DNA of 63,538 nt, counting the filler, from Octopus bimaculoides (Eukaryota), in assembly GCF_001194135.2 (NCBI RefSeq). It is 7 parts of 7 records of this genome, joined end to end, with 100 filler letters (N's around TTAATTAATTAA, not from the genome) between each part and the next. Parts side by side here need not be neighbours in the genome. Positions count along the whole stretch, not along the records: positions 60,382 to 62,382 come from NW_026363562.1; 6 more parts are not named here. One strand, given 5' to 3'. Shown one piece after another: positions 1 to 63,538 of this stretch. The position numbers were made by a program, and so were the translations under genes. The number at the start of each line of letters is the position of its first letter. The first letter of the stretch is position 1. Under the pieces are notes generated by a model. That model did no database searches. It saw only the letters and a program-made list of their open reading frames with translations, and was not told the origin of the DNA.

Positions 1-1131
1 TTAGGGTTAAAGCAAATTTAAAATGAAAAAAGCAAATAAAACGAAGGTATGGAGATTAAATACGCTTTACATCGCTTAATCAGCCAAAGGAGTAAATATA
101 AACAACTGAATACTTGTCAGTGATTGGTTGAAATTATCGAAATAAGACAATTTTTTACATGAAATAAATTCGAATACAAAAATATTTTTCTGTTCTATAA
201 CACAAAATAGATAAGTATACGAAGTTTGAAAGTCTTTCCGTACCAAAAACACTACGTAAAACATTAATGAAAAATGTGGCCCCCTGTTTTAAAATAGATC
301 CGAATTTTCTAACAGTCCGCTCCAGAAAAAAAAAAAAAATTCTCCTAAAATTACTTTATAATCGTAATTTGTGCCATTTGAACGGCATTTCTATAAAATT
401 TCATAAATATATACCCATTTTCGTTAAAGTTATGAGAGGAAAATCAGATCTTGTTAATTTTCCGAAATTCCTCTCCCCACCACCCCCGTTCGTTTGCGCA
501 ATTTTTTTTTCATATTCGTTTTCGTCATTTTTTTTACACCTAGTAGGCTTTTTTTTTTCTTTTTCGTTAACGAGTCTCAAACTGTATATTGACAGATTTT
601 TCTTACTTCCTATTCTTGAACAGCCAACGAAAAGCTGACCTTTGCAATATGTTGATGGTTGTGGCAAAACTAAGACACTGAAAATTTAAGATATTTGAAT
701 TGAAATAGAAACTCTTGTGCACTTATAATCTAATCGATGCATCATATGCTCGGAGAGAGACAGATAGAGAAGGGGGATCTTTTCTGTTGCTGTCACAGAT
801 TTTGAGATTTTAAAATTAAGTGAAAATTTTCAAATTTGATATATTCATGTAATTTTTCGTAGGAATATTAAACGATTCTTTTCCATTTTATGTATGCATT
901 ACATAGTCACTTAGAAATATAAAAAAAAGATGTTTAGAGTAATTTATATAACTATATATCCAGTTTCTATCATTTAAACAGAATACATAAAGAACATTTT
1001 CACAGAAAAAATTTACATTTCAATTAATTTTCTCAATTTCATTGCCTCTTATTACCTCCCCTTGATTTTGGGGCGTGGACCTTTCCGCATTCCAACCAAT
1101 ACATATACATACGTACACGCATACACATATG

Positions 1132-1632
1132 TTATACTAAAGTTTCAACAACTATACTAAGTGTCAGTTATTAGCGCTTTAATTGGATGAACTGCCTTGT
1201 TCGATAAAGAAAATACTCATGGAAATAAGAATATCTCCCAAGCAAGGTAACTATATATATTTTAAAATAAACTAACAGTCTCGGGTTACTTAAACGTTAC
1301 ACGCTATAAATTATGATAGATCGAATTTTCACATTTGAGTTAATAACTTTCTGTAGGCTTTTCCTTAATAGATCTACTATCTATCTGTATAATGCTATAC
1401 TAAATGTGGTTTAAAGATTAACGTTTTAATAACCGAATTAAAATGCCTTGTTCGATAAAACAAAACCAAGCCATAACTCCAAAGCAACGTAACTATATAT
1501 TTTTTAAGAAAAGAATTATCTTGGGTTATACATAAAAGTACCAAAGTTATCCCCGGTACCGTTATCCCCGTATAAATTACTGTAGACCTAATCTTCATAT
1601 TTGAGTTTTTAACTTTTTATAGGCTTTTCCTT
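1132..1632. repeat. Old two-copy tandem duplication, period about 250-265 bp
   Basis: Shared blocks in the same order: TGCCTTGTTCGATAAA (1193 and 1444), GTAACTATATAT, ATTTGAGTT, TAGGCTTTTCCTT (about 1354 and 1620). Confidence 0.7.
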
Positions 1633-1714
1633 TCGGACGATCGCGAAGGAAAAATAACTGCCAAGACGCTGAAATACGGGTTACCCGCCAATTTTACTGG
1701 TGTGTTCTGAGTGA

Positions 1715-1880
1715 TTGATCGGCAGGTCGATAAATTAATTTTTTTAAACTAAACACTTTCAAACTTCGGATGAAAGTGTTTAGTTTTAAAAAAATCCGAA
1801 CCGAATTGTCAAAAGTTGTCGAGTTATATCGAAGGAATGCCAAAAAAAAAAAAAAATTAATTTATCGACCTACCGATCAA
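1715..1880. repeat. Foldback / MITE-like element with 31-bp terminal inverted repeat and an internal hairpin
   Basis: 1715-1745 is the reverse complement of 1850-1880 with one mismatch. An internal stem AAACACTTTCA (1751-1761) / TGAAAGTGTTT (1771-1781) extends outward with one bulge. Confidence 0.7.
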
Positions 1881-2169
1881 AAGGAAAAGATCCACAGTTT
1901 ATACCAAGCAACTCTTATATACAAATCCCTTAGTTACAGCTCTTATTTTATTTTTTAAAAAACACTTATTTAGCTGCACGGATTTCATTCACCATCACAA
2001 GATAACCTTGCTACGATATTTGTGTAAATAAACTAAAATTGGTGAAACTCAATGGTGTTGCATGGTAAATAGACTTATTTAATCGTAGTATGTCCCCAGC
2101 TAAAGAGCACCACTTCCGTCCGTCCTGAATCTTCTTAAAAACCCAACTGGTGGAATCTGTCAATATCTT

Positions 2170-2400
2170 CAACAGTCACAAGGGCGCTTCTACATGGCCA
2201 CTTGACCTGCTAAAAACAGCAGCCAATTCTACCTCGAATCACATCCTTCAATCTTAAAAATAAGGGAAGAACGCATTGGATAATCTAACCCGGGATACTA
2301 TGCATAAAAGAAAAAGACGGAATGGTCGCGAGTGGAATGTCTTTGATAATAAAAACAGTTTTCTTCAGTCAGAGCCGACTTCGGATAAACAACACGGCAG
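2170..2400. repeat. Unclassified interspersed repeat; related pieces at about 13955-14015 and 54465-54535
   Basis: The motif CTGCTA-AAA-AGCAGCCAA-T/C-TC-C-TC recurs three times in the window. Confidence 0.5.
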
Positions 2401-3334
2401 AATCACAAACTGAAACATGTGTGAGCTTCCGTTAAAATATTAGATACTCGTACGTCGTTCAAATATATATATAAAATAATTTGAAGGTCATCAGTACTTA
2501 CTTATCAAACACGTATCAAGCTGGTCTTTTAAAAAAATTATCCTTTGATTTAACCTGCGTTGTCACTCCTCGGACTGTATTTAGCCAAGTGAGATAAAAT
2601 TATTTCTTTCTGTGGTCCATATTAAACGATGCGTACCTTGAACCTTAACATAAGCTGCTGTGATTGAAAAACCACTATTTCAACCCACACCTAATAAATA
2701 GTCTTTAATAAGACAGAAATGAAATGTCTTTTATATACATAGTTTTTTTTTTCACTGCACCCCCTTTTATCAAATTATCGATTGTTTCAGATAATTGTTA
2801 TAAATATATATATAAAATACTTTGAATTTTAAACAATTATTCAAATAGTATGGTTACCGGAAACGCTATTGAGTAACGTCATTTTAGGTTTTGAGTTCAA
2901 TTCCAATAGAGGGATATTGTAAAGCGAATTAGTGTCACACGAAGGCGCGCAAACTTGCTATTCTCGATGTAAGCTTTAACTATTTAGATGATGGATATAA
3001 AACTAGACTGTCTTTAGATATTTTGTAGATCATTTGCATAAATGTCATATGATTTAGAAATATATAGTATAAAATATTTTAATGTTTATTTTAGTACTAG
3101 CATACAGTTTTATTTATTATAGAAGATCAGCACCATACGAAAAACAATTAATAAATGTCAGCAATCTAATAAATATATCTACTTACACAAAATTGAATCA
3201 CCCGAAAAATCAGATACGATTGTAACCTCTCAGTTGTAAATAACGCCTACATTATGTAGGTGTGTGTGTATAAATACAGACACACACATGTATGTGCATA
3301 TAAATACACATATATATATACATATATTATATAT

Positions 3335-3482
3335 ATATACATTACTCATTTTTGCCAGCTGAGTGGTCTGGAGCAATGTGAAATGAAGTGTTTTACTCAA
3401 GAACACAATGCGTCACCCAGTCCAGGAATTGAAACCACAATCTTACGTCCAATACCCTAACCACTAAGCCACGTGCCTCCAC
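3335..3482 (-). mobile_element. tRNA-derived SINE; older relative at about 5670-5790 (-)
   Basis: The minus strand reads GGCACGTGGCTTAGTGG (A-box-like) ... GGTTTCAATTCC (B-box-like), then TTCTTGAGTAAAACACTT. Confidence 0.65.
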
Positions 3483-3580
3483 ATGCCATAGCACTCATGG
3501 AAGAGTTAAAACTGAACTTGCAAAACGCATCAAATACACATAAACAGTGAATGCTTTGAGTAGATTTTTATAGAATTTAA

Positions 3581-3896
3581 CCCTTTTGTTACCGTATTTC
3601 TGATGAAATACACTATTTTTTGTTTCATATAATTTTAAAAATAATGAAGAATTTAGGAAAATGAGTGGTTGGCGTTAGGAAGGGCATCCAGCTGTAGAAA
3701 CTCTGCCAAATTAGATTGGAGCCCGGTGTTGCCATCCGGTTTCACCAGTCCTCAGTCAAATCGTCCAACCCATGCTAGCATGGAAAGCGGACGTTAAACG
3801 ATGATGATGATGATGAAACTGGTGTTTGGGACAGAAATTTTGATGGTTAGTTTTAAGTTATATTACTTTAGACAGGAAGGGTTGGTATCAAAAGAG
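3581..3896. mobile_element. piggyBac-type MITE with a nested RTE 3' tail (3662-3816)
   Basis: TTAA on both flanks (3577-3580, 3897-3900). TIRs are CCCTTTTGTTACC / GGTATCAAAAGAG (11/13 match). The insert ends in (GAT)n. Confidence 0.7.
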
Positions 3897-6002
3897 TTAA
3901 TTATCAAAATGTTCATGTTGTGTATTTAGAATAAATTACATGTTTCATTCATTTGTTTATTTTTATCTCTTTTCAGCTGATCATTATTAAATTGGACACA
4001 TCTGACTCTACAATACAAATTATTCCATTGTTAAGAACATTTACTACACATTATCCAATTGACTNNNNNNNNNNNNNNNNNNNNNNNNNNNNNNNNNNNN
4101 NNNNNNNNNNNNNNNNNNNNNNNNNNNNNNNNNNNNNNNNNNNNNNNNNNNNNNNNNNNNNNNNNNNNNNNNNNNNNNNNNNNNNNNNNNNNNNNNNNNN
4201 NNNNNNNNNNNNNNNNNNNNNNNNNNNNNNNNNNNNNNNNNNNNNNNNNNNNNNNNNNNNNNNNNNNNNNNNNNNNNNNNNNNNNNNNNNNNNNNNNNNN
4301 NNNNNNNNNNNNNNNNNNNNNNNNNNNNNNNNNNNNNNNNNNNNNNNNNNNNNNNNNNNNNNNNNNNNNNNNNNNNNNNNNNNNNNNNNNNNNNNNNNNN
4401 NNNNNNNNNNNNNNNNNNNNNNNNNNNNNNNNNNNNNNNNNNNNNNNNNNNNNNNNNNNNNNNNNNNNNNNNNNNNNNNNNNNNNNNNNNNNNNNNNNNN
4501 NNNNNNNNNNNNNNNNNNNNNNNNNNNNNNNNNNNNNNNNNNNNNNNNNNNNNNNNNNNNNNNNNNNNNNNNNNNNNNNNNNNNNNNNNNNNNNNNNNNN
4601 NNNNNNNNNNNNNNNNNNNNNNNNNNNNNNNNNNNNNNNNNNNNNNNNNNNNNNNNNNNNNNNNNNNNNNNNNNNNNNNNNNNNNNNNNNNNNNNNNNNN
4701 NNNNNNNNNNNNNNNNNNNNNNNNNNNNNNNNNNNAATACAAATTATTCCATTGTTAAGAACATTTACTACACATTATCCAATTGACTTTGAAAAACCTG
4801 AAAATATATATGTACATTTTTCCATAATACTTTTTCTACAACAGAAATGATCTAATTGACTTTTTGTATGCACCTTCTTAAAAATACTTTTATTTAAACT
4901 ATTATCTTGATTGATGTGGTAAATTAAAATCTATTATATTCTGTGTTTGAATTCTTTCCAAACACAAACCACATGTATAATTGATATATTTTTCTGCTAA
5001 TATGAATAGAAGATATTTTCTGTTGGCATGTAGAAAAAAAGATATGTACAGTCCATTATTCTTACAAACAATCCTTTTAATTTGCTACAATTAAAAAATT
5101 GGTCACTGATTGATTAAACTAACATGCATAGCAATGGTGAAACTTAAATGTAATCTGCATAACACCATTCACTCCACAAGTCACACATTTCAGTAGCTGT
5201 TTGACATCCATGACAAAAGAAATTCTACTGTAGTAAATACTTCAAGAGTGACATCACCTTGTAACTATAACATAAATGGCAGAATTAATCACAAGAGCTG
5301 ATGGCAACTGCACCATCTGTTGCAGAAAAATTATCATGTCAGTCAGTAATCAAAGCACTAACAGTGAGGCCATATTGTATAGACCATATTGTGATAACTG
5401 CAGCATCAGTGATGCAAAAATAGTTACAACTTCCAATATTTACAAAAGTATCACAATGATAATGAAAGCTGTAGCTCTTGTAGTGATACGGCTGGTCTTG
5501 GAACACCTCTACATAATGCCTGTTATAATAAATACTGCAAGAGAGAAAGAGAGCTATAGCCATCACTTGCAAGCAAGTATGACTAGGAAGCTTGTGCCAT
5601 TGTTTCAGCCTGGTGACAGTGAAATATCAAAGATGTGACAACTGGAAGTAAAGAGGACTGCACCAGCACTTCGTTGATACTCATTTCCAGCTGAGTGGAC
5701 CTTAAATTAAGTACCTTGTGGAAGGGCACACCACATCACCCAATCCTGGTATTGAACCCACAACTTGTGAGCCCAACACCTTCACATAATAGTGTACTGA
5801 AGTGAATAAAAGATGAAGGCCTGAAGAAGTGTAGACATGATGACTTTGTATGATGGTATAGCACAACCTTCTGAAAGATGTACAGTGTTTGAGGGAAAAT
5901 TCATTATACTGAAATATATTTTTGTTGATTTAATATTATTTAAAGCCTATCTTTTCAACTAATTTTGAATTTTAGGAACACCTGTTTACCTATCTTTATC
6001 TA

Positions 6003-6219
6003 CGAGGGGGTGCTCAAAAGTTCCTGGCTGTTGGTAAAAGAAAATAGGGGAGGATCAGTTAATTATGATTTTATTCAACATATTCCCCTCTCAGATTCAC
6101 ACACTTATTACAGTGGTCCTTCAGTTTTTCTAAGCCCTGCAAAAGAACTTGGATGGTTGACCCTCCAACCAGGCCTTTCATGATACCCTTAAAACCAGGA
6201 ATTCTTCAGCACCCCCTTG
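6003..6219. mobile_element. mariner-derived MITE
   Basis: TA-flanked TIRs of about 27 bp: CGAGGGGGTGCTCAAAAGTTCCTGG / CCAGGAATTCTTCAGCACCCCCTTG. No ORF. Confidence 0.75.
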
Positions 6220-8559
6220 TACACTTGTAATTACTTTCAGAAAATGTAAATGTGAATTGTAAAATGTAGATGTGAAGCCTACTATACACAGTGATTTGTG
6301 TGTAGTAGAAACAGCTATGAACAATTTTATATTGAAGCACATTGTACCATGACAGAAATAAAAGTAAGAAAAGTCAATTTGAAAAATTTAAGATGTCTGT
6401 TAAAATTTGTTTCCTTATACCTTGTATCTATATCAAATGTAATCCAGTTTTTGCATTTGAATGTTTGTTTGCTTTCATTTATTGATAAAAGTGGAAGAAA
6501 ACAGCATAATTAAAACTGGAAACTGTAATACTGGCCAATGTAAAAATCTTACTTGGCTATCCTGTATTGCCAAAACAAATAAATGCTTCAAAATAGGTAA
6601 ATTATGCAGTTCACTCCACTTATTTATTTATTTTTTTCTAAAATAGTCTTCAGATTTCCAAGTTTTGAATATCAGAAATTCCAATTATAAAAAAGAAGCT
6701 TTTAAAATATTTCATTTCCTCCTTCTCACTGATAACATAATACTTCATCTTGAGAAAATACAAATTCTTAAAATTTATACAATGCTGGGTTTTATAGGAG
6801 ACACTTCTTATCATTTTAGCCTTAACTCCAATCATATATTACATTATGTATGGGGTGTATAGGGCAGCAAGTTAGCAGAGTCATTAGCCCATCAGACAAA
6901 ATGTTTCACAGTATTTTTCCAGCTCTTTATGATTTGAGTTTAAATCCTACCAAGGTCAACTTTGCCTTTCATGGTCAAAAAAGTACCAGTCAAGTACCGG
7001 GATTGATGGTATCTACTAAATCTTCCCCTTGAAACTTACTGATGTTGTGCCATAATTAAAAGGAATTACATATGGGACATATGATTTATCGATTTTGAAG
7101 TATTTATTTTGTTTTGATAATGCAGAAGAGCCAAATTTGTTTTTTTTTTACATTTCCCATTATCACTGGTCTCAATTTTAATTACATGGCTTTTTTCTTT
7201 TACTCATTTATTTATCGTATATACTCAAGTAATAGCTGATCTCATGTAAAAGTCGACCCTAGCAGTTCATGAACAAGAAGACATTTGTGGATCAAGGGAC
7301 CTTATTATCCTTTACGTAGAAATAACACAAAACTGTGTGGCTACCTTACTGTAGCCTGCTCTTTAGGTGGAATGCTCAGTGCTTATAGTAAAACACCATT
7401 TAATAGCGAGCACCACATCTGTTGATGGGTGCTACATCACTATTACTAAAATGTATACACAGGATATGCTGCTAGCCTGCATACATCTTTAAGCACAATA
7501 AACACATGTATCATACACACGTTTACATACTGAAAAACTTGTTTCACAAACAGCACTGTCTGAATTCGTACAAAGGTATGACTTTGGTAAGTCTAAAAAC
7601 ATTAAATTAATTGCTAGATTAGTGGTTCCCATGTGACCTTTATATTTTCCTCATCTCCAAATGCAAGAAACATATGCGTCATACACTCGTCTGTTTACAT
7701 GTTAAGAAACGTGTTTCACAGACAGCACTATTGGCGAACAACAAGAGCTACATGGTTTTGTTTATGGGTTTTGTTATTTACTAGGACGTATATTTTGATG
7801 CATAGAATTGGTAATATTACTGTAATTCATTGTGTTTTTTATTTATATTCACTTAGAGATCAGTTGGGCTTCTGCTTCTGATATGGTACTTTGGATTCTG
7901 GCTTGAATTTCAGCCCCTCACAAGTAGTATCCATGTAATAGTTGACCCCATAAATTTGACCTTAAAAAAAATGATCTAAAAAATTTAACTTTTACATGAG
8001 TAAGTACAGTATTTGTTCTATATGTATAAAATATCTGGAAAATATAAAAAGTCAGTGCTAAAAGAAAACAGGTTTTCTAATAATGATTGATGAATTGTTA
8101 TATAATCTTGTCCCTTTTAAAGAAAAATGTTTTGTTTGCTCAGTATCAATGTCATGCAGCTTTACACTTCTCACAAGACACACAAACACTTCAGGCATGG
8201 TTTGAACAATTGCACTGCAGAAGTTGGAAGATAGTAAGTTAAAGCAAATACAATTGTTTCAAGTAATCTTAACCCTTTGTCTGTTCTGTGTATCACATGG
8301 GATACACAGGACGTATTTTCCAGGCATCCATGCATCATATATGATATACATTCCCAATTTATTTCAATCAGCAGAGCAACTTGGTACTTATGAAAAGAAA
8401 GCTTTATATTACTCAGAACATATGAAACAAGAGCTAACTAAAAGTCTGAAAACAAACATGGGCATTTAGGACAAACTTATAAAAATGCTTTGGACAGACA
8501 GAGGGTGAAAGATATGAAGCAATCTATAAGTAGCACATCTCATCACCATCATCATTGCT

Positions 8560-9326
8560 GGCATCAGTTGGATGGTTTGACTCCTGATGTCTGTTGTGGC
8601 ATAATTTCTATGGCTGAATGCTCTTCCTAATGCCAACCATTTAACAGAGTGTGCTGAGTGTTTTTTACATGACACCGGCATTGGTGTGTTTATACAGTAC
8701 CAGCATGGGTGCATCATCATCATCTTCATCGTTTAACATCCGCTTTCCATGCTAGCATGAGTTGGACGATTTGACTGGACTGGCGAACCAGATGGCTGCA
8801 CCAGGCTCCAATCTGATCTGGTAGAGTTTCTACAGCTGGATGCCCTNNNNNNNNNNCAATCTGATCTGGTAGAGTTTCTACAGCTGGATGCCCTTCCTAA
8901 CGCCAACCACTCTGAGAGTGTAGTGGGTGCTTTTACGTGCCACCGGCACAAGGGCCAGTCACGTACTGGCAACAGCCACACTCAAAATGGTGTTTTCACT
9001 AGGGCCAGTCAGGCAGTACTGGCAACGGCCATGCTCAAAATGGTGTTTTTTACGTGCCACCTGCACAGGAGCCAAATGTTTTTCACGTGCCAGTAAGGCG
9101 ACGCTGGTAACGATCACGCTCAAGTGGTGCTATTTATGTGCCACTGGCACGGAAGCCAGACAGCGCTCTGGCAATGATCACGCTCAGACAGTGCTGTTAG
9201 CGCTCCACTGGCACAGGTGCCAGTCATCGAGTTTGGTTCAATTACAATTTCGATTTCACTTGCTCCAACAGGTCTTCGTAAGCAGTGTTTGGTGTCCAAA
9301 GAAGGAAATACATATTTGAGGGAAAA
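8560..9326 (-). mobile_element. RTE-family 3' UTR/tail fragments (older piece about 8560-8700, younger piece about 8718-9326)
   Basis: Reverse complement of the tail at 3662-3816 and 15005-15158 (GGCGTTAGGAAGGGCATCCAGC ... GGAAAGCGGATGTTAAACGATGA), with (CAT)n at the plus-strand left end. Confidence 0.8.
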
Positions 9327-10885
9327 AGGGAAAGCCAATTTTCCAATTTGATACAAATTATTCCATTGTTAAGAACATTTACTACACATTATCCAATTGA
9401 NNNNNNNNNNNNNNNNNNNNNNNNNNNNNNNNNNNNNNNNNNNNNNNNNNNNNNNNNNNNNNNNNNNNNNNNNNNNNNNNNNNNNNNNNNNNNNNNNNNN
9501 NNNNNNNNNNNNNNNNNNNNNNNNNNNNNNNNNNNNNNNNNNNNNNNNNNNNNNNNNNNNNNNNNNNNNNNNNNNNNNNNNNNNNNNNNNNNNNNNNNNN
9601 NNNNNNNNNNNNNNNNNNNNNNNNNNNNNNNNNNNNNNNNNNNNNNNNNNNNNNNNNNNNNNNNNNNNNNNNNNNNNNNNNNNNNNNNNNNNNNNNNNNN
9701 NNNNNNNNNNNNNNNNNNNNNNNNNNNNNNNNNNNNNNNNNNNNNNNNNNNNNNNNNNNNNNNNNNNNNNNNNNNNNNNNNNNNNNNNNNNNNNNNNNNN
9801 NNNNNNNNNNNNNNNNNNNNNNNNNNNNNNNNNNNNNNNNNNNNNNNNNNNNNNNNNNNNNNNNNNNNNNNNNNNNNNNNNNNNNNNNNNNNNNNNNNNN
9901 NNNNNNNNNNNNNNNNNNNNNNNNNNNNNNNNNNNNNNNNNNNNNNNNNNNNNNNNNNNNNNNNNNNNNNNNNNNNNNNNNNNNNNNNNNNNNNNNNNNN
10001 NNNNNNNNNNNNNNNNNNNNNNNNNNNNNNNNNNNNNNNNNNNNNNNNNNNNNNNNNNNNNNNNNNNNNNNNNNNNNNNNNNNNNNNNNNNNNNNNNNNN
10101 NNNNNNNNNNNNNNNNNNNNNNNNNNNNNNNNNNNNNNNNNNNNNNNNNNNNNNNNNNNNNNNNNNNNNNNNNNNNNNNNNNNNNNNNNNNNNNNNNNNN
10201 NNNNNNNNNNNNNNNNNNNNNNNNNNNNNNNNNNNNNNNNNNNNNNNNTTGCTCCAACAGGTCTTCGTAAGCAGTGTTTGGTGTCCAAAGAAGGAAATAC
10301 ATATTTGAGGGAAAAAGGGAAAGCCATACAGGTATAAATTATTTAGCCTTGACATTGCAGAACAACTCCATATAATAATTAAAGAAGAAACAACATATTT
10401 AATAGCATTGGAGCAATCAACTGATATTAATGATTTATGGTATAGTATACTAAGACATCACAGTAATGCCATTAGCAGGAGAGGTTAGAGAAGTAAATTT
10501 ATTCAGTTACCGTATTTCATCCTCCTCCGCTACCTTCCTAACCTGTCCTAATGTTTGAAAACACCTGCTCTAGACCACCCCAATAAAATTTGAGATGAAA
10601 ATATAATCCCATTATATATATATATATATATATATATACTAAAAATTAATATAAACAGCCAGGCACAATGTGATACCATAAAGGAAAAATTCAAACGTCA
10701 CTAAGTGTGACTAAGGGTACCGAAGCACCTACATTGTTAGAAATAAGAGTTAAAATACTATTAATGCTTGTAAGAAGAGCATATATATATATATATATAT
10801 ATACTGACAGGGGTGGTAACTGCCCTATGACGTCTTAAAGATTAACCAGACTAGGCTAGGCCCAGTTTTGTCTATACCGTCTACC

Positions 10886-10918
<33 letters not shown>

Positions 10919-11134
10919 AATGATATAAAATGCATCTATGTGTCTGAAGGTGCATCAAAATTTATTTATGCTAAGAAAACATTTTTCTTCTTTTGCTGCT
11001 TAAGAATTATTTTTAAAATAACAAATTTGCTAAACATGAACTACAATTTGTTTTTAAAGGAACTATTATTTTTCCTTTGCAGAATATACTGGTCTAGGTA
11101 ATTTTTTATTGAACCAATTTAGATGTAATCTAAA

Positions 11135-11205
11135 TTGGTTGTCTGAATTGTCTGAGTTGTCTAAATTGTCTGAATTGTCTGAGTTGTCTAAATTGGCTGT
11201 CTGAA
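11135..11205. repeat. 9-bp minisatellite (TTGTCTGAA/GAG/AAA) with 27-bp higher order
   Basis: Direct reading: ttgtctgaa ttgtctgag ttgtctaaa, repeated twice. Confidence 0.85.
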
Positions 11206-11224
11206 GTTTCCCCAAGCTATTCTT

Positions 11225-12010
11225 ATTTTAGCAGCTACGCTCTCAGAGTATCCACCCTCACTACAGACTTGGTCGCCTAATGGAAGCTATCCACTACTTC
11301 TAGTTTTTCCCCTTGGCATGTGCTGGAAGCTGTTCTCTGTACATTTTCAGTGTTTATTGTCCCTATGCATCTGCCACACACAAAACCATCTTCTCAGTTA
11401 ACCTTCCTTTGATATTACTGCACCTCTTATGTGTCCATAGCTTGCACCAGGTACATCTTATGGAATTTCTACCTACATCTTTCCTACAGTTTGAGCAGAG
11501 CCATCTACCTGAAGGGATTTGTGGTTTGTCTGCCTACCTACTTACTAAGCCTTTTGTTTTTGCTAGATTGACTCTATGGCCCTTTGATTCTAAACCTTGC
11601 TTCCACACCTGAAACTTCTCTAGAGCAAGGTCATCTGCATAGAGAAGCTCCCAGGGGCAGTCTGTCTTGAATTCTTCTGTTATTGCCTGGAGGACTATGA
11701 CGAATAAGACAGGGCCGAGGACTGATCCTTGGTGGACCCCTACTCCTACCTGGAATTCTTCGCTATACTCATTGCCGACCCTCACCTTACTGACAGTGTC
11801 CCTGTACATAGCTTGTACAGCCTACACTAACCATTCATCTATTCCTAGTTTCCACATTGACCACCAGATAAGAGATCGGGGGACCCTGTCAAAGGCTTTC
11901 TCCAAGTCAACGAAAGTCAAGTACAGAGGTTTATCTTTGGGTAGGAATTTCTCCTGCAGCTGTCTTACCAGAATATAGCATCAGTGGTGCTTCTCCTTGG
12001 CACAAACCCA
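11225..12010 (-). pseudogene. Decayed RTE-clade reverse transcriptase fragment containing an internal PHD finger
   Basis: Minus-strand translation: QFGFVPRRSTTDA ... FVDLEKAFDRV ... GVHQGSVLGP ... LYADDLAL ... NLAKTK ... CSNCRKDVGRNSIRCTWCKLWTHKRC ... VCGRC ... LEVVDSF. Contains stops and frameshifts. Confidence 0.92.
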
Positions 12011-12279
12011 AACTGCTGACAGTTCTTACTGGCCAAACCTCCCTTTCACTGATATATAGAGAAACAGCAATGATTCAGTTACTGGTGTTGTCAACAGCCA
12101 ACTGGTTGAGTGCTTTTATACTCTAAATGTCTATACTAGAGACTTCTCAGGACGAATACCATAGTATTATGGCACTTTTATAATGCATTAGAGTCAAAAA
12201 CTGCCATTTGGTAATAATACTGCCTCCGTTGTTAATATCTAACCTTTCAGTAAGTGTTAAAAATGTCTTTTATACAATA

Positions 12280-12613
12280 CTAGCAGAAATACCCGGCGTT
12301 GCCCGGGTTAAAGAGAATAATGAAATCTAAAAACGCCGTCTAGACTACGCAACCCTCAACTGTTAGTAGCTACGATACCATATTTCTACATTAATAACTC
12401 TCCAATCCATGCCAGCATGGAAAATAGATATTAAGTGGAATGCTAGAAGAAAGTTTTCAACTCATATCTATATAAAGTAAATACACGTAATTCAGAAACA
12501 CGTTTTGTGTATTTTATTTCATAACCAAACAAACAGGTACAGATTATAAATAATGAAAGGCCAATTTTGGTGATTCATTTGACAGAGGTAGTAGAGAGAC
12601 AATGCGATGATAA
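12280..12613 (-). mobile_element. Helitron-type 3' terminus
   Basis: The minus strand has a GC hairpin ACCCGG-N6-CCGGGT (12291-12308) about 7 nt before CTAG-3', followed by T, which is the canonical Helitron 3' end. The piece is cut by the linker gap at 12614. Confidence 0.6.
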
Positions 12614-12657
12614 NNNNNNNNNNNNNNNNNNNNNNNNNNNNNNNNNNNNNNNNNNNN

Positions 12658-12669
12658 TTAATTAATTAA
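12658..12669. other. Assembly linker TTAATTAATTAA within a 100-bp N block; also at 24379, 33812, 54306, 60326 and 62427
   Basis: An identical 12-mer with stops in all six frames is flanked by 44 N on each side, six times. Confidence 0.95.
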
Positions 12670-12713
12670 NNNNNNNNNNNNNNNNNNNNNNNNNNNNNNN
12701 NNNNNNNNNNNNN

Positions 12714-14235
12714 AAAATTGTGTGTAAGAATTAATAGCAGACGTATCCAATGTAAGAAAAGTGATGTATGGAATAAGTAATTGTTATGCGCTTATAGAAA
12801 AACAATTTATATTATAGAAATTGATACATACCTGTTGAAGATTAAAATGTTTTTGACGCGTGTATAATCATAGAGAAAGTGAAAGACATGAAATGTCCGT
12901 TTGTGTGTGTATGTGTGTATATTTTTGGCGGGATTTTTGCCTTTAGCAGGAGTTGGTTTGTTTTATCTGTCGATCAATGGCCGGACAAGTGAAAAGGGAA
13001 GGCAATCTTTTGAAGTCGAATGAAGATGCATGGCGAGTTTTATGACTGAACTTCTTTTGAAGTTGTGGTGAGAGGGAGAATTGATGTGCGTGCGTATGTC
13101 TGTGTGCGTGTGAGTGTGTATGTTTGATGGGGTGTGTATGTTTGATGGGGTGTGCATGGCAGAGAGAGTAATGTTGATGGTGTATGTGTATATGAGAGAG
13201 AGAGGGAGAAAGAAAGAGAGATAAATGAAATTTATCATTCAGTTTATTTATTTATTATGTATACATGTATGAATGACTTCAGTGACGCACACTCACATAC
13301 ACGCACGCACGAAAGTTGTTTTAATCGATTTTCTCTGTAAGTATGGGTCTATGAAAAAAATAGAAAGCGCGTTCCAATATATGCACCCGTCTCCACATGT
13401 GTGCCATTTTTCACGCGAATCCACCCAGCCGTTTGGTCGTGAACCTCAAGACAAGAAAGAATACAACGGTCGGCCAACTTCAATTTATATTATAAACCCG
13501 GTTTCACCCAGCGTTTCTCAACCTGATCATTTCGTGTCCCGTTTCGATTGGAGCCTCAGAAAATGGCTTCAGGAGTTGTGAAGAAAGAACTTGTACGTAA
13601 TCTGTTTGTGAGAGCTATTCTATTGAACGTCTGTCTAATCATTAAAAGATCTATTTAATTATGAACATAGNNNNNNNNNNNNNNNNNNNNNNNNNNNNNN
13701 NNNNNNNNNNNNNNNNNNNNNNNNNNNNNNNNNNNNNNNNNNNNNNNNNNNNNNNNNNNNNNNNNNNNNNNNNNNNNNNNNNNNNNNNNNNNNNNNNNNN
13801 NNNNNNNNNNNNNNNNNNNNNNNNNNNNNNNNNNNNNNNNNNNNNNNNNNNNNNNNNNNNNNNNNNNNNNNNNNNNNNNNNNNNNNNNNGTGTTAATGGC
13901 AGAATAACATTTGAAATGCAAATCGGTGAATGAAAAATAAGTTCAGACCTCTACATGGTAGGTAGACCTGGTAGAAATAGCAGCCAAATCTCCTTCAAAA
14001 CACCCTACTGTATTAATGCGAGAATTCTGCGTATTATGTTAAGAAGTTGATGTTAAGAATTGCTTTTACTGAAAATTAAGCTGTAAGAATGAATGGGAAA
14101 ATCATGTGTAAGAATCCAATTTAAGAAAAGTGAAGTATAGAATAAGTAATTGTTATACGTATCCAATTTAAGAAAAGTGAAGTATAGAATAAGTAATTGT
14201 TATACGCTTATAGAAAAACAATTGTGAGATTAAAA
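12714..14235. repeat. Non-autonomous repeat body pieces (possibly Helitron-like); 14100-14235 repeats 12715-12850 and carries a 47-bp tandem duplication
   Basis: AAGAAAAGTGA-GTAT-GAATAAGTAATTGTTAT-CG occurs at about 12755, 14124 and 14171. The tandem unit starts at 14114 and 14161. A possible minus-strand A|TC 5' end lies at 13649. Confidence 0.45.
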
Positions 14236-14237
14236 TG

Positions 14238-15158
14238 GGCTAATGACTTGTGACTGAGACCTTTGGAAATATGCAGTGCGTGAGAAGACTCAGCAAGCCA
14301 AGCGAGACCATAATCCGAAGCCTCTGCCAGGGGTTTAGCCAGCCCACTTATGTGTACCTTTCCTTCATTGGACACTAAACTCTGCTTGCGAAAACCTGTT
14401 GAGGCAAGTGAAATTGAAATCGAACCAAATTAGACGACTGGCACCCATGCTAACCTCTCCTTCATTGGACACTAAACTCGGCTTGCGAAGACCTGTTTAG
14501 GCAAGTTAAATCGAAATCGTGATGGAACCAAATTCGATGACTGGCACCTGTGCCTGTGGAGCGCTAAGAGCACCTTCCAAGCGTGATCATTGCCAGAGCA
14601 GCTGAGTGGCTTCCGTGCCAGTGGCACGTAAATAGCACCATTTAAGTGTGATCGTACCCAGTGTCGCTTTACTGGCACTTGTGCCAATCTTCCTTCATTG
14701 GACACTAAACTCTGCTTGCGAATACCTGTTGGGGAAAGTGAAATCGAAACTGAACCAAATTTGATGTCTGGCACCCGGCTCCAGTGGAGTGCCAACAACA
14801 CCATCCGACTGGGATCGCTGCCAGAGCAGCATTCAGGCTTCCATGCCAGTGGCATGTGAACAAAACATTCGAGCGAAATTGTTGCCAGTGTCGCTGGACT
14901 GACTCATGTGCAGGTGGCACGTAAAAAGCACCATTTTGAGCGTGGTTATTGCCAGTAGCGCATGACTGGCCATCGTGCCAGTGGCACGTAAAAACACCTA
15001 CTACACTCTCAGAGTGGTTGGCGTTAGGAAGGGCATCCAGCTTTAGAAACTCTGCCAGATCAGATTGGAGCCTGGTGCAGCCATCCGGTTCGCCAGTCCT
15101 CAGTCAAATTCTCTAACCCATGCTAGCATGGAAAGCGGACGTTAAACGATGATGATGA
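14238..15158 (+). mobile_element. 5'-truncated RTE 3' end (ORF C-terminus plus modular 3' UTR, (GAT)n tail); same family as the PHD-bearing RTE
   Basis: AATGACTTGTGAC ... CTTTGGAAATATGC-GTGCGTGAGAAGAC matches the minus strand at about 18215-18272. The block TCCTTCATTGGACACTAAACTC occurs three times (about 14361, 14458, 14692). Confidence 0.85.
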
Positions 15159-16044
15159 TATATAGATATGTATATATATATATATGTAAGAACGACCGTG
15201 CGAACCAAAAGGAGAAATGGTGACGAATGGAAAAACGGGCTCCTTTATTAAACGTATCACACGGTCGAACACAAAAATATAGAATGATAAATATGTTATA
15301 ATACTATAACATAGGAAATTCGTAACTGCCAGTTGAACCAACCGATGAAGATGAATAACAGTAAGATTTATTGGAGCATTAAATCGTATGTCTGTGTGTG
15401 TGTGTGAATGCGACATAATAAAACACAATAAAAGACAGGCCGTCATGTAAACAAAAGAGTGTGTGCGAGTAATACATGTGAATGCGTAAGATACAGCGGA
15501 TAGAAAAGAGTCAGTAACACGGATAAGAATTTAAGATACCAGTTCTTTGTTAGAGTACACAGTGGTAAGTGTCTGTATATAAGAAGTTAAAGCGTGTGGG
15601 GCAGAGCGATCACTCGTCGTGATGTTAGGGCTTCAATGCCGGGCCGGGTTCTTGAATACAGATGTTCTTCGCAGGCGTCGGATTCTGGCTGTTGGTTTTC
15701 GTGGTGAAGAAATCATACAAACAGGGCTTAGAAGTGCTGCGGTTAGCTGTTGGTAGCTCGTGTACGTGTAGANNNNNNNNNNNNNNNNNNNNNNNNNNNN
15801 NNNNNNNNNNNNNNNNNNNNNNNNNNNNNNNNNNNNNNNNNNNNNNNNNNNNNNNNNNNNNNNNNNNNNNNNNNNNNNNNNNNNNNNNNNNNNNNNNNNN
15901 NNNNNNNNNNNNNNNNNNNNNNNNNNNNNNNNNNNNNNNNNNNNNNNNNNNNNNNNNNNNNNNNNNNNNNNNNNNNNNNNNNNNNNNNNNNNNNNNNNNN
16001 NNNNNNNNNNNNNNNNNNNNNNNNNNNNNNNNNNNNNNNNNNNN

Positions 16045-16086
<42 letters not shown>

Positions 16087-16160
16087 TATATATATGTATA
16101 TATATAACGTTAAGGAGGGTATTGGATTTAACCAAACCCAAAGATACAGGTAATACCGAG

Positions 16161-16955
16161 TATTTATTTATTTATTTATGGGTTTCAGCCAAGTGGCTGT
16201 CGTCATGCTGGAGCACCACCGTGACTTTCCGTCTTTATGCTGTGCTCTCTTCACGTTCCTTGCATGGCTCTTCTCCTCCACCTTATATAGTCCAATCAAA
16301 GAGTTTTGATGGCACATTTGGTGTATAAGAGAATTTGACATCGCTGCCCGAAACTGTGTCTCATTTCGAGCCATTGGTTCGTCTGGTATCGTGGAGAGGA
16401 AAGCATCGAATTTTGTCTTGAAGACCTCGATATCCATGTCTTGCAGGTCTCTCAAATGTTTTGGCAGGGCATTGAAGAACTGAGGTCCTCTGAAACCGAG
16501 GCTCTTGCAGTACCACGTTTTTATGTGAGATGCAGTGGCGACCTGTGCGGGCATTCTTGTAGTACTTGATGCCAAAGTTTGGCACCAGTCCTTCCAGTAT
16601 TTTCCATATGTATATTATTACATATCTCTCCCGCCTGCGTTCCAGGGAGTAGAGACCTAGTGCCTTCAGTCGCTCTCTGTAGTTCATCTGTTGGACTGTG
16701 GCCACCTTTTTTTGTATAGTGACGCTGAATTGCCTCGAGTTCTGCTGTCCGCTTGACACTGCGTGGTGACCACAACTGAGAGCAATAGTCTAGGCGGCTC
16801 AGAACAAATGTCTTCCATAGAGTCAACATGACTTTTTGATCTCTTGTTCGGAATGTCCTCAGTATCCACCCTGCCAGTTGTCTGCATTTTGCTGTCAACT
16901 TGACAATGTGCATGTGAAATGATGCATCACTACACATGTTGATGCCCAGGTCTCT
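16161..16955 (-). pseudogene. CR1/L2-group LINE 3' end (RT C-terminus, 3' UTR, (ATAA)n tail)
   Basis: GWILRTFRTRD ... LSRLDYCSQLWSP ... LEAIQR ... YRERLKALGLYSLERRRER ... FNALPKHLRD ... FKTKFDAFL, with frameshifts. The exact clade is uncertain. Confidence 0.88.
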
Positions 16956-17182
16956 TACTGTCTGTGGTTCTGGGATTGCAATATATATTTATGAATATAT
17001 ATATATGTATATATATGTAATATATGTATATATCTATATATATATATATGTATATATGTATATATATATACATATATATTTATATGCATATGTATATATG
17101 TATATGTATATATAAATATACATATATATATATGTATATATATACATGTATATGTATATATACATGTATATATATATATACA

Positions 17183-17233
<51 letters not shown>

Positions 17234-17901
17234 NNNNNNNNNNNNNNNNNNNNNNNNNNNNNNNNNNNNNNNNNNNNNNNNNNNNNNNNNNNNNNNNNNN
17301 NNNNNNNNNNNNNNNNNNNNNNNNNNNNNNNNNNNNNNNNNNNNNNNNNNNNNNNNNNNNNNNNNNNNNNNNNNNNNNNNNNNNNNNNNNNNNNNNNNNN
17401 NNNNNNNNNNNNNNNNNNNNNNNNNNNNNNNNNNNNNNNNNNNNNNNNNNNNNNNNNNNNNNNNNNNNNNNNNNNNNNNNNNNNNNNNNNNNNNNNNNNN
17501 NNNNNNNNNNNNNNNNNNNNNNNNNNNNNNNNNNNNNNNNNNNNNNNNNNNNNNNNNNNNNNNNNNNNNNNNNNNNNNNNNNNNNNNNNNNNNNNNNNNN
17601 NNNNNNNNNNNNNNNNNNNNNNNNNNNNNNNNNNNNNNNNNNNNNNNNNNNNNNNNNNNNNNNNNNNNNNNNNNNNNNNNNNNNNNNNNNNNNNNNNNNN
17701 NNNNNNNNNNNNNNNNNNNNNNNNNNNNNNNNNNNNNNNNNNNNNNNNNNNNNNNNNNNNNNNNNNNNNNNNNNNNNNNNNNNNNNNNNNNNNNNNNNNN
17801 NNNNNNNNNNNNNNNNNNNNNNNNNNNNNNNNNNNNNNNNNNNNNNNNNNNNNNNNNNNNNNNNNNNNNNNNNNNNNNNNNNNNNNNNNNNNNNNNNNNN
17901 N

Positions 17902-19027
17902 NCAGGAAGGCGACATTGGTAACGATCATGCTGGAGCAGTTTATGTGCCACCGGCACGGAAGCCAGACAGCTGCTCTGGCAACGATCGCGCTCGGACGGT
18001 GCTCTTAGTGCTCCACTGGTACAGTGCCATCATGATTTCGCTTTCGCTTGCCCCAACAGGTTTTCGCAAGCCGAGTTTAGTGTTCCTACAAATTTAGTTC
18101 GATTTCGATTTCACTTGCCTCACCATGTCTTTGCAAGCGGGGTTTAGTGTCCAATAAAGGAATGTTACGCGTAAGTGGGCTGGCTACATCCCTAGCAGAG
18201 GCCTTGGATTTTGGTCTCACTTGGTCTTCTCACGCACAGCATATTTCCAAAGTTCACGGTCACAAGTCATTGCTCCGGTGAGGCCTAATGTTCGGAGGTC
18301 GTGCTTCACCGCCTCATCCCTGGTCTTCTTAGGCTTGCCTCAACCGCTAAGGTGTGGCACTTTTTCATGCAGCTATCCTCATCCATTCTCACCACATGTC
18401 CATAACAGCGCAATTGTCTCTCTTGCACACCACAACTGATGCTTCTTATGTTCAACTTTTCTCTCACGATACTTACACTATGTCGGGTATGCACACTGAC
18501 ATTACTCATCCATCAGAGCATACTGGCTTCATTCCTTGCGAGCTTATGCATGTCCTCAGCAGTCACGGCCCATGTTTCACTGCTATGTAGCATGGCTGTT
18601 AGTGCACATGCATCATACAGTCTGCCTTTTACTCTGAGTGAGAGGCCCTTTGACACCAGCAGAGGTAAGAGCTCTCTGAACTTTGCCCAGGCTATTCTTA
18701 TTCTAGCAGCTATACTTTCAGCGCACCCACCCCCACTACTAAGTTTGGTCACCCAGATAGCGGAAGCTATCAACTACGTCTAGTTTTTCTCTCTGGAATG
18801 AGACAGAAGTTGTTTTCTACATATTTAGAGTGTTTATTGCACCTGAACATCTTCCACATATAAAAACTAACTTCCTAGTTAACCTGCCTTTGATATTGCT
18901 GCACCTCTTATGTGTCCATAGCTTGCACTGGGTACATCTTATAGAGTTTCTACCTACACCTTTTCTACAAATCGAGCAGGGCCATCTACCTGAAGTGGTT
19001 TGTGTTTTGTCTATCTTTCTACTTATT
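17902..19027 (-). pseudogene. RTE-clade LINE 3' portion: PHD finger, RT block 7, C-terminus and 3' UTR
   Basis: CSICRKGVGRNSIRCTQCKLWTHKRCSNIKGRLTRKLVFICGRC, then KLDVVDSFRYLG, SGGGCAESIAARIRIAWAKFRELLPLL, LRCYGHVVRM, and the family 3' UTR. Confidence 0.92.
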
Positions 19028-19466
19028 NNNNNNNNNNNNNNNNNNNNNNNNNNNNNNNNNNNNNNNNNNNNNNNNNNNNNNNNNNNNNNNNNNNNNNNNN
19101 NNNNNNNNNNNNNNNNNNNNNNNNNNNNNNNNNNNNNNNNNNNNNNNNNNNNNNNNNNNNNNNNNNNNNNNNNNNNNNNNNNNNNNNNNNNNNNNNNNNN
19201 NNNNNNNNNNNNNNNNNNNNNNNNNNNNNNNNNNNNNNNNNNNNNNNNNNNNNNNNNNNNNNNNNNNNNNNNNNNNNNNNNNNNNNNNNNNNTGGGTACA
19301 ATACAGGACAAACAAATATACAAAATGCATGAGTTCGATGTTTTTTAAAAATTTACGATTGTCTTTATATATAAGGAATACACATTTTATCAAAATTTAA
19401 AGTTTATATCTTCGTTGACTTTTTTCTTCCCTTTTTTTTCCTTTCTAATACACACACACACACACG

Positions 19467-19499
<33 letters not shown>

Positions 19500-19500
19500 T

Positions 19501-22500
19501 AAATAAAGCAATTGATTCTTCAACCTGACAGCCTATAAGGCCTAGCAGATCGCCTTTTATTTCTCTGATGATTAATTTGGGTTACTCACACCCACCTTTT
19601 TCACCACTTCCTTCCATCTTTGTTCATATACTCTAGCTGACAGGGTCCTCTTTTCCAGCCTTATCTTGCTCTTCAGATGGTATCTGAAGTAAAGCAGCAA
19701 TCCAGGGCCGGATATGTAGGACCCTATCACAAAACCTTCTATTCTTGTCCTCCATATACACTCTTTCAACACTGCTACTGTACAGAAAAAACAAGCCTCA
19801 CCTTCCTTCGAGAGTCCAGTTGGCGGTATCATCTTTATCATAGACCCAGCCGACAGCTGTACTCGTCCCAGATGCGACAACACGTGTTCTACGTAAATCA
19901 TCAAGCTGGAGAGCTGCTGACAATGTACAAAAGCGTGTTGGACAGTTGTCCTGCTCGCATCTTGGACATGTCGGTGGCACTGCTAAACCATGCCTGGATA
20001 ACTTCTCGTGAACAGGTAGGGCATTCCTGTAACACTGCCAAGTCAGAGATTTTTGGAAATTATCCGGCTTGAAGGTTTTCTAAAACAGGTTGGTAAGTTG
20101 GTTCTCGTCGAACCCCAGACCCCGTCCTAGGACGTCNNNNNNNNNNNNNNNNNNNNNNNNNNNNNNNNNNNNNNNNNNNNNNNNNNNNNNNNNNNNNNNN
20201 NNNNNNNNNNNNNNNNNNNNNNNNNNNNNNNNNNNNNNNNNNNNNNNNNNNNNNNNNNNNNNNNNNNNNNNNNNNNNNNNNNNNNNNNNNNNNNNNNNNN
20301 NNNNNNNNNNNNNNNNNNNNNNNNNNNNNNNNNNNNNNNNNNNNNNNNNNNNNNNNNNNNNNNNNNNNNNNNNNNNNNNNNNNNNNNNNNNNNNNNNNNN
20401 NNNNNNNNNNNNNNNNNNNNNNNNNNNNNNNNNNNNNNNNNNNNNNNNNNNNNNNNNNNNNNNNNNNNNNNNNNNNNNNNNNNNNNNNNNNNNNNNNNNN
20501 NNNNNNNNNNNNNNNNNNNNNNNNNNNCTGGCAGCACACGGAGCGCCTCACAAGTAGCTTTCCCCCCCTCCACAAAAAGCGGAAGAGGAGTCGTACCAGC
20601 TTGTTTAGCCAAAAATTGGGGCAAGGCACAACAGACAGGCGGTAGGTGATTACAGATGCTATAAACACCTGCACCACCTCCGCTCTACCCTTCAAGGACA
20701 GAGACCTTCCGGACCACTTCCGTACTGTGGCCTCCACCTTGTTCACCTTGTTCACTACCTCGCTCCAATTCTTCTCTGTCTGGGAGTCTGAACCAAACCA
20801 AACTCCAAGCAACTTAACATGACCATCTGTCCAGTGTCCAACGACACTGGATGATAACGGCTTGTTCCTCCAGGTGCCGAGGCGCAAACCGATGGACTTG
20901 TCCTTGTTAACTTTTGCTCCTGCCACCGCTTCGTATCTTCAGAGAGCATCTTCTACACGAGGTAGTTGTGCTTCTTTAGACACGATGAGAGTGACGTCAT
21001 AAGCAGAAGTGAACTTACCGCATCCGATCTCATTAGGGTTGCCGCCCAACTTCTCCAGCCTCTGCAGCAATGGTTCTAGGGCCAAAACGTACAGGACCGG
21101 AGACAAGGGACACCCTTGACAAACAGACCGCTTGATCGAAAACGGCTCCGTAAGGTAACCATTTATCTGGACGGTGGACCTGATGTCGCTGTACATAGCG
21201 GAGATCCACCCGCGAAAGCCAGGGCCTATCCCAGCTGCTTCGAGGACGGCCTCCAGGTACCGATGGTCTACCCTATCGAATGCTTTACTTTGGTCTAAGT
21301 GGACCAATGCCCCTCCTTTGCCAGCTAATTTCCCAACCCTGTCTAAGCTGTAGCGGAGAAGGTGAAGATTGTCCTGGATCGACCTGCCTGGGATTGCACA
21401 AGTTTGTGCCTTCCTAACAAGCTTCTCCACGACAGCCGTCAACCTTTTAGCTAACACCTTGGCCAAAATCTTTAACTCTACGTTAAGTAGAGTTATGGGC
21501 CTGTAGTTACTAATGCTATCCCCCTTTCTTGGGTCCTTCTTGATCAGCGTCACAACTCCCCGGCTTACAGAACTGGGAATTCTCCCATTCTGCTGCCAGG
21601 ACATCCCCAAACAAGTCCGGCATTAAACGATAAAACTTGTAAGGCAGACTATCCAGTCCCGGAGACTTTTCTCCATCGCACTCAGCCAGCACCCTCTTAC
21701 CTCCATGGGAGTGATCGGGCCTTCACAGCGTTCAGCCTCACGTGCCGAGAGTCGAGGCCCGCCAGCTTGGAAGTCCCTTAAGGGCTCCTCGCGCTCAAGT
21801 GGACCGCTCTCCCCGAACACCCGAGCAAAATACTGGTGGAAAGCTTTTTGCATCTCCTCCTGTCTACAGGTCCTGCGGCCCTGCTCGTCAGTTAAAGACT
21901 TAATACAGGACTTCTTGCCCTTCTGAATCTCCACATGACGTGCCCATCTGGCTACGTTAATACCCTCTTGTTTCCCAGCGTGTAATTTAGCTGTGACTCA
22001 GCACCCTTCATGTTTGGCATTGAGGTGACGGTACAAGACCGTTCTCGCCGCCGTCACTCTGGATGCGGAGCCAGATTCCATTGCCTCATCTAGACTCTTG
22101 ACTAAGTCACCCTCTATTCTAGTCCTATCTAAACTTAGCTGATTGCTAAATCTAATGGACTTAAGACGGATGACTCTCTTGAGGGCGTGTCACCATCTAT
22201 TATTAATGATGGTGCCACATAATGCCCTCTGCACTAACTCCTTAATCTGGGTACGGACAGCTTCACAAGCCAAAATAGACTTGTTCATTTTCCAATACCT
22301 GGGTCCCTGTCTATGATACTTATCTATATGAACCTCACACGTCACAAGTTTGTGATTCATGTAAGGCACAATACAAAAATGTGGACAGCTAAAGCTATGC
22401 TTATCTCTTTCCTTAACAAATATTCTATCTATGTACGATCTGTGTGAGCCGTCGTTATTACTCCACGTCCACTGTGGAACGCTCGGCTCATCCAGTCGGT

Positions 22501-24334
22501 AGCGGTCTACTAGATTAAAGCTCTCTAGTAGACCCTTGACGCGTACATCGAGAATAGTGTTGAAGTCCCCTAGCAAAACTATCGTTTTAGAGATCAATAA
22601 AAAGTACTCCACGTTCCGAAAAAAAACCGACTGCCCCTGTCCATTAGGAGCATAGGCAGCTACCAACCTGAAGGACTGCTTACTTTCATGTGTTACATCT
22701 AGGACGACCAGCCTACCTTCTGGGTCCAGAAAGACAGTACGTATCTGTAAGTCCAAGTTCTTCCTGATAAGGACTGCTACACCTGCACCTCCCCTCCGGC
22801 TCGGAGAAATAAATTTCTCGTAACCATTGAGGAGGGGCGAGAACGCTTCAGGTCCCTTCATCTTGGACTCGGTGATCACAGCCACATCTATTCTATGTGA
22901 AATGAGGTTGTCCAGAAAACAAGCTTGTTTCCNNNNNNNNNNATTTCTCGTAACCATTGAGGAGGGGCGAGAACGCTTCAGGTCCCTTCATCTTGGACTC
23001 GGTGATCACAGCCACATCTATTCTATGTGAAATGAGGTTGTCCAGAAAACAAGCTTGTTTCCATTTCGACCTCATTCCACGCACATTTAAACTACCTAAG
23101 TTAATCATCGAAAAAATAAAAGTAAAAATAAACACTTATGGTTGTGAGAGGGAGCATGGCACTTTTTGTTTGCCATCCTCCCCCACTCCTTCCGCTTCTA
23201 CTGGGCTCTTTCTTGGGGTTGCCACCGGGCTCTGGGTTGGGGTGGCTGCCGGGCTGACTATCAATTTGCCTTCCTTGACGTCGTTGGAGACATCTATTAT
23301 CAATTTATTTATCACATGGTCTTGAAAGAGTCTTTCTTTGTAATCTTCTTCGCCCACCTTCGCGTAGCGGTACTGAGCATCATCCGTGCTGCTCTTGAAG
23401 AATTTTATGCGTGGGTGGGCTTTGGTGTATTTCACAACTTTCTCATATTAATTGCCACTATTCTATCTGTTTTTTTGAAGCCTTTCAATGCAGGGTGAGG
23501 GGGCGTCCTGAAGTTCTGTCCAATGAGAGTTGTACCAGCAGGGTAGGAGTGGGAGGTTTTTTTTCTTCTATCTGTAGGTTTGCTGATGATGATTTTTTGT
23601 TTTGTTTGGGGAGGGGAATCTGGTGTGTGTTGTTTCTTCTTTTTATTTGAGACTGATGTGAATTCCATTTCTGTTGGTTCACTTTCCTTCTCGGGAACTA
23701 TTTTCCCAGTTGTCCTCACATTTTCTTGTTCTTGTTTTTTTCCTTCAGTCTTTTTACCTTCAACTGCCACAGTGACTGTTGTTGCTTTTTTTTTTCCTCG
23801 TCCGCTTTCGAAGGAGGGGCATCACTCGCGTTAGCGGTGTTTTGCTTTTTCATGCAGGTCGAGCGAACGTGACCCTTTTGTCCACACTTAAAACATCTGG
23901 GTCGACGCCCCTCCCACTGACACACAAATGGTATGCCCCTCCGCCACAAACACCCTGTCGGGAAAATTTTCAAACGTATTATTTTCCGCTTGGACTACCA
24001 TTTCAAGCGTCTGCCCTCGCCAATTAGTTGCTTCTTTTCTCCTCATGCTCAGAATGTTGATAGTCTCCTCCACATCGAAAATTATGGCTGCTGCTACCCA
24101 CATCACGTCGTATCCAACTGGAATATCCCCCACTGTCACTCGTGCCATTCTTTTCCCCATGTAAGTGGGCAGCAACATAATTGCTTCATTTTTCAAAGTT
24201 TCTGTTGAAACTTCTTTCGCCACTTCAGCCGAGTTGAAGTGAACTTCAATTGCTGACGTGGTGAATTTTTGGCCAAATTGGTGCCAAACACATCTCTACA
24301 AGTTCGTTACGAACCTCTGCGATTTTTCTCTCCT
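19501..24334 (-). mobile_element. Near full-length decayed Tx1/L1-clade LINE (ORF1 with CCHC knuckle; ORF2 with APE, RT and C-terminal CCHC)
   Basis: ORF1 about 24300-23136 with CFKCGQKGHVRSTC. ORF2 from about 23108: GSLNVRG ... AVITESK ... LLGDFN ... YIDRIFV ... NHKLV (APE); NYRPITLLN ... DQSKAFDRVDH ... QGCPLSP (RT, YADD reduced to AYD); TCPRC ... HAFVHC. AATAAA near 19560. The 5' end is cut by a linker gap. Confidence 0.95.
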
Positions 24335-24434
24335 NNNNNNNNNNNNNNNNNNNNNNNNNNNNNNNNNNNNNNNNNNNNTTAATTAATTAANNNNNNNNNN
24401 NNNNNNNNNNNNNNNNNNNNNNNNNNNNNNNNNN

Positions 24435-24493
<59 letters not shown>

Positions 24494-25091
24494 TATCTGT
24501 GTGTGTGTGTGTGTTATACTGTTTAAGCGAAGTGAGATTTCGATTCGCTCCTTGTTCCTAATCTTACATAGTTATAACTCTTTGTGAAAGGTATCTATAA
24601 CAGCAAACCTCAACTCGCATGGTGAATGTGATCATGTATCAAAGTTAGAGTAACTTTTGAAGTTTGTTTAGTTGCAAATCAACTCCGATGTGTCAGAAAT
24701 ATGTTGAGTCATGATTCAACCATATTTTAATGGTATATAGTACTTGATTAACCAATGGACTTGGAGAGAAATTCAGCTGCAATTTCATATCAGATTGAAC
24801 GAATATATACAGACTAATTTTGTTATTTTTGTCCTTGCATCAAGTGCTTTGTACAGTGATATAATTTAAACATTAATATATTTTACTCCGGCTATTGCTG
24901 GTTGAGTATCATGTAATTCTAATTTGGTTTCCTTCTTGACAATTGTCTAAGCGTCTCAGTGTTTTTTAGACACATTCCATCAAAATGTAAATTTCCTCCC
25001 CTTATCTCTCTATTTCTCTCTCTGTATATATAAATATGTGTGTGTATACATACATACATAGACAGTCACAGACACACACATGCACACACAC

Positions 25092-25142
<51 letters not shown>

Positions 25143-25271
25143 ATACAAAAAAGATATATTTACAAGAGTTTCACTGGTGGAAACACAAACATACATACAT
25201 CCGTATTCCCGCCGTATAAACATATATACATACGCACATTCACACAATATATGTATGAATAGGCATGTATG

Positions 25272-25328
<57 letters not shown>

Positions 25329-25688
25329 CAAACATATACACACACATACACACATATATTAAACATACAGTGACGTACATGCACTTACAAGAACACACAC
25401 ACCTATATGTATGCACAGGGGAAAGAAAAATAGAGACATACATGATAATAATATTATCTCCAACATACTTTCAATTATTGAAGCATTCTATTAGATTTAA
25501 TGCCACCGAGTTTAATCGATGTGACATACAGCTTATGCATTGGAAATACACCCCATGTAAAGATAATTTAATTGCCTAAAACATACGTAAAAATCTTCTG
25601 ACGTTATTACTATTAGCATAACTTCTGGCCATTGGGTCGTAGTTGAATCGCTTTCGCAGTTTTCTTTATTATTATTTATACATTTAAA

Positions 25689-27600
25689 GGCGGCGAGCTG
25701 ACACAATTGTTAACACGCCGGACAAAACACGTTACGGCATTTCGTCAGTCTTTACATTCTGGTTTCAATTTCTGTCGAGGCCGACTTTGCCGTTCATCAT
25801 TCGGAGTCGATAAACTAAGAACCAGTCGAGCATAATTATAATCGACTAGCCACTCCGACCAAATTTCAGGCCTTGTGCCTTTAGTACAAAGGATTATTTA
25901 CACATGTAAAGTCGGCGAGCTAGCAGAATCGTTAGCACACCGAGTAAAATGCTTAGCGGTTTTCGTCCGTCTTTACATACTGAGCTCAAATTCTGTCGAG
26001 GTCAACTTTGCCGTTCATCCTTTCGAAGTCGATAAAATATGTACCAGTTGAGCACTGGGGTCGATATAATCGACTAGCCTTCGCACCCGAAATTCTTAGT
26101 CTGATATCTATAATCCTTTCTACTGAAGGCACAAGGCGTTATGTTTGTGGGGTGGGGACTAATCGATTATATTAACCCCAGTGTTTCACTAGTACTTAAT
26201 TTATCGATCCCGAAAGGATTAAAGGCAAAATCGATCTCGGCGGAATTTGAACTCAGAACGTAACGACAGGCGAAATACCACTAGGCATTTCGTACTGCGC
26301 ATTAACTTTTCTGCCAGCTCACTCCCTCCTCGTACCTATAATAGAAAGTATTTAAACGTTTAGCATTAACCTACAGATATTTGAAGGAAATGATTTAACC
26401 GATTTCATCATCGACCTTAGTTTATTTGAATAGGCAAAGTGGCAACATTATATGCTGGTTAAATATACTTACCACAGTACTTGGCTGGTATTTATTTTAT
26501 CGATCCTAAAGGAAATAAAAAGCAATGTCGCCTCCATCTGTATTTGAATTTAGAATGTAAAAAGCCATTTCTAAATATCACAAGGACTTATGTGCAACTT
26601 TATCATACCAAAGTACGACCACAATCCTATAGTTTCTAATTTGAACATAAGACCTGAAAGTTTTAAGGGAAGCGATTAGTCGACAGCATGCACTCTTGTA
26701 CTTTACTGGATCGAACTGGGAATAAAGGAGCCAACACTGTCTTCGGTGGTGTTTGGACGTAAAGAGTTAGATGAAGTACTGTAAAGCATTTAGCCTGATG
26801 CTCAAGCGATACTGCCACCTCATTACCTTCTTTGATCTTAATAATTATTCAAAGTATTGGCGCAAGGCTCGCAATGATGAAGGAAAGGATAAGCGCATTA
26901 CATCGATCTCGGTGCTCGACTGGTACTTATTTTAATGACACTGAAATGATAACAAAAACGGTCAACCCTGGCGGTATTTGAACTCAGAACATAAAGACGG
27001 ACGAAATGCCGCTAAGCACTTTACACGGCAAGGAAACGATCCTGAGAGATCACTATCTTACTCGATTGTAATAATGATCTCCTAATACAGAGTACAATAC
27101 AATAAATCTTGGAGGAAAGTCGTTCGAATCTATTGCTTCACTGTAGCATATTTTGACTGCTGCTTTATTTAGACATGCGACTAAATACCAACTATACGAA
27201 TCCTGCTTTAAGGCCAGAAATCTAGATGTGGATGAACAGTCGATTACATTGATTTCAGTACTTAAGTGCTACCTGCTTTTATGATCCACGAGGGGAGGAA
27301 AAACGCAGCTAGCTTTGGTGGGGTTTGATATCAGAATGTAAATCGCGTTAATTAAATACCAGTAGGTATCTTTCCGACTATCTTACGAATATGTAATTCC
27401 ATAAAATGGTTGCGAAGTTTGGCACTAGGCTAGAAATTATAGGAGGAGGAATAAATCGATTATATCGACCCCACTCCCATTACTCAACTGTTACATATTT
27501 TATCGGCCCCAGAGGGATGAAAGGCAAAATTGACCTCACTATTATTTTAACCCAGAAACCAAAGAGCGGGAACATATGCTGCAAAGCACTTTTGTCTGTA
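25689..27600. mobile_element. Cluster of six or more tRNA-SINEs of one family: + at 25689-25896 and 25911-26105; - at 26112-26325, 26855-27055, 27235-27380 and 27415-27600
   Basis: Shared GGCGGCGAGCTGGCAGAATCGTTAG ... GAGTTCAAATTC ... GAGGTCGACTTTGCC-TTCATCC-TTCG--GTCGATAAA. The central domain resembles the MetaSINE-type domain (from memory, not aligned). Confidence 0.85.
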
Positions 27601-29104
27601 ACTGAGTGGTTCTTATTTTGTTGACACAGAAGGTGGAAACATTTATCGGACTTGAAAAGATTCACTCTTAAAACGTAAAATGATAGTGATTTTAATTTAT
27701 AATTCCCTTACAAATAAAATATTTCTAGAAATTCTCTGATTATTCTCTGATTTTTACAATTGCTAGTCCTTTTTACCATTGATTAATCACAAGTACTTCT
27801 TTTGCCTATAATTAATTCCTAACGTTGATACATATTTCTGCCAAGTTCAACACCTGTTATAAGGAAAGGCAAAGTTAACCCGGAGAATTTTAAAATCAGA
27901 AAGCAAAGAAAAATGTAAAAATGCCACTAATTCATTTGTCCTGCCCACTTTCTTAATTCTATCCATCCATCTTTTCCACCCACTTTTCCTGGGAGGGGCG
28001 TTGTGGGATAGAGTCCTCAGGTACATCCTCCATAGGATCCCATTCAGAAGCAATTGTTATTAGATTTTCAGTTAGATTCTCAAGCAAAAATAAATGAGAC
28101 TATGGATATCATTTAACCATCTCGGTTTTGTCCTACCTGTAGGTCTGCTACTGATTGGCCCGGCTTAAAGAACCTGTTTTGAGAATTTTGAACATATATC
28201 CGTAGCACCGGAGTATAACGTACTAGTTAAATATATTTGAAAATATGTTTTAGAAATACAGTTTGTTATAATCGCCTTTCAAAAAATATAAAATGATGGA
28301 GAACGTTTTATTTGTTTCAACGATATCCTTTCAGAATGAACAAAAATTAAACTGTTTATTTTTGCAGGGATTGACACCAAATATTTTTTCACTATTTTTT
28401 TTTTGTTATTATTATCTATGCTAAAGCAGAATTTCTGTGACGAATGATTTCTGGCTGATAAGCGAATATTCTAGGTTTTTTACGGAATGGCAAGAATGTA
28501 CTTCATATCATCTATATTTCCTTTCAACTGATTTTGGTTTTTTGAACATTTCATAAAGTATAACTCTACTTCAGTCTGACAATATTGACATTCAAATAAG
28601 TGCGTAACTGATTAATAGAAATAAAGCTAAAATTAAATTCGTGGTGGAATAAAATACTGTAGGTGACATTGACATTCGAAATTTTACATTGGTTGCATTC
28701 TTTTGCAAGCCCGACACTATGTACTATTAGTATCTATACGGAAACACTGGTTGTGTTTCGGTATAAATACTGAATTCTTGGGTAAAAGTACGCTTCTCCG
28801 TACCAGCTGTAATAATATCGAAAGAATCACTAGATAGAAGTAATGTTTATCGCCACATCACTATGGCTGTTCGACGTTATAACCGTTTCTAACTCCAAGA
28901 GCCTCCTCCAGCTGGTAATCAATGCCATTTGCACAAGGTATATATATTGCATTCAGGGGAGCGAAACCCTACCATCTTCTAGTAGACGACGAGATCATCA
29001 GATCGATCAGTTTCGGGCTATTTTTGCTCATCGTTAGTGGTGAACACTCGGCCGCTAGAGATAACAGGAATTCGCTCCGGTTTGCAATTTAAAGAAAACC
29101 AAGT

Positions 29105-29258
29105 GAGAATCTTATTTCTTTGCTGCCCACAAGGGGCTACACACAGAGGAGACAAACAAGGACAGACAAACGGATTAAGTCGATTATATCGACCTCAGTG
29201 CATAACTGGTACTTATTTAATTGACCACGAAAGGATGAAAGGCAATGTCGACCTCGGC
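29105..29258 (-). mobile_element. Same SINE family, 3' half with a distinct tail; further copies at about 41595-41860 (+), 43562-43775 (-), 44418-44625 (-), 51625-51845 (-) and 59436-59535 (-)
   Basis: GATGAAAGGCAA-GTCGAC-CTCGGC and TACTTA-TTTATCGACC motifs appear in each copy. Confidence 0.8.
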
Positions 29259-29859
29259 TATTCGATGTTACTGCAGTTTTTAATCCCAGGAAGAGCCTCC
29301 TCCTGATGGTTATCGATAAACATTACTTCTCAGTATAGTTACTACTTTCATCTCTGATAGAGATTTTCTAACTAGCTACTTTGCTTAGTCACTACATAAA
29401 TGTAGGAAATATTATGCTTGTCGATGTAAAATTGGTATTGCTTAGAAATCTAATGATTTAAAGAGAGCATCCATATCAAATGGAAGAGTTAGTTGAGTAA
29501 TAACATAATTAATGATTACGGAATGAAGTATATCGTACAGAAAAGGGGCGGTATCAATTAATGTCTAATACATATGTCGTCTTAGATGAATCATATAATT
29601 TTTCTAATTTCTTTTATGGTAATGAAAAGCGCGTACTCCTATATATAACTGGCAATAGTGACAGCTTATAAAAATACATGTGTTCTGCTAGAGATAGCTC
29701 TAACACTAACTTTTTACTTTCTACAGTATGATAATGCTTTTAACCTGAAGACTGTCGTTACAACTCTGAGCATTTACGAATCTGTGGTGTCACATCTGCA
29801 TATGCTTTACGCTCCTACCCCTTCTACCGTTAATAACTTCGGGGAAAAGCAAAAATTTA

Positions 29860-29890
<31 letters not shown>

Positions 29891-31352
29891 NNNNNNNNNN
29901 NNNNNNNNNNNNNNNNNNNNNNNNNNNNNNNNNNNNNNNNNNNNNNNNNNNNNNNNNNNNNNNNNNNNNNNNNNNNNNNNNNNNNNNNNNNNNNNNNNNN
30001 NNNNNNNNNNNNNNNNNNNNNNNNNNNNNNNNNNNNNNNNNNNNNNNNNNNNNNNNNNNNNNNNNNNNNNNNNNNNNNNNNNNNNNNNNNNNNNNNNNNN
30101 NNNNNNNNNNNNNNNNNNNNNNNNNNNNNNNNNNNNNNNNNNNNNNNNNNNNNNNNNNNNNNNNNNNNNNNNNNNNNNNNNNNNNNNNNNNNNNNNNNNN
30201 NNNNNNNNNNNNNNNNNNNNNNNNNNNNNNNNNNNNNNNNNNNNNNNNNNNNNNNNNNNNNNNNNNNNNNNNNNNNNNNNNNNNNNNNNNNNNNNNNNNN
30301 NNNNNNNNNNNNNNNNNNNNNNNNNNNNNNNNNNNNNNNNNNNNNNNNNNNNNNNNNNNNNNNNNNNNNNNNNNNNNNNNNNNNNNNNNNNNNNNNNNNN
30401 NNNNNNNNNNNNNNNNNNNNNNNNNNNNNNNNNNNNNNNNNNNNNNNNNNNNNNNNNNNNNNNNNNNNNNNNNNNNNNNNNNNNNNNNNNNNNNNNNNNN
30501 NNNNNNNNNNNNNNNNNNNNNNNNNNNNNNNNNNNNNNNNNNNNNNNNNNNNNNNNNNNNNNNNNNNNNNNNNNNNNNNNNNNNNNNNNNNNNNNNNNNN
30601 NNNNNNNNNNNNNNNNNNNNNNNNNNNNNNNNNNNNNNNNNNNNNNNNNNNNNNNNNNNNNNNNNNNNNNNNNNNNNNNNNNNNNNNNNNNNNNNNNNNN
30701 NNNNNNNNNNNNNNCAGTTACTGTTAATACTTCATTTAGAGAATTAACATTGCTTATATATATATATATAAACAAATAGTAAATGAGTATATGCATATAT
30801 ACGTACAGGTATGTGCATACCGACATCCACCTGTATGTATAGGTGCATATCTAGGTACAGGACATTGCAAACAAAACAGAGATGAGAAAACACACAAGCC
30901 ACATAGAGAACATTCTACTTCATCAGCTACCTCCGTTTTAACACCGGCGTTTCGAAGAACTAGGCAGGACGCATCATACATCCATACACATATGTATATC
31001 TTTGCGTGTGCTTGTGTGTGTGTGCGTGTGTGTGTGTACGTGCGGGCGTGTGTGTCTGATTGTGTGTGTGTATGTACGTGTGTGTAGTATAGACCTTGTG
31101 TCGAAAGAAGAGTGATATACGTTTGGCAGCTGATATTCGGAATACACATATGTTACGCTGGATTTTAAATTTCTAATGTTATAGCGTCTCTATTCTGAGT
31201 TGTCTCCCCATCCTTGAAAAGTGAAAAGTGTTTGTGTTGTGGATACATAGTTTGTGGGTATTAGTTATTTTTGTTTGTTTTTCTTCATAGGTAATCTAGT
31301 TAGACTTTGATAAAGTTTAGATATTGAGTGCCTAGTTTTGGGAGGTTCTATG

Positions 31353-31434
<82 letters not shown>

Positions 31435-31445
31435 ACACACACACG

Positions 31446-31485
<40 letters not shown>

Positions 31486-32890
31486 TATATATATATGTGT
31501 GTGTGTGTGTGTGAGAGTGAGAGAGAGAATGAAAGAAAGAGAGACATGTCAGCTGTTACGTGAAAATGATAAGAATCCAAATATTCCTAATATACTTGTA
31601 TCTGGGATTTCGACATATTATAAGTGCCTGTCGAGGGTCGCCATGGATACGAAAGATATTTTTTAAAAATAAGTCATAGGGCCGATTTGTCACACTAAAC
31701 ACCCTTCAAGGCGCAACCATGAAATTTCTGAAAGGAGTCACAGCCTGATTGTAGTAAAACTGCATGGAAGACAAGAAAAGAAGAGACAAATAACTGTCAA
31801 ACTGCAAATTGCAGACAATGAAAATTGAGAAATCCACAGTTTAGAATCAACACTCCGAATGACTAACGTGTATGGAAAAGGATGGGGAAGAGACAGATAT
31901 TACAGAAGACATGATACAGATTGAGGACATGAATCAGATTTTCATGAAGAAATCTGTGGTAACAGCACATTCAACAATTTTCCATTCTATAAATGATCAA
32001 AGGTATCTTTAATATAATAGAGAAGCGTCAAAAAATTTACTTCAAAATTAAAGGCATACAAACTCTATTTATAAATTTGAGTAAAGAAAGCTATTTCTAG
32101 ATAAAACAAGCTAAGTCACCTCAGGATATCAATGATGTTAAGACTATCTCTAAAACAAATTATGAAGCAATCATCACACACAAAAATAAGCATGCAAAAG
32201 CAAGCACACAAAAACCCACACATACAGAATCTCCTCAAAACTCATTTACATATTTTGAACAACAACCAATCAACCGTTTAATGACTTTCTCAGACTGAAG
32301 TGAATGAATTACTGAAATTAATAAACACTCGGATATTTCTGGGCACTTGTGTTAACAGAACAGCCATTTTTCATACTTTGACAAACCACCGACATTTCTG
32401 TATAAGCACTGAAATCAATTAACAGCCGGTGCTTTTGGACAAAGCTGTCACTCAAACTGATTAGAAAACAACCTTCTCCAAAACACAATATTTGTTTAAA
32501 TATTCGATACACACATTCGCGCGCGCGCCCCTGCATACATGTGTATGTATGTATATACACATGTGTATATACGTACATACAGTATATATGCAACACACGT
32601 TATAGGTCGTCGGACTTAAGTGGCCACAATCAAAAGTCACTTATTCTTAAACACTCACACAAGCAAATAAATGCAAAGATGTTTGAATTCCTGATATTTT
32701 TCAACAAAAGAGCTGATATCTCTCACACATATATAAATCAAAACCGTTGTATACGATAATCAAGTATGTTTGAAAAATCCCATGCGGAATGAGAAGTGAT
32801 AAGTAATAAAAAGTATTTCAACAAATTCTGACTACTTCCTTCTATTATTGATACGAAAATATCTGTACACTGTTGCAGACACTCTGTACA

Positions 32891-32953
<63 letters not shown>

Positions 32954-33037
32954 CTGTCTGTCTAGCTAACTCTATATACATACATACATATATGCACACA
33001 TATATACACAAACATATACATACATAAATATGTGCGT

Positions 33038-33078
<41 letters not shown>

Positions 33079-33721
33079 CATGTGTGTGTATCTCCGTTAT
33101 AGGATATTAATATATGATAAATATATATATACACACACACATATGCATGAAATTACCTATATGTGCATATTTGTGTGTAGCTGTGTATATCTATCTATTC
33201 ATCTATCTATATATCTGTGTGTGTATGTATATATTTATGTATCTATAATGATGCACAGGTAGGTAGATAGTTCTAGATATAGATGTACGCACGCACGTAT
33301 ATATATGTATATAACCCTATTGCCCTCCCTCTCATTACCACACCTGACATTCAATATTCCTATTCCACACCTGAAGTTTCTTTCATCTCAAGAAATGTGA
33401 TCCCACAACAAAAGCGTCCCTATCTTTGAAATTACTCTATTTACCCCTTCACTTATCTCTGTTTATTTACTCACTAAACTGCCACATAAGGAGGACCCTA
33501 CAGCTGGTTATATATACACAATGTTGACACTGTAAGTTTACTCGCTGAACTAACGTTCGCATTGCGGTTCTTAATAAGCTCTGCTCGCCGCCCATGGTCA
33601 AACGAAAGATAAAAACTTCCAGATAAAGTCTTGAATCAGTTGGCTTTCGCAGATAAATTAGTTCGTTTCTTGCCAATATTATTGGAATTACCACTAAATA
33701 TATTTATTGTAGTTGTTTTTC

Positions 33722-33761
<40 letters not shown>

Positions 33762-33867
33762 ATATATNNNNNNNNNNNNNNNNNNNNNNNNNNNNNNNNN
33801 NNNNNNNNNNNTTAATTAATTAANNNNNNNNNNNNNNNNNNNNNNNNNNNNNNNNNNNNNNNNNNNN

Positions 33868-35000
33868 TATTTACAAACTTGGGATGTGGTTATATTCGCA
33901 CTCCTGGTGTATCTCTGATAGGCTCCGGGCCTGGGGATGCCGTCGGTAACACCGTTGTTGACGCAGTCGATATGGCGCGTGGATCCGGTGGTGGTATCGC
34001 CGTGGTTATCACTACTGGTCACATGGTTGGCGATGCAGCTGCCGGTGTTAGTGCGGGTGGGGCCGGTGGTAACATGGTATGGGACCAGTCATCCCATCGG
34101 TGTCGATGATAATTGTTTGGTCATCATCTGTGGTGGTGGTACTGGGAACGCCGGATACCTCCTCTGTGTCGCTGGTCCTGGATTGGTCATTATCTCAAGT
34201 TGTGGCGATTATACTGGTGGTAACATATGGTGCGAGGCTGACCACTCTACCTGTGTCTATGACAATGGTTTGTCCATCATCACTGGTGATCTAAACTAAT
34301 AGGTATACGGTCTGAGTGCTCCAATTGATAAGCTTCTAGGATCCAAATTCACAACGGGGACTGGAGTTGTGGTAGCCACCGTCCAATAGGGAGAGGACCG
34401 GGGATCCGTAGCCTTCCTCCGAGTCAGTAGGTATAATTTAAAAAAGAGAAAGCAAGACAAGCTTATCAGTTCATTTAAATTAATTTAATGGTGAAGGGAA
34501 GTAAGCAAAAAATAAAATAAAAGTAACATAATAGTGTCTTACAGGTGTTTCTGGGATATCCCAGGTAATGGATCAATGTGCTGATCCACATTTCCGTATA
34601 CTGGTTATTCTGTCATCGGAGGCGAAATATAAAGCACGTAAGTAAGAGAAATATAGGCAAGAAACTTTTATGTGGAGATGTAAAGAAAAATTTGATGTAG
34701 AGAAATGTGTAGGAAGCTATGAAGTTCAAGGTTCGTTATAGCTCATAGTTCATCCTGTTCCGGAGGGTATGGAGGGGGTGTCTATCCATATTCCCGTGAA
34801 GGTGTACCTCCTTACGCGTATTCCTAAGAATGTAGGAATATAACGAACATTGAACTTCATACCTTGCTACACATTTCGCGACATCTTCAAATTTTAGAAA
34901 AAATAAATAAGTAAATGATGGCAATCGAACCGGTGAGTGTGTTAAATAATAAGGCACTAAAAGAGAATGACTCTCTCCAGACACAATAATATGTATATAT
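33868..35000 (-). mobile_element. Unclassified element (possibly Penelope-like): structured non-coding end plus decayed Thr/Asp-rich ORF
   Basis: GC-richer island. The minus-strand frame reads TSDDGQTIVIDTG ... / TTDDDQTIIIDTDG ... (internal repeat). Multiple inverted repeats lie at 34551-34885, with a hammerhead-like core near 34577-34625. No RT or GIY-YIG domain is visible. Confidence 0.4.
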
Positions 35001-35014
35001 ATATATATATCTTT

Positions 35015-35463
35015 ATTTTTATCTTTTACTTGTGTCAGTCATTTGACTGCGGCAATGCTAGGGCACCACCTTCAGGGATTTTAGTCGAACAAATCGAAAC
35101 AGGACATTTTTAAAGCCTAGCTCTTATTCTATCAGCATTTTTTGCCGAACCGCTAGTTTACGGGAACGTNNNNNNNNNNNNNNNNNNNNNNNNNNNNNNN
35201 NNNNNNNNNNNNNNNNNNNNNNNNNNNNNNNNNNNNNNNNNNNNNNNNNNNNNNNNNNNNNNNNNNNNNNNNNNNNNCACACACACACACACACACACAC
35301 ACTCATCTATACGATAGGCTTTTTTCAGTTTCCGTCTACCAAATATTCTCACAAAGATTTGGTCGGCCCGAAGCTATAGTAGGAGACTCTCGTCCAAAAT
35401 GCCATATAGTGGGACTGAACCCGGAACCATATGGTTGGGAAGCAAGCTTCTTACCACACAGCC
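35015..35463 (-). mobile_element. CORE-like tRNA-SINE (head 35308-35463, internal microsatellite/gap, body and tail 35015-35170)
   Basis: Reverse complement of the element at 55016-55410. Confidence 0.8.
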
Positions 35464-35844
35464 AAATCAAAAATGAAAATAAAACAAAACAGTAAAATTC
35501 CAAAGGACAGTGAATGTATAATGAATGTCTTTGTTATGGGTTCTAATATGCCTCAAGCATATTAGAACCCATAACCAGTCATTGAACGATGATGGGAATA
35601 TGATAAGAGGAGGCCTGTCTCTCATGTCAGTTCGTAGCGCTTCCCTTTCCGGTTTCTATAGCTGAAGAGAAGATAACCACTCCGAAATGCATGCATCGAA
35701 CAGTCTGGTTAGGGGGGCACTGTGAGCTGACTCACAATTTTCTTTATAACAAAATACAGTGAGACAATCTTCTCCATAGCAAAATACAGTGAATGGCTTT
35801 CTCATGGATTTGAATATGTCTTAAGCATACTTGAACAGGTATGC

Positions 35845-35889
<45 letters not shown>

Positions 35890-36574
35890 CGTGCGTGTAT
35901 GTGTGTGAATATGTCTGTGTATACGTGTGTGTGTGTGTTTGTCTCCCGCCACTGTTTGACAACCGGTGTGGGCTTGTTTACGTTCCCGTAACCTTGAGTT
36001 CTGGAAGAGAGAACGTTAGAATAACCAGGCTTTAAAAGAAATTAGTANNNNNNNNNNNNNNNNNNNNNNNNNNNNNNNNNNNNNNNNNNNNNNNNNNNNN
36101 NNNNNNNNNNNNNNNNNNNNNNNNNNNNNNNNNNNNNNNNNNNNNNNNNNNNNNNNNNNNNNNNNNNNNNNNNNNNNNNNNNNNNNNNNNNNNNNNNNNN
36201 NNNNNNNNNNNNNNNNNNNNNNNNNNNNNNNNNNNNNNNNNNNNNNNNNNNNNNNNNNNNNNNNNNNNNNNNNNNNNNNNNNNNNNNNNNNNNNNNNNNN
36301 NNNNNNNNNNNNNNNNNNNNNNNNNNNNNNNNNNNNNNNNNNNNNNNNNNNNNNNNNNNNNNNNNNNNNNNNNNNNNNNNNNNNNNNNNNNNNNNNNNNN
36401 NNNNNNNNNNNNNNNNNNNNNNNNNNNNNNNNNNNNNNNNNNNNNNNNNNNNNNNNNNNNNNNNNNNNNNNNNNNNNNNNNNNNNNNATATATGCGTATA
36501 TATTGTGTCTTTGTGCCTGTGTTTGTCCCCCACCACCTCTCGACAACCGGTCACTTATACTATAATAATATATA

Positions 36575-36950
36575 TAACAAGAGCACTCAGAGAGCGCAAA
36601 CCTCCGCCAAAGCAACATCAACGTGCTCTCAACGATTAACCGGAGATGATTTTTAAAATGAGAATATCTGAAATAAACTCGACTGCTCTCACAAACGAGA
36701 ATACTAAAAATGAACCCGCCCACTCTCAAAAATTAAGTAAGAAAATCTGAGAAAAATAATTCAGAATCCTTGTCCAGTATCGGATCGATCCCAAAATCTA
36801 ATCAGTTCGTGTCAAACATCCATGAACGTTTCATCCGCATCCATCGAGCATTTCTTGAGATATCTTATCCAGGGATAAACAAACAAACAAACAAACAAAC
36901 AAACACGACTGAAAACAATATCTCCACCTTAGCGAATGCGGAGGTAATAA
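36575..36950 (+). mobile_element. Helentron-associated (HINE/DINE-1-like) non-autonomous element
   Basis: Subterminal ACCTCCGCC near the left end (36600), internal (CAAA)n, and a right-end stem-loop CTCCACC ... GCGGAGGTAAT. This is the architecture typical of HINEs. Confidence 0.55.
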
Positions 36951-37584
36951 AAGACTAATAGAAAACTGTATTTAGGAGTAAATATTACTCAATATTCAGG
37001 GACAAAAGGCAAATTAGGCTCTGTTTTATAATTCATGTTCGGTAAATGCATGCTATCAGTTGCTTTTAAAAATACCCACGGATCGGGAAACTCGGAATAG
37101 TCATGGAGTAAAGGTTTAGTATTAAATACAAGCACACACACTTACAGGCCGCGCTCATTCGGTTCCATTTGCGTGTGTGAGTATGTTTTCATAGTTTTAC
37201 GTATAATTGTTACATGTGTAAATATCATATGCACACAGACATTAGTACACGTTCAAATATGTAAATACGCATGCAAACATACATACACACATATACATGC
37301 TATACATACTCGTGTGTGTGCGTCCGTATGTTTACGCGTATAGATATGTATATACTAAACCTATATGTACACACGCACACACACACACACGACACACATA
37401 TGTATGCATACACATACACACACACACACACACACATATACGTGTTTGTATAAAAATGTGTCTCTTTTAAATACACACACATAAATATATATATATACAT
37501 ACACACACACACTCACACGCACACATATATATGATATATATACATGTGTATATGTATATATGAATATATATATATTTACATGAA

Positions 37585-37616
<32 letters not shown>

Positions 37617-39228
37617 CGTGCGTGTATGCGTATGTATATGTGTGTGTGTATACTTCTCCAACGCTTACCAGCTGAGACCACATCCAACAATTTTCCTGAG
37701 ATTTACAATTATTTACATTAAAACCATCAGCACACAATATCAACACTTACTCCTGGTTCACTGATTTATCTCTTAGTTTGTCCGGCTGTCTGTCTCTGTG
37801 CCTGTCTGTCTGTCTGTCAGTCTGTCTTTTTGTCTATCTATCTATCTATCTATCTAATTTCTATCTCTGTAAACTAGCAACCTTCACCGATTCCACCATA
37901 CCACACAACATAAACATCTCCACATTTATACAAACACGTGTCTGCAGACGAAAAATTATTTTTCTAATTATTGATGCTACGTTAATGTTTTCTCCGCACA
38001 TTTCTTCCAGTCAATACAATCACCACCATCCTCAGACGTATCACCACCACCACCACCACCATCACACCACCACCAAAGCCACCACCACTACACCACCACC
38101 AATACGAAGATGAGTACCATTACCTTCACCCACTTCTAAATACACACACTCTCACACACACGTTTTATGTATATACATATATACATATATATACAAACAT
38201 ACACTCACATATACACACACATTATACTTGTACCTATGTGTATGTATATATTGGAAGCAATGTTTCTTTCAGACATATAGTATTGAAAACAAGACTATAT
38301 TTTAGTTCTATCTTTTTATCAAATACAATTTTTTCATTATTTTCCTATAAGTCTATTAATGTTTTTTCTGAGCAGTAAAGTTCCAAAATCTATCATCGAC
38401 AGCTCTAGTCCTTCAAAGTAGCATATTCTGCATGAAATTATGTTGCTATGTATTGCTGCCTCTTTATTATAAAGCAAAGAGCCAATATGATTGTTGCAGA
38501 CAATAAAATCGGAATCTGAATTGTCATCAGTTGACTGTTCTTGCTTGTGACTAGTGTAGCTCTGTGTTTAGTTTAACGTCAAATGTTACGGGAATCTGGT
38601 ATAGATTAAATGGGTTGTTTACAAATGCTTCTTGTATAGTTTTAGTTTGAGGGGCAGATCATTACAATTGCTCCCTGTTGCAACTTTATTCTGGGCCAGC
38701 ATGAGTGTGTCGTACTTGTACGGCCAATATAATCGCTGGAATCGTGATGTTTACAGTTTTTACTTTGTTTGTCGAAGTTCGTCTGCAGCATTACAATCAT
38801 GATGTTATAGATAAGTAAGTTTAATTTTGATGTTATTGTAGTATACTATTAGTGTTAGTTTACGGCTTGGGGTAATGCACGTTGTGTTCTATTTCATAAA
38901 TGCAAAATGTACTGCACTTTGATAATGTGTTCATCCTATAATTTAAATGTATGATATGTCATACACTTTTTGTTTATTTTTAATACGTTTGGCGTATTTA
39001 TTAGGTTTTATTTCTAGTTGGATTTTCTATAGTCTAGTCTATTGTTTGTTAGATTACCCGTTGTTGATTAGTATTTGATTTATTTTGTAAATTTTTCTAT
39101 CAAGAACTTCGAAGAGAATCTACTTGCTCTTTTACGTAAAGATTTCACTGTTAATATTTTGTATCTAATAGAATGTAGCGGTATCTATATAAGTATAGGC
39201 ATTTATTTATGTCTTTGCTGGAAACTAT

Positions 39229-39730
39229 GTGATATATAATTATCCCTTTTTATCAGAATATTTGGCAAGGCATTGTCATTATATTTGTGAGAGTTTTATA
39301 GTACCTATTCCGGATGTTGAAAAAGTTGAATTTTACTCTGGTGTACAAGCAGTATCAAGTCATAAACATACAATATACACCAACTATACAAACAATATAA
39401 TTCTCATAGTGAATACACCAGAAGAAGTCGAGAAATTGAAGGAAGGTCTAAAGAAACAACTACACACTAAAATTCAGTCTTCAGAACTGTACAAACAAAA
39501 CTCTTACTATTGCAATGACTCAATTTCTGGGCATAAATTCAGAAAAGAACATGAGATATATCTTATCGCTGACATCGAAGACAAAGAAATACATACACTT
39601 ATATGGAAGCAGTGAAAAAAATGTTAAAGGTGAAATCCTTAGAAAGTCTTTTAGATTCTCCTTCACAAACGAAATACAAGGTAAAGTAATCTCCAGAATC
39701 AAAAAAGCACTAATTAACAGTAGACTGCGT
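39229..39730 (+). pseudogene. Unassigned decayed coding-like segment, possibly LINE ORF1; appears to resume at about 40100-40557 after an RTE insertion
   Basis: A 128-codon open frame in very AT-rich DNA is followed by further coding-like frames. No diagnostic motif. Confidence 0.3.
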
Positions 39731-39734
39731 GCGC

Positions 39735-40095
39735 GCACGCATCAACCCGCAGCCTCCCACCTCATAGCTATCCGTCACATGCGCTGGTACGGACATGTCT
39801 TCCGTCTCCCGCTACATCATCCCACCAGGATTTTACTCTCAGTCGACGCAGCAGCTGCGGGATGGGAGAAGCTTCGTGGCAGGCCCCGCATCAGATGACT
39901 GGACGTGATTGGGGAAGATCTCCAGATGCTCAACGTTACCTTTGAGGATGTTGAGGGGCTGGTATGGGATCGCCGACAATGGAGAGCACTGGTGGATCTG
40001 ATTGGTTCTACGCATGAGGACGCTTCTGGAACCGCTAACTTGGAATGATCCCCAAGCCCATCAAGCAGGAGTATGAAGCCAGCCAACAAACCAAG
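39735..40095 (+). pseudogene. RTE-clade C-terminal fragment
   Basis: RHMRWYGHVFRLP ... RGRPRIR*LDVIGEDL ... DRRQWRALV, the typical RTE C-terminus. Confidence 0.85.
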
Positions 40096-41984
40096 TATTC
40101 TAATAAACAAGTAGATCAAGTGACAGAACAATACAAGTACAATGTCATTGGCATTATACCGACTAAGAAAGACAAAGTACAAATAAAATGCATTACATGA
40201 ATCAAGTGTTTTACTAATGATAGAATTGATGAACTCAATCAAAAATCTTATAAAACAGAACATAAATCATATTCTATTACAAAAAATACTAAATTAAAAA
40301 AAAGATTCTTATCATTAAGGAACCACAAGTACTAAATCTGCAAACAATGGCCAATATGATGTACGAATTTGACTGCAAACGTGAAAATTATGAATTTCAA
40401 GATTGCAACTTATATTGGACCAACAAATAAGAAACTCTATATCTGTTATAGCAAGCACCACACCAAAGAGCAATTTCAATGCACTGCATCACACACTATG
40501 CAGAACAAAACAAGAGGAAAACATTGGCTAACAAATATATATGCTGCGCAGAATTAACACATAATGAAATGAGAAGTAATAATTTACTAATACAAAGGTT
40601 TTTTTAGTGCGTAGATTTCATCTTCATTATAATTGAGCAAATATAGGAAAAGTATGGAAAAACCTAGGTGTGTGTGAAAACCTCGATTTATGAACTTTAC
40701 CAGAAATATTACGTTCAAATTTAAATATATTGAATTCTGCGTGTCTGTAAGTAAAGTTAACTGATGATAGTTGGAAAAGTTTCCTAAAAATTGATCAAGT
40801 GATATTTCAGAGAGGTTATCGAGAATTTTTAAATAAATAATAGAGATTGTATTCTAAAGAATAAAATATATCGCTAATTATTAATGTAAGGAAATGTAAA
40901 CTCGGTAAGATGTAACTTAATACTCTTTACTACTCTTTAAGAGACCGAACTACTTATATAAGCTTCCTGCAGATACCCCATCCCCAAACGGTAGCAACCG
41001 GTAGCATTCCATTGTTGAGTGACTAGGGAAAGATAATGGTGACAAGAAAGTATCCAAACTGTCGGGGGAAATACAAAAAAAAAAAGGAAAAAAGAGAAAG
41101 AAGTCACAACACTAAAAGCGAACATCAACAGAAAACTATTAAAGCAGGTGAGGGAAGAGGAAATAACCCCTCCAAAAACAACAGCGATGCCATTCCCCTG
41201 AGCATTAATGAAGACAATGACATTGAATTGAGATTCAATGCTCTTTGAAGATAAAACCAACAGCTAATAGACAAAATCACGTATTTGTGGTGTTATGGAT
41301 ATTGCTGTGATGTAAAATGACAGACCGGCCGCTGGGGCTGGAATACAGGAGACACTTGGAAGACGGTTCTTGGTAAGAGAAATTAAAAAATAGTACGATG
41401 AAGTGAAACAAACTCATCTTAAAGAAATGAGTAGTTATTTACCCCATCCAAGTCAAAACTTCCTGACGGCAGCTTTGGTACACGGTACAGTAACAGAATA
41501 TGGCACTTAGTCCAGCAAATTCGGTAAAAATTGGATGAGGGTGTGAGCATGGTCCGACGGAACAGGATTACTTCGATCATGAGGATTTGTTCTGAGTGCG
41601 CAGTGAGAGCAAATTCCATTGCAGTCAAACTTTCTTTGTATCATTTCGGGATCGATAAAATAAAGTACCACTGAAGTATGTCCTCCCCTCAAAATTGCTG
41701 ATCTTAGAAACCAATAAGAAGGCAGCAAGCTGGGAGACTTCTTAGAACTGTTTACGTTCTGAGTTCAAATTCTACCGAGTTTGATTTTCATCCTTTCGGG
41801 GTCGATGAAAAAAGCTGAGCACTAGAGTCGATGAAATCGACTATCCCCTCCCCATAAAATGTAGTGATTCCAGAACCCATGGGGACGAAAGGAAGTCAGT
41901 CAAACACCTTCTTGTAACCAAGTCATTCTGTCATAAGTTTTCTGCAATTAATTTTTTTCAAAGTCTTCACTTGTCTTCAAGTCC

Positions 41985-43495
41985 TGTCCCACTGCATGGC
42001 ATCTCGGGAAAGTGTCTTCTGCTATAGACTTGGGCCGACCAAAGCATTGTGAGTGGATTTGGTGAACGAAAACAAAGAAGCTCGTCGTATATATGAGGTG
42101 ATATCAAAAAATCCCCGGACTAGTTGTTTAATAAAAAATAATTTTTTCTTTTTCCCTAAGTTTTAACATCATCTCCTTTGAAATAGTTACCTTGCGCAGC
42201 ACTATACCGGTCCCAGCGTTCCTGCCACTTTTGGAATCCAGCTTGGAAGTCGTTTTCTCTAAGCGAGTCGGAGACCTTCTGTGATTCACTCTGGATTTTG
42301 ACAACGGTGTTAAAACGGCGACCTTTGAGTTGCATTTTCCTCTTGGGGAAGAGATGGAAGTCTGCAGGTGTTAAATCTGGCGAATAGGGCGGGTGCAGAA
42401 GCCATATCATGTTGCTTTTGACAATAACTCACGATTGAGAAAAGCTCGGTGGCAGGGTGCATTTTGTAGTTGTGAAGAATCGTATTCTTTGCGCTTCACA
42501 GATCCGGTCGCTTTCGCCGAATGTTCTCCTTCAAACGCTTCAAACGTCGCAATAGAACTCTCGATTCACACTTTGGCCCTGGGGGACGAGTTATCGATGT
42601 ACAATACCACAGATGTCGAAAAAACAACGATGAGCATCTTGATTGAGCTCTGTCATGCGGTCTTCGTGGAGATGAAGGGCTCTTTCACTGTGACGACTGC
42701 TACTTCGCCTGAGGGCTGTACTCGTAGACTCAACTCTCGTCACTGGTGGTGATCCTCGACATAAGGATGAGTCATCAGCGGCACACTGACGGAGATTTTG
42801 ACAAATTTTAATGCAATGTTCTTTCTGCTCAGTAGTCAGTAGGCAGGGAACAAACTTAGCAGAGATTTGCCGCATGTTCAATTCATGTTAGGATTGCCAG
42901 CACGGACTCATACGACAGATCAACAACATCAGTAATGTTGTTGATTTTCCTCTGACAATCTTCTTGCACAAGCTGATGAAGTTTCTCCACATTTCCGGAG
43001 GTGACGCTCGTGGCAGGTCTTCCAGATCACTCATCGTCTCCCAGGGACGTTCTTCCGCTTTTGAAGCACCCGTGCCACTCGAAACATTGCGAACGACCAA
43101 GTGCCTCGTCACCGTAAGCTTTTCGAAGTATGCTCAATGTATCCGTAGCAGACTTCTCAAGTTTAACGCAAAATTTCACGTTGGCTCTTTGTTCCGACTT
43201 CCTGTCCATGAAAAAATCAGAGACTACAGCATACACGTGATCACAAACACACAAATTTCACAACCTGCGAAGTAAACACAGCGATGTCACTCGGTACACT
43301 GACTCATAAAGGTCACTGCTAGTTCTCATTGGGCACGTAACCGTGTACTGCCATCTGTTGGCGCGCTGCAGAACTACTCCGAGAACGTCTTGATACCACC
43401 TCGTATCTATATGTGTGTCTTTACGTTTGTGTTCATTCCCTACTACAACGTGACTACCGGTGTTGATGTGTTTATGTCCCTGTAAGCGGGGTCAC
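41985..43495 (+). mobile_element. CORE-like SINE split by the mariner insertion (head 41985-42091, body about 43406-43495)
   Basis: GGAAAGTGTCTTCT-CTATAG ... GGGCCGACCAAAGC-TTGTGAGTGGATTTGGT lies to the left; ACCGGTGTTGATGTGTTTATGTCCC lies to the right. Confidence 0.7.
42094..43403 (-). mobile_element. Full-length (1310 bp) decayed mariner transposon
   Basis: TIRs of about 32 bp (TGAGGTGATATCAAAAAATCCCCGGACTAGTT / AACTACTCCGAGAACGTCTTGATACCACCTCG) with TA flanks. Transposase fragments: EQRANVKFCVKL ... , SAKFVPCLLT, HPPYSPDLTPADFHLFP ... KWQERW. Multiple frameshifts. Confidence 0.97.
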
Positions 43496-43528
43496 AGAAT
43501 GTGTGACAAAAGGACTTTGACAGACAAA

Positions 43529-43560
<32 letters not shown>

Positions 43561-43778
43561 AAACCTTTCTACTAAAGGCACAAAGCCTGACATTTTGCGG
43601 GAGGAGGAGACGAGTCGATTCCATCGACCTCAGCACTCCACTAAATTTACCGACCCCGAAATGATGAAAGTCAAAGTTGATCTCGGCGCAATTGGAACTC
43701 AGAACGTGGTGACAAACGAAATTCCGCCAACCATATCGTCCGGCTTGCTAACGATTCTGCCAGCTCGCCGTTTTATAT

Positions 43779-43854
<76 letters not shown>

Positions 43855-43857
<3 letters not shown>

Positions 43858-44360
43858 GCCCGGATGCAGTACCAGGCAGTGGCTCTTATGGCTTCTGATC
43901 TTAACTGATTGGAAGTGTTATCATGTACATTGCTTTGTCTTGGTATAAAAGATGGCCTACAACAAATATTCTGCTTAATACCACAGATTTGCTTATCAGT
44001 TGTTTGACTTTAACCAGTTGAGCATGTCCCTTGGTGGCTGATNNNNNNNNNNNNNNNNNNNNNNNNNNNNNNNNNNNNNNNNNNNNNNNNNNNNNNNNNN
44101 NNNNNNNNNNNNNNNNNNNNNNNNNNNNNNNNNNNNNNNNNNNNNNNNNNNNNNNNNNNNNNNNNNNNNNNNNNNNNNNNNNNNNNNNNNNNNNNNNNNN
44201 NNNNNNNNNNNNNNNNNNNNNNNNNNNNCATGTCGCGCACATATGGTTGTGATGCATGTGCCTGGTGTACCCTTATCAGACGGGTAGTCATGATGGGTAT
44301 AATGGGCTTCGTATATTTTACCCCAGTGTCACTTTGATGGCATGCACTGCTCTCTCACTC
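43855..44360. mobile_element. Non-coding element of about 500 bp embedded between two (AAT)n arrays
   Basis: (AAT)n at about 43781-43853 and 44361-44420 directly abut a non-microsatellite body, which contains an N gap at 44043-44228. Confidence 0.6.
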
Positions 44361-44420
<60 letters not shown>

Positions 44421-44693
44421 CCTTTCTACTAAAGGCATCAGGCCTGAAATTTGGCAGGAGGGGAATAATCGATTACAAGAACCCCAATGCTACACTGGTA
44501 CTTAATTTATCGACCTCGAAAGGATGATAAGCTAAGTCAACCTCGGCGGAAATTGGACTCAGAATGTAAATGCTGCTAAACACTTTGTCCGGTGTGTTAA
44601 CGATTCTGCCAGCTCACCACCTTGACGATGATAATGATAATTAAAATGGAAATGAAGACCAAATAGTGCGTGTGTTAGATGACCATCCCATAG

Positions 44694-44736
<43 letters not shown>

Positions 44737-45714
44737 CATACATACATACATACACACGTATATGTCTGTGTTTGTATATATATATATATATATNNNNNNN
44801 NNNNNNNNNNNNNNNNNNNNNNNNNNNNNNNNNNNNNNNNNNNNNNNNNNNNNNNNNNNNNNNNNNNNNNNNNNNNNNNNNNNNNNNNNNNNNNNNNNNN
44901 NNNNNNNNNNNNNNNNNNNNNNNNNNNNNNNNNNNNNNNNNNNNNNNNNNNNNNNNNNNNNNNNNNNNNNNNNNNNNNNNNNNNNNNNNNNNNNNNNNNN
45001 NNNNNNNNNNNNNNNNNNNNNNNNNNNNNNNNNNNNNNNNNNNNNNNNNNNNNNNNNNNNNNNNNNNNNNNNNNNNNNNNNNNNNNNNNNNNNNNNNNNN
45101 NNNNNNNNNNNNNNNNNNNNNNNNNNNNNNNNNNNNNNNNNNNNNNNNNNNNNNNNNNNNNNNNNNNNNNNNNNNNNNNNNNNNNNNNNNNNNNNNNNNN
45201 NNNNNNNNNNNNNNNNNNNNNNNNNNNNNNNNNNNNNNNNNNNNNNNNNNNNNNNNNNNNNNNNNNNNNNNNNNNNNNNNNNNNNNNNNNNNNNNNNNNN
45301 NNNNNNNNNNNNNNNNNNNNNNNNNNNNNNNNNNNNNNNNNNNNNNNNNNNNNNNNNNNNNNNNNNNNNNNNNNNNNNNNNNNNNNNNNNNNNNNNNNNN
45401 NNNNNNNNNNNNNNNNNNNNNNNNNNNNNNNNNNNNNNNNNNNNNNNNNNNNNNNNNNNNNNNNNNNNNNNNNNNNNNNNNNNNNNNNNNNNNNNNNNNN
45501 NNNNNNNNNNNNNNNNNNNNNNNNNNNNNNNNNNNNNNNNNNNNNNNNNNNNNNNNNNNNNNNNNNNNNNNNNNNNNNNNNNNNNNNNNNNNNNNNNNNN
45601 NNNNNNNNNNNNNNNNNNNNNNNNNNNNNNNNNNNNNNNNNNNNNNNNNNNNNNNNNNNNNNNNNNNNNNNNNNNNNNNNNNNNNNNNNNNNNNNNNNNN
45701 NNNNNNNNNNNNNN

Positions 45715-45745
<31 letters not shown>

Positions 45746-46360
45746 TATATATGCACACATATATATACATATATACACACACACATATAGATACACATAT
45801 ACAATTTATATATGTATGTATATGTTTACATATATATGAATGTATGTTTAGAGAGAAAGGCATAGTGTGAGAGGGAGAGAGAGGGGAGAGGCAGTGAGTG
45901 AATCATATACTTCAATTAATCGATCAGTCTGCTCTGTCCATATTTGTATCTCCTTTGCTCTCGCCCCTGGCTCTCTGCAACCGCACTTTCTATAGCCCCT
46001 TCTTTGTTTTACTCAGCCGCCAGCCCTCTCACTTGTCATTCACTTCACCTTCTCTTCTTTTGCCTTTTCTGTCACATTTTCTCCACATACCAATGCTTTC
46101 ACATATACACACACCACGCATGCACATACAGACACACATACTGATAAACACTCGCTCGCTCACACATACGCGCACAGATCCAAGCTGAAATCGATATATC
46201 GAAATATCTATATAAATATCATAAATCTAAATTACTGATAGAATCGTCTATGCATTGATCTGTCCGTGCGTCCCTCGTTTTCTTCCCCGTTCCTCTTCAT
46301 ACACCCTAGACACGTACTCTGACGCACAGACACTCATACATGCGCGTGTAGACAAACATG

Positions 46361-46418
<58 letters not shown>

Positions 46419-46480
46419 CACTTGTCTATGCTTCACGCGTATGCATGTGTGTGTGTATATATATATGTATATATACATTA

Positions 46481-46513
<33 letters not shown>

Positions 46514-47340
46514 NNNNNNNNNNNNNNNNNNNNNNNNNNNNNNNNNNNNNNNNNNNNNNNNNNNNNNNNNNNNNNNNNNNNNNNNNNNNNNNNNNNNNNN
46601 NNNNNNNNNNNNNNNNNNNNNNNNNNNNNNNNNNNNNNNNNNNNNNNNNNNNNNNNNNNNNNNNNNNNNNNNNNNNNNNNNNNNNNNNNNNNNNNNNNNN
46701 NNNNNNNNNNNNNNNNNNNNNNNNNNNNNNNNNNNNNNNNNNNNNNNNNNNNNNNNNNNNNNNNNNNNNNNNNNNNNNNNNNNNNNNNNNNNNNNNNNNN
46801 NNNNNNNNNNNNNNNNNNNNNNNNNNNNNNNNNNNNNNNNNNNNNNNNNNNNNNNNNNNNNNNNNNNNNNNNNNNNNNNNNNNNNNNNNNNNNNNNNNNN
46901 NNNNNNNNNNNNNNNNNNNNNNNNNNNNNNNNNNNNNNNNNNNNNNNNNNNNNNNNNNNNNNNNNNNNNNNNNNNNNNNNNNNNNNNNNNNNNNNNNNNN
47001 NNNNNNNNNNNNNNNNNNNNNNNNNNNNNNNNNNNNNNNNNNNNNNNNNNNNNNNNNNNNNNNNNNNNNNNNNNNNNNNNNNNNNNNNNNNNNNNNNNNN
47101 NNNNNNNNNNNNNNNNNNNNNNNNNNNNNNNNNNNNNNNNNNNNNNNNNNNNNNNNNNNNNNNNNNNNNNNNNNNNNNNNNNNNNNNNNNNNNNNNNNNN
47201 NNNNNNNNNNNNNNNNNNNNNNNNNNNNNNNNNNNNNNNNNNNNNNNNNNNNNNNNNNNNNNNNNNNNNNNNNNNNNNNNNNNNNNNNNNNNNNNNNNNN
47301 NNNNNNNNNNNNNNNNNNNNNNNNNNNNNNNNNNNNNNNA

Positions 47341-47359
47341 TCATCATCCCACCATCTTT

Positions 47360-47435
<76 letters not shown>

Positions 47436-47445
47436 TTATCATCTT
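47341..47445. repeat. Compound microsatellite (CAT)n-(CGT)n
   Basis: Direct reading; it explains the poly-H/R, poly-I/V and poly-D ORF artefacts. Confidence 0.95.
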
Positions 47446-47672
47446 CAACGTCATTGTCTATTGACATTTACCTATTGACCTTTATGTGATTTAGTGATTT
47501 ATCTCCTGACATTCTATGATGTTCACAAACTACCTAACAGTTGCTCTCTAATTATATTAGACCCCCGGATCTCTGGATCTAAACATTGATAAATTTCTAA
47601 TGCTATCTATGCTAGCTACATCAAGGCATTTTACCAGCTTGTCTGCTATTGCTGATTTACAATCCTTGTATA

Positions 47673-48125
47673 CGAGGGTGATCTGAAAAACTCATAGGTT
47701 GACTATGAAGGAGTGATGCTAGATCTGTGAAATATTGCATGCATTAATTTCAACTCTCCTTATATATCTGTATTGTGTCTTTCCAGGTAAACAAACACTG
47801 TCCAAAGAAGACTCAAAAGCATATTGCAGCAACAGCAGATATGACGTCATAATCACTGCAATGCTGGTTCGCAGCCAAGTGTTTTTTCATGTTGGCGAAC
47901 AAATGATTGTCAGATGGAGTCAAATCAAGAGAATAGGGACGATGATCAACCAGTTCAAAGCCACAATCACGCACAACATCCATTTAAAGCAAGGACTTGT
48001 GTGATGGAGAATTGTTCTGATGAATCAAGTCCCCTCTCGTCAGTTTTCTTGATAGCCTTTCGTAACTGTCTCAGCAAGTTGGCATAATACTCTCCATTGA
48101 TGGTATGGCACTTTTGAAAGGCTCA
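47673..48125 (-). pseudogene. mariner fragment (one TIR plus transposase C-terminus), a different family from 42094-43403
   Basis: TA|CGAGGGTGATCTGAAAA terminus. The minus-strand frame reads DCGFELVDHRPYSLDLTPSDNHLFANMKKHLA. Confidence 0.85.
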
Positions 48126-48672
48126 TGTTTCAGATTAATACAGCAGGGATGTGATGACGTAATCATCAAATATACAAAGCTTAGTGAACAGTGTCGAGTC
48201 CATGTCTAAAAAAACCGTCCCTAGAGTTGCTAGAATATACATTAGATTAGGTCCCCTGGACAAGTCAGTTTAGTTCTACGTAGTTCTTTCATAGAGTAAC
48301 ATTAACATGAGCTTCTTCAGACTTATTTTAAGTCCAAAAGTAAGACAAGCACTGGAAAGGAGGTGGAGGGGTCTTTATTTTCAGAACAACTTTTCGAGTG
48401 GTCTACAAGAACACAATAATTTAGAATTCAACAAGAGATATAAAAGTTCTTTCATTTAATTTTGAACACCACTGCACAGTTGGAGCAGGTCTCTCTCTCT
48501 CTTTAATACCAGCGTTGCTCTGGAATGGTTTCTGATCGAGTACGATTTCAGTGGAAGTAGGCCTTCGTGTCAGTGAGTATTTGGACAAACAAACCAACAC
48601 AGAGACAGAGGGATAGAAGTATTAAGGAGGGGCGAGAAAAAAAAATGAAAGAGACACAGTGAAGCTAATTGG

Positions 48673-48776
48673 TTCGCTAACGGTTTCCAAAGTTAGCGAA
48701 AACGCTAATCCGCTAAATGAAAAGTTAGCTTCTGTAATTAGCTGTTAGCGGATTAGCGGAACCGTTCCCACCACCG
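48673..48776. repeat. GCTAA/TTAGC-rich double-hairpin, possibly a hAT-type MITE remnant
   Basis: Perfect stems TTCGCTAAC/GTTAGCGAA (48673-48700) and CGCTAATCCGCTAA/TTAGCGGATTAGCG (48703-48758). Confidence 0.5.
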
Positions 48777-49159
48777 CATATATGTATATACACAGACAAA
48801 CACGCGCGCGCGCACACACATAGGTATACATATATACATACATGCATATTCATACACTTACGTATATGTATTAATATATACACAATGGTATTGATGTTCC
48901 ATTCTAAGACAGAAAATTGGTTGGATAAAATTTTTCCTGTTTTTAGAAAATATGATTATAAAATTTGAGTTGTACTTGTGAGGTTTTTCAGTGATGATCG
49001 TAAAGAAAGAAACTGGTAAAACTAAATTTATTTGAAAATGATATGCATAATCTGAAAGTAAGTTCTAAAGGGGTAAGTAATGTGTGGAATGTAAAACACC
49101 TGTTCATCTTTGATGATTTTGTTGGAAATTTAAAAAAGTGTACTTGATATCTAGTGAAG

Positions 49160-49345
49160 GTGCATAGTCTAATGGTTAGGGTATTCAGCTCACAGTCATT
49201 AAATCGTGAGTTCGATTCCCGGCGGCGTTTCCCTGACAACTTCGTTAAGGGGTACGCGTGTGGAGTGCTCAGCCACTGGCAAGTTAATTTCACGAGTAGG
49301 CTGTTCCGTTGATCGGATCAACTGGAACATTCGTCGTCGTAACTT
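49160..49345 (+). mobile_element. tRNA-derived SINE
   Basis: TAGTCTAATGG (A-box-like) and GAGTTCGATTCCC (B-box), followed by a non-tRNA body. Confidence 0.7.
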
Positions 49346-51437
49346 GATATTTTGATGGTAAGTTGGGACATTGCTTCAATCAGCTAAGAAGTGCGTCTGA
49401 ATCCCTGGTTGGCACGGGCGGTGCAGTAGTATGGAGTGTGCGGGCCGCACAGATAGACCATTTCATATACATGCATTTACTGTGGTCGAAAGTATGTTAG
49501 GCTTAAGGGACGTAATAGTCGATTTGGCTCTCTCACATTGCAGTAAAATCCCACTCTACTCCACTGGACACGACTGAGTTTATTTAAATACCGTCATAAT
49601 CTTAAAGTAATCTTTGCAAACACATAAACACAAACTGATTTCTTATATTTTTGCCATATTTTTTACTCTGATTAATTATGAATGATAAAGTTTATCGACA
49701 AACTTCTCAAAATGTTTCACTGATATCTACCACCTTTTGTATGCGAGGTTTATTCAATTATAAATTCCCTCATTTATTAGAAAATATCCAATAAAAATAA
49801 AATTAAGAATTGAACGAAAGACCGAATAGTTCAAATAAAGTGAATAATAATAGATATCAGTGTGGTTGTAAATGTGTGAATCGTATACCCCAATATATAG
49901 GATTGTGTGTTGTGTGTACTTACGCATATGTAAGTTAGTCTATAAATGTATGTAAAATAGGTGCATATATGTTTAGATGCCTGTATGTGTATGTACGAAT
50001 GCGTGTCTGTCTGATTCATAAATAAGTCTTATATGAACGAGTAGGAAAGTCATAGAATAATTTTAAATGTATTATTTCAACAGAAAAGAAAACAAGCAGT
50101 AACAATTTTATTACTTTACCATATGTTAATGGGAAGAATGTATTAGATTGCTTGCTCATATATAGTGATTTTAAATCCGTTGCTGGAGCTTTGATGAGTT
50201 TCTGGCAGAACATTTTATTCTACATCGCCTTAGTTTATTTGGTTGTTGCCCATAGTAACCAGATCATTGCAATAGACTACTTTTCTCCCAAAAGTGAGAT
50301 GTATCACACCACCACTACTATGAGATCAGAGCTGTGCACCTACATTTAAACCTTTCTTGATCTCAAAAAGAAAGCTATATCTTGTTAGATTACATATTAC
50401 AGTGTGACACAAACTAGGGATGTCACTAGTTCATTTAGTAGCGTATTTTTATTAATTGTTTTTACAATTAATCAATAGGAAATTAAAGATTGATTTATAA
50501 TTGTAATTGTTCTCTGAATAACAGTTATTTACAATAAAAACACAACTAGATCCAAATCTTTTATTGGTTTCACGCTCGCTACTAAACCACCAGCATGCAA
50601 AAATACTCCCTCTCTTATCCTTTTCCCTCTCTCCCTACCCCGTATCTTGCGCACGAATAAATACACTCTTTAGAAGTCTCGTTTATATTTTTAAGAAACG
50701 AATGATTCATAAATTTGATACACATAACCAGTCCTAACATGTACACGAGAACAAAACTATAGATCTATTGTTTGCTTGTATACCATATAGAAGCTCTTCA
50801 CGGGTTACTGTAGCAACTTCTTTTAGCACTTGCAGGAGATTTGTATATGAAATTTAGTTACAAAAACGTTCATGATTTGTTCATGCTTTATATTCGAGCG
50901 AAAACATATTTCCTAAACGGAAACTACTTGCATCTACAGCCTCTCGTCTCATTTCTAATGAATGAGTGCTACAAATTCTTTGGCAATCTCTCCTGTTCTT
51001 CGAATTAGTATTGAGGAATATTACTGGATTACTCTAGTTTTCGAAAAAACATGACCGAACTTTCATTTTGTTGAACTTGAAAAGTTGTAGTCAATCAGGG
51101 AAATCAGAAGGAGAGATGTTTTAGAGAGGAAGAATTGGGCAGTTTGGAGTGGAAACTCAGCAATCCAAAGAAAAATAGGACATTGTAGTAGCAGCAGGAT
51201 AAGTAGAACGAAAAACTAGCACTTGTCTAGGGTGTTTGTGTGAGTAGCACTAGTACCTACCCTCATATGAAAGCATGACGCCCAAAATAGTGGGTCTTAC
51301 TTGAACTTTGTATTGGAGCAACAATTATACAATGCTGATGTGTAGCTGTGGTAGCTATATTCTGCGCCGAAAAGAATTGTCAGACATTGAGAAACCACAC
51401 AATTTGGAGTGACTTTGAGTATTTCTCAAGAAAGATA

Positions 51438-51450
51438 GACAGACAGATAG

Positions 51451-51546
<96 letters not shown>
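51438..51546. repeat. (GATA)n-(GA)n microsatellite; representative of many others, e.g. (TA)n 16054-16110 and 53060-53122; (CA)n 19448-19490, 31344-31480 and 54168-54261; (GATA)n 24435-24492; (CTAT)n 32890-32955 and 33725-33760; (AGC)n 58500-58588; (AAT)n 58715-58773
   Basis: Direct reading. Confidence 0.95.
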
Positions 51547-51548
<2 letters not shown>

Positions 51549-53056
51549 GTGTAATATCATTTTCAAGACATGAGCAATAATTACTTTTATGCAGTTGAAA
51601 TGAACTCGATTGTCATTATCATATTGGTTTCAAATTTTGGCATAAGGTCAGCAATTTCGAGTGGGGTTGGGGGTTAAGGCGATTAAATCGACCTTAATGC
51701 TCAACTGGTAATTATTTTACCGACCCGGAAAGGATGAAAGGTGAAGTCGACGTCACTGAATTTGAACTTAGAATGTAAAGACGGGCCAAATACCGCCAAG
51801 CATTTTGCTTGGCGTGTTTAACGATTGTGCCAGCTCGCCGCCTTAATTGTCATTATCATACTGGAGGATGTTTTCATGATCTCTGTTTATAGACGCCGAG
51901 TAGGCTGCAGGTGAATGGATCTATTTGCTGAAAGTGGGACGAACCGTTCTGTCATATGTTTTGTTCGCAAGGATACAGAGCAGAAAGTACATCATGATTG
52001 CTTAAAAAGAAAAGTGTGGTGGATATAAACTCGCAAAATTCTGGCATCGAACAGAAGACATTTCCTCGGCAGGAAAGATAGGTAAACAGACTTAAGATTA
52101 GTTGATACAGCTTTTGAGGATCATAGGATATTACTTGGAATGATCTTATAAAACAAGTGTTTAAAATTAAGAAGGGTAATATTTTATATTCAGAAAGCCC
52201 CCAGAAGCTGATAATATTTTTCAGACTTAAGAGATATATTTTTATCTATAGACACTTGATGGATAAACAGTGCACGCCAACAAAAATTATGTGTGGATAC
52301 TTTTTCACTATACTTGACAACAATACAGCTACTTTTCTTTACATTTCGGAGCTTAAGAATCTTAATAAAGAGAAGAGAAAGCTTCAACTTGTTTTGTGAA
52401 CAAGAGAGAGTGAAACCCTTGAACCTCCAAAATAATATCGAAAATTTCACTTGCCCCTAAGGAAAGGGAGGAACTGCTTTGAGATACATTTCAAAATGCT
52501 ACTCACTTTGAGTGTACACATAAATTTCAATGCGGTATATTAATGGTACAATCCCATGAAAAACAACATAGTAACTACAATGTAAATTGCAAATAAATAT
52601 AGCACGCTCAACAGGTTAGTCTGGAACAGAAGGTGAAAAAAATTATTCTGTAGCTGTAGAGATCAACTATCCATAGTTATGAATGCCTTATCCAAACTTT
52701 ATAAGAAAGAGAACACTTATTGACTTACACTGATTTCACTCTGGTAATAAATTTTAATATGTGCTTCTAATAATTGATGCTCTGGATAATATTACGAAAT
52801 ATCTTGCAAAGGTGAGATTTTCAAGGAAAGAAAAAGAACATCTTCAAATTTCATAAATAAGCGGAACATTAAATAGCGCAACAAATTTTTTTATAGTTTA
52901 ACAGTAACGAATCGCTATGTTACAAGTAAGTAAAACCACCACCATTGTCAAGCGATGCGAGACAAACTCATGGAAACACACATGCTCACATACACACATA
53001 GATACACATACGCGTATGCATGCATCTGCATATGTACATACATATGTGTGCATTTA

Positions 53057-53125
<69 letters not shown>

Positions 53126-54208
53126 CGGCTGTCCGTCATTAAGATTATTGTTCACTCAGCCAAATTTATACTTTGCACTTGTGGCTCCGCTCGTGGTTAA
53201 TGATCCCGTCTCTTGATAGACTTACACGTCCTCAATTATTGCAGACCAAGCTTCGCCCATTCACTACACTATTGGTGCGTTTTCGAGTAGATCGCTTAAA
53301 TTTTGCATATATAAAGGCATACTTTATTTTTTTTACTGAAAATACCCACTCTTTCCTTTACTTGTTTTCTCAGTGGCGATATCAAGCATTGCTTTCCGAA
53401 TTTGACCACCCATATCACACGTGCTTACAAGGAGGATTTAGCTTTCCACAAACAAGTTCACCATACAGCTTCTGTTTAGAGATCCTCTAATCATTCATCC
53501 GAATAAGGTGTCCGACCCAACATAATCGTTAGAATTTTCCTACTGATCTGTTTCGGTTTAATTGTCCACTTCAGCGAGGATATAGCATCTTTGGCTATTC
53601 ACTTCTAGTTTACTTAAAAATTCGATGCTTTCACATCATCATCTCAATCACCCCCTAAAAAGGCTTTAAAAGAAAATAACTGTAGAGTAATCTCCATTAT
53701 ACATGTTGCAGGTATTTTAATAATTAATTTAATAATATTTGTTGTTTTCAAAACTTTATAGCACACTAGTTTACAATTCTTACTTGTTCTATGTGTTTTC
53801 TTTTAATTGCTTATGTATATGACATACTTAATGTATGTATATCATTGAAAAGTCAGGGGTTACAACGGTCATCTCGGGAAAGATCCTTTTATAGACTCAG
53901 TGTGTTAAAAACACAACATACTTCAAAGAAAGGCAAAACGGAAATCGTTTCGGGAGAAACCACAAGAGTGACAGATGCGCATTTCACCGTCTTTCCGGTT
54001 TGTTAATGCCGCACATTCACCTACGAAACAAAGTCGCGTCGATCAGAAAATTATATGTAGATGAAATATGGAGTAGGTGTATAAAGCAATGTGATATCTC
54101 AGGAAATTATAACAAGCATAAAAATAAAACTTTATGACACTGTTGCACAGACATACGATTACACACTCGCACACACACACTCACACACGCACTCACACAC
54201 TCACACAA

Positions 54209-54261
<53 letters not shown>

Positions 54262-54361
54262 NNNNNNNNNNNNNNNNNNNNNNNNNNNNNNNNNNNNNNN
54301 NNNNNTTAATTAATTAANNNNNNNNNNNNNNNNNNNNNNNNNNNNNNNNNNNNNNNNNNNN

Positions 54362-54396
<35 letters not shown>

Positions 54397-54932
54397 CTGT
54401 GCGTGTGTGTACACCTCAGCAGTAAGTTAAACAAGAACAGGGTGTCAAGTAACAGGCCTGTAACTGCCCGGTCGCAAGCTCTGCAAGAAACAGCAGCCAA
54501 GCTCTCCTTCACCCGGACAGTCTTCAAAATTAAAGCGACTTTTATTAGATAAAAAAAATATACGACGGCTACAATGGTCTTAAAGAATGTCTTTATCGAT
54601 AGGTCGGCCAGATCTGGATTCATCTGATCTTACACAACAATTTTAAAAATAGTTATCGGTTATAACAAGAAACATGGTGAAAATTGTTGCGGAAGTCGGC
54701 CGACCACTCACGGAAGTCACCTGATTGTTTGACGTCATTGTAGTTTTGAAAATGTGAAAAGCTAATGTCTCTATTGTGTGTTACTTGAATTGTTTATAAA
54801 TGCATGTTTATACAAATATATAATATATAACTAACCTCGTACAGACACAGGAATACAGGCAGGAGCACGTATACATGCATAAACACATACAGACCGAAGC
54901 AACAATATATAGGTATGTGTACACATAAACCA

Positions 54933-55010
<78 letters not shown>

Positions 55011-55015
55011 TTGTG

Positions 55016-55410
55016 CACAGGCGCGGCTGTGTAGTATGAAGCTTGCTTCCCAACCACATGGTTCTGGGTTCAGTCCCATTACGAGGCACCTTGGGCAAGT
55101 GTCTTCTAGTATAGCCTCGTGCCGACCAAGGCCTTGTGAGTGGATTTGGTAGACGGAAACTGAAAAGAAGCCCGTCGCATTTATGTGTGTATATCTATAC
55201 ATTTATGTGTGTCTGTGTTTATCCCCACTAACATCACCACCACCATCACTTGACAACCGATGTTGGTGTGTTTACGTCCCCGTAACTGAGCGGATCGTCA
55301 AAATAGGCATACAAAGAATAAGTCCTGATGTCGATTTCTTCGACCAGAAGCCGGTGCTTCAGCATTGCCGCAGTCAAATGGCTGAAACAAGTAAAAGAAT
55401 AAAGGAATAC
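55016..55410 (+). mobile_element. CORE-like tRNA-SINE (octopus OR1/OR2-like by inference) with a LINE-derived 3' tail; partial copies at 35925-36046, 36505-36552, 52915-52990 (-) and 59535-59630
   Basis: A-box-like GGCTGTGTAG, B-box GGTTCAGTCCC, CORE-like CACCTTGGGCAAGT, internal microsatellite, and tail GGTGCT-CAGCAT-GCCGCAGTCAAATGGCTGAAAC. Confidence 0.85.
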
Positions 55411-56559
55411 ATACATACATACATACATACATTCATACATACATGCGAGCCTTAGTAGTTGATCTCTAAATTCCAATGAGAAAAGAACCTTATTGGAAAT
55501 CGGCTCTTTATTCTATTGATGAAAAGTTCGGAAAATATGACTGGAATATACATACATATAAACATATGTATGTGTATAACCTTGATAGACAGGTACACAT
55601 AGGTGCATGTATATATATTTGAGTGTGCAAGTGTACACACACATGCATATGCGCGTACAAATGTAAATGTTTTCAGGCATACGTATATGCATACGATTAC
55701 ACATTCACATAAATGCACACATATTCTCATACTTACACATACATACAGACTTAATACGATACAAACTTAACAGATAAATACACACACTCNNNNNNNNNNN
55801 NNNNNNNNNNNNNNNNNNNNNNNNNNNNNNNNNNNNNNNNNNNNNNNNNNNNNNNNNNNNNNNNNNNNNNNNNNNNNNNNNNNNNNNNNNNNNNNNNNNN
55901 NNNNNNNNNNNNNNNNNNNNNNNNNNNNNNNNNNNNNNNNNNNNNNNNNNNNNNNNNNNNNNNNNNNNNNNNNNNNNNNNNNNNNNNNNNNNNNNNNNNN
56001 NNNNNNNNNNNNNNNNNNNNNNNNNNNNNNNNNNNNNNNNNNNNNNNNNNNNNNNNNNNNNNNNNNNNNNNNNNNNNNNNNNNNNNNNNNNNNNNNNNNN
56101 NNNNNNNNNNNNNNNNNNNNNNNNNNNNNNNNNNNNNNNNNNNNNNNNNNNNNNNNNNNNNNNNNNNNNNNNNNNNNNNNNNNNNNNNNNNNNNNNNNNN
56201 NNNNNNNNNNNNNNNNNNNNNNNNNNNNNNNNNNNNNNNNNNNNNNNNNNNNNNNNNNNNNNNNNNNNNNNNNNNNNNNNNNNNNNNNNNNNNNNNNNNN
56301 NNNNNNNNNNNNNNNNNNNNNNNNNNNNNNNNNNNNNNNNNNNNNNNNNNNNNNNNNNNNNNNNNNNNNNNNNNNNNNNNNNNNNNNNNNNNNNNNNNNN
56401 NNNNNNNNNNNNNNNNNNNNNNNNNNNNNNNNNNNNNNNNNNNNNNNNNNNNNNNNNNNNNNNNNNNNNNNNNNNNNNNNNNNNNNNNNNNNNNNNNNNN
56501 NNNNNNNNNNNNNNNNNNNNNNNNNNNNNNNNNNNNAGTTTCTTCAATGACAATATTGA

Positions 56560-56845
56560 CCAAGGTTACCGTGGTCTTTTCCGTTGGCTTTTCTTTCCAC
56601 GGTTAAACCTAAACTGTCCTCCCCTCTTTTTACACGAGAACATTACTGTGATACACGATCCCTATTGATCGCTTTTTTTTTCCTCGATCCCTTTTGATCG
56701 AACTCCCCCCTTTTTCCCTTCCTACGATCCCTTTTGATCGACACACCCCTACTTTTTTTTCCTTCCCCCTCCCAAAAAGAAAAGCTCTACGTTGTATTTG
56801 TCCCATCTTTGTTGAGCCCTGTGTGGCTAATAAAAGAAATGTATC
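56560..56845 (+). mobile_element. Probable 3' UTR of an unidentified non-LTR element
   Basis: Pyrimidine-rich segment with a local GATCCCTTTTGATCG duplication. It ends in TTTGTCCC ... AGCCCTGTGTGGCTAATAAAAGAAAT, similar to the SINE tail at 29105-29160. Confidence 0.4.
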
Positions 56846-56859
56846 TTGATATTCATCTG

Positions 56860-58080
56860 TATAGCTACCTATCTAGCTAGTTATCCCTCTATCTTCCTAT
56901 CCATCTCTCCCGCTATCCACCTATCTAGCTGTCCACCTATCTAGCTACCCACCTACCTAGTTATATTCCTATCTTGCTACCCATCTCTTTCACCATCCAT
57001 CTTTCTAGCTACCCACCTATCTAGCTACCCACCTACCAAGTTATACTCCTATCATGCTATCCATCTGTTTCATTGTTAACCTTGCTAGCTAGCTCGCTAT
57101 CTGTCTCGCAAAACTACCGGTCTAACTTCCTCTCATAAATCACCTCACACATACCTATTAATCGATCTATCTAGTTCTCCTTCGATCTTTTTATCTGATT
57201 ATCCATCTATTGATCTATCTCACTAACCACCAGTCTATCTATCAACCAATCTAGCAGTCAACCTCTCAAGCTATTTATCTATCAAGTTAGCACCCATCTA
57301 ATTGGTCAATTATGTAGCTATGATTATTTATCAGTTTGTCTTCATAACTATCCACCTATCCAGCTGTCTATTGGTCAAGCTAGGTCGGTGGATAGCTAGG
57401 TTGGTAGATATCTAGGTCGCTGTCTTACTATCTGCCTATTTAACAATCCACATAATTGCTATACACTTATCTAGCTTTCTGAATATCTATTGATCTTTCT
57501 AGCCATCCACACACCTATCTATCCACCGACTTAGCTATTCAGCGAGTTAGATATCTACCAACCTAGCAATCCACCCACCTAGCTATCCACCGACCTAGCT
57601 ATCCACCAATCTAGCAATCCACCAACCTAGCAATCCACCAACTTAGCAATCCACCAACCTATCTATCCACTGACATAGCAATCCACCAACCCAGCAATCC
57701 ACCAACCTAGCAATCCACCAACCTAGCAATCCACCAACCTAGCTATCCACTGACCTAGCTATCTACCGATCTAGCTATCCACCGGCTTAGCTATCCACCA
57801 ACCTAGCAATCCACCAACCTAGCAATCCACTGACCTAGCTATCCACCGATCTAGCTATCCACCGACTTAGCTATTCAGCGACCTAGCTATCTACCAAACT
57901 AGCTATCCACCGACCTAGCTATCCACTCACCTAGCTAACCCTTTGCTTATTCCACTATCCACCTCACTACCTATTCATCTATCTAACAACCCATTCATCT
58001 AGCTATCTAGCTATCTAGCTACCCACTTGGTTATCTACCTTTCGATCTATTTCGCTAATTTCCGATATAACTATCTACCA
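56860..58080. repeat. Degenerate CTAT/CCAT/CTAG low-complexity tract with a 16-bp minisatellite core (about 57545-57930)
   Basis: Unit ACCTAGC(A/T)ATCCAC(C/T)(A/G), about 20-24 copies. Confidence 0.9.
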
Positions 58081-58672
58081 CAGACAGGTAGACTGGGCTG
58101 TAGACAGTTGAGTGTCTTCTTCATAGACACACTACAGTGAACTATTCTACGTAGACTGGAGTGCTGACAGTGTCTTGTTCATGGACACAGTACAGTGAAC
58201 TATACATCACTATTTGGAACCCACATAATGCAAGGGTAGTGACTAAAACTGTTGATAGCTGATTCTTGTTCAAGAACGCAATACTTTGAAATTTAACACA
58301 TTACGGTACCTGCTTTACGGCTAAGCGGACTGAAGCTTGCAGGAATAAAAAGTGACAGGGAGCAGTTTAAGACATTTAATAATTAATGTTTCAAGCATTA
58401 ACAAACTCATAAGATAACCCACAGCGTAGCGTTGCATAATGCAATGACGTAAGAAATGTCGAAAATCGATCAACGCTACAACAGTAACAACAACACAGAC
58501 GACAACAGCAGCTGTAACAACAGCAGTAGCAGCAGCAGTAGCAGCAGCAACAACAGCAGCAACAGCAGCAACAGCAGCAGAAGCAGCAAGATCCTCAAAA
58601 GAAATTGGATTAGATTTTCACTAAAATCTAAAGTGTCGTTGCAAATGTTTAAAATATAGGATTGACCAATAT

Positions 58673-58703
<31 letters not shown>

Positions 58704-58725
58704 AACAAATAGAGATAATAATAAC

Positions 58726-58773
<48 letters not shown>

Positions 58774-59759
58774 NNNNNNNNNNNNNNNNNNNNNNNNNNN
58801 NNNNNNNNNNNNNNNNNNNNNNNNNNNNNNNNNNNNNNNNNNNNNNNNNNNNNNNNNNNNNNNNNNNNNNNNNNNNNNNNNNNNNNNNNNNNNNNNNNNN
58901 NNNNNNNNNNNNNNNNNNNNNNNNNNNNNNNNNNNNNNNNNNNNNNNNNNNNNNNNNNNNNNNNNNNNNNNNNNNNNNNNNNNNNNNNNNNNNNNNNNNN
59001 NNNNNNNNNNNNNNNNNNNNNNNNNNNNNNNNNNNNNNNNNNNNNNNNNNNNNNNNNNNNNNNNNNNNNNNNNNNNNNNNNNNNNNNNNNNNNNNNNNNN
59101 NNNNNNNNNNNNNNNNNNNNNNNNNNNNNNNNNNNNNNNNNNNNNNNNNNNNNNNNNNNNNNNNNNNNNNNNNNNNNNNNNNNNNNNNNNNNNNNNNNNN
59201 NNNNNNNNNNNNNNNNNNNNNNNNNNNNNNNNNNNNNNNNNNNNNNNNNNNNNNNNNNNNNNNNNNNNNNNNNNNNNNNNNNNNNNNNNNNNNNNNNNNN
59301 NNNNNNNNNNNNNNNNNNNNNNNNNNNNNNNNNNNNNNNNNNNNNNNNNNNNNNNNNNNNNNNNNNNNNNNNNNNNNNNNNNNNNNNNNNNNNNNNNNNN
59401 NNNNNNNNNNNNNNNNNNNNNNNNNNNNNNNNNNATTACATCAACTCCAGTGTGTGACTGGTACTTATTTCATCGACCCCAAAAGTACGAAAGGCTAAGT
59501 CGACCTCAGCGGAATTTGAACTCAAAACGTAGTGACTGGCGGTTCGGCAAAGAGACCGATGGAATAAGTATTAGGCTTGAAAAATAAGTCCTGAGATCAA
59601 TTTGTTTGACCAGATCCATACAAATATATTTTCTGCTTCTTGCTGTTGTAGTGAATGTATACTGGTTCGTTTTGTCATTTATTACGATGTTATTCGTTGT
59701 AGTGATGGCGGTGGTGGGGTTGGCTGGGTTCGAGAAACTGCAAAACCAGCAAAGTCATT

Positions 59760-60281
59760 ATGTACCCCTTCCACATGGGGAAACGTACAGCACGTGTCCG
59801 CATTCCTAGGATCCCTCCAGGGCTTGATATGTGATGGCTTCTGGGATGCGCAATTGAGGAAGGGGCGGATACCGTTCCGATAGAGGTGACAAGAACTGCC
59901 AGGGAGGGCTGGTCCGAGATCGACCTGGAGGTACTTCTCCAGATCAGGTCCGAAAACAAAAAAGTCCCGGACCACATCTGTCTCCAGAACGGGACGATGA
60001 TACACAATGACTGAGAGCAAAAAGTTGTATTGTTTAATTTGTGGAGAAACTACTCATTTGCAAGTTTGCTGCCCCCAACTGGTAAAAAGTGCCGGTGGTC
60101 AAAGGTCTCCACTGCTGCCTATGCCGAGACGAAGACCACAACCAACACCAGCACCGGCAAAACCACCAGCAACAAAAAACGAAACGCCAAAGACATTAAC
60201 CACTCTAGGAGGAAACGAGGAAAGCTCTTCCTCCCTACACCAAACAAAAATACAGACGTGAACAAGAATATAAACATACAC
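59760..60281 (+). pseudogene. Divergent Tx1-type ORF1 fragment with CCHC knuckle
   Basis: HMGKRTARVRIPRIPPGLDM*WLLGCAI ... GWSEIDLEVLLQ ... VPDHICLQNG aligns by eye to YMGKRMARVTVGDIPVGYDVMWVAAAI ... NWRGQTLEMVVQ ... FPDRVFVAEG at 23888-24223. It is followed by CLICGETTHLQVCC. Confidence 0.75.
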
Positions 60282-60381
60282 NNNNNNNNNNNNNNNNNNN
60301 NNNNNNNNNNNNNNNNNNNNNNNNNTTAATTAATTAANNNNNNNNNNNNNNNNNNNNNNNNNNNNNNNNNNNNNNNNNNNN

Positions 60382-62382
60382 AATGGGCGTACGTACGTTC
60401 AGGCCAAGGGCAACGGACGAAGTTCCGTAGGCCTTGGCTCGAACTGGCGTACGTACGTTCAGGCCAAGGGCCACGGACGAAGTTCCGTTGCACTTGGCTC
60501 GAGCTGGCGTACGTAAGTCCATACTAAGGACAACGGACGAAGTTCCGTAGCTCTTGGCTTGGACGGGCGTACGTACGATCAGGCCATAGGCAACGGACGA
60601 AGTTCCGTAGCTCTTTACTCGAACGGGACTACGTACGTTCAGGACAAGAGCAACGGACGAAGCTCCGTAGCTCTTCGACAGAACGGGCGGACGTTGAGGC
60701 AAGAGCTACGGACGAAGCTCCGTAACTCATCGACAGAACGTGGGTACGTTGAGGCAAGAGCAATGGACGAAACTCCGTAGCTCTTCGACAGAATGGTCGT
60801 ACGTTGAGGCAAGAGCAACGGAAAAANNNNNNNNNNNNNNNNNNNNNNNNNNNNNNNNNNNNNNNNNNNNNNNNNNNNNNNNNNNNNNNNNNNNNNNNNN
60901 NNNNNNNNNNNNNNNNNNNNNNNNNNNNNNNNNNNNNNNNNNNNNNNNNNNNNNNNNNNNNNNNNNNNNNNNNNNNNNNNNNNNNNNNNNNNNNNNNNNN
61001 NNNNNNNNNNNNNNNNNNNNNNNNNNNNNNNNNNNNNNNNNNNNNNNNNNNNNNNNNNNNNNNNNNNNNNNNNNNNNNNNNNNNNNNNNNNNNNNNNNNN
61101 NNNNNNNNNNNNNNNNNNNNNNNNNNNNNNNNNNNNNNNNNNNNNNNNNNNNNNNNNNNNNNNNNNNNNNNNNNNNNNNNNNNNNNNNNNNNNNNNNNNN
61201 NNNNNNNNNNNNNNNNNNNNNNNNNNNNNNNNNNNNNNNNNNNNNNNNNNNNNNNNNNNNNNNNNNNNNNNNNNNNNNNNNNNNNNNNNNNNNNNNNNNN
61301 NNNNNNNNNNNNNNNNNNNNNNNNNNNNNNNNNNNNNNNNNNNNNNNNNNNNNNNNNNNNNNNNNNNNNNNNNNNNNNNNNNNNNNNNNNNNNNNNNNNN
61401 NNNNNNNNNNNNNNNNNNNNNNNNNNNNNNNNNNNNNNNNNNNNNNNNNNNNNNNNNNNNNNNNNNNNNNNNNNNNNNNNNNNNNNNNNNNNNNNNNNNN
61501 NNNNNNNNNNNNNNNNNNNNNNNNNNNNNNNNNNNNNNNNNNNNNNNNNNNNNNNNNNNNNNNNNNNNNNNNNNNNNNNNNNNNNNNNNNNNNNNNNNNN
61601 NNNNNNNNNNNNNNNNNNNNNNNNNNNNNNNNNNNNNNNNNNNNNNNNNNNNNNNNNNNNNNNNNNNNNNNNNNNNNNNNNNNNNNNNNNNNNNNNNNNN
61701 NNNNNNNNNNNNNNNNNNNNNNNNNNNNNNNNNNNNNNNNNNNNNNNNNNNNNNNNNNNNNNNNNNNNNNNNNNNNNNNNNNNNNNNNNNNNNNNNNNNN
61801 NNNNNNNNNNNNNNNNTAGCACTTGGCTCGAACGGGCGTACGTACGTTCAGGCCAAGGGCAACGGACGAAGTTCCGTAGCACTTCGACAGAACGGGCGGA
61901 CGTTGAGGCAAGAGCTACGGACGAAGCTCCGTAACTCATCGACAGAACGTCGGTACGTTGAGGCAAGAGCAATGGACGAAGCTCCGTAGCTCTTCGACAG
62001 AATGGTCGTACGTTGAGGCAAGAGCAACGGAAAATGCTCCGTAGCCCTTCGACACAACGGGCGAACGTTGAGGTAAGAGCAACGGACGAATCTCCGTAGC
62101 TCTTCGGCAGAAAGAGCGTACGTTGAAAACAAGAGCAACGGATGAAGCTCCGTAGCTCTCCGGCAGAACGAGCGTACGCACGTTCAGGCCAAGTGCAACG
62201 GACGATGTTACGTAGCACTTTGCTAGAACGGGCGTACGTACATGCAGGCCAAGGGCAACGGACGAAGTTCCGTAGCTATTGGCTCGAACGGGCGTACGTA
62301 GTTTCAGGCAAGGGGCAACGGACGAAGTTCCCTAGCTCTTGGCACGAACAACCGTACGTAAGTTCAGGCCAAGAGCAATGAA
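60382..62382. repeat. CpG-rich palindromic satellite with 60-bp and 55-bp units (N gap 60827-61817)
   Basis: Loop anchors at 60418, 60478, 60538, 60598, 60658, 60713, 60768 and 60823, then 61867, 61922, 61977, 62032, 62087, 62143, 62203, 62263 and 62323. Confidence 0.95.
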
Positions 62383-62584
62383 NNNNNNNNNNNNNNNNNN
62401 NNNNNNNNNNNNNNNNNNNNNNNNNNTTAATTAATTAANNNNNNNNNNNNNNNNNNNNNNNNNNNNNNNNNNNNNNNNNNNNTCTTTATTGAAATTACAC
62501 TTGCGCTCCATACTTTTTTTAACAGGTGAAAATCGGTCCTTGCCTTACTTATTCTTGTCTTACTATCTTCGTCGGTGCTGCATG

Positions 62585-63538
62585 AAATACATAAACTTGG
62601 CTACATCCTCTAGTTTACCGGTTTCTAGTTTAATACGTTTGCTGTTTTCTTCATTAATGCGCATAATTTTTGATTTGTCACGGTTGACTTTCAATCCTCG
62701 TTTGGCAGCTATTGCTTCTAATTTTGACGTTTTATTTTGCATTTGGCTATATGTTTGTGAAAGTAGCGCTATATCATCTGCAAAGTCGAGATCTTCTAGA
62801 GCTTCTGCATCCGTCCATTCAATGCCTGTTTCGCTTTCAATCGTAGTTTCCTTCATAATCCAATCTATAACTAGTAGAAATAAAAAGGGAGAAAGTATAC
62901 AGCCCTGTCGAACTCCGGTTTTTACTTCGAATTTATCCGTAGCTCCGTTTCCATGCATGACTCGGCATGACATTCCTTGGCAAGTTGCTCTTATTATAGA
63001 TATATACTTGTCTGGTATGCCGTTGTGCTGCATAATTCTCCATAAGCCTTCCCTATCTACACTATCGAATGATTTTTCGAAATCAATAAAATTAATATAA
63101 AGCGGTGCATTCCACTCTGTGCTTTGCTCCAAGATGATGCGAAGAGTTGCGATTTGATCTACACATGAACGGTTCTTCCTAAATCCGGCTTGTTCTTTAC
63201 GCAACAATTTGTCGACTGATGTCCTCATCCGCTCCAAAAGTATCCTGTTAAAAACTTTTCTGGAAGTCGATAACATAATCCCTCTATAATTTCTGCAAAC
63301 ACTTAAATCACCTTTTTTTGGCAATTTTACGATGAGTCCCTCTTTCCAATCATTAGGCACATTTTCTTCCTGCCATATCTTAGAAAATAATGGATGAAAC
63401 ATTTCTACCACTATTCCTATAGCTGATTTCATTGCTTCAGCTGGAATATTGTCTACACCTCCCACTTTCCCATTCTTGAAGGATTGTTTAGCCTTTCTTA
63501 TTTCAAACTTGGACGGTGGGTCAAGGCTGATGTTAAGA
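62585..63538 (-). pseudogene. RTE-clade reverse transcriptase from a second lineage without PHD, with a long open frame
   Basis: KLPKKGDL ... NYRGI ... EQAGFRKNRSCVDQI ... FIDFEKSFDSV ... GVRQGCILSP ... LDFADDIALL ... NRDKSK ... LEDVAKFMY. Homology breaks before the expected LG, and the ORF continues past the window end. Confidence 0.93.

What the first reader, a model, noticed from the sequence alone, without database searches (positions are those of the whole stretch)
18740..19027. PHD finger inserted inside the reverse transcriptase of an RTE LINE
Seen in sequence: 18847-18978 (minus) encodes CSIC-x10-CTQC-x4-H-x2-C-x14-CGRC, an exact C4HC3 PHD pattern, with the usual W-x-H and an aromatic residue two positions before the last Cys pair. 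It lies upstream of, and in the same frame as, KLDVVDSFRYLG (RT block 7), separated only by one point stop. The second copy at 11.2-12.0 kb shows it lies downstream of YADD and the KTK block. The RTE at 62585-63538 has only about 17 aa in this interval, against about 75 aa here. Established knowledge: PHD fingers read histone H3 tails and occur in ORF1 of some CR1/L2-type LINEs, and chromoviruses use an integrase chromodomain for targeting. I do not know of a description of a PHD spliced into the RT core of an RTE, though it may exist in the literature. Inference: this could be a chromatin-reading module that steers target-primed reverse transcription. Alternatively, because the finger is very basic (K/R-rich) and has no obvious acidic H3K4me0-binding patch, it may be a nucleic-acid clamp. 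Tails of this family occur at least five times in the window, so it is a successful lineage.
Basis: partly seen in the sequence, partly recalled or inferred. Interest (0 to 1): 0.82.

Follow-up and report, generated by a model that had tools for sequence, protein, structure and literature searches.

The report
PHD finger inside LINE reverse transcriptase
This octopus sequence is a dead, truncated copy of an RTE-type jumping gene whose reverse transcriptase carries a conserved zinc-binding PHD finger at the spot where a related enzyme (R2) touches its target DNA; the design is widespread in marine animals, and I found no paper that describes it.

Summary
On the minus strand, 18847-18978 encodes an exact C4HC3 PHD finger (Pfam PF00628, E=7e-7). 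It is in frame with RT motif 7 (KLDVVDSFRYLG) and separated from it by one TAG, which is Gln in an octopus homologue. The window copy (19027-18098) is a decayed LINE fragment cut off by an assembly gap, so its upstream RT cannot be seen. Homologues settle the architecture: 129 of 135 related proteins carry the complete finger between YADD/KTK and YLG. Full-length relatives read APE-RT[PHD]-thumb in one ~1000-1040 aa ORF, and the endonuclease is RTE-like. The insert is a clean ~66-residue module at a hairpin tip. All eight ligands are invariant or ≥99% conserved across 119 sequences that are only ~50% identical (octopus, clam, hydroid, amphioxus). dN/dS is 0.11, against 0.16 for the rest of the protein. 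The carriers group together on an RT tree (66% bootstrap). The site matches the R2 'RT6a' loop, which contacts upstream target DNA. The finger resembles Pygopus-type H3K4me readers and keeps both cage aromatics. However, it is strongly basic (mean +5.9) and lacks their acidic loop. My preferred reading is a target DNA/nucleosome contact module used during target-primed reverse transcription. Histone reading remains unproven.

The parts
18098..19027 (-). Decayed copy of an RTE-type LINE, cut off on its 5' side (RT from the end of motif 6 to the 3' tail)
   Evidence: tblastn with P0002 covers 19026-18220 in three frames. It is 81% identical in DNA to an O. vulgaris copy, L002 6447-7386.
18979..19026 (-). 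End of the motif-6 strand plus the N-terminal linker of the insert (ISRKIDKTQTTSGRWP). W at -2 from Cys1 is the conserved aromatic position.
   Evidence: Alignment with homologues (...KTKVLISRK...SGRWPC). The -2 position is aromatic in 96% of sequences.
18847..18978 (-). PHD finger core, C4HC3 (C17 C20 C31 C34 H39 C42 C57 C60 of the translated stretch)
   Evidence: Pfam PF00628 E=7e-7. All eight ligands are invariant in alignment A2. AF2 model and Foldseek: the top hits listed are almost all PHD fingers.
18817..18819 (-). In-frame TAG stop in the linker between the PHD and motif 7 (an inactivating point mutation of this copy)
   Evidence: The homologue P0035 has Q here.
18751..18786 (-). RT motif 7 (KLDVVDSFRYLG), the primer-grip strand, in the same frame as the PHD
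   Evidence: It aligns with LxVVxxFxYLGD of all homologues.
18217..18750 (-). Thumb and C-terminal region of the ORF (…AWAKFRELLPLL… RLRCYGHVVRM … ELWKYAVREKTK*), with at least two frameshifts and one further stop. There is no Cys-rich C-terminal motif.
   Evidence: Three-frame translation, tblastn, consensus of A1.
18098..18216 (-). 3' UTR and tail of the element. It contains the tail motif at 18127-18149 and ends in GAAATCGAAATCGAA.
18060..18082 (-). Second tail motif directly downstream of the element's end (a tail-only or SINE-like unit)
14242..14725 (+). Tail fragments of the same family: motifs at 14373, 14470 and 14703, with a 77% match to the L002 tail
19028..19292 (.). Assembly gap (N) that hides, or replaces, the upstream RT of this copy
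   Evidence: No RT similarity was found beyond the gap.

Best explanation
What it is (shown). Window 19027-18098 (minus strand) is a dead, 5'-cut copy of an octopus RTE-type LINE. In this LINE lineage a module of about 66 residues is inserted at the tip of the beta-hairpin between RT motif 6 (GLRVN..KTKVM) and motif 7 (LxVVxxFxYLGD). The module consists of short linkers flanking a canonical C4HC3 PHD zinc finger. It is an integral, selected part of the enzyme. It is not a nested element.

How it most likely works (inferred). During target-primed reverse transcription the finger acts as a module that engages the target site. It occupies the position of the 'RT6a' loop of R2, which binds the upstream target DNA duplex running along the RT and thumb surface. 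It is strongly and conservedly basic. The lineage also lacks the C-terminal zinc knuckle that L1 and R2 use to handle target DNA. I therefore expect the finger to clamp or wedge target DNA, possibly nucleosomal DNA, next to the nick and so stabilise priming. Its canonical peptide groove is conserved (aromatic at -2, GVGxNSI strand, W), so a secondary contact with a histone tail cannot be excluded.
For: Architecture:
- 129 of 135 homologues that have both YADD and YLG carry the full C4HC3 pattern between them.
- In 150 representative proteins the YADD-to-YLG spacing is bimodal, about 60 aa or about 120-127 aa.
- The insert aligns as a clean gap against PHD-less relatives.
- Full-length proteins P0183 and P0186 read Exo_endo_phos + RVT_1 + PHD.

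Selection:
- Six ligands are invariant and two are at 99%; W462 is at 99%.
- dN/dS is 0.11 for the PHD against 0.16 for the rest.
- Conservation of the PHD core (0.68) lies between RT motifs 1-6 (0.78) and the thumb (0.64).

Single origin: the PHD carriers form one group on an RT tree built without the insert, with bootstrap 131/200.

Fold:
- AF2 model of P0082: pLDDT 90.4, pTM 0.87, with the finger and its linkers at about 95-97.
- The best structural matches are L1 ORF2p and R2.

Position:
- The R2Bm alignment to the family profile stops at residue 669.
- The RT6a loop is residues 672-677 (DGHRKK), 'between motifs 6 and 7'. It helps recognise the upstream DNA motif (PMC10499050; PMC12180492).

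Charge: mean +5.9, range +1 to +10; +12 in the window copy.

No C-terminal Cys motif appears in the consensus, whereas the C-terminal zinc fingers of L1 and R2 unzip target DNA (PMC7617806).
Against: - No coordinates of the model were available, so the finger's orientation relative to the nucleic-acid path was not measured.
- The R2 analogy rests on loop position only, and the R2 paper calls 6a 'R2-specific'.
- PHD fingers are typically peptide readers, and DNA binding by a PHD is unusual.
- The most conserved non-ligand residues (aromatic at -2, GVGxNSI, W) line the canonical histone-peptide groove.
- The closest solved relatives are H3K4me2/3 readers.
- No biochemical data exist.
Confidence: 0.45

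Rival explanations
1. Histone-mark reader. The finger binds the H3 tail, probably methylated K4, through a two-aromatic half-cage as in Pygopus. It thereby tethers or licenses the EN/RT complex at nucleosomes of a given chromatin state and biases where new copies land.
For: - Canonical PHD fold.
- The best sequence matches in the PDB are Pygo1/2, then PHF23, ALFIN-like 3, PHF13, PHF2, KDM5B and TAF3. These are H3K4me2/3 readers.
- The motif (Y/F/W)PCG(V/I)C…W.H..C.G is shared with Pygopus.
- The aromatic at -2 is kept in 96% of sequences and the W in 99%. The beta-1 strand GVGxNSI is at 94% or more.
- Precedents exist for reader domains in transposons: a PHD in CR1 ORF1, and chromodomains in chromoviruses (cited in PMC6673714).
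Against: - Net charge is +6 on average and +12 in the window copy. The H3 tail is itself basic, and reader PHDs usually offer acidic contacts (general knowledge).
- The acidic EVNDDQD loop of Pygopus is replaced by GVGxN.
- The residue before W is H, L or K, not acidic.
- The conserved W is also a structural core residue in many PHDs that are not readers.
- Structural neighbours include H3K4me0 readers as well (BHC80, BAZ2A/B), so ligand type is not resolved.
- No insertion-site data are available.
Confidence: 0.25
2. Template-RNA or structural module. The finger either recognises the element's own 3' tail RNA (stringent LINE/SINE tail recognition), recruits a host protein, or simply braces the palm-thumb junction as a zinc-stabilised insert.
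For: - The family has a conserved, structured-looking 3' tail that is reused by tail-only or SINE-like units. This implies specific tail recognition by the protein.
- The basic charge would suit RNA binding.
- The finger and both linkers are modelled with high confidence, which suggests rigid packing on the RT.
Against: - In R2 and L1 the template 3' end is held by the N-terminal extension (NTE-1/NTE0), not by the motif 6-7 loop (PMC10499050; PMC7617806).
- PHD-less RTE relatives also use stringent tails (general knowledge).
- A purely structural role does not explain near-invariant surface residues such as GVGxNSI and KK after the His.
Confidence: 0.2
3. Artefact: a nested unrelated element, a host-gene exon, a mis-assembly, or a chance Cys/His pattern next to an RT fragment.
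For: In the window itself the finger abuts an assembly gap, and the copy is broken by stops and frameshifts.
Against: - Uninterrupted ORFs with the same order are found in octopus, Hydractinia, Mercenaria, Branchiostoma and many metagenome-assembly contigs.
- The ligands are invariant.
- dN/dS is 0.11.
- The Pfam E-value is 7e-7.
Confidence: 0.01

Closest known systems
RTE clade of non-LTR retrotransposons (RTE-1, BovB, Rex3; RTE/RTEX superfamily)
   Same: - A single ORF of about 1000-1040 aa with an N-terminal APE endonuclease followed by the RT.
- No RNase H and no C-terminal Cys-rich domain.
- A short 3' UTR ending in a short tandem repeat.
- Tail-sharing SINE-like units.
- An APE that is 40-43% identical to plant 'craniofacial development protein 2-like' RTE endonucleases.
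   Different: About 66 extra residues, forming a PHD finger, lie between RT motifs 6 and 7. The closest PHD-less relatives are only about 35-40% identical and have about 20 residues in that interval.
R2 retrotransposon RT 'motif 6a' (RT6a) loop
   Same: It is an insertion in the same loop of the RT, between motifs 6 and 7. It is basic (DGHRKK in R2Bm). In R2 it contacts and wedges into the upstream target DNA during TPRT (PMC10499050; PMC12180492).
   Different: R2's 6a is a short loop of a few residues in a site-specific element that uses a restriction-like endonuclease. Here the loop holds a whole zinc-finger domain in an APE-type element. No structure shows it on DNA.
PHD finger in ORF1 (or at the N-terminus of ORF2) of CR1/L2/Crack-type LINEs (Kapitonov & Jurka 2003; Metcalfe & Casane 2014)
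   Same: A PHD domain encoded by a non-LTR retrotransposon. Its function is likewise untested (PMC3708506; PMC6673714).
   Different: Those fingers sit in a separate ORF1 protein or ahead of the APE, in the Jockey/CR1 superfamily. Here the finger is embedded in the catalytic RT of an RTE-type element. Sequence relatedness between the two was not tested.
Pygopus PHD finger (H3K4me2/3 reader of the Wnt pathway)
   Same: It is the best match among solved structures (E=3e-5). It shares YPCGxC…(I/L)xC…C..W.H..C.G, including the two aromatic positions that, from my recollection of the Pygo-BCL9 structural work, form the methyl-lysine pocket.
   Different: Pygopus has an acidic EVNDDQD loop. The LINE finger has GVGxN and a net charge of about +6. 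The two proteins are otherwise unrelated.
C-terminal zinc finger or knuckle of L1 ORF2p (CTD) and R2 (ZnK)
   Same: A zinc module attached to a LINE RT, next to the thumb, that handles target DNA. In L1 and R2 it unzips the duplex (PMC7617806).
   Different: It has a different fold (C2HC/CCHC), lies after the thumb rather than before motif 7, and is not homologous. The idea of a functional substitute is inference only.
Chromodomain of chromovirus integrases; RAG2 PHD
   Same: Mobile-element or transposase machinery coupled to a chromatin-reader domain that directs or licenses DNA cleavage or integration (chromoviruses are cited in PMC6673714; RAG2 is from general knowledge).
   Different: Those readers are terminal domains or separate subunits of DDE-type enzymes, and their histone binding has been demonstrated. 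Here the domain is internal to an RT and its ligand is unknown.

Membership tests
PHD finger (Pfam PF00628) | C4HC3 ligand pattern with canonical spacing | tested here: met
   C-x2-C-x10-C-x2-C-x4-H-x2-C-x14-C-x2-C at 18978-18847. All 8 ligands are invariant in A2.
PHD finger (Pfam PF00628) | Profile score above Pfam's gathering threshold | tested here: met
   29.6 bits for the isolated finger and 24.4 bits in context, against a cut-off of 24. Homologues score 20-28 bits and some fall below the cut-off.
PHD finger (Pfam PF00628) | PHD fold (two-strand sheet, short helix after the His, interleaved zinc sites) | tested here: met
   The AF2 model of the window finger (pLDDT 77) has strands at 28-30 and 37-39 and a helix at 40-43. 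Nearly all of the top 50 Foldseek hits are PHD fingers, at probabilities of about 0.6-0.99 but weak E-values of 0.035 or more.
H3K4me2/3-reading PHD subclass | Aromatic cage residues (N-terminal aromatic plus W two residues before the His) | tested here: met
   The -2 position is Y42/F27/W19/H8 % and W462 is at 99%. These positions align with Y and W of Pygopus.
H3K4me2/3-reading PHD subclass | Acidic contacts for H3 R2 and the N-terminus; acidic or neutral overall surface | tested here: not met
   Net charge is +5.9 on average. The acidic loop of Pygopus is replaced by GVGxN. D477 is conserved in only 61% of sequences.
H3K4me2/3-reading PHD subclass | Measured binding to methylated H3 peptide | not testable with these tools
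   This needs peptide arrays, ITC or NMR.
RTE clade LINE | Single ORF: N-terminal APE endonuclease, then RT | tested here: met
   P0183, P0186 and P0182 have Exo_endo_phos at residues ~10-240 and RVT_1 at ~530-770. They are 1004-1042 aa proteins on contigs of 3.2-4.5 kb.
RTE clade LINE | APE related to known RTE endonucleases | tested here: met
   The P0186 APE is 38-44% identical to plant 'craniofacial development protein 2-like' proteins. That this name marks RTE/BovB-derived endonucleases is from my own knowledge.
RTE clade LINE | No RNase H and no C-terminal CCHC; short 3' UTR ending in a simple repeat | tested here: met
   The family consensus and Pfam scans show neither domain. The 3' UTR is about 120 bp and ends in (GAAATC)n.
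RTE clade LINE | RT groups with named RTE references (RTE-1, BovB, Rex3) rather than RTEX, Proto2 or others in a phylogeny | not tested
   No named reference sequences (Repbase) could be obtained, so the subclade (RTE versus RTEX) is unresolved.
R2-type RT6a insertion | Insertion in the loop between RT motifs 6 and 7 | tested here: met
   The insert lies between KTKVMxS and LxVVxxFxYLG. The R2Bm alignment ends at residue 669 and the 6a loop is 672-677.
R2-type RT6a insertion | Contacts upstream target DNA during TPRT | not testable with these tools
R2-type RT6a insertion | Homology of the inserted sequence | tested here: not met
   R2's loop is a few residues with no zinc ligands. The two inserts are positional analogues only.

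The most novel reading that the evidence does not exclude
An ancient, pan-marine-metazoan lineage of RTE-type LINEs has built a chromatin reader into the catalytic core of its reverse transcriptase, at the loop that faces the upstream target duplex. The finger would sense a nucleosome feature (the H3 tail, possibly its K4 methylation state, together with nucleosomal DNA) and gate nicking or priming. That would make this the first LINE in which integration is directed by chromatin state through the RT itself.
Probability: 0.25. Interest if true: 0.85.

Novelty: new variant of a known kind. Interest (0 to 1): 0.6.

Why it matters
LINE reverse transcriptases are usually treated as a fixed core, with targeting left to the endonuclease or to terminal DNA-binding domains. 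Here a whole zinc-finger domain has been carried inside the palm-to-thumb junction across several phyla. It sits exactly at the loop that R2 uses to grip its target DNA.

If it contacts DNA or nucleosomes, three things follow:
- There would be a new way for APE-type LINEs to choose or stabilise target sites.
- It would give a natural example that the motif 6-7 loop tolerates a folded domain. That is useful for engineering retargetable RT and TPRT gene-insertion tools.
- It would offer a testable link between chromatin and LINE integration in animals such as octopus, where RTE activity in neurons has been proposed.

If it is only a structural brace, it remains a useful marker for a large RTE subclade that is not yet named.

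Tried and rejected
- **Upstream RT of the window copy.** I looked beyond the N gap and found none. The architecture therefore had to be taken from homologues.
- **Full-length copies.** I fetched four genomic or metagenomic loci (L001-L004), and all were 5'-truncated before the APE. Full-length proteins came only from the representative search.
- **RTE-2_OV.** I tried to tie the family to the published octopus 'RTE-2_OV' element (EN, RT and a 'C2H2 zinc finger', 1109 aa). Its sequence is not in the held supplements, and a later paper also notes that the sequences were not reported. It remains open whether their 'C2H2' is this PHD.
- **Literature.** Searches for PHD combined with RTE, RTEX, RVT_1, ORF2 and chromatin reader found only ORF1 or N-terminal PHDs of CR1-type LINEs. 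Kapitonov & Jurka 2003 is not held, and Repbase reports cannot be searched.
- **Cluster names.** The look-up gave no organism names for the full-length proteins.
- **Species.** Sequencing-run names are coded, so the species could not be named. 'Octopus' rests on 79-88% protein matches to O. bimaculoides and O. vulgaris entries.
- **Deep dN/dS.** Pairs at greater divergence were saturated at synonymous sites.
- **Tree building.** A Biopython tree run timed out and was replaced by a numpy NJ implementation.
- **Finger orientation.** Model coordinates are not exposed, so the orientation of the finger on the RT could not be measured.
- **Rejected explanations.** Nested element, host exon and chance pattern are all rejected by the intact in-frame homologues.
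Full report
**1. The observation**

Reading the minus strand from 19026 gives ISRKIDKTQTTSGRWPCSICRKGVGRNSIRCTQCKLWTHKRCSNIKGRLTRKLVFICGRCSGAINTLNM*KTTSVSFQREKLDVVDSFRYLGDQT.

- W-x-H is present, and so is an aromatic residue two positions before the last Cys pair.
- One TAG (18819-18817) separates the finger from RT motif 7 (18786-18751), in the same frame. The octopus homologue P0035 has Gln there, consistent with a single CAG>TAG change.
- Pfam scores the isolated finger at 29.6 bits (E=7e-7, cut-off 24). Weaker C1 and RING-like hits reflect only the Cys/His pattern.
- Downstream, the RT thumb and C-terminal region continue through at least two frameshifts and one more stop to a stop codon at 18217-18219. 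A 3' UTR of about 120 bp follows.
- Upstream, an assembly gap begins at 19028, and nothing RT-like follows it.

The window copy is therefore a pseudogene fragment. It cannot show by itself that the finger lies inside an RT.

**2. What the homologues show**

A search with the read-through translation found 65 proteins, most annotated with both RVT_1 and PHD. They include Octopus bimaculoides and O. vulgaris entries (79-88% identity) and Hydractinia symbiolongicarpus.

A search with the 449-aa relative P0002 found more than 3100 clusters at E ≤ 1e-20. Most of the top 120 are annotated RVT_1 + PHD. The named ones come from Hydractinia, Mercenaria mercenaria, Branchiostoma belcheri and B. floridae.

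The sequences read, without interruption, …YADDL…GLRVN.(K/S)KTKVM.S – about 12 aa – (Y/F/W)PCxVC..GVG.NSI.C..C..WVHKKCSGI.G.L…(F/Y).C..C – about 12-25 aa – L.VV..F.YLGD….

- Of 135 fetched proteins that contain both YADD and YLG, 129 have the complete C4HC3 pattern between them. Five others have the same spacing with a damaged or variant finger. Only the distant PHD-less P0065 has the short spacing.
- Among the 150 best cluster representatives from an exhaustive HMMER search, the YADD-to-YLG distance is bimodal. It is about 60 aa in 73 proteins and about 120-127 aa in 28; one further PHD-bearing protein falls in the 100-119 aa bin.
- Alignments of the PHD-less proteins to a PHD-bearing query break exactly before the finger.
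- A local alignment shows a clean insertion of about 66 residues at the turn between the KTK strand and the strand leading into motif 7.

**3. Family assignment**

Full-length representatives (P0183 at 1031 aa, P0186 at 1004 aa, P0182 at 1042 aa) carry an N-terminal Exo_endo_phos endonuclease, then RVT_1, then the PHD. They sit on contigs of only 3.2-4.5 kb, so each is a single-ORF element.

- The endonuclease is 38-44% identical to plant proteins named 'craniofacial development protein 2-like'. From my own knowledge, that name marks RTE/BovB-type endonucleases.
- There is no RNase H and no C-terminal Cys-rich motif.
- The 3' UTR is short and ends in (GAAATC)n.
- The tail motif CACTAAACYCNGCTTGCRAARAC occurs five times in the piece, twice as tail-only units. 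This is the LINE/SINE tail-sharing typical of stringent LINEs such as RTE.

These features fit the RTE superfamily. The subclade (RTE versus RTEX and others) could not be decided, because no named reference RTs were available.

On a neighbour-joining tree of 85 RTs built with the insert removed, the 20 PHD-bearing sequences form one bipartition with bootstrap 131/200. They are more diverse among themselves (mean distance 0.81) than the sampled PHD-less set (0.59). This is consistent with one old acquisition. The support is moderate, and the sampling is biased toward relatives of the query.

**4. Selection**

- In 119 sequences that are about 50% identical to one another, C442, C445, C456, C459, H464 and C467 are invariant. 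C482, C485 and W462 are at 99%.
- With the window finger as reference, all eight ligands are invariant.
- Other near-invariant positions are P441 (100%), the aromatic at -2 (96%), V444, G448-V449-G450, N452-S453-I454, K465, K/R466 and the aromatic at 480 (98%).
- The mean majority-residue frequency of the finger core is 0.68. This lies between RT motifs 1-6 (0.78) and motif 7 plus thumb (0.64). The two linkers of the insert are looser, at 0.47-0.48.
- For the one pair at usable divergence (P0002 and P0001, coding DNA from L005 and L006), Nei-Gojobori dN/dS is 0.11 for the finger and 0.16 for the rest. This rests on only 44 codons for the finger. Deeper pairs are saturated at synonymous sites, but dN in the finger stays below dN elsewhere.

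The finger is therefore under purifying selection at least as strong as that on the surrounding enzyme.

**5. Structure**

AlphaFold2 on P0082 (711 aa, with alignment A1) gives pLDDT 90.4 and pTM 0.87. The finger and both linkers score about 95-97, which suggests a fixed position on the RT rather than a floppy tether.

- Foldseek places the whole model with human L1 ORF2p and R2 structures, at E of about 1e-24 to 1e-20.
- The isolated window finger folds as a PHD (pLDDT 77).
- Its structural neighbours are almost all PHD fingers of mixed ligand type: ARID5, BPTF, ING4, TAF3, BAZ2B, BHC80 and Pygo2.
- Model coordinates are not exposed, so I could not measure where the finger points.

**6. Mechanism**

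Two lines of evidence bear on the mechanism.

*(a) Position.* In the Bombyx R2 TPRT structure, the upstream target DNA runs along the RT, linker and thumb. [quoted passage not shown] The deleted loop in that study is residues 672-677, DGHRKK (PMC10499050). [quoted passage not shown]

The alignment of R2Bm to the family profile ends at residue 669, just before the finger. The PHD therefore occupies the same loop. L1 and R2 also use a C-terminal zinc finger to unzip target DNA (PMC7617806), and this lineage lacks one.

*(b) Chemistry.* The finger's best sequence matches among solved structures are Pygopus PHDs (E=3e-5 to 3e-6). PHF23, ALFIN-like 3, PHF13, PHF2, KDM5B and TAF3 follow, and these are H3K4me2/3 readers. 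The finger shares (Y)PCGxC…W.H..C.G with Pygopus, including both aromatic positions.

Against this, it is strongly basic, with mean net charge +5.9 and range +1 to +10 (the window copy is +12). The acidic EVNDDQD loop of Pygopus is replaced by GVGxN.

*Weighing the two.* I favour a target-engagement module that mainly contacts DNA, possibly nucleosomal DNA, next to the nick (0.45). A true histone-mark reader comes second (0.25). An RNA-tail, host-factor or structural role comes third (0.2). An artefact is excluded (about 0.01).

The steps that are shown are the architecture, the conservation, the selection, the fold, and the positional equivalence to RT6a. The steps that are inferred are the orientation on the RT, the ligand, and any effect on targeting.

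**7. Novelty**

PHD fingers in retrotransposons are already known. They occur in ORF1 of CR1/L2-type LINEs, at the ORF2 N-terminus in some Crack and CR1 elements, and in some LTR elements (PMC3708506; PMC6673714).

- I found no paper describing a PHD embedded in the RT of an RTE-type LINE.
- The octopus RTE-2_OV paper reports EN, RT and a 'C2H2 zinc finger' and does not mention a PHD.
- Automatic annotation does already label such proteins 'Zinc finger PHD-type domain-containing protein', so the domain pair is visible in databases.
- Repbase reports and the 2003 Kapitonov & Jurka paper could not be read, so a prior note cannot be excluded.

I rate it a new variant of a known kind, with interest 0.6. 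It is a solid, widespread and mechanistically suggestive architecture, but its function is untested.

Noticed in passing
window 20060-22957 (minus), possibly to 24223: A second, unrelated and nearly full-length LINE. Its parts are an APE ORF at 22190-22957 (Exo_endo_phos, E=6e-14), a linker ORF at 21623-21934, and RT at 20939-21610 (RVT_1, E=7e-25) continuing at 20060-20926. It is interrupted by N gaps at 20137-20527 and 22933-22942. It is only about 30% identical to the PHD-family RT. Two ORFs just upstream (23432-23770 and 23888-24223, minus strand, no Pfam hit) could be its ORF1. The clade was not determined.
   Followed up: partly
window 14373-14395, 14470-14492, 14703-14725 (+); 18060-18082, 18127-18149 (-): Five copies of the RTE 3' tail motif CACTAAACYCNGCTTGCRAARAC, where none is expected by chance. 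Several are tail-only units, set in tandem with each other or directly after the LINE's own tail. They end in GAAATC-type repeats. This suggests SINE-like or tail-derived elements mobilised by this LINE family.
   Followed up: partly
window 16168-16937 (minus): Three ORFs in shifted frames (135, 132 and 138 aa) with motifs typical of the C-terminal region of CR1/L2-type LINE ORF2 (…YCSQLWSP…, …ERLKALGLYSLERRRERY…). This looks like a frameshifted 3' fragment of a third LINE, next to a long (TA)n array at 16981-17233. No Pfam hit was found.
   Followed up: no
L002 (O. vulgaris OX597814.1) 4982-7386 and 11183-11897: The O. vulgaris locus holds a longer copy of the same family, running from the post-APE linker to the tail, with the PHD damaged (CGRSG instead of CGRCSG). 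A second, inverted copy lies 4 kb away. The family is therefore abundant and clustered in octopus genomes.
   Followed up: partly
homologues (e.g. P0082 residues 487-496): A large subfamily carries a conserved extension, ARPIDGRP, directly after the last Cys pair of the finger (about 55% of sequences). The octopus subfamily lacks it. Its role is unknown.
   Followed up: no
P0025: One RT-PHD protein is deposited as 'MAG: hypothetical protein [Herbaspirillum sp.]'. This is almost certainly animal DNA binned into a bacterial metagenome-assembled genome.
   Followed up: no
window 14114-14206: A perfect 47-bp tandem duplication (2.0 copies, 100% match) just upstream of the tail fragments. It is unexplained.
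   Followed up: no

What the first reader, a model, noticed from the sequence alone, without database searches (positions are those of the whole stretch)
60382..62382. Satellite built from alternating inverted ~30-bp half-units with two dyads per repeat
Seen in sequence: each 60-bp unit is X followed by approximately the reverse complement of X. AGTTCCGTAGCACTTGGCTCGAACGGGCGT matches the reverse complement of ACGTACGTTCAGGCCAAGGGCAACGGACGA at 21/30 positions. Every arm can therefore pair either leftwards or rightwards. Dyad 1 is AAGNGC-A-ACGGA-[CGAAG(T/C)]-TCCGT-A-GCNCTT, with a near-constant loop and a retained A.A mismatch. Dyad 2 is CTTGGC..GAACG-[..CGTACGTA]-CGTTC..GCCAAG. One stem position shows three Watson-Crick states (G-C at unit 60418, A-T at 60658, T-A at 62203), although several units are mismatched there. 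The array is strikingly CpG-rich for this AT-rich window. Established knowledge: C-GAA-G forms very stable DNA mini-hairpins; palindromic tandem repeats occur as baculovirus hr origins/enhancers, as bacterial REP/BIME arrays of alternating orientation, and as dyad-rich centromeric satellites. Inference: this could be a cruciform-switching satellite, a hairpin-RNA/siRNA source, a recombinase or HUH-nuclease site array, or the relic of a viral origin. It sits alone between two artificial linkers, so host origin is unproven.
Basis: partly seen in the sequence, partly recalled or inferred. Interest (0 to 1): 0.72.

Follow-up and report, generated by a model that had tools for sequence, protein, structure and literature searches.

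The report
Palindromic 55/60-bp tandem satellite array
This short scaffold is made entirely of a 55-60-bp tandem repeat carrying a conserved 30-bp imperfect palindrome; it is an ordinary kind of satellite DNA from an unidentified host, and its symmetry looks inherited from one old inverted duplication, not actively maintained.

Summary
The array is real. About 17.5 units are readable on the two sides of a 990-N gap, in two subfamilies of 60 bp and 55 bp arranged in blocks. The 60-bp consensus is X followed by rc(X): 21 of 30 Watson-Crick pairs about one axis, against 13.6±1.2 (maximum 18) in 2000 shuffles. The "two dyads per unit" follow automatically from that single symmetry. The 55-bp subfamily, half of the units, keeps only dyad 1, a 30-bp box AAGNGC-A-ACGGA-CGAAGY-TCCGT-A-GCNCTT. 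Its whole-unit symmetry is at chance level.

No covariation supports either stem. The "three Watson-Crick states" position is mismatched in 7 of 16 units (permutation p=0.11) and mostly reflects subfamily linkage.

The gap flanks are not continuous. The last 181 bp before the gap are a 96.7% copy of 61855-62035, so the array has a higher-order repeat.

CpG observed/expected is 1.45, and CpG sites are not hypermutable.

Nothing related was found in prokaryotic genomes, viral contigs, metagenomes, phages, plasmids, Rfam, proteins or papers.

Verdict: a dyad-rich satellite of a known kind from an unknown host. Single strands could form hairpins, but the cruciform-switch, REP/BIME, HUH-site and viral-relic readings have no support. 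Interest is low.

The parts
60382..60645 (.). 60-bp-subfamily block A: a partial unit (columns 37-60) plus four 60-bp units starting at 60406, 60466, 60526 and 60586
   Evidence: TRF period 60; monomer table; alignment A1. The block's identity to its own reverse complement is 60-64% in register against about 44% off register.
60646..60826 (.). 55-bp-subfamily block A: units at 60646, 60701 and 60756 plus 16 bp. This is copy 1 of the higher-order block.
   Evidence: TRF period 55; 175/181 identical to 61855-62035.
60827..61816 (.). Assembly gap (990 N) inside the array. The flanks are out of phase and are not continuous.
61817..61854 (.). Partial 60-bp unit (columns 23-60). It contains the best-preserved dyad 2 at 61819-61860.
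   Evidence: (I4).
61855..62130 (.). 55-bp-subfamily block B: 4 x 55 bp plus one 56-bp unit. 61855-62035 is copy 2 of the higher-order block. Unit 61855 is a hybrid with a 60-like left half and a 55-like right half.
   Evidence: The AT skew of +0.28 shows that strand symmetry is lost here.
62131..62382 (.). 60-bp-subfamily block B: units at 62131 (hybrid, 55-like left half), 62191, 62251 and 62311, plus 12 bp of the next unit
60646..60675 (.). Type example of dyad 1, the conserved 30-bp imperfect palindrome AAGAGC-A-ACGGA-CGAAGC-TCCGT-A-GCTCTT. It has 11 Watson-Crick pairs, a fixed A.A mismatch and a 6-nt loop holding C-GAA-G.
   Evidence: As single-stranded DNA it folds at -8.7 kcal/mol, z = -3.8. 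This half of the unit diverges 7.9% from the subfamily consensus against 13.7% for the rest, p = 0.013.
61819..61860 (.). Type example of dyad 2, found in the 60-bp subfamily only: GCACTTGGC-TC-GAACG-GG-CGT|ACG-TA-CGTTC-AG-GCCAAGGGC, centred on the CGTACG core
   Evidence: The consensus folds at -11 kcal/mol, z = -3.5.

Best explanation
This is a non-coding tandem satellite of the eukaryotic type. The scaffold starts and ends inside the array.

Origin of the symmetry (inferred). The unit most likely descends from one ancient inverted duplication of a ~30-bp segment, giving X.rc(X), which was then amplified head to tail. That single event creates both dyad centres.

Later history (shown).
- The two arms have since diverged by about 30%.
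- The asymmetries are fixed in nearly all units: the A.A mismatch, the CGAAGY loop, T.G/C.A at columns 34-35/56-57 and G.A/G.T at columns 41-42/49-50. The symmetry is therefore inherited. It is not repaired between arms or kept by compensatory change.
- A derived 55-bp subfamily differs by a 4-bp and a 1-bp indel plus four left-arm substitutions. It lost dyad 2 and still spread.
- The array evolves by unequal exchange, block duplication and conversion. Evidence: alternating subfamily blocks, hybrid units at block junctions, and a multi-monomer block of at least 181 bp that is 96.7% identical between its two copies. Neighbouring 55-bp units are only 87-91% alike.

Possible constraint (inferred, weaker). 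The only part that looks constrained is the 30-bp dyad 1 box. Its stem, loop and mismatch are all about equally conserved. That fits a sequence-level constraint, such as a site for a dimeric DNA-binding protein (ACGGA-N6-TCCGT half-sites), or uneven homogenisation. It fits selection for base pairing less well.

Hairpins on single strands during replication or transcription are physically plausible. They are probably a by-product that favours slippage and array turnover.
For: - Tandem structure and subfamilies.
- One-axis symmetry of the 60-mer, far above shuffles.
- Loss of symmetry in the 55-mer: plus AT skew +0.28 against about +0.06 in 60-type blocks.
- No covariation.
- Higher-order block.
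- A60646 and B61855 differ at exactly the three subfamily-diagnostic columns 4, 18 and 27.
- Dyad 1 half more conserved: (Fisher p = 0.013).
- No coding or RNA-family signal: no protein relatives in any of the six frames, no Rfam family, no tRNA.
- No prokaryotic, viral, phage or plasmid relative.
- Precedents: short satellites built of alternating inverted units and dyad-rich satellites are documented.
Against: - The host, copy number and chromosomal location are unknown. No unique flank is present, and no eukaryotic genome or repeat library could be searched.
- Only 16-17 units are available, several of them non-independent, so power to detect weak compensatory evolution is low.
- The higher conservation of dyad 1, the very low folding energy of the strand (z = -8.1) and the extra-stable C-GAA-G loop motif leave room for a structural or protein-binding role.
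- The inverted-duplication origin is an inference from symmetry. It was not observed.
Confidence: 0.6

Rival explanations
1. Array of binding sites for a dimeric sequence-specific protein. The conserved 30-bp box (half-sites ACGGA/TCCGT, 6-bp spacer) would be the functional element, repeated every 55-60 bp. It would act as an enhancer, origin or centromere-type platform, working like a baculovirus hr bound by IE1, the rDNA spacer enhancer repeats, or CENP-B boxes in alpha-satellite.
For: - The box is the most conserved part: 7.9% against 13.7% divergence, p = 0.013. Invariant columns cluster at columns 6-23.
- Loop and mismatch are as conserved as the stem. This is expected for a protein site and not for a pure hairpin.
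- The box is retained in both subfamilies while dyad 2 is not.
- The layout, a direct repeat of about 60 bp with a 24-30-bp imperfect palindrome, equals that of an hr.
Against: - No protein is known for it.
- No viral match.
- hrs are AT-rich with 2-8 repeats and lie between viral genes. Here GC is 55%, at least 17 units are present, and there is higher-order structure with no flanks.
- No CENP-B box within one mismatch.
- The difference in conservation is modest and could come from uneven conversion.
Confidence: 0.15
2. Structure-selected non-B-DNA satellite. Hairpins or cruciforms at the dyads would be the selected feature, for example in centromere specification under the Kasinathan-Henikoff model, with two alternative pairing registers.
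For: - Dyad symmetry is far above shuffles.
- Single-strand folding z = -8.1 for 566 nt and -7.4 for a 60-mer dimer.
- The C-GAA-G loop is a known stable DNA mini-hairpin motif (established knowledge).
- Dyad-rich centromeric satellites are a recognised class.
Against: - No compensatory evolution.
- Mismatches are fixed, not repaired.
- The 55-bp subfamily lost dyad 2 non-compensatorily and still spread.
- The estimated extrusion cost is high because the arms are imperfect.
- The strict dyad patterns are present in only 5/17 and 1/17 units.
Confidence: 0.12
3. Source of hairpin RNA or small RNAs. Transcripts of the array would fold back and feed an RNAi/heterochromatin pathway.
For: The strand folds strongly, and 60-type blocks are 60-64% self-complementary in register. 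Many satellites are transcribed (review).
Against: No evidence of transcription. The stems are short and imperfect (5-6 contiguous pairs). The only Rfam match is mir-331 at E = 0.9, which is chance level.
Confidence: 0.05
4. Contaminant, or an assembly artefact of a collapsed repeat. The scaffold would not represent a real 2-kb locus of the nominal host.
For: - There is no unique flank.
- The gap joins two near-identical block copies, a situation in which mate-pair scaffolding is unreliable.
- The quasi-palindromic sequence makes orientation ambiguous.
Against: - The two copies differ at 6 of 181 positions, three of them subfamily-diagnostic. They are therefore distinct copies and not one locus read twice.
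- No match to any bacterial, viral, phage or plasmid collection.
Confidence: 0.06
5. Bacterial REP/BIME-type array, or an array of HUH-nuclease/recombinase sites.
For: Only the alternating-orientation palindromic layout.
Against: - Zero exact hits for two conserved 19-22-mers in one genome for each of 185,579 prokaryotic species.
- The single metagenome hit lies inside a bacterial coding region with no repeat around it.
- No plasmid or phage match.
- No adjacent gene of any kind.
Confidence: 0.02

Closest known systems
Palorus subdepressus 72-bp pericentromeric satellite (Plohl et al. 1998, as summarised in PMC8122249)
   Same: A short monomer well below nucleosome length, built from alternating inverted units. 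The array is therefore quasi-palindromic with two dyad centres per unit.
   Different: The Palorus unit has AT-rich T2A5T spacers between its 22-bp inverted blocks. Here there is no spacer, the sequence is CpG-rich, and two length subfamilies occur.
Tribolium satellites with inversely oriented subunits (TmSat2 704 bp, T. brevicornis 1061 bp; PMC13081366)
   Same: Intra-monomer dyad symmetry produced by inverted subunits, higher-order organisation, and a proposed but unproven hairpin/cruciform role.
   Different: The arms there are 300-470 bp, against 30 bp here. The macro-dyad array inversions seen in Tribolium cannot be assessed in 1 kb of sequence.
Dyad-rich centromeric satellites (Kasinathan & Henikoff 2018, PMC5889037)
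   Same: Enrichment of short dyad symmetries over permuted sequence, predicted stable non-B structures, and absence of a CENP-B box.
   Different: A centromeric location and CENP-A binding are unknown here. The dyads in that paper are under 10 bp, whereas here a single symmetry spans the whole unit.
Baculovirus homologous regions (hr) (e.g. PMC4535591)
   Same: Direct repeats of about 60-70 bp, each centred on a 24-30-bp imperfect palindrome. The palindrome is more conserved than the linker.
   Different: hrs are AT-rich, have 2-8 repeats per region and are flanked by viral genes. This array has 55% GC, at least 17 units and higher-order blocks, and no match in IMG/VR.
Primate alpha-satellite higher-order repeats
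   Same: Multi-monomer blocks are much more alike (96.7%) than adjacent monomers (87-91% within a subfamily, 65-78% between subfamilies).
   Different: The monomer is 55-60 bp, not 171 bp. Only one block pair is visible, so the HOR period is unknown.
Bacterial REP/BIME
   Same: Imperfect palindromes in alternating orientation.
   Different: REPs are dispersed in intergenic regions of bacterial chromosomes in small clusters. This is a long homogeneous tandem array with no prokaryotic match.

Membership tests
Satellite DNA (tandem repeat array) | Many head-to-tail copies of one unit filling the locus | tested here: met
   TRF scores 410/317/490 with periods 60 and 55. About 17.5 units cover all 1011 readable bases.
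Satellite DNA (tandem repeat array) | Monomer subfamilies and higher-order periodicity from unequal exchange | tested here: met
   60- and 55-bp blocks alternate. A 181-bp block is 96.7% identical between its copies, against 87-91% for neighbouring units.
Satellite DNA (tandem repeat array) | High genomic copy number and a heterochromatic, centromeric or subtelomeric location | not testable with these tools
   No reads, no flanks and no eukaryotic genome collection.
Dyad-rich (non-B-DNA) centromeric satellite | Dyad symmetry enriched over composition-matched permutations | tested here: met
   21/30 against 13.6±1.2 for the 60-mer. Folding z = -8.1. Not met for the 55-mer as a whole unit.
Dyad-rich (non-B-DNA) centromeric satellite | Association with CENP-A or centromere function | not testable with these tools
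   Host unknown.
Selected DNA/RNA secondary structure | Compensatory (covarying) substitutions that keep the stems | tested here: not met
   observed pairing equals shuffled pairing. There is one candidate double change (unit 62191). Power is limited to 16 units.
Baculovirus hr | Direct repeats of about 60-70 bp, each with a 24-30-bp imperfect palindrome | tested here: met
   55-60-bp units with a 30-bp imperfect palindrome; compare.
Baculovirus hr | AT-rich, 2-8 repeats per region, embedded between viral genes, several dispersed copies in a viral genome | tested here: not met
   GC 55%. At least 17 units and no flanking genes. No ORF has relatives.
Baculovirus hr | Sequence found in viral genomes | tested here: not met
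   Three exact 19-22-mers gave 0 hits. The degenerate palindrome gave 8 single-site chance hits with no arrays. Unsampled viruses are not excluded.
Bacterial REP/BIME | Occurs dispersed in bacterial chromosomes | tested here: not met
   0 hits in 185,579 species genomes. The one metagenome hit is a chance match inside a coding region.
CENP-B-box satellite | TTCGNNNNANNCGGG motif | tested here: not met
   0 matches with up to 1 mismatch. The 55-type unit has TTCGACAGAACGGG, with the spacing one base short.
CRISPR array | Constant repeats separated by unique spacers | tested here: not met
   All 60 columns are repeated (mean column identity 83%). There is no unique spacer.
Known RNA family / tRNA-derived repeat | Match to an Rfam model or a tRNA fold | tested here: not met
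   Only mir-331 at E = 0.9, 20 bits against a gathering score of 80. ARAGORN finds no gene.

The most novel reading that the evidence does not exclude
The 30-bp imperfect palindrome (ACGGA-CGAAGY-TCCGT core with fixed flanks) could be a functional cis-element of a eukaryotic chromosome. It might be a site for a dimeric protein or a strand-specific GAA mini-hairpin, reiterated every 55-60 bp as a cellular counterpart of viral hr origin/enhancer arrays or as a centromere-specifying non-B-DNA satellite. The 55-bp subfamily would then be a natural experiment showing that only dyad 1 is required.
Probability: 0.1. Interest if true: 0.45.

Novelty: new member of a known kind. Interest (0 to 1): 0.17.

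Why it matters
As it stands it matters little. It is one more dyad-rich satellite, on an orphan scaffold of unknown host.

Its modest value is as a clean small example. One inverted duplication explains 'two dyads per unit', and a derived subfamily shows which half of the symmetry can be lost.

If the host were identified and the array proved centromeric or protein-bound, the 55/60 contrast would give a ready-made test of the 'non-B DNA specifies centromeres' idea.

Tried and rejected
ORIGIN SEARCHES, ALL NEGATIVE
- Exact 19-22-mers in prokaryotic genomes.
- Exact 19-22-mers in IMG/VR.
- JGI metagenomes. The one hit, L001, is a 19-20-nt chance match inside a bacterial membrane-protein gene with no repeat.
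- Degenerate palindrome GCAACGGA-N6-TCCGTAGC in IMG/VR: 8 single-site chance hits that do not extend beyond the specified bases.
- blastn against phages and plasmids.
- Translations of all open frames of both consensus units against 5.8 billion protein clusters.
- Exact-product look-up of a 96-aa ORF.
- Twelve 12-17-mers in the full text of 8.3 million papers: only unrelated primers.
- Rfam and tRNA.

IDEAS REJECTED
- CRISPR: there are no unique spacers.
- tRNA/SINE origin: the GGCTCGAAC stretch resembles a B box only loosely, and ARAGORN is negative.
- CENP-B box.
- Coding repeat: ORFs up to 529 aa exist only because the unit has few stop codons and the N gap reads as X.
- Methylation-driven decay: CpG sites mutate at 10.0% against 9.7% elsewhere.
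- Reconstructing the HOR period from the 1209-bp offset: not possible, because the gap length is only an estimate and the 60-type units of A and B show no one-to-one correspondence.
Full report
WHAT IS THERE

The piece consists of 445 readable bases (A, 60382-60826), 990 N (60827-61816) and 566 readable bases (B, 61817-62382). All of the readable sequence is one tandem repeat. TRF reports periods of 60 and 55 bp. Anchoring on the GGACGA core gives unit spacings of 60,60,60,60,55,55,55 in A and 55,55,55,55,56,60,60,60 in B.

I cut 16 complete units and aligned them, with column 1 at the first A of AAGNGC. Two subfamilies are plain.
- 60-bp type: AAGGGCAACGGACGAAGTTCCGTAGCTCTTGGCTCGAACGGGCGTACGTACGTTCAGGCC.
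- 55-bp type: AAGAGCAACGGACGAAGCTCCGTAGCTCTTCGACAGAACGGGCGTACGTTGAGGC.

The 55-bp type differs from the 60-bp type in several ways:
- a 4-bp indel in the (CGTA)n core;
- a 1-bp indel at column 60;
- four substitutions in columns 31-35 and one at column 55;
- the diagnostic sites column 4 (G/A) and column 18 (T/C).

The scaffold begins and ends inside the array, so there is no unique flank.

THE GAP

The two flanks are not continuous. A stops at column 16 of a 55-type unit and B starts at column 23 of a 60-type unit.

A 60646-60826 is 175/181 (96.7%) identical to B 61855-62035, unit for unit. The shared private variants include GCTACGGA...GTAACTCAT, CAATGGA...GAATGGTCG and CGGAAAA. Neighbouring 55-type units are only 87-91% alike, and the two subfamilies are 65-78% alike.

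The flanks are therefore two copies of one multi-monomer block, that is, a higher-order repeat. The offset of 1209 bp depends on the estimated gap length. The 60-type units of A and B show no one-to-one correspondence, so the HOR period cannot be derived. Scaffolding by read pairs inside such an array is unreliable. The 990-N figure should not be trusted.

CHECKING THE SYMMETRY

However, the half-unit X is not present as a literal 30-mer; the closest copy has 2 mismatches at 62266. Y occurs at 60391 and 61840.

For the 60-bp consensus, a single circular symmetry axis gives 21 of 30 Watson-Crick pairs. In 2000 dinucleotide-preserving shuffles the mean is 13.6±1.2 and the maximum is 18. The real 60-type blocks are 60-64% identical to their own reverse complement in register, against about 42-45% out of register.

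One symmetry axis on a circularly repeated unit necessarily produces two dyad centres, between columns 15|16 and 45|46, exactly 30 bp apart. It also lets every arm pair to the left or to the right. These are one observation, not three.

The 55-bp consensus behaves differently. Its whole-unit symmetry is at chance: 12/27, with 1504 of 2000 shuffles as good. Its dyad 2 keeps only AACG/CGTT and folds no better than shuffles (-6.4 kcal/mol, z = -1.6). Its blocks have a strong strand asymmetry, with AT skew +0.28 to +0.35 against about +0.06 in 60-type blocks.

What both subfamilies keep is dyad 1, a 30-bp imperfect palindrome: AAGNGC-A-ACGGA-CGAAGY-TCCGT-A-GCNCTT. It has 11 pairs, a fixed A.A mismatch and a 6-nt loop.

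IS THE SYMMETRY MAINTAINED?

- Dyad 1: 91.5% of cells pair, against 90.8±0.7% when the 3' letters are shuffled among units (139/500 shuffles as high). One pair has double changes, in 2 cells.
- Dyad 2, in the nine 60-type copies: 81.3% against 80.8±1.3% (241/500).
- Strict Watson-Crick counting, since G.T is a mismatch in DNA: 154/176 against 152.2±1.7, p = 0.22. The result is the same after removing the duplicated HOR copies and stratifying by subfamily.
- RNAalifold recovers dyad 1 on its own, but with a covariation term of +0.31, which is no support.

The 'three Watson-Crick states' position (columns 4/27) is real but weak.
- It has 7 A-T, 1 G-C, 1 T-A and 7 mismatches (4 G.T, 2 G.A, 1 A.C). 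Permutation gives p = 0.11.
- The A-T state is simply the 55-type subfamily state. It is linked to C at column 18, which is a loop position, so this is linkage and not pairing.
- The 60-type consensus is a G.T mismatch.
- The G-C unit (60406) breaks the neighbouring pair.
- The T-A unit (62191) sits on an A27 variant. Three units with G at column 4 share that variant, and so does the partial unit at 61817.

The differences between the subfamilies in dyad 2 are not compensatory. There are four changes on the left arm and one change plus a deletion on the right, with a net loss of pairing.

The asymmetries between the arms are shared by nearly all units: the A.A mismatch, the loop, and columns 34/57, 35/56, 41/50 and 42/49. 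They therefore predate the present monomers and have not been repaired between arms.

Within the limits of 16 partly non-independent units, the evidence favours 'relic of one ancestral inversion'.

WHAT DOES LOOK CONSTRAINED

The dyad 1 half (columns 1-30) differs from its subfamily consensus at 7.9% of positions. The other half differs at 13.7% (Fisher p = 0.013, HOR duplicates removed).

Invariant columns cluster in columns 6-23 and at ACG 46-48. Apart from the subfamily-diagnostic column 18, the loop is as conserved as the stem. That pattern suits a sequence-specific site, such as inverted ACGGA/TCCGT half-sites 6 bp apart, or uneven homogenisation. It suits selection for pairing less well.

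PHYSICAL POTENTIAL

As single-stranded DNA, flank B folds at -133 kcal/mol against -89.9±5.3 for shuffles (z = -8.1). The dyad 1 hairpins fold at -6.4 to -8.7 kcal/mol (z = -3.0 to -3.8). The + strand loop carries C-GAA-G, a motif known to form very stable DNA mini-hairpins (established knowledge; not modelled by the energy parameters used).

Extrusion from duplex DNA is another matter. Hairpin energies on both strands minus the duplex energy give a cost of about +24 to +30 kcal/mol for dyad 1 and about +44 kcal/mol for dyad 2, before any relief from supercoiling (a rough nearest-neighbour estimate). The arms have only 5-6 contiguous pairs.

Hairpins on transiently single strands are plausible. 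A freely 'switching cruciform' is not favoured.

COMPOSITION

GC is 55% and CpG observed/expected is 1.43-1.45. CpG positions are not more mutable than others: 10.0% against 9.7% overall, and transitions 3.75% against 4.1%. This points to a host or region without heavy CpG methylation, or to very recent homogenisation (inference).

ORIGIN

I found nothing related in any collection.
- Prokaryotic species genomes.
- IMG/VR. A degenerate palindrome search gave 8 single-site chance hits and no arrays.
- JGI metagenomes: one chance 19-20-nt match inside a bacterial gene.
- Phages and plasmids.
- Rfam: only mir-331 at E = 0.9.
- tRNA.
- Protein clusters, using translations of every open frame.
- Sequence strings in the paper library.

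No eukaryotic genome or repeat library was available. The most likely home, a eukaryotic draft assembly as suggested by the N-gapped orphan scaffold, could therefore not be checked. Host origin remains unproven.

COMPARISON WITH KNOWN SYSTEMS

- The nearest architectural precedent is the 72-bp pericentromeric satellite of Palorus subdepressus. It consists of two octanucleotides alternating with 22-bp units of an inverted repeat.
- On a larger scale, the Tribolium satellites are built from inversely oriented subunits, and a hairpin/cruciform role is proposed for them but unproven.
- Dyad-rich, CENP-B-box-free centromeric satellites are a recognised class. Here no CENP-B box occurs within one mismatch.
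- The layout also equals a baculovirus hr, a roughly 64-bp direct repeat with a 24-28-bp imperfect palindrome. But hrs are AT-rich, have 2-8 repeats and sit between viral genes, and no viral match exists here.
- REP/BIME, CRISPR and tRNA-derived readings fail their defining tests (see the membership table).

VERDICT

It is a real tandem array and is really X.rc(X) in the 60-bp subfamily, but half of the units keep only one dyad and the covariation claim does not hold.

The best explanation (about 0.6) is an ordinary satellite with these properties:
- its symmetry is a legacy of one inverted duplication;
- it evolves by block duplication and conversion;
- its 30-bp palindromic box is somewhat better conserved, for reasons still open.

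The rival readings are a protein-site array (about 0.15), a structure-selected non-B-DNA satellite (about 0.12), an artefact or contaminant (about 0.06), a small-RNA source (about 0.05) and prokaryotic REP/HUH sites (about 0.02).

It is a new member of a known kind, and interest is low.

Noticed in passing
window 60646-60826 vs 61855-62035: The 181 bases before the gap are a 96.7% copy of a stretch inside flank B, unit for unit. This is a higher-order repeat block. The scaffold's gap therefore joins two copies of the same block, and its length is not trustworthy.
   Followed up: yes
window 61855-61909, 62131-62190 and 60646-60700: There are hybrid units at subfamily junctions. Unit 61855 has a 60-type left half and a 55-type right half; unit 62131 is the reverse. 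The two HOR copies 60646 and 61855 differ at exactly the three subfamily-diagnostic columns (4, 18, 27). This looks like a conversion or crossover tract ending near column 30.
   Followed up: partly
window 60382-62382: CpG positions are no more mutable than other positions (10.0% vs 9.7%) despite CpG observed/expected of 1.45. This hints at a host or region without CpG methylation.
   Followed up: partly
window 61855-62130 vs 60382-60645: AT skew is +0.28 to +0.35 in 55-type blocks but about +0.06 in 60-type blocks. This independently shows that the 55-type has lost strand symmetry.
   Followed up: yes
window 60675-60689 and every 55-type unit: TTCGACAGAACGGG resembles the CENP-B box TTCGNNNNANNCGGG, but the CGGG lies one base too close. 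No match within one mismatch was found anywhere in the piece.
   Followed up: yes
window 60629-62218 (- strand) and other frames: Long 'ORFs' (up to 529 aa) run through the array and across the N gap. They are artefacts of a unit with few stop codons (60 is a multiple of 3) and of N read as X. None has any protein relative.
   Followed up: yes
L001 2589-2608 (JAEEGL016869111.1): This is the only metagenome hit for the dyad 1 core. It is a single 19-20-nt match inside an apparent bacterial membrane-protein gene with no tandem repeat, so it is a chance match.
   Followed up: yes
window 60415-60430 and equivalents: The + strand loop ACGAAGT could form the C-GAA-G mini-hairpin with one bulged base. 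The complementary strand's loop (CTTCG) has no such motif, so any hairpin would be strand-asymmetric.
   Followed up: no
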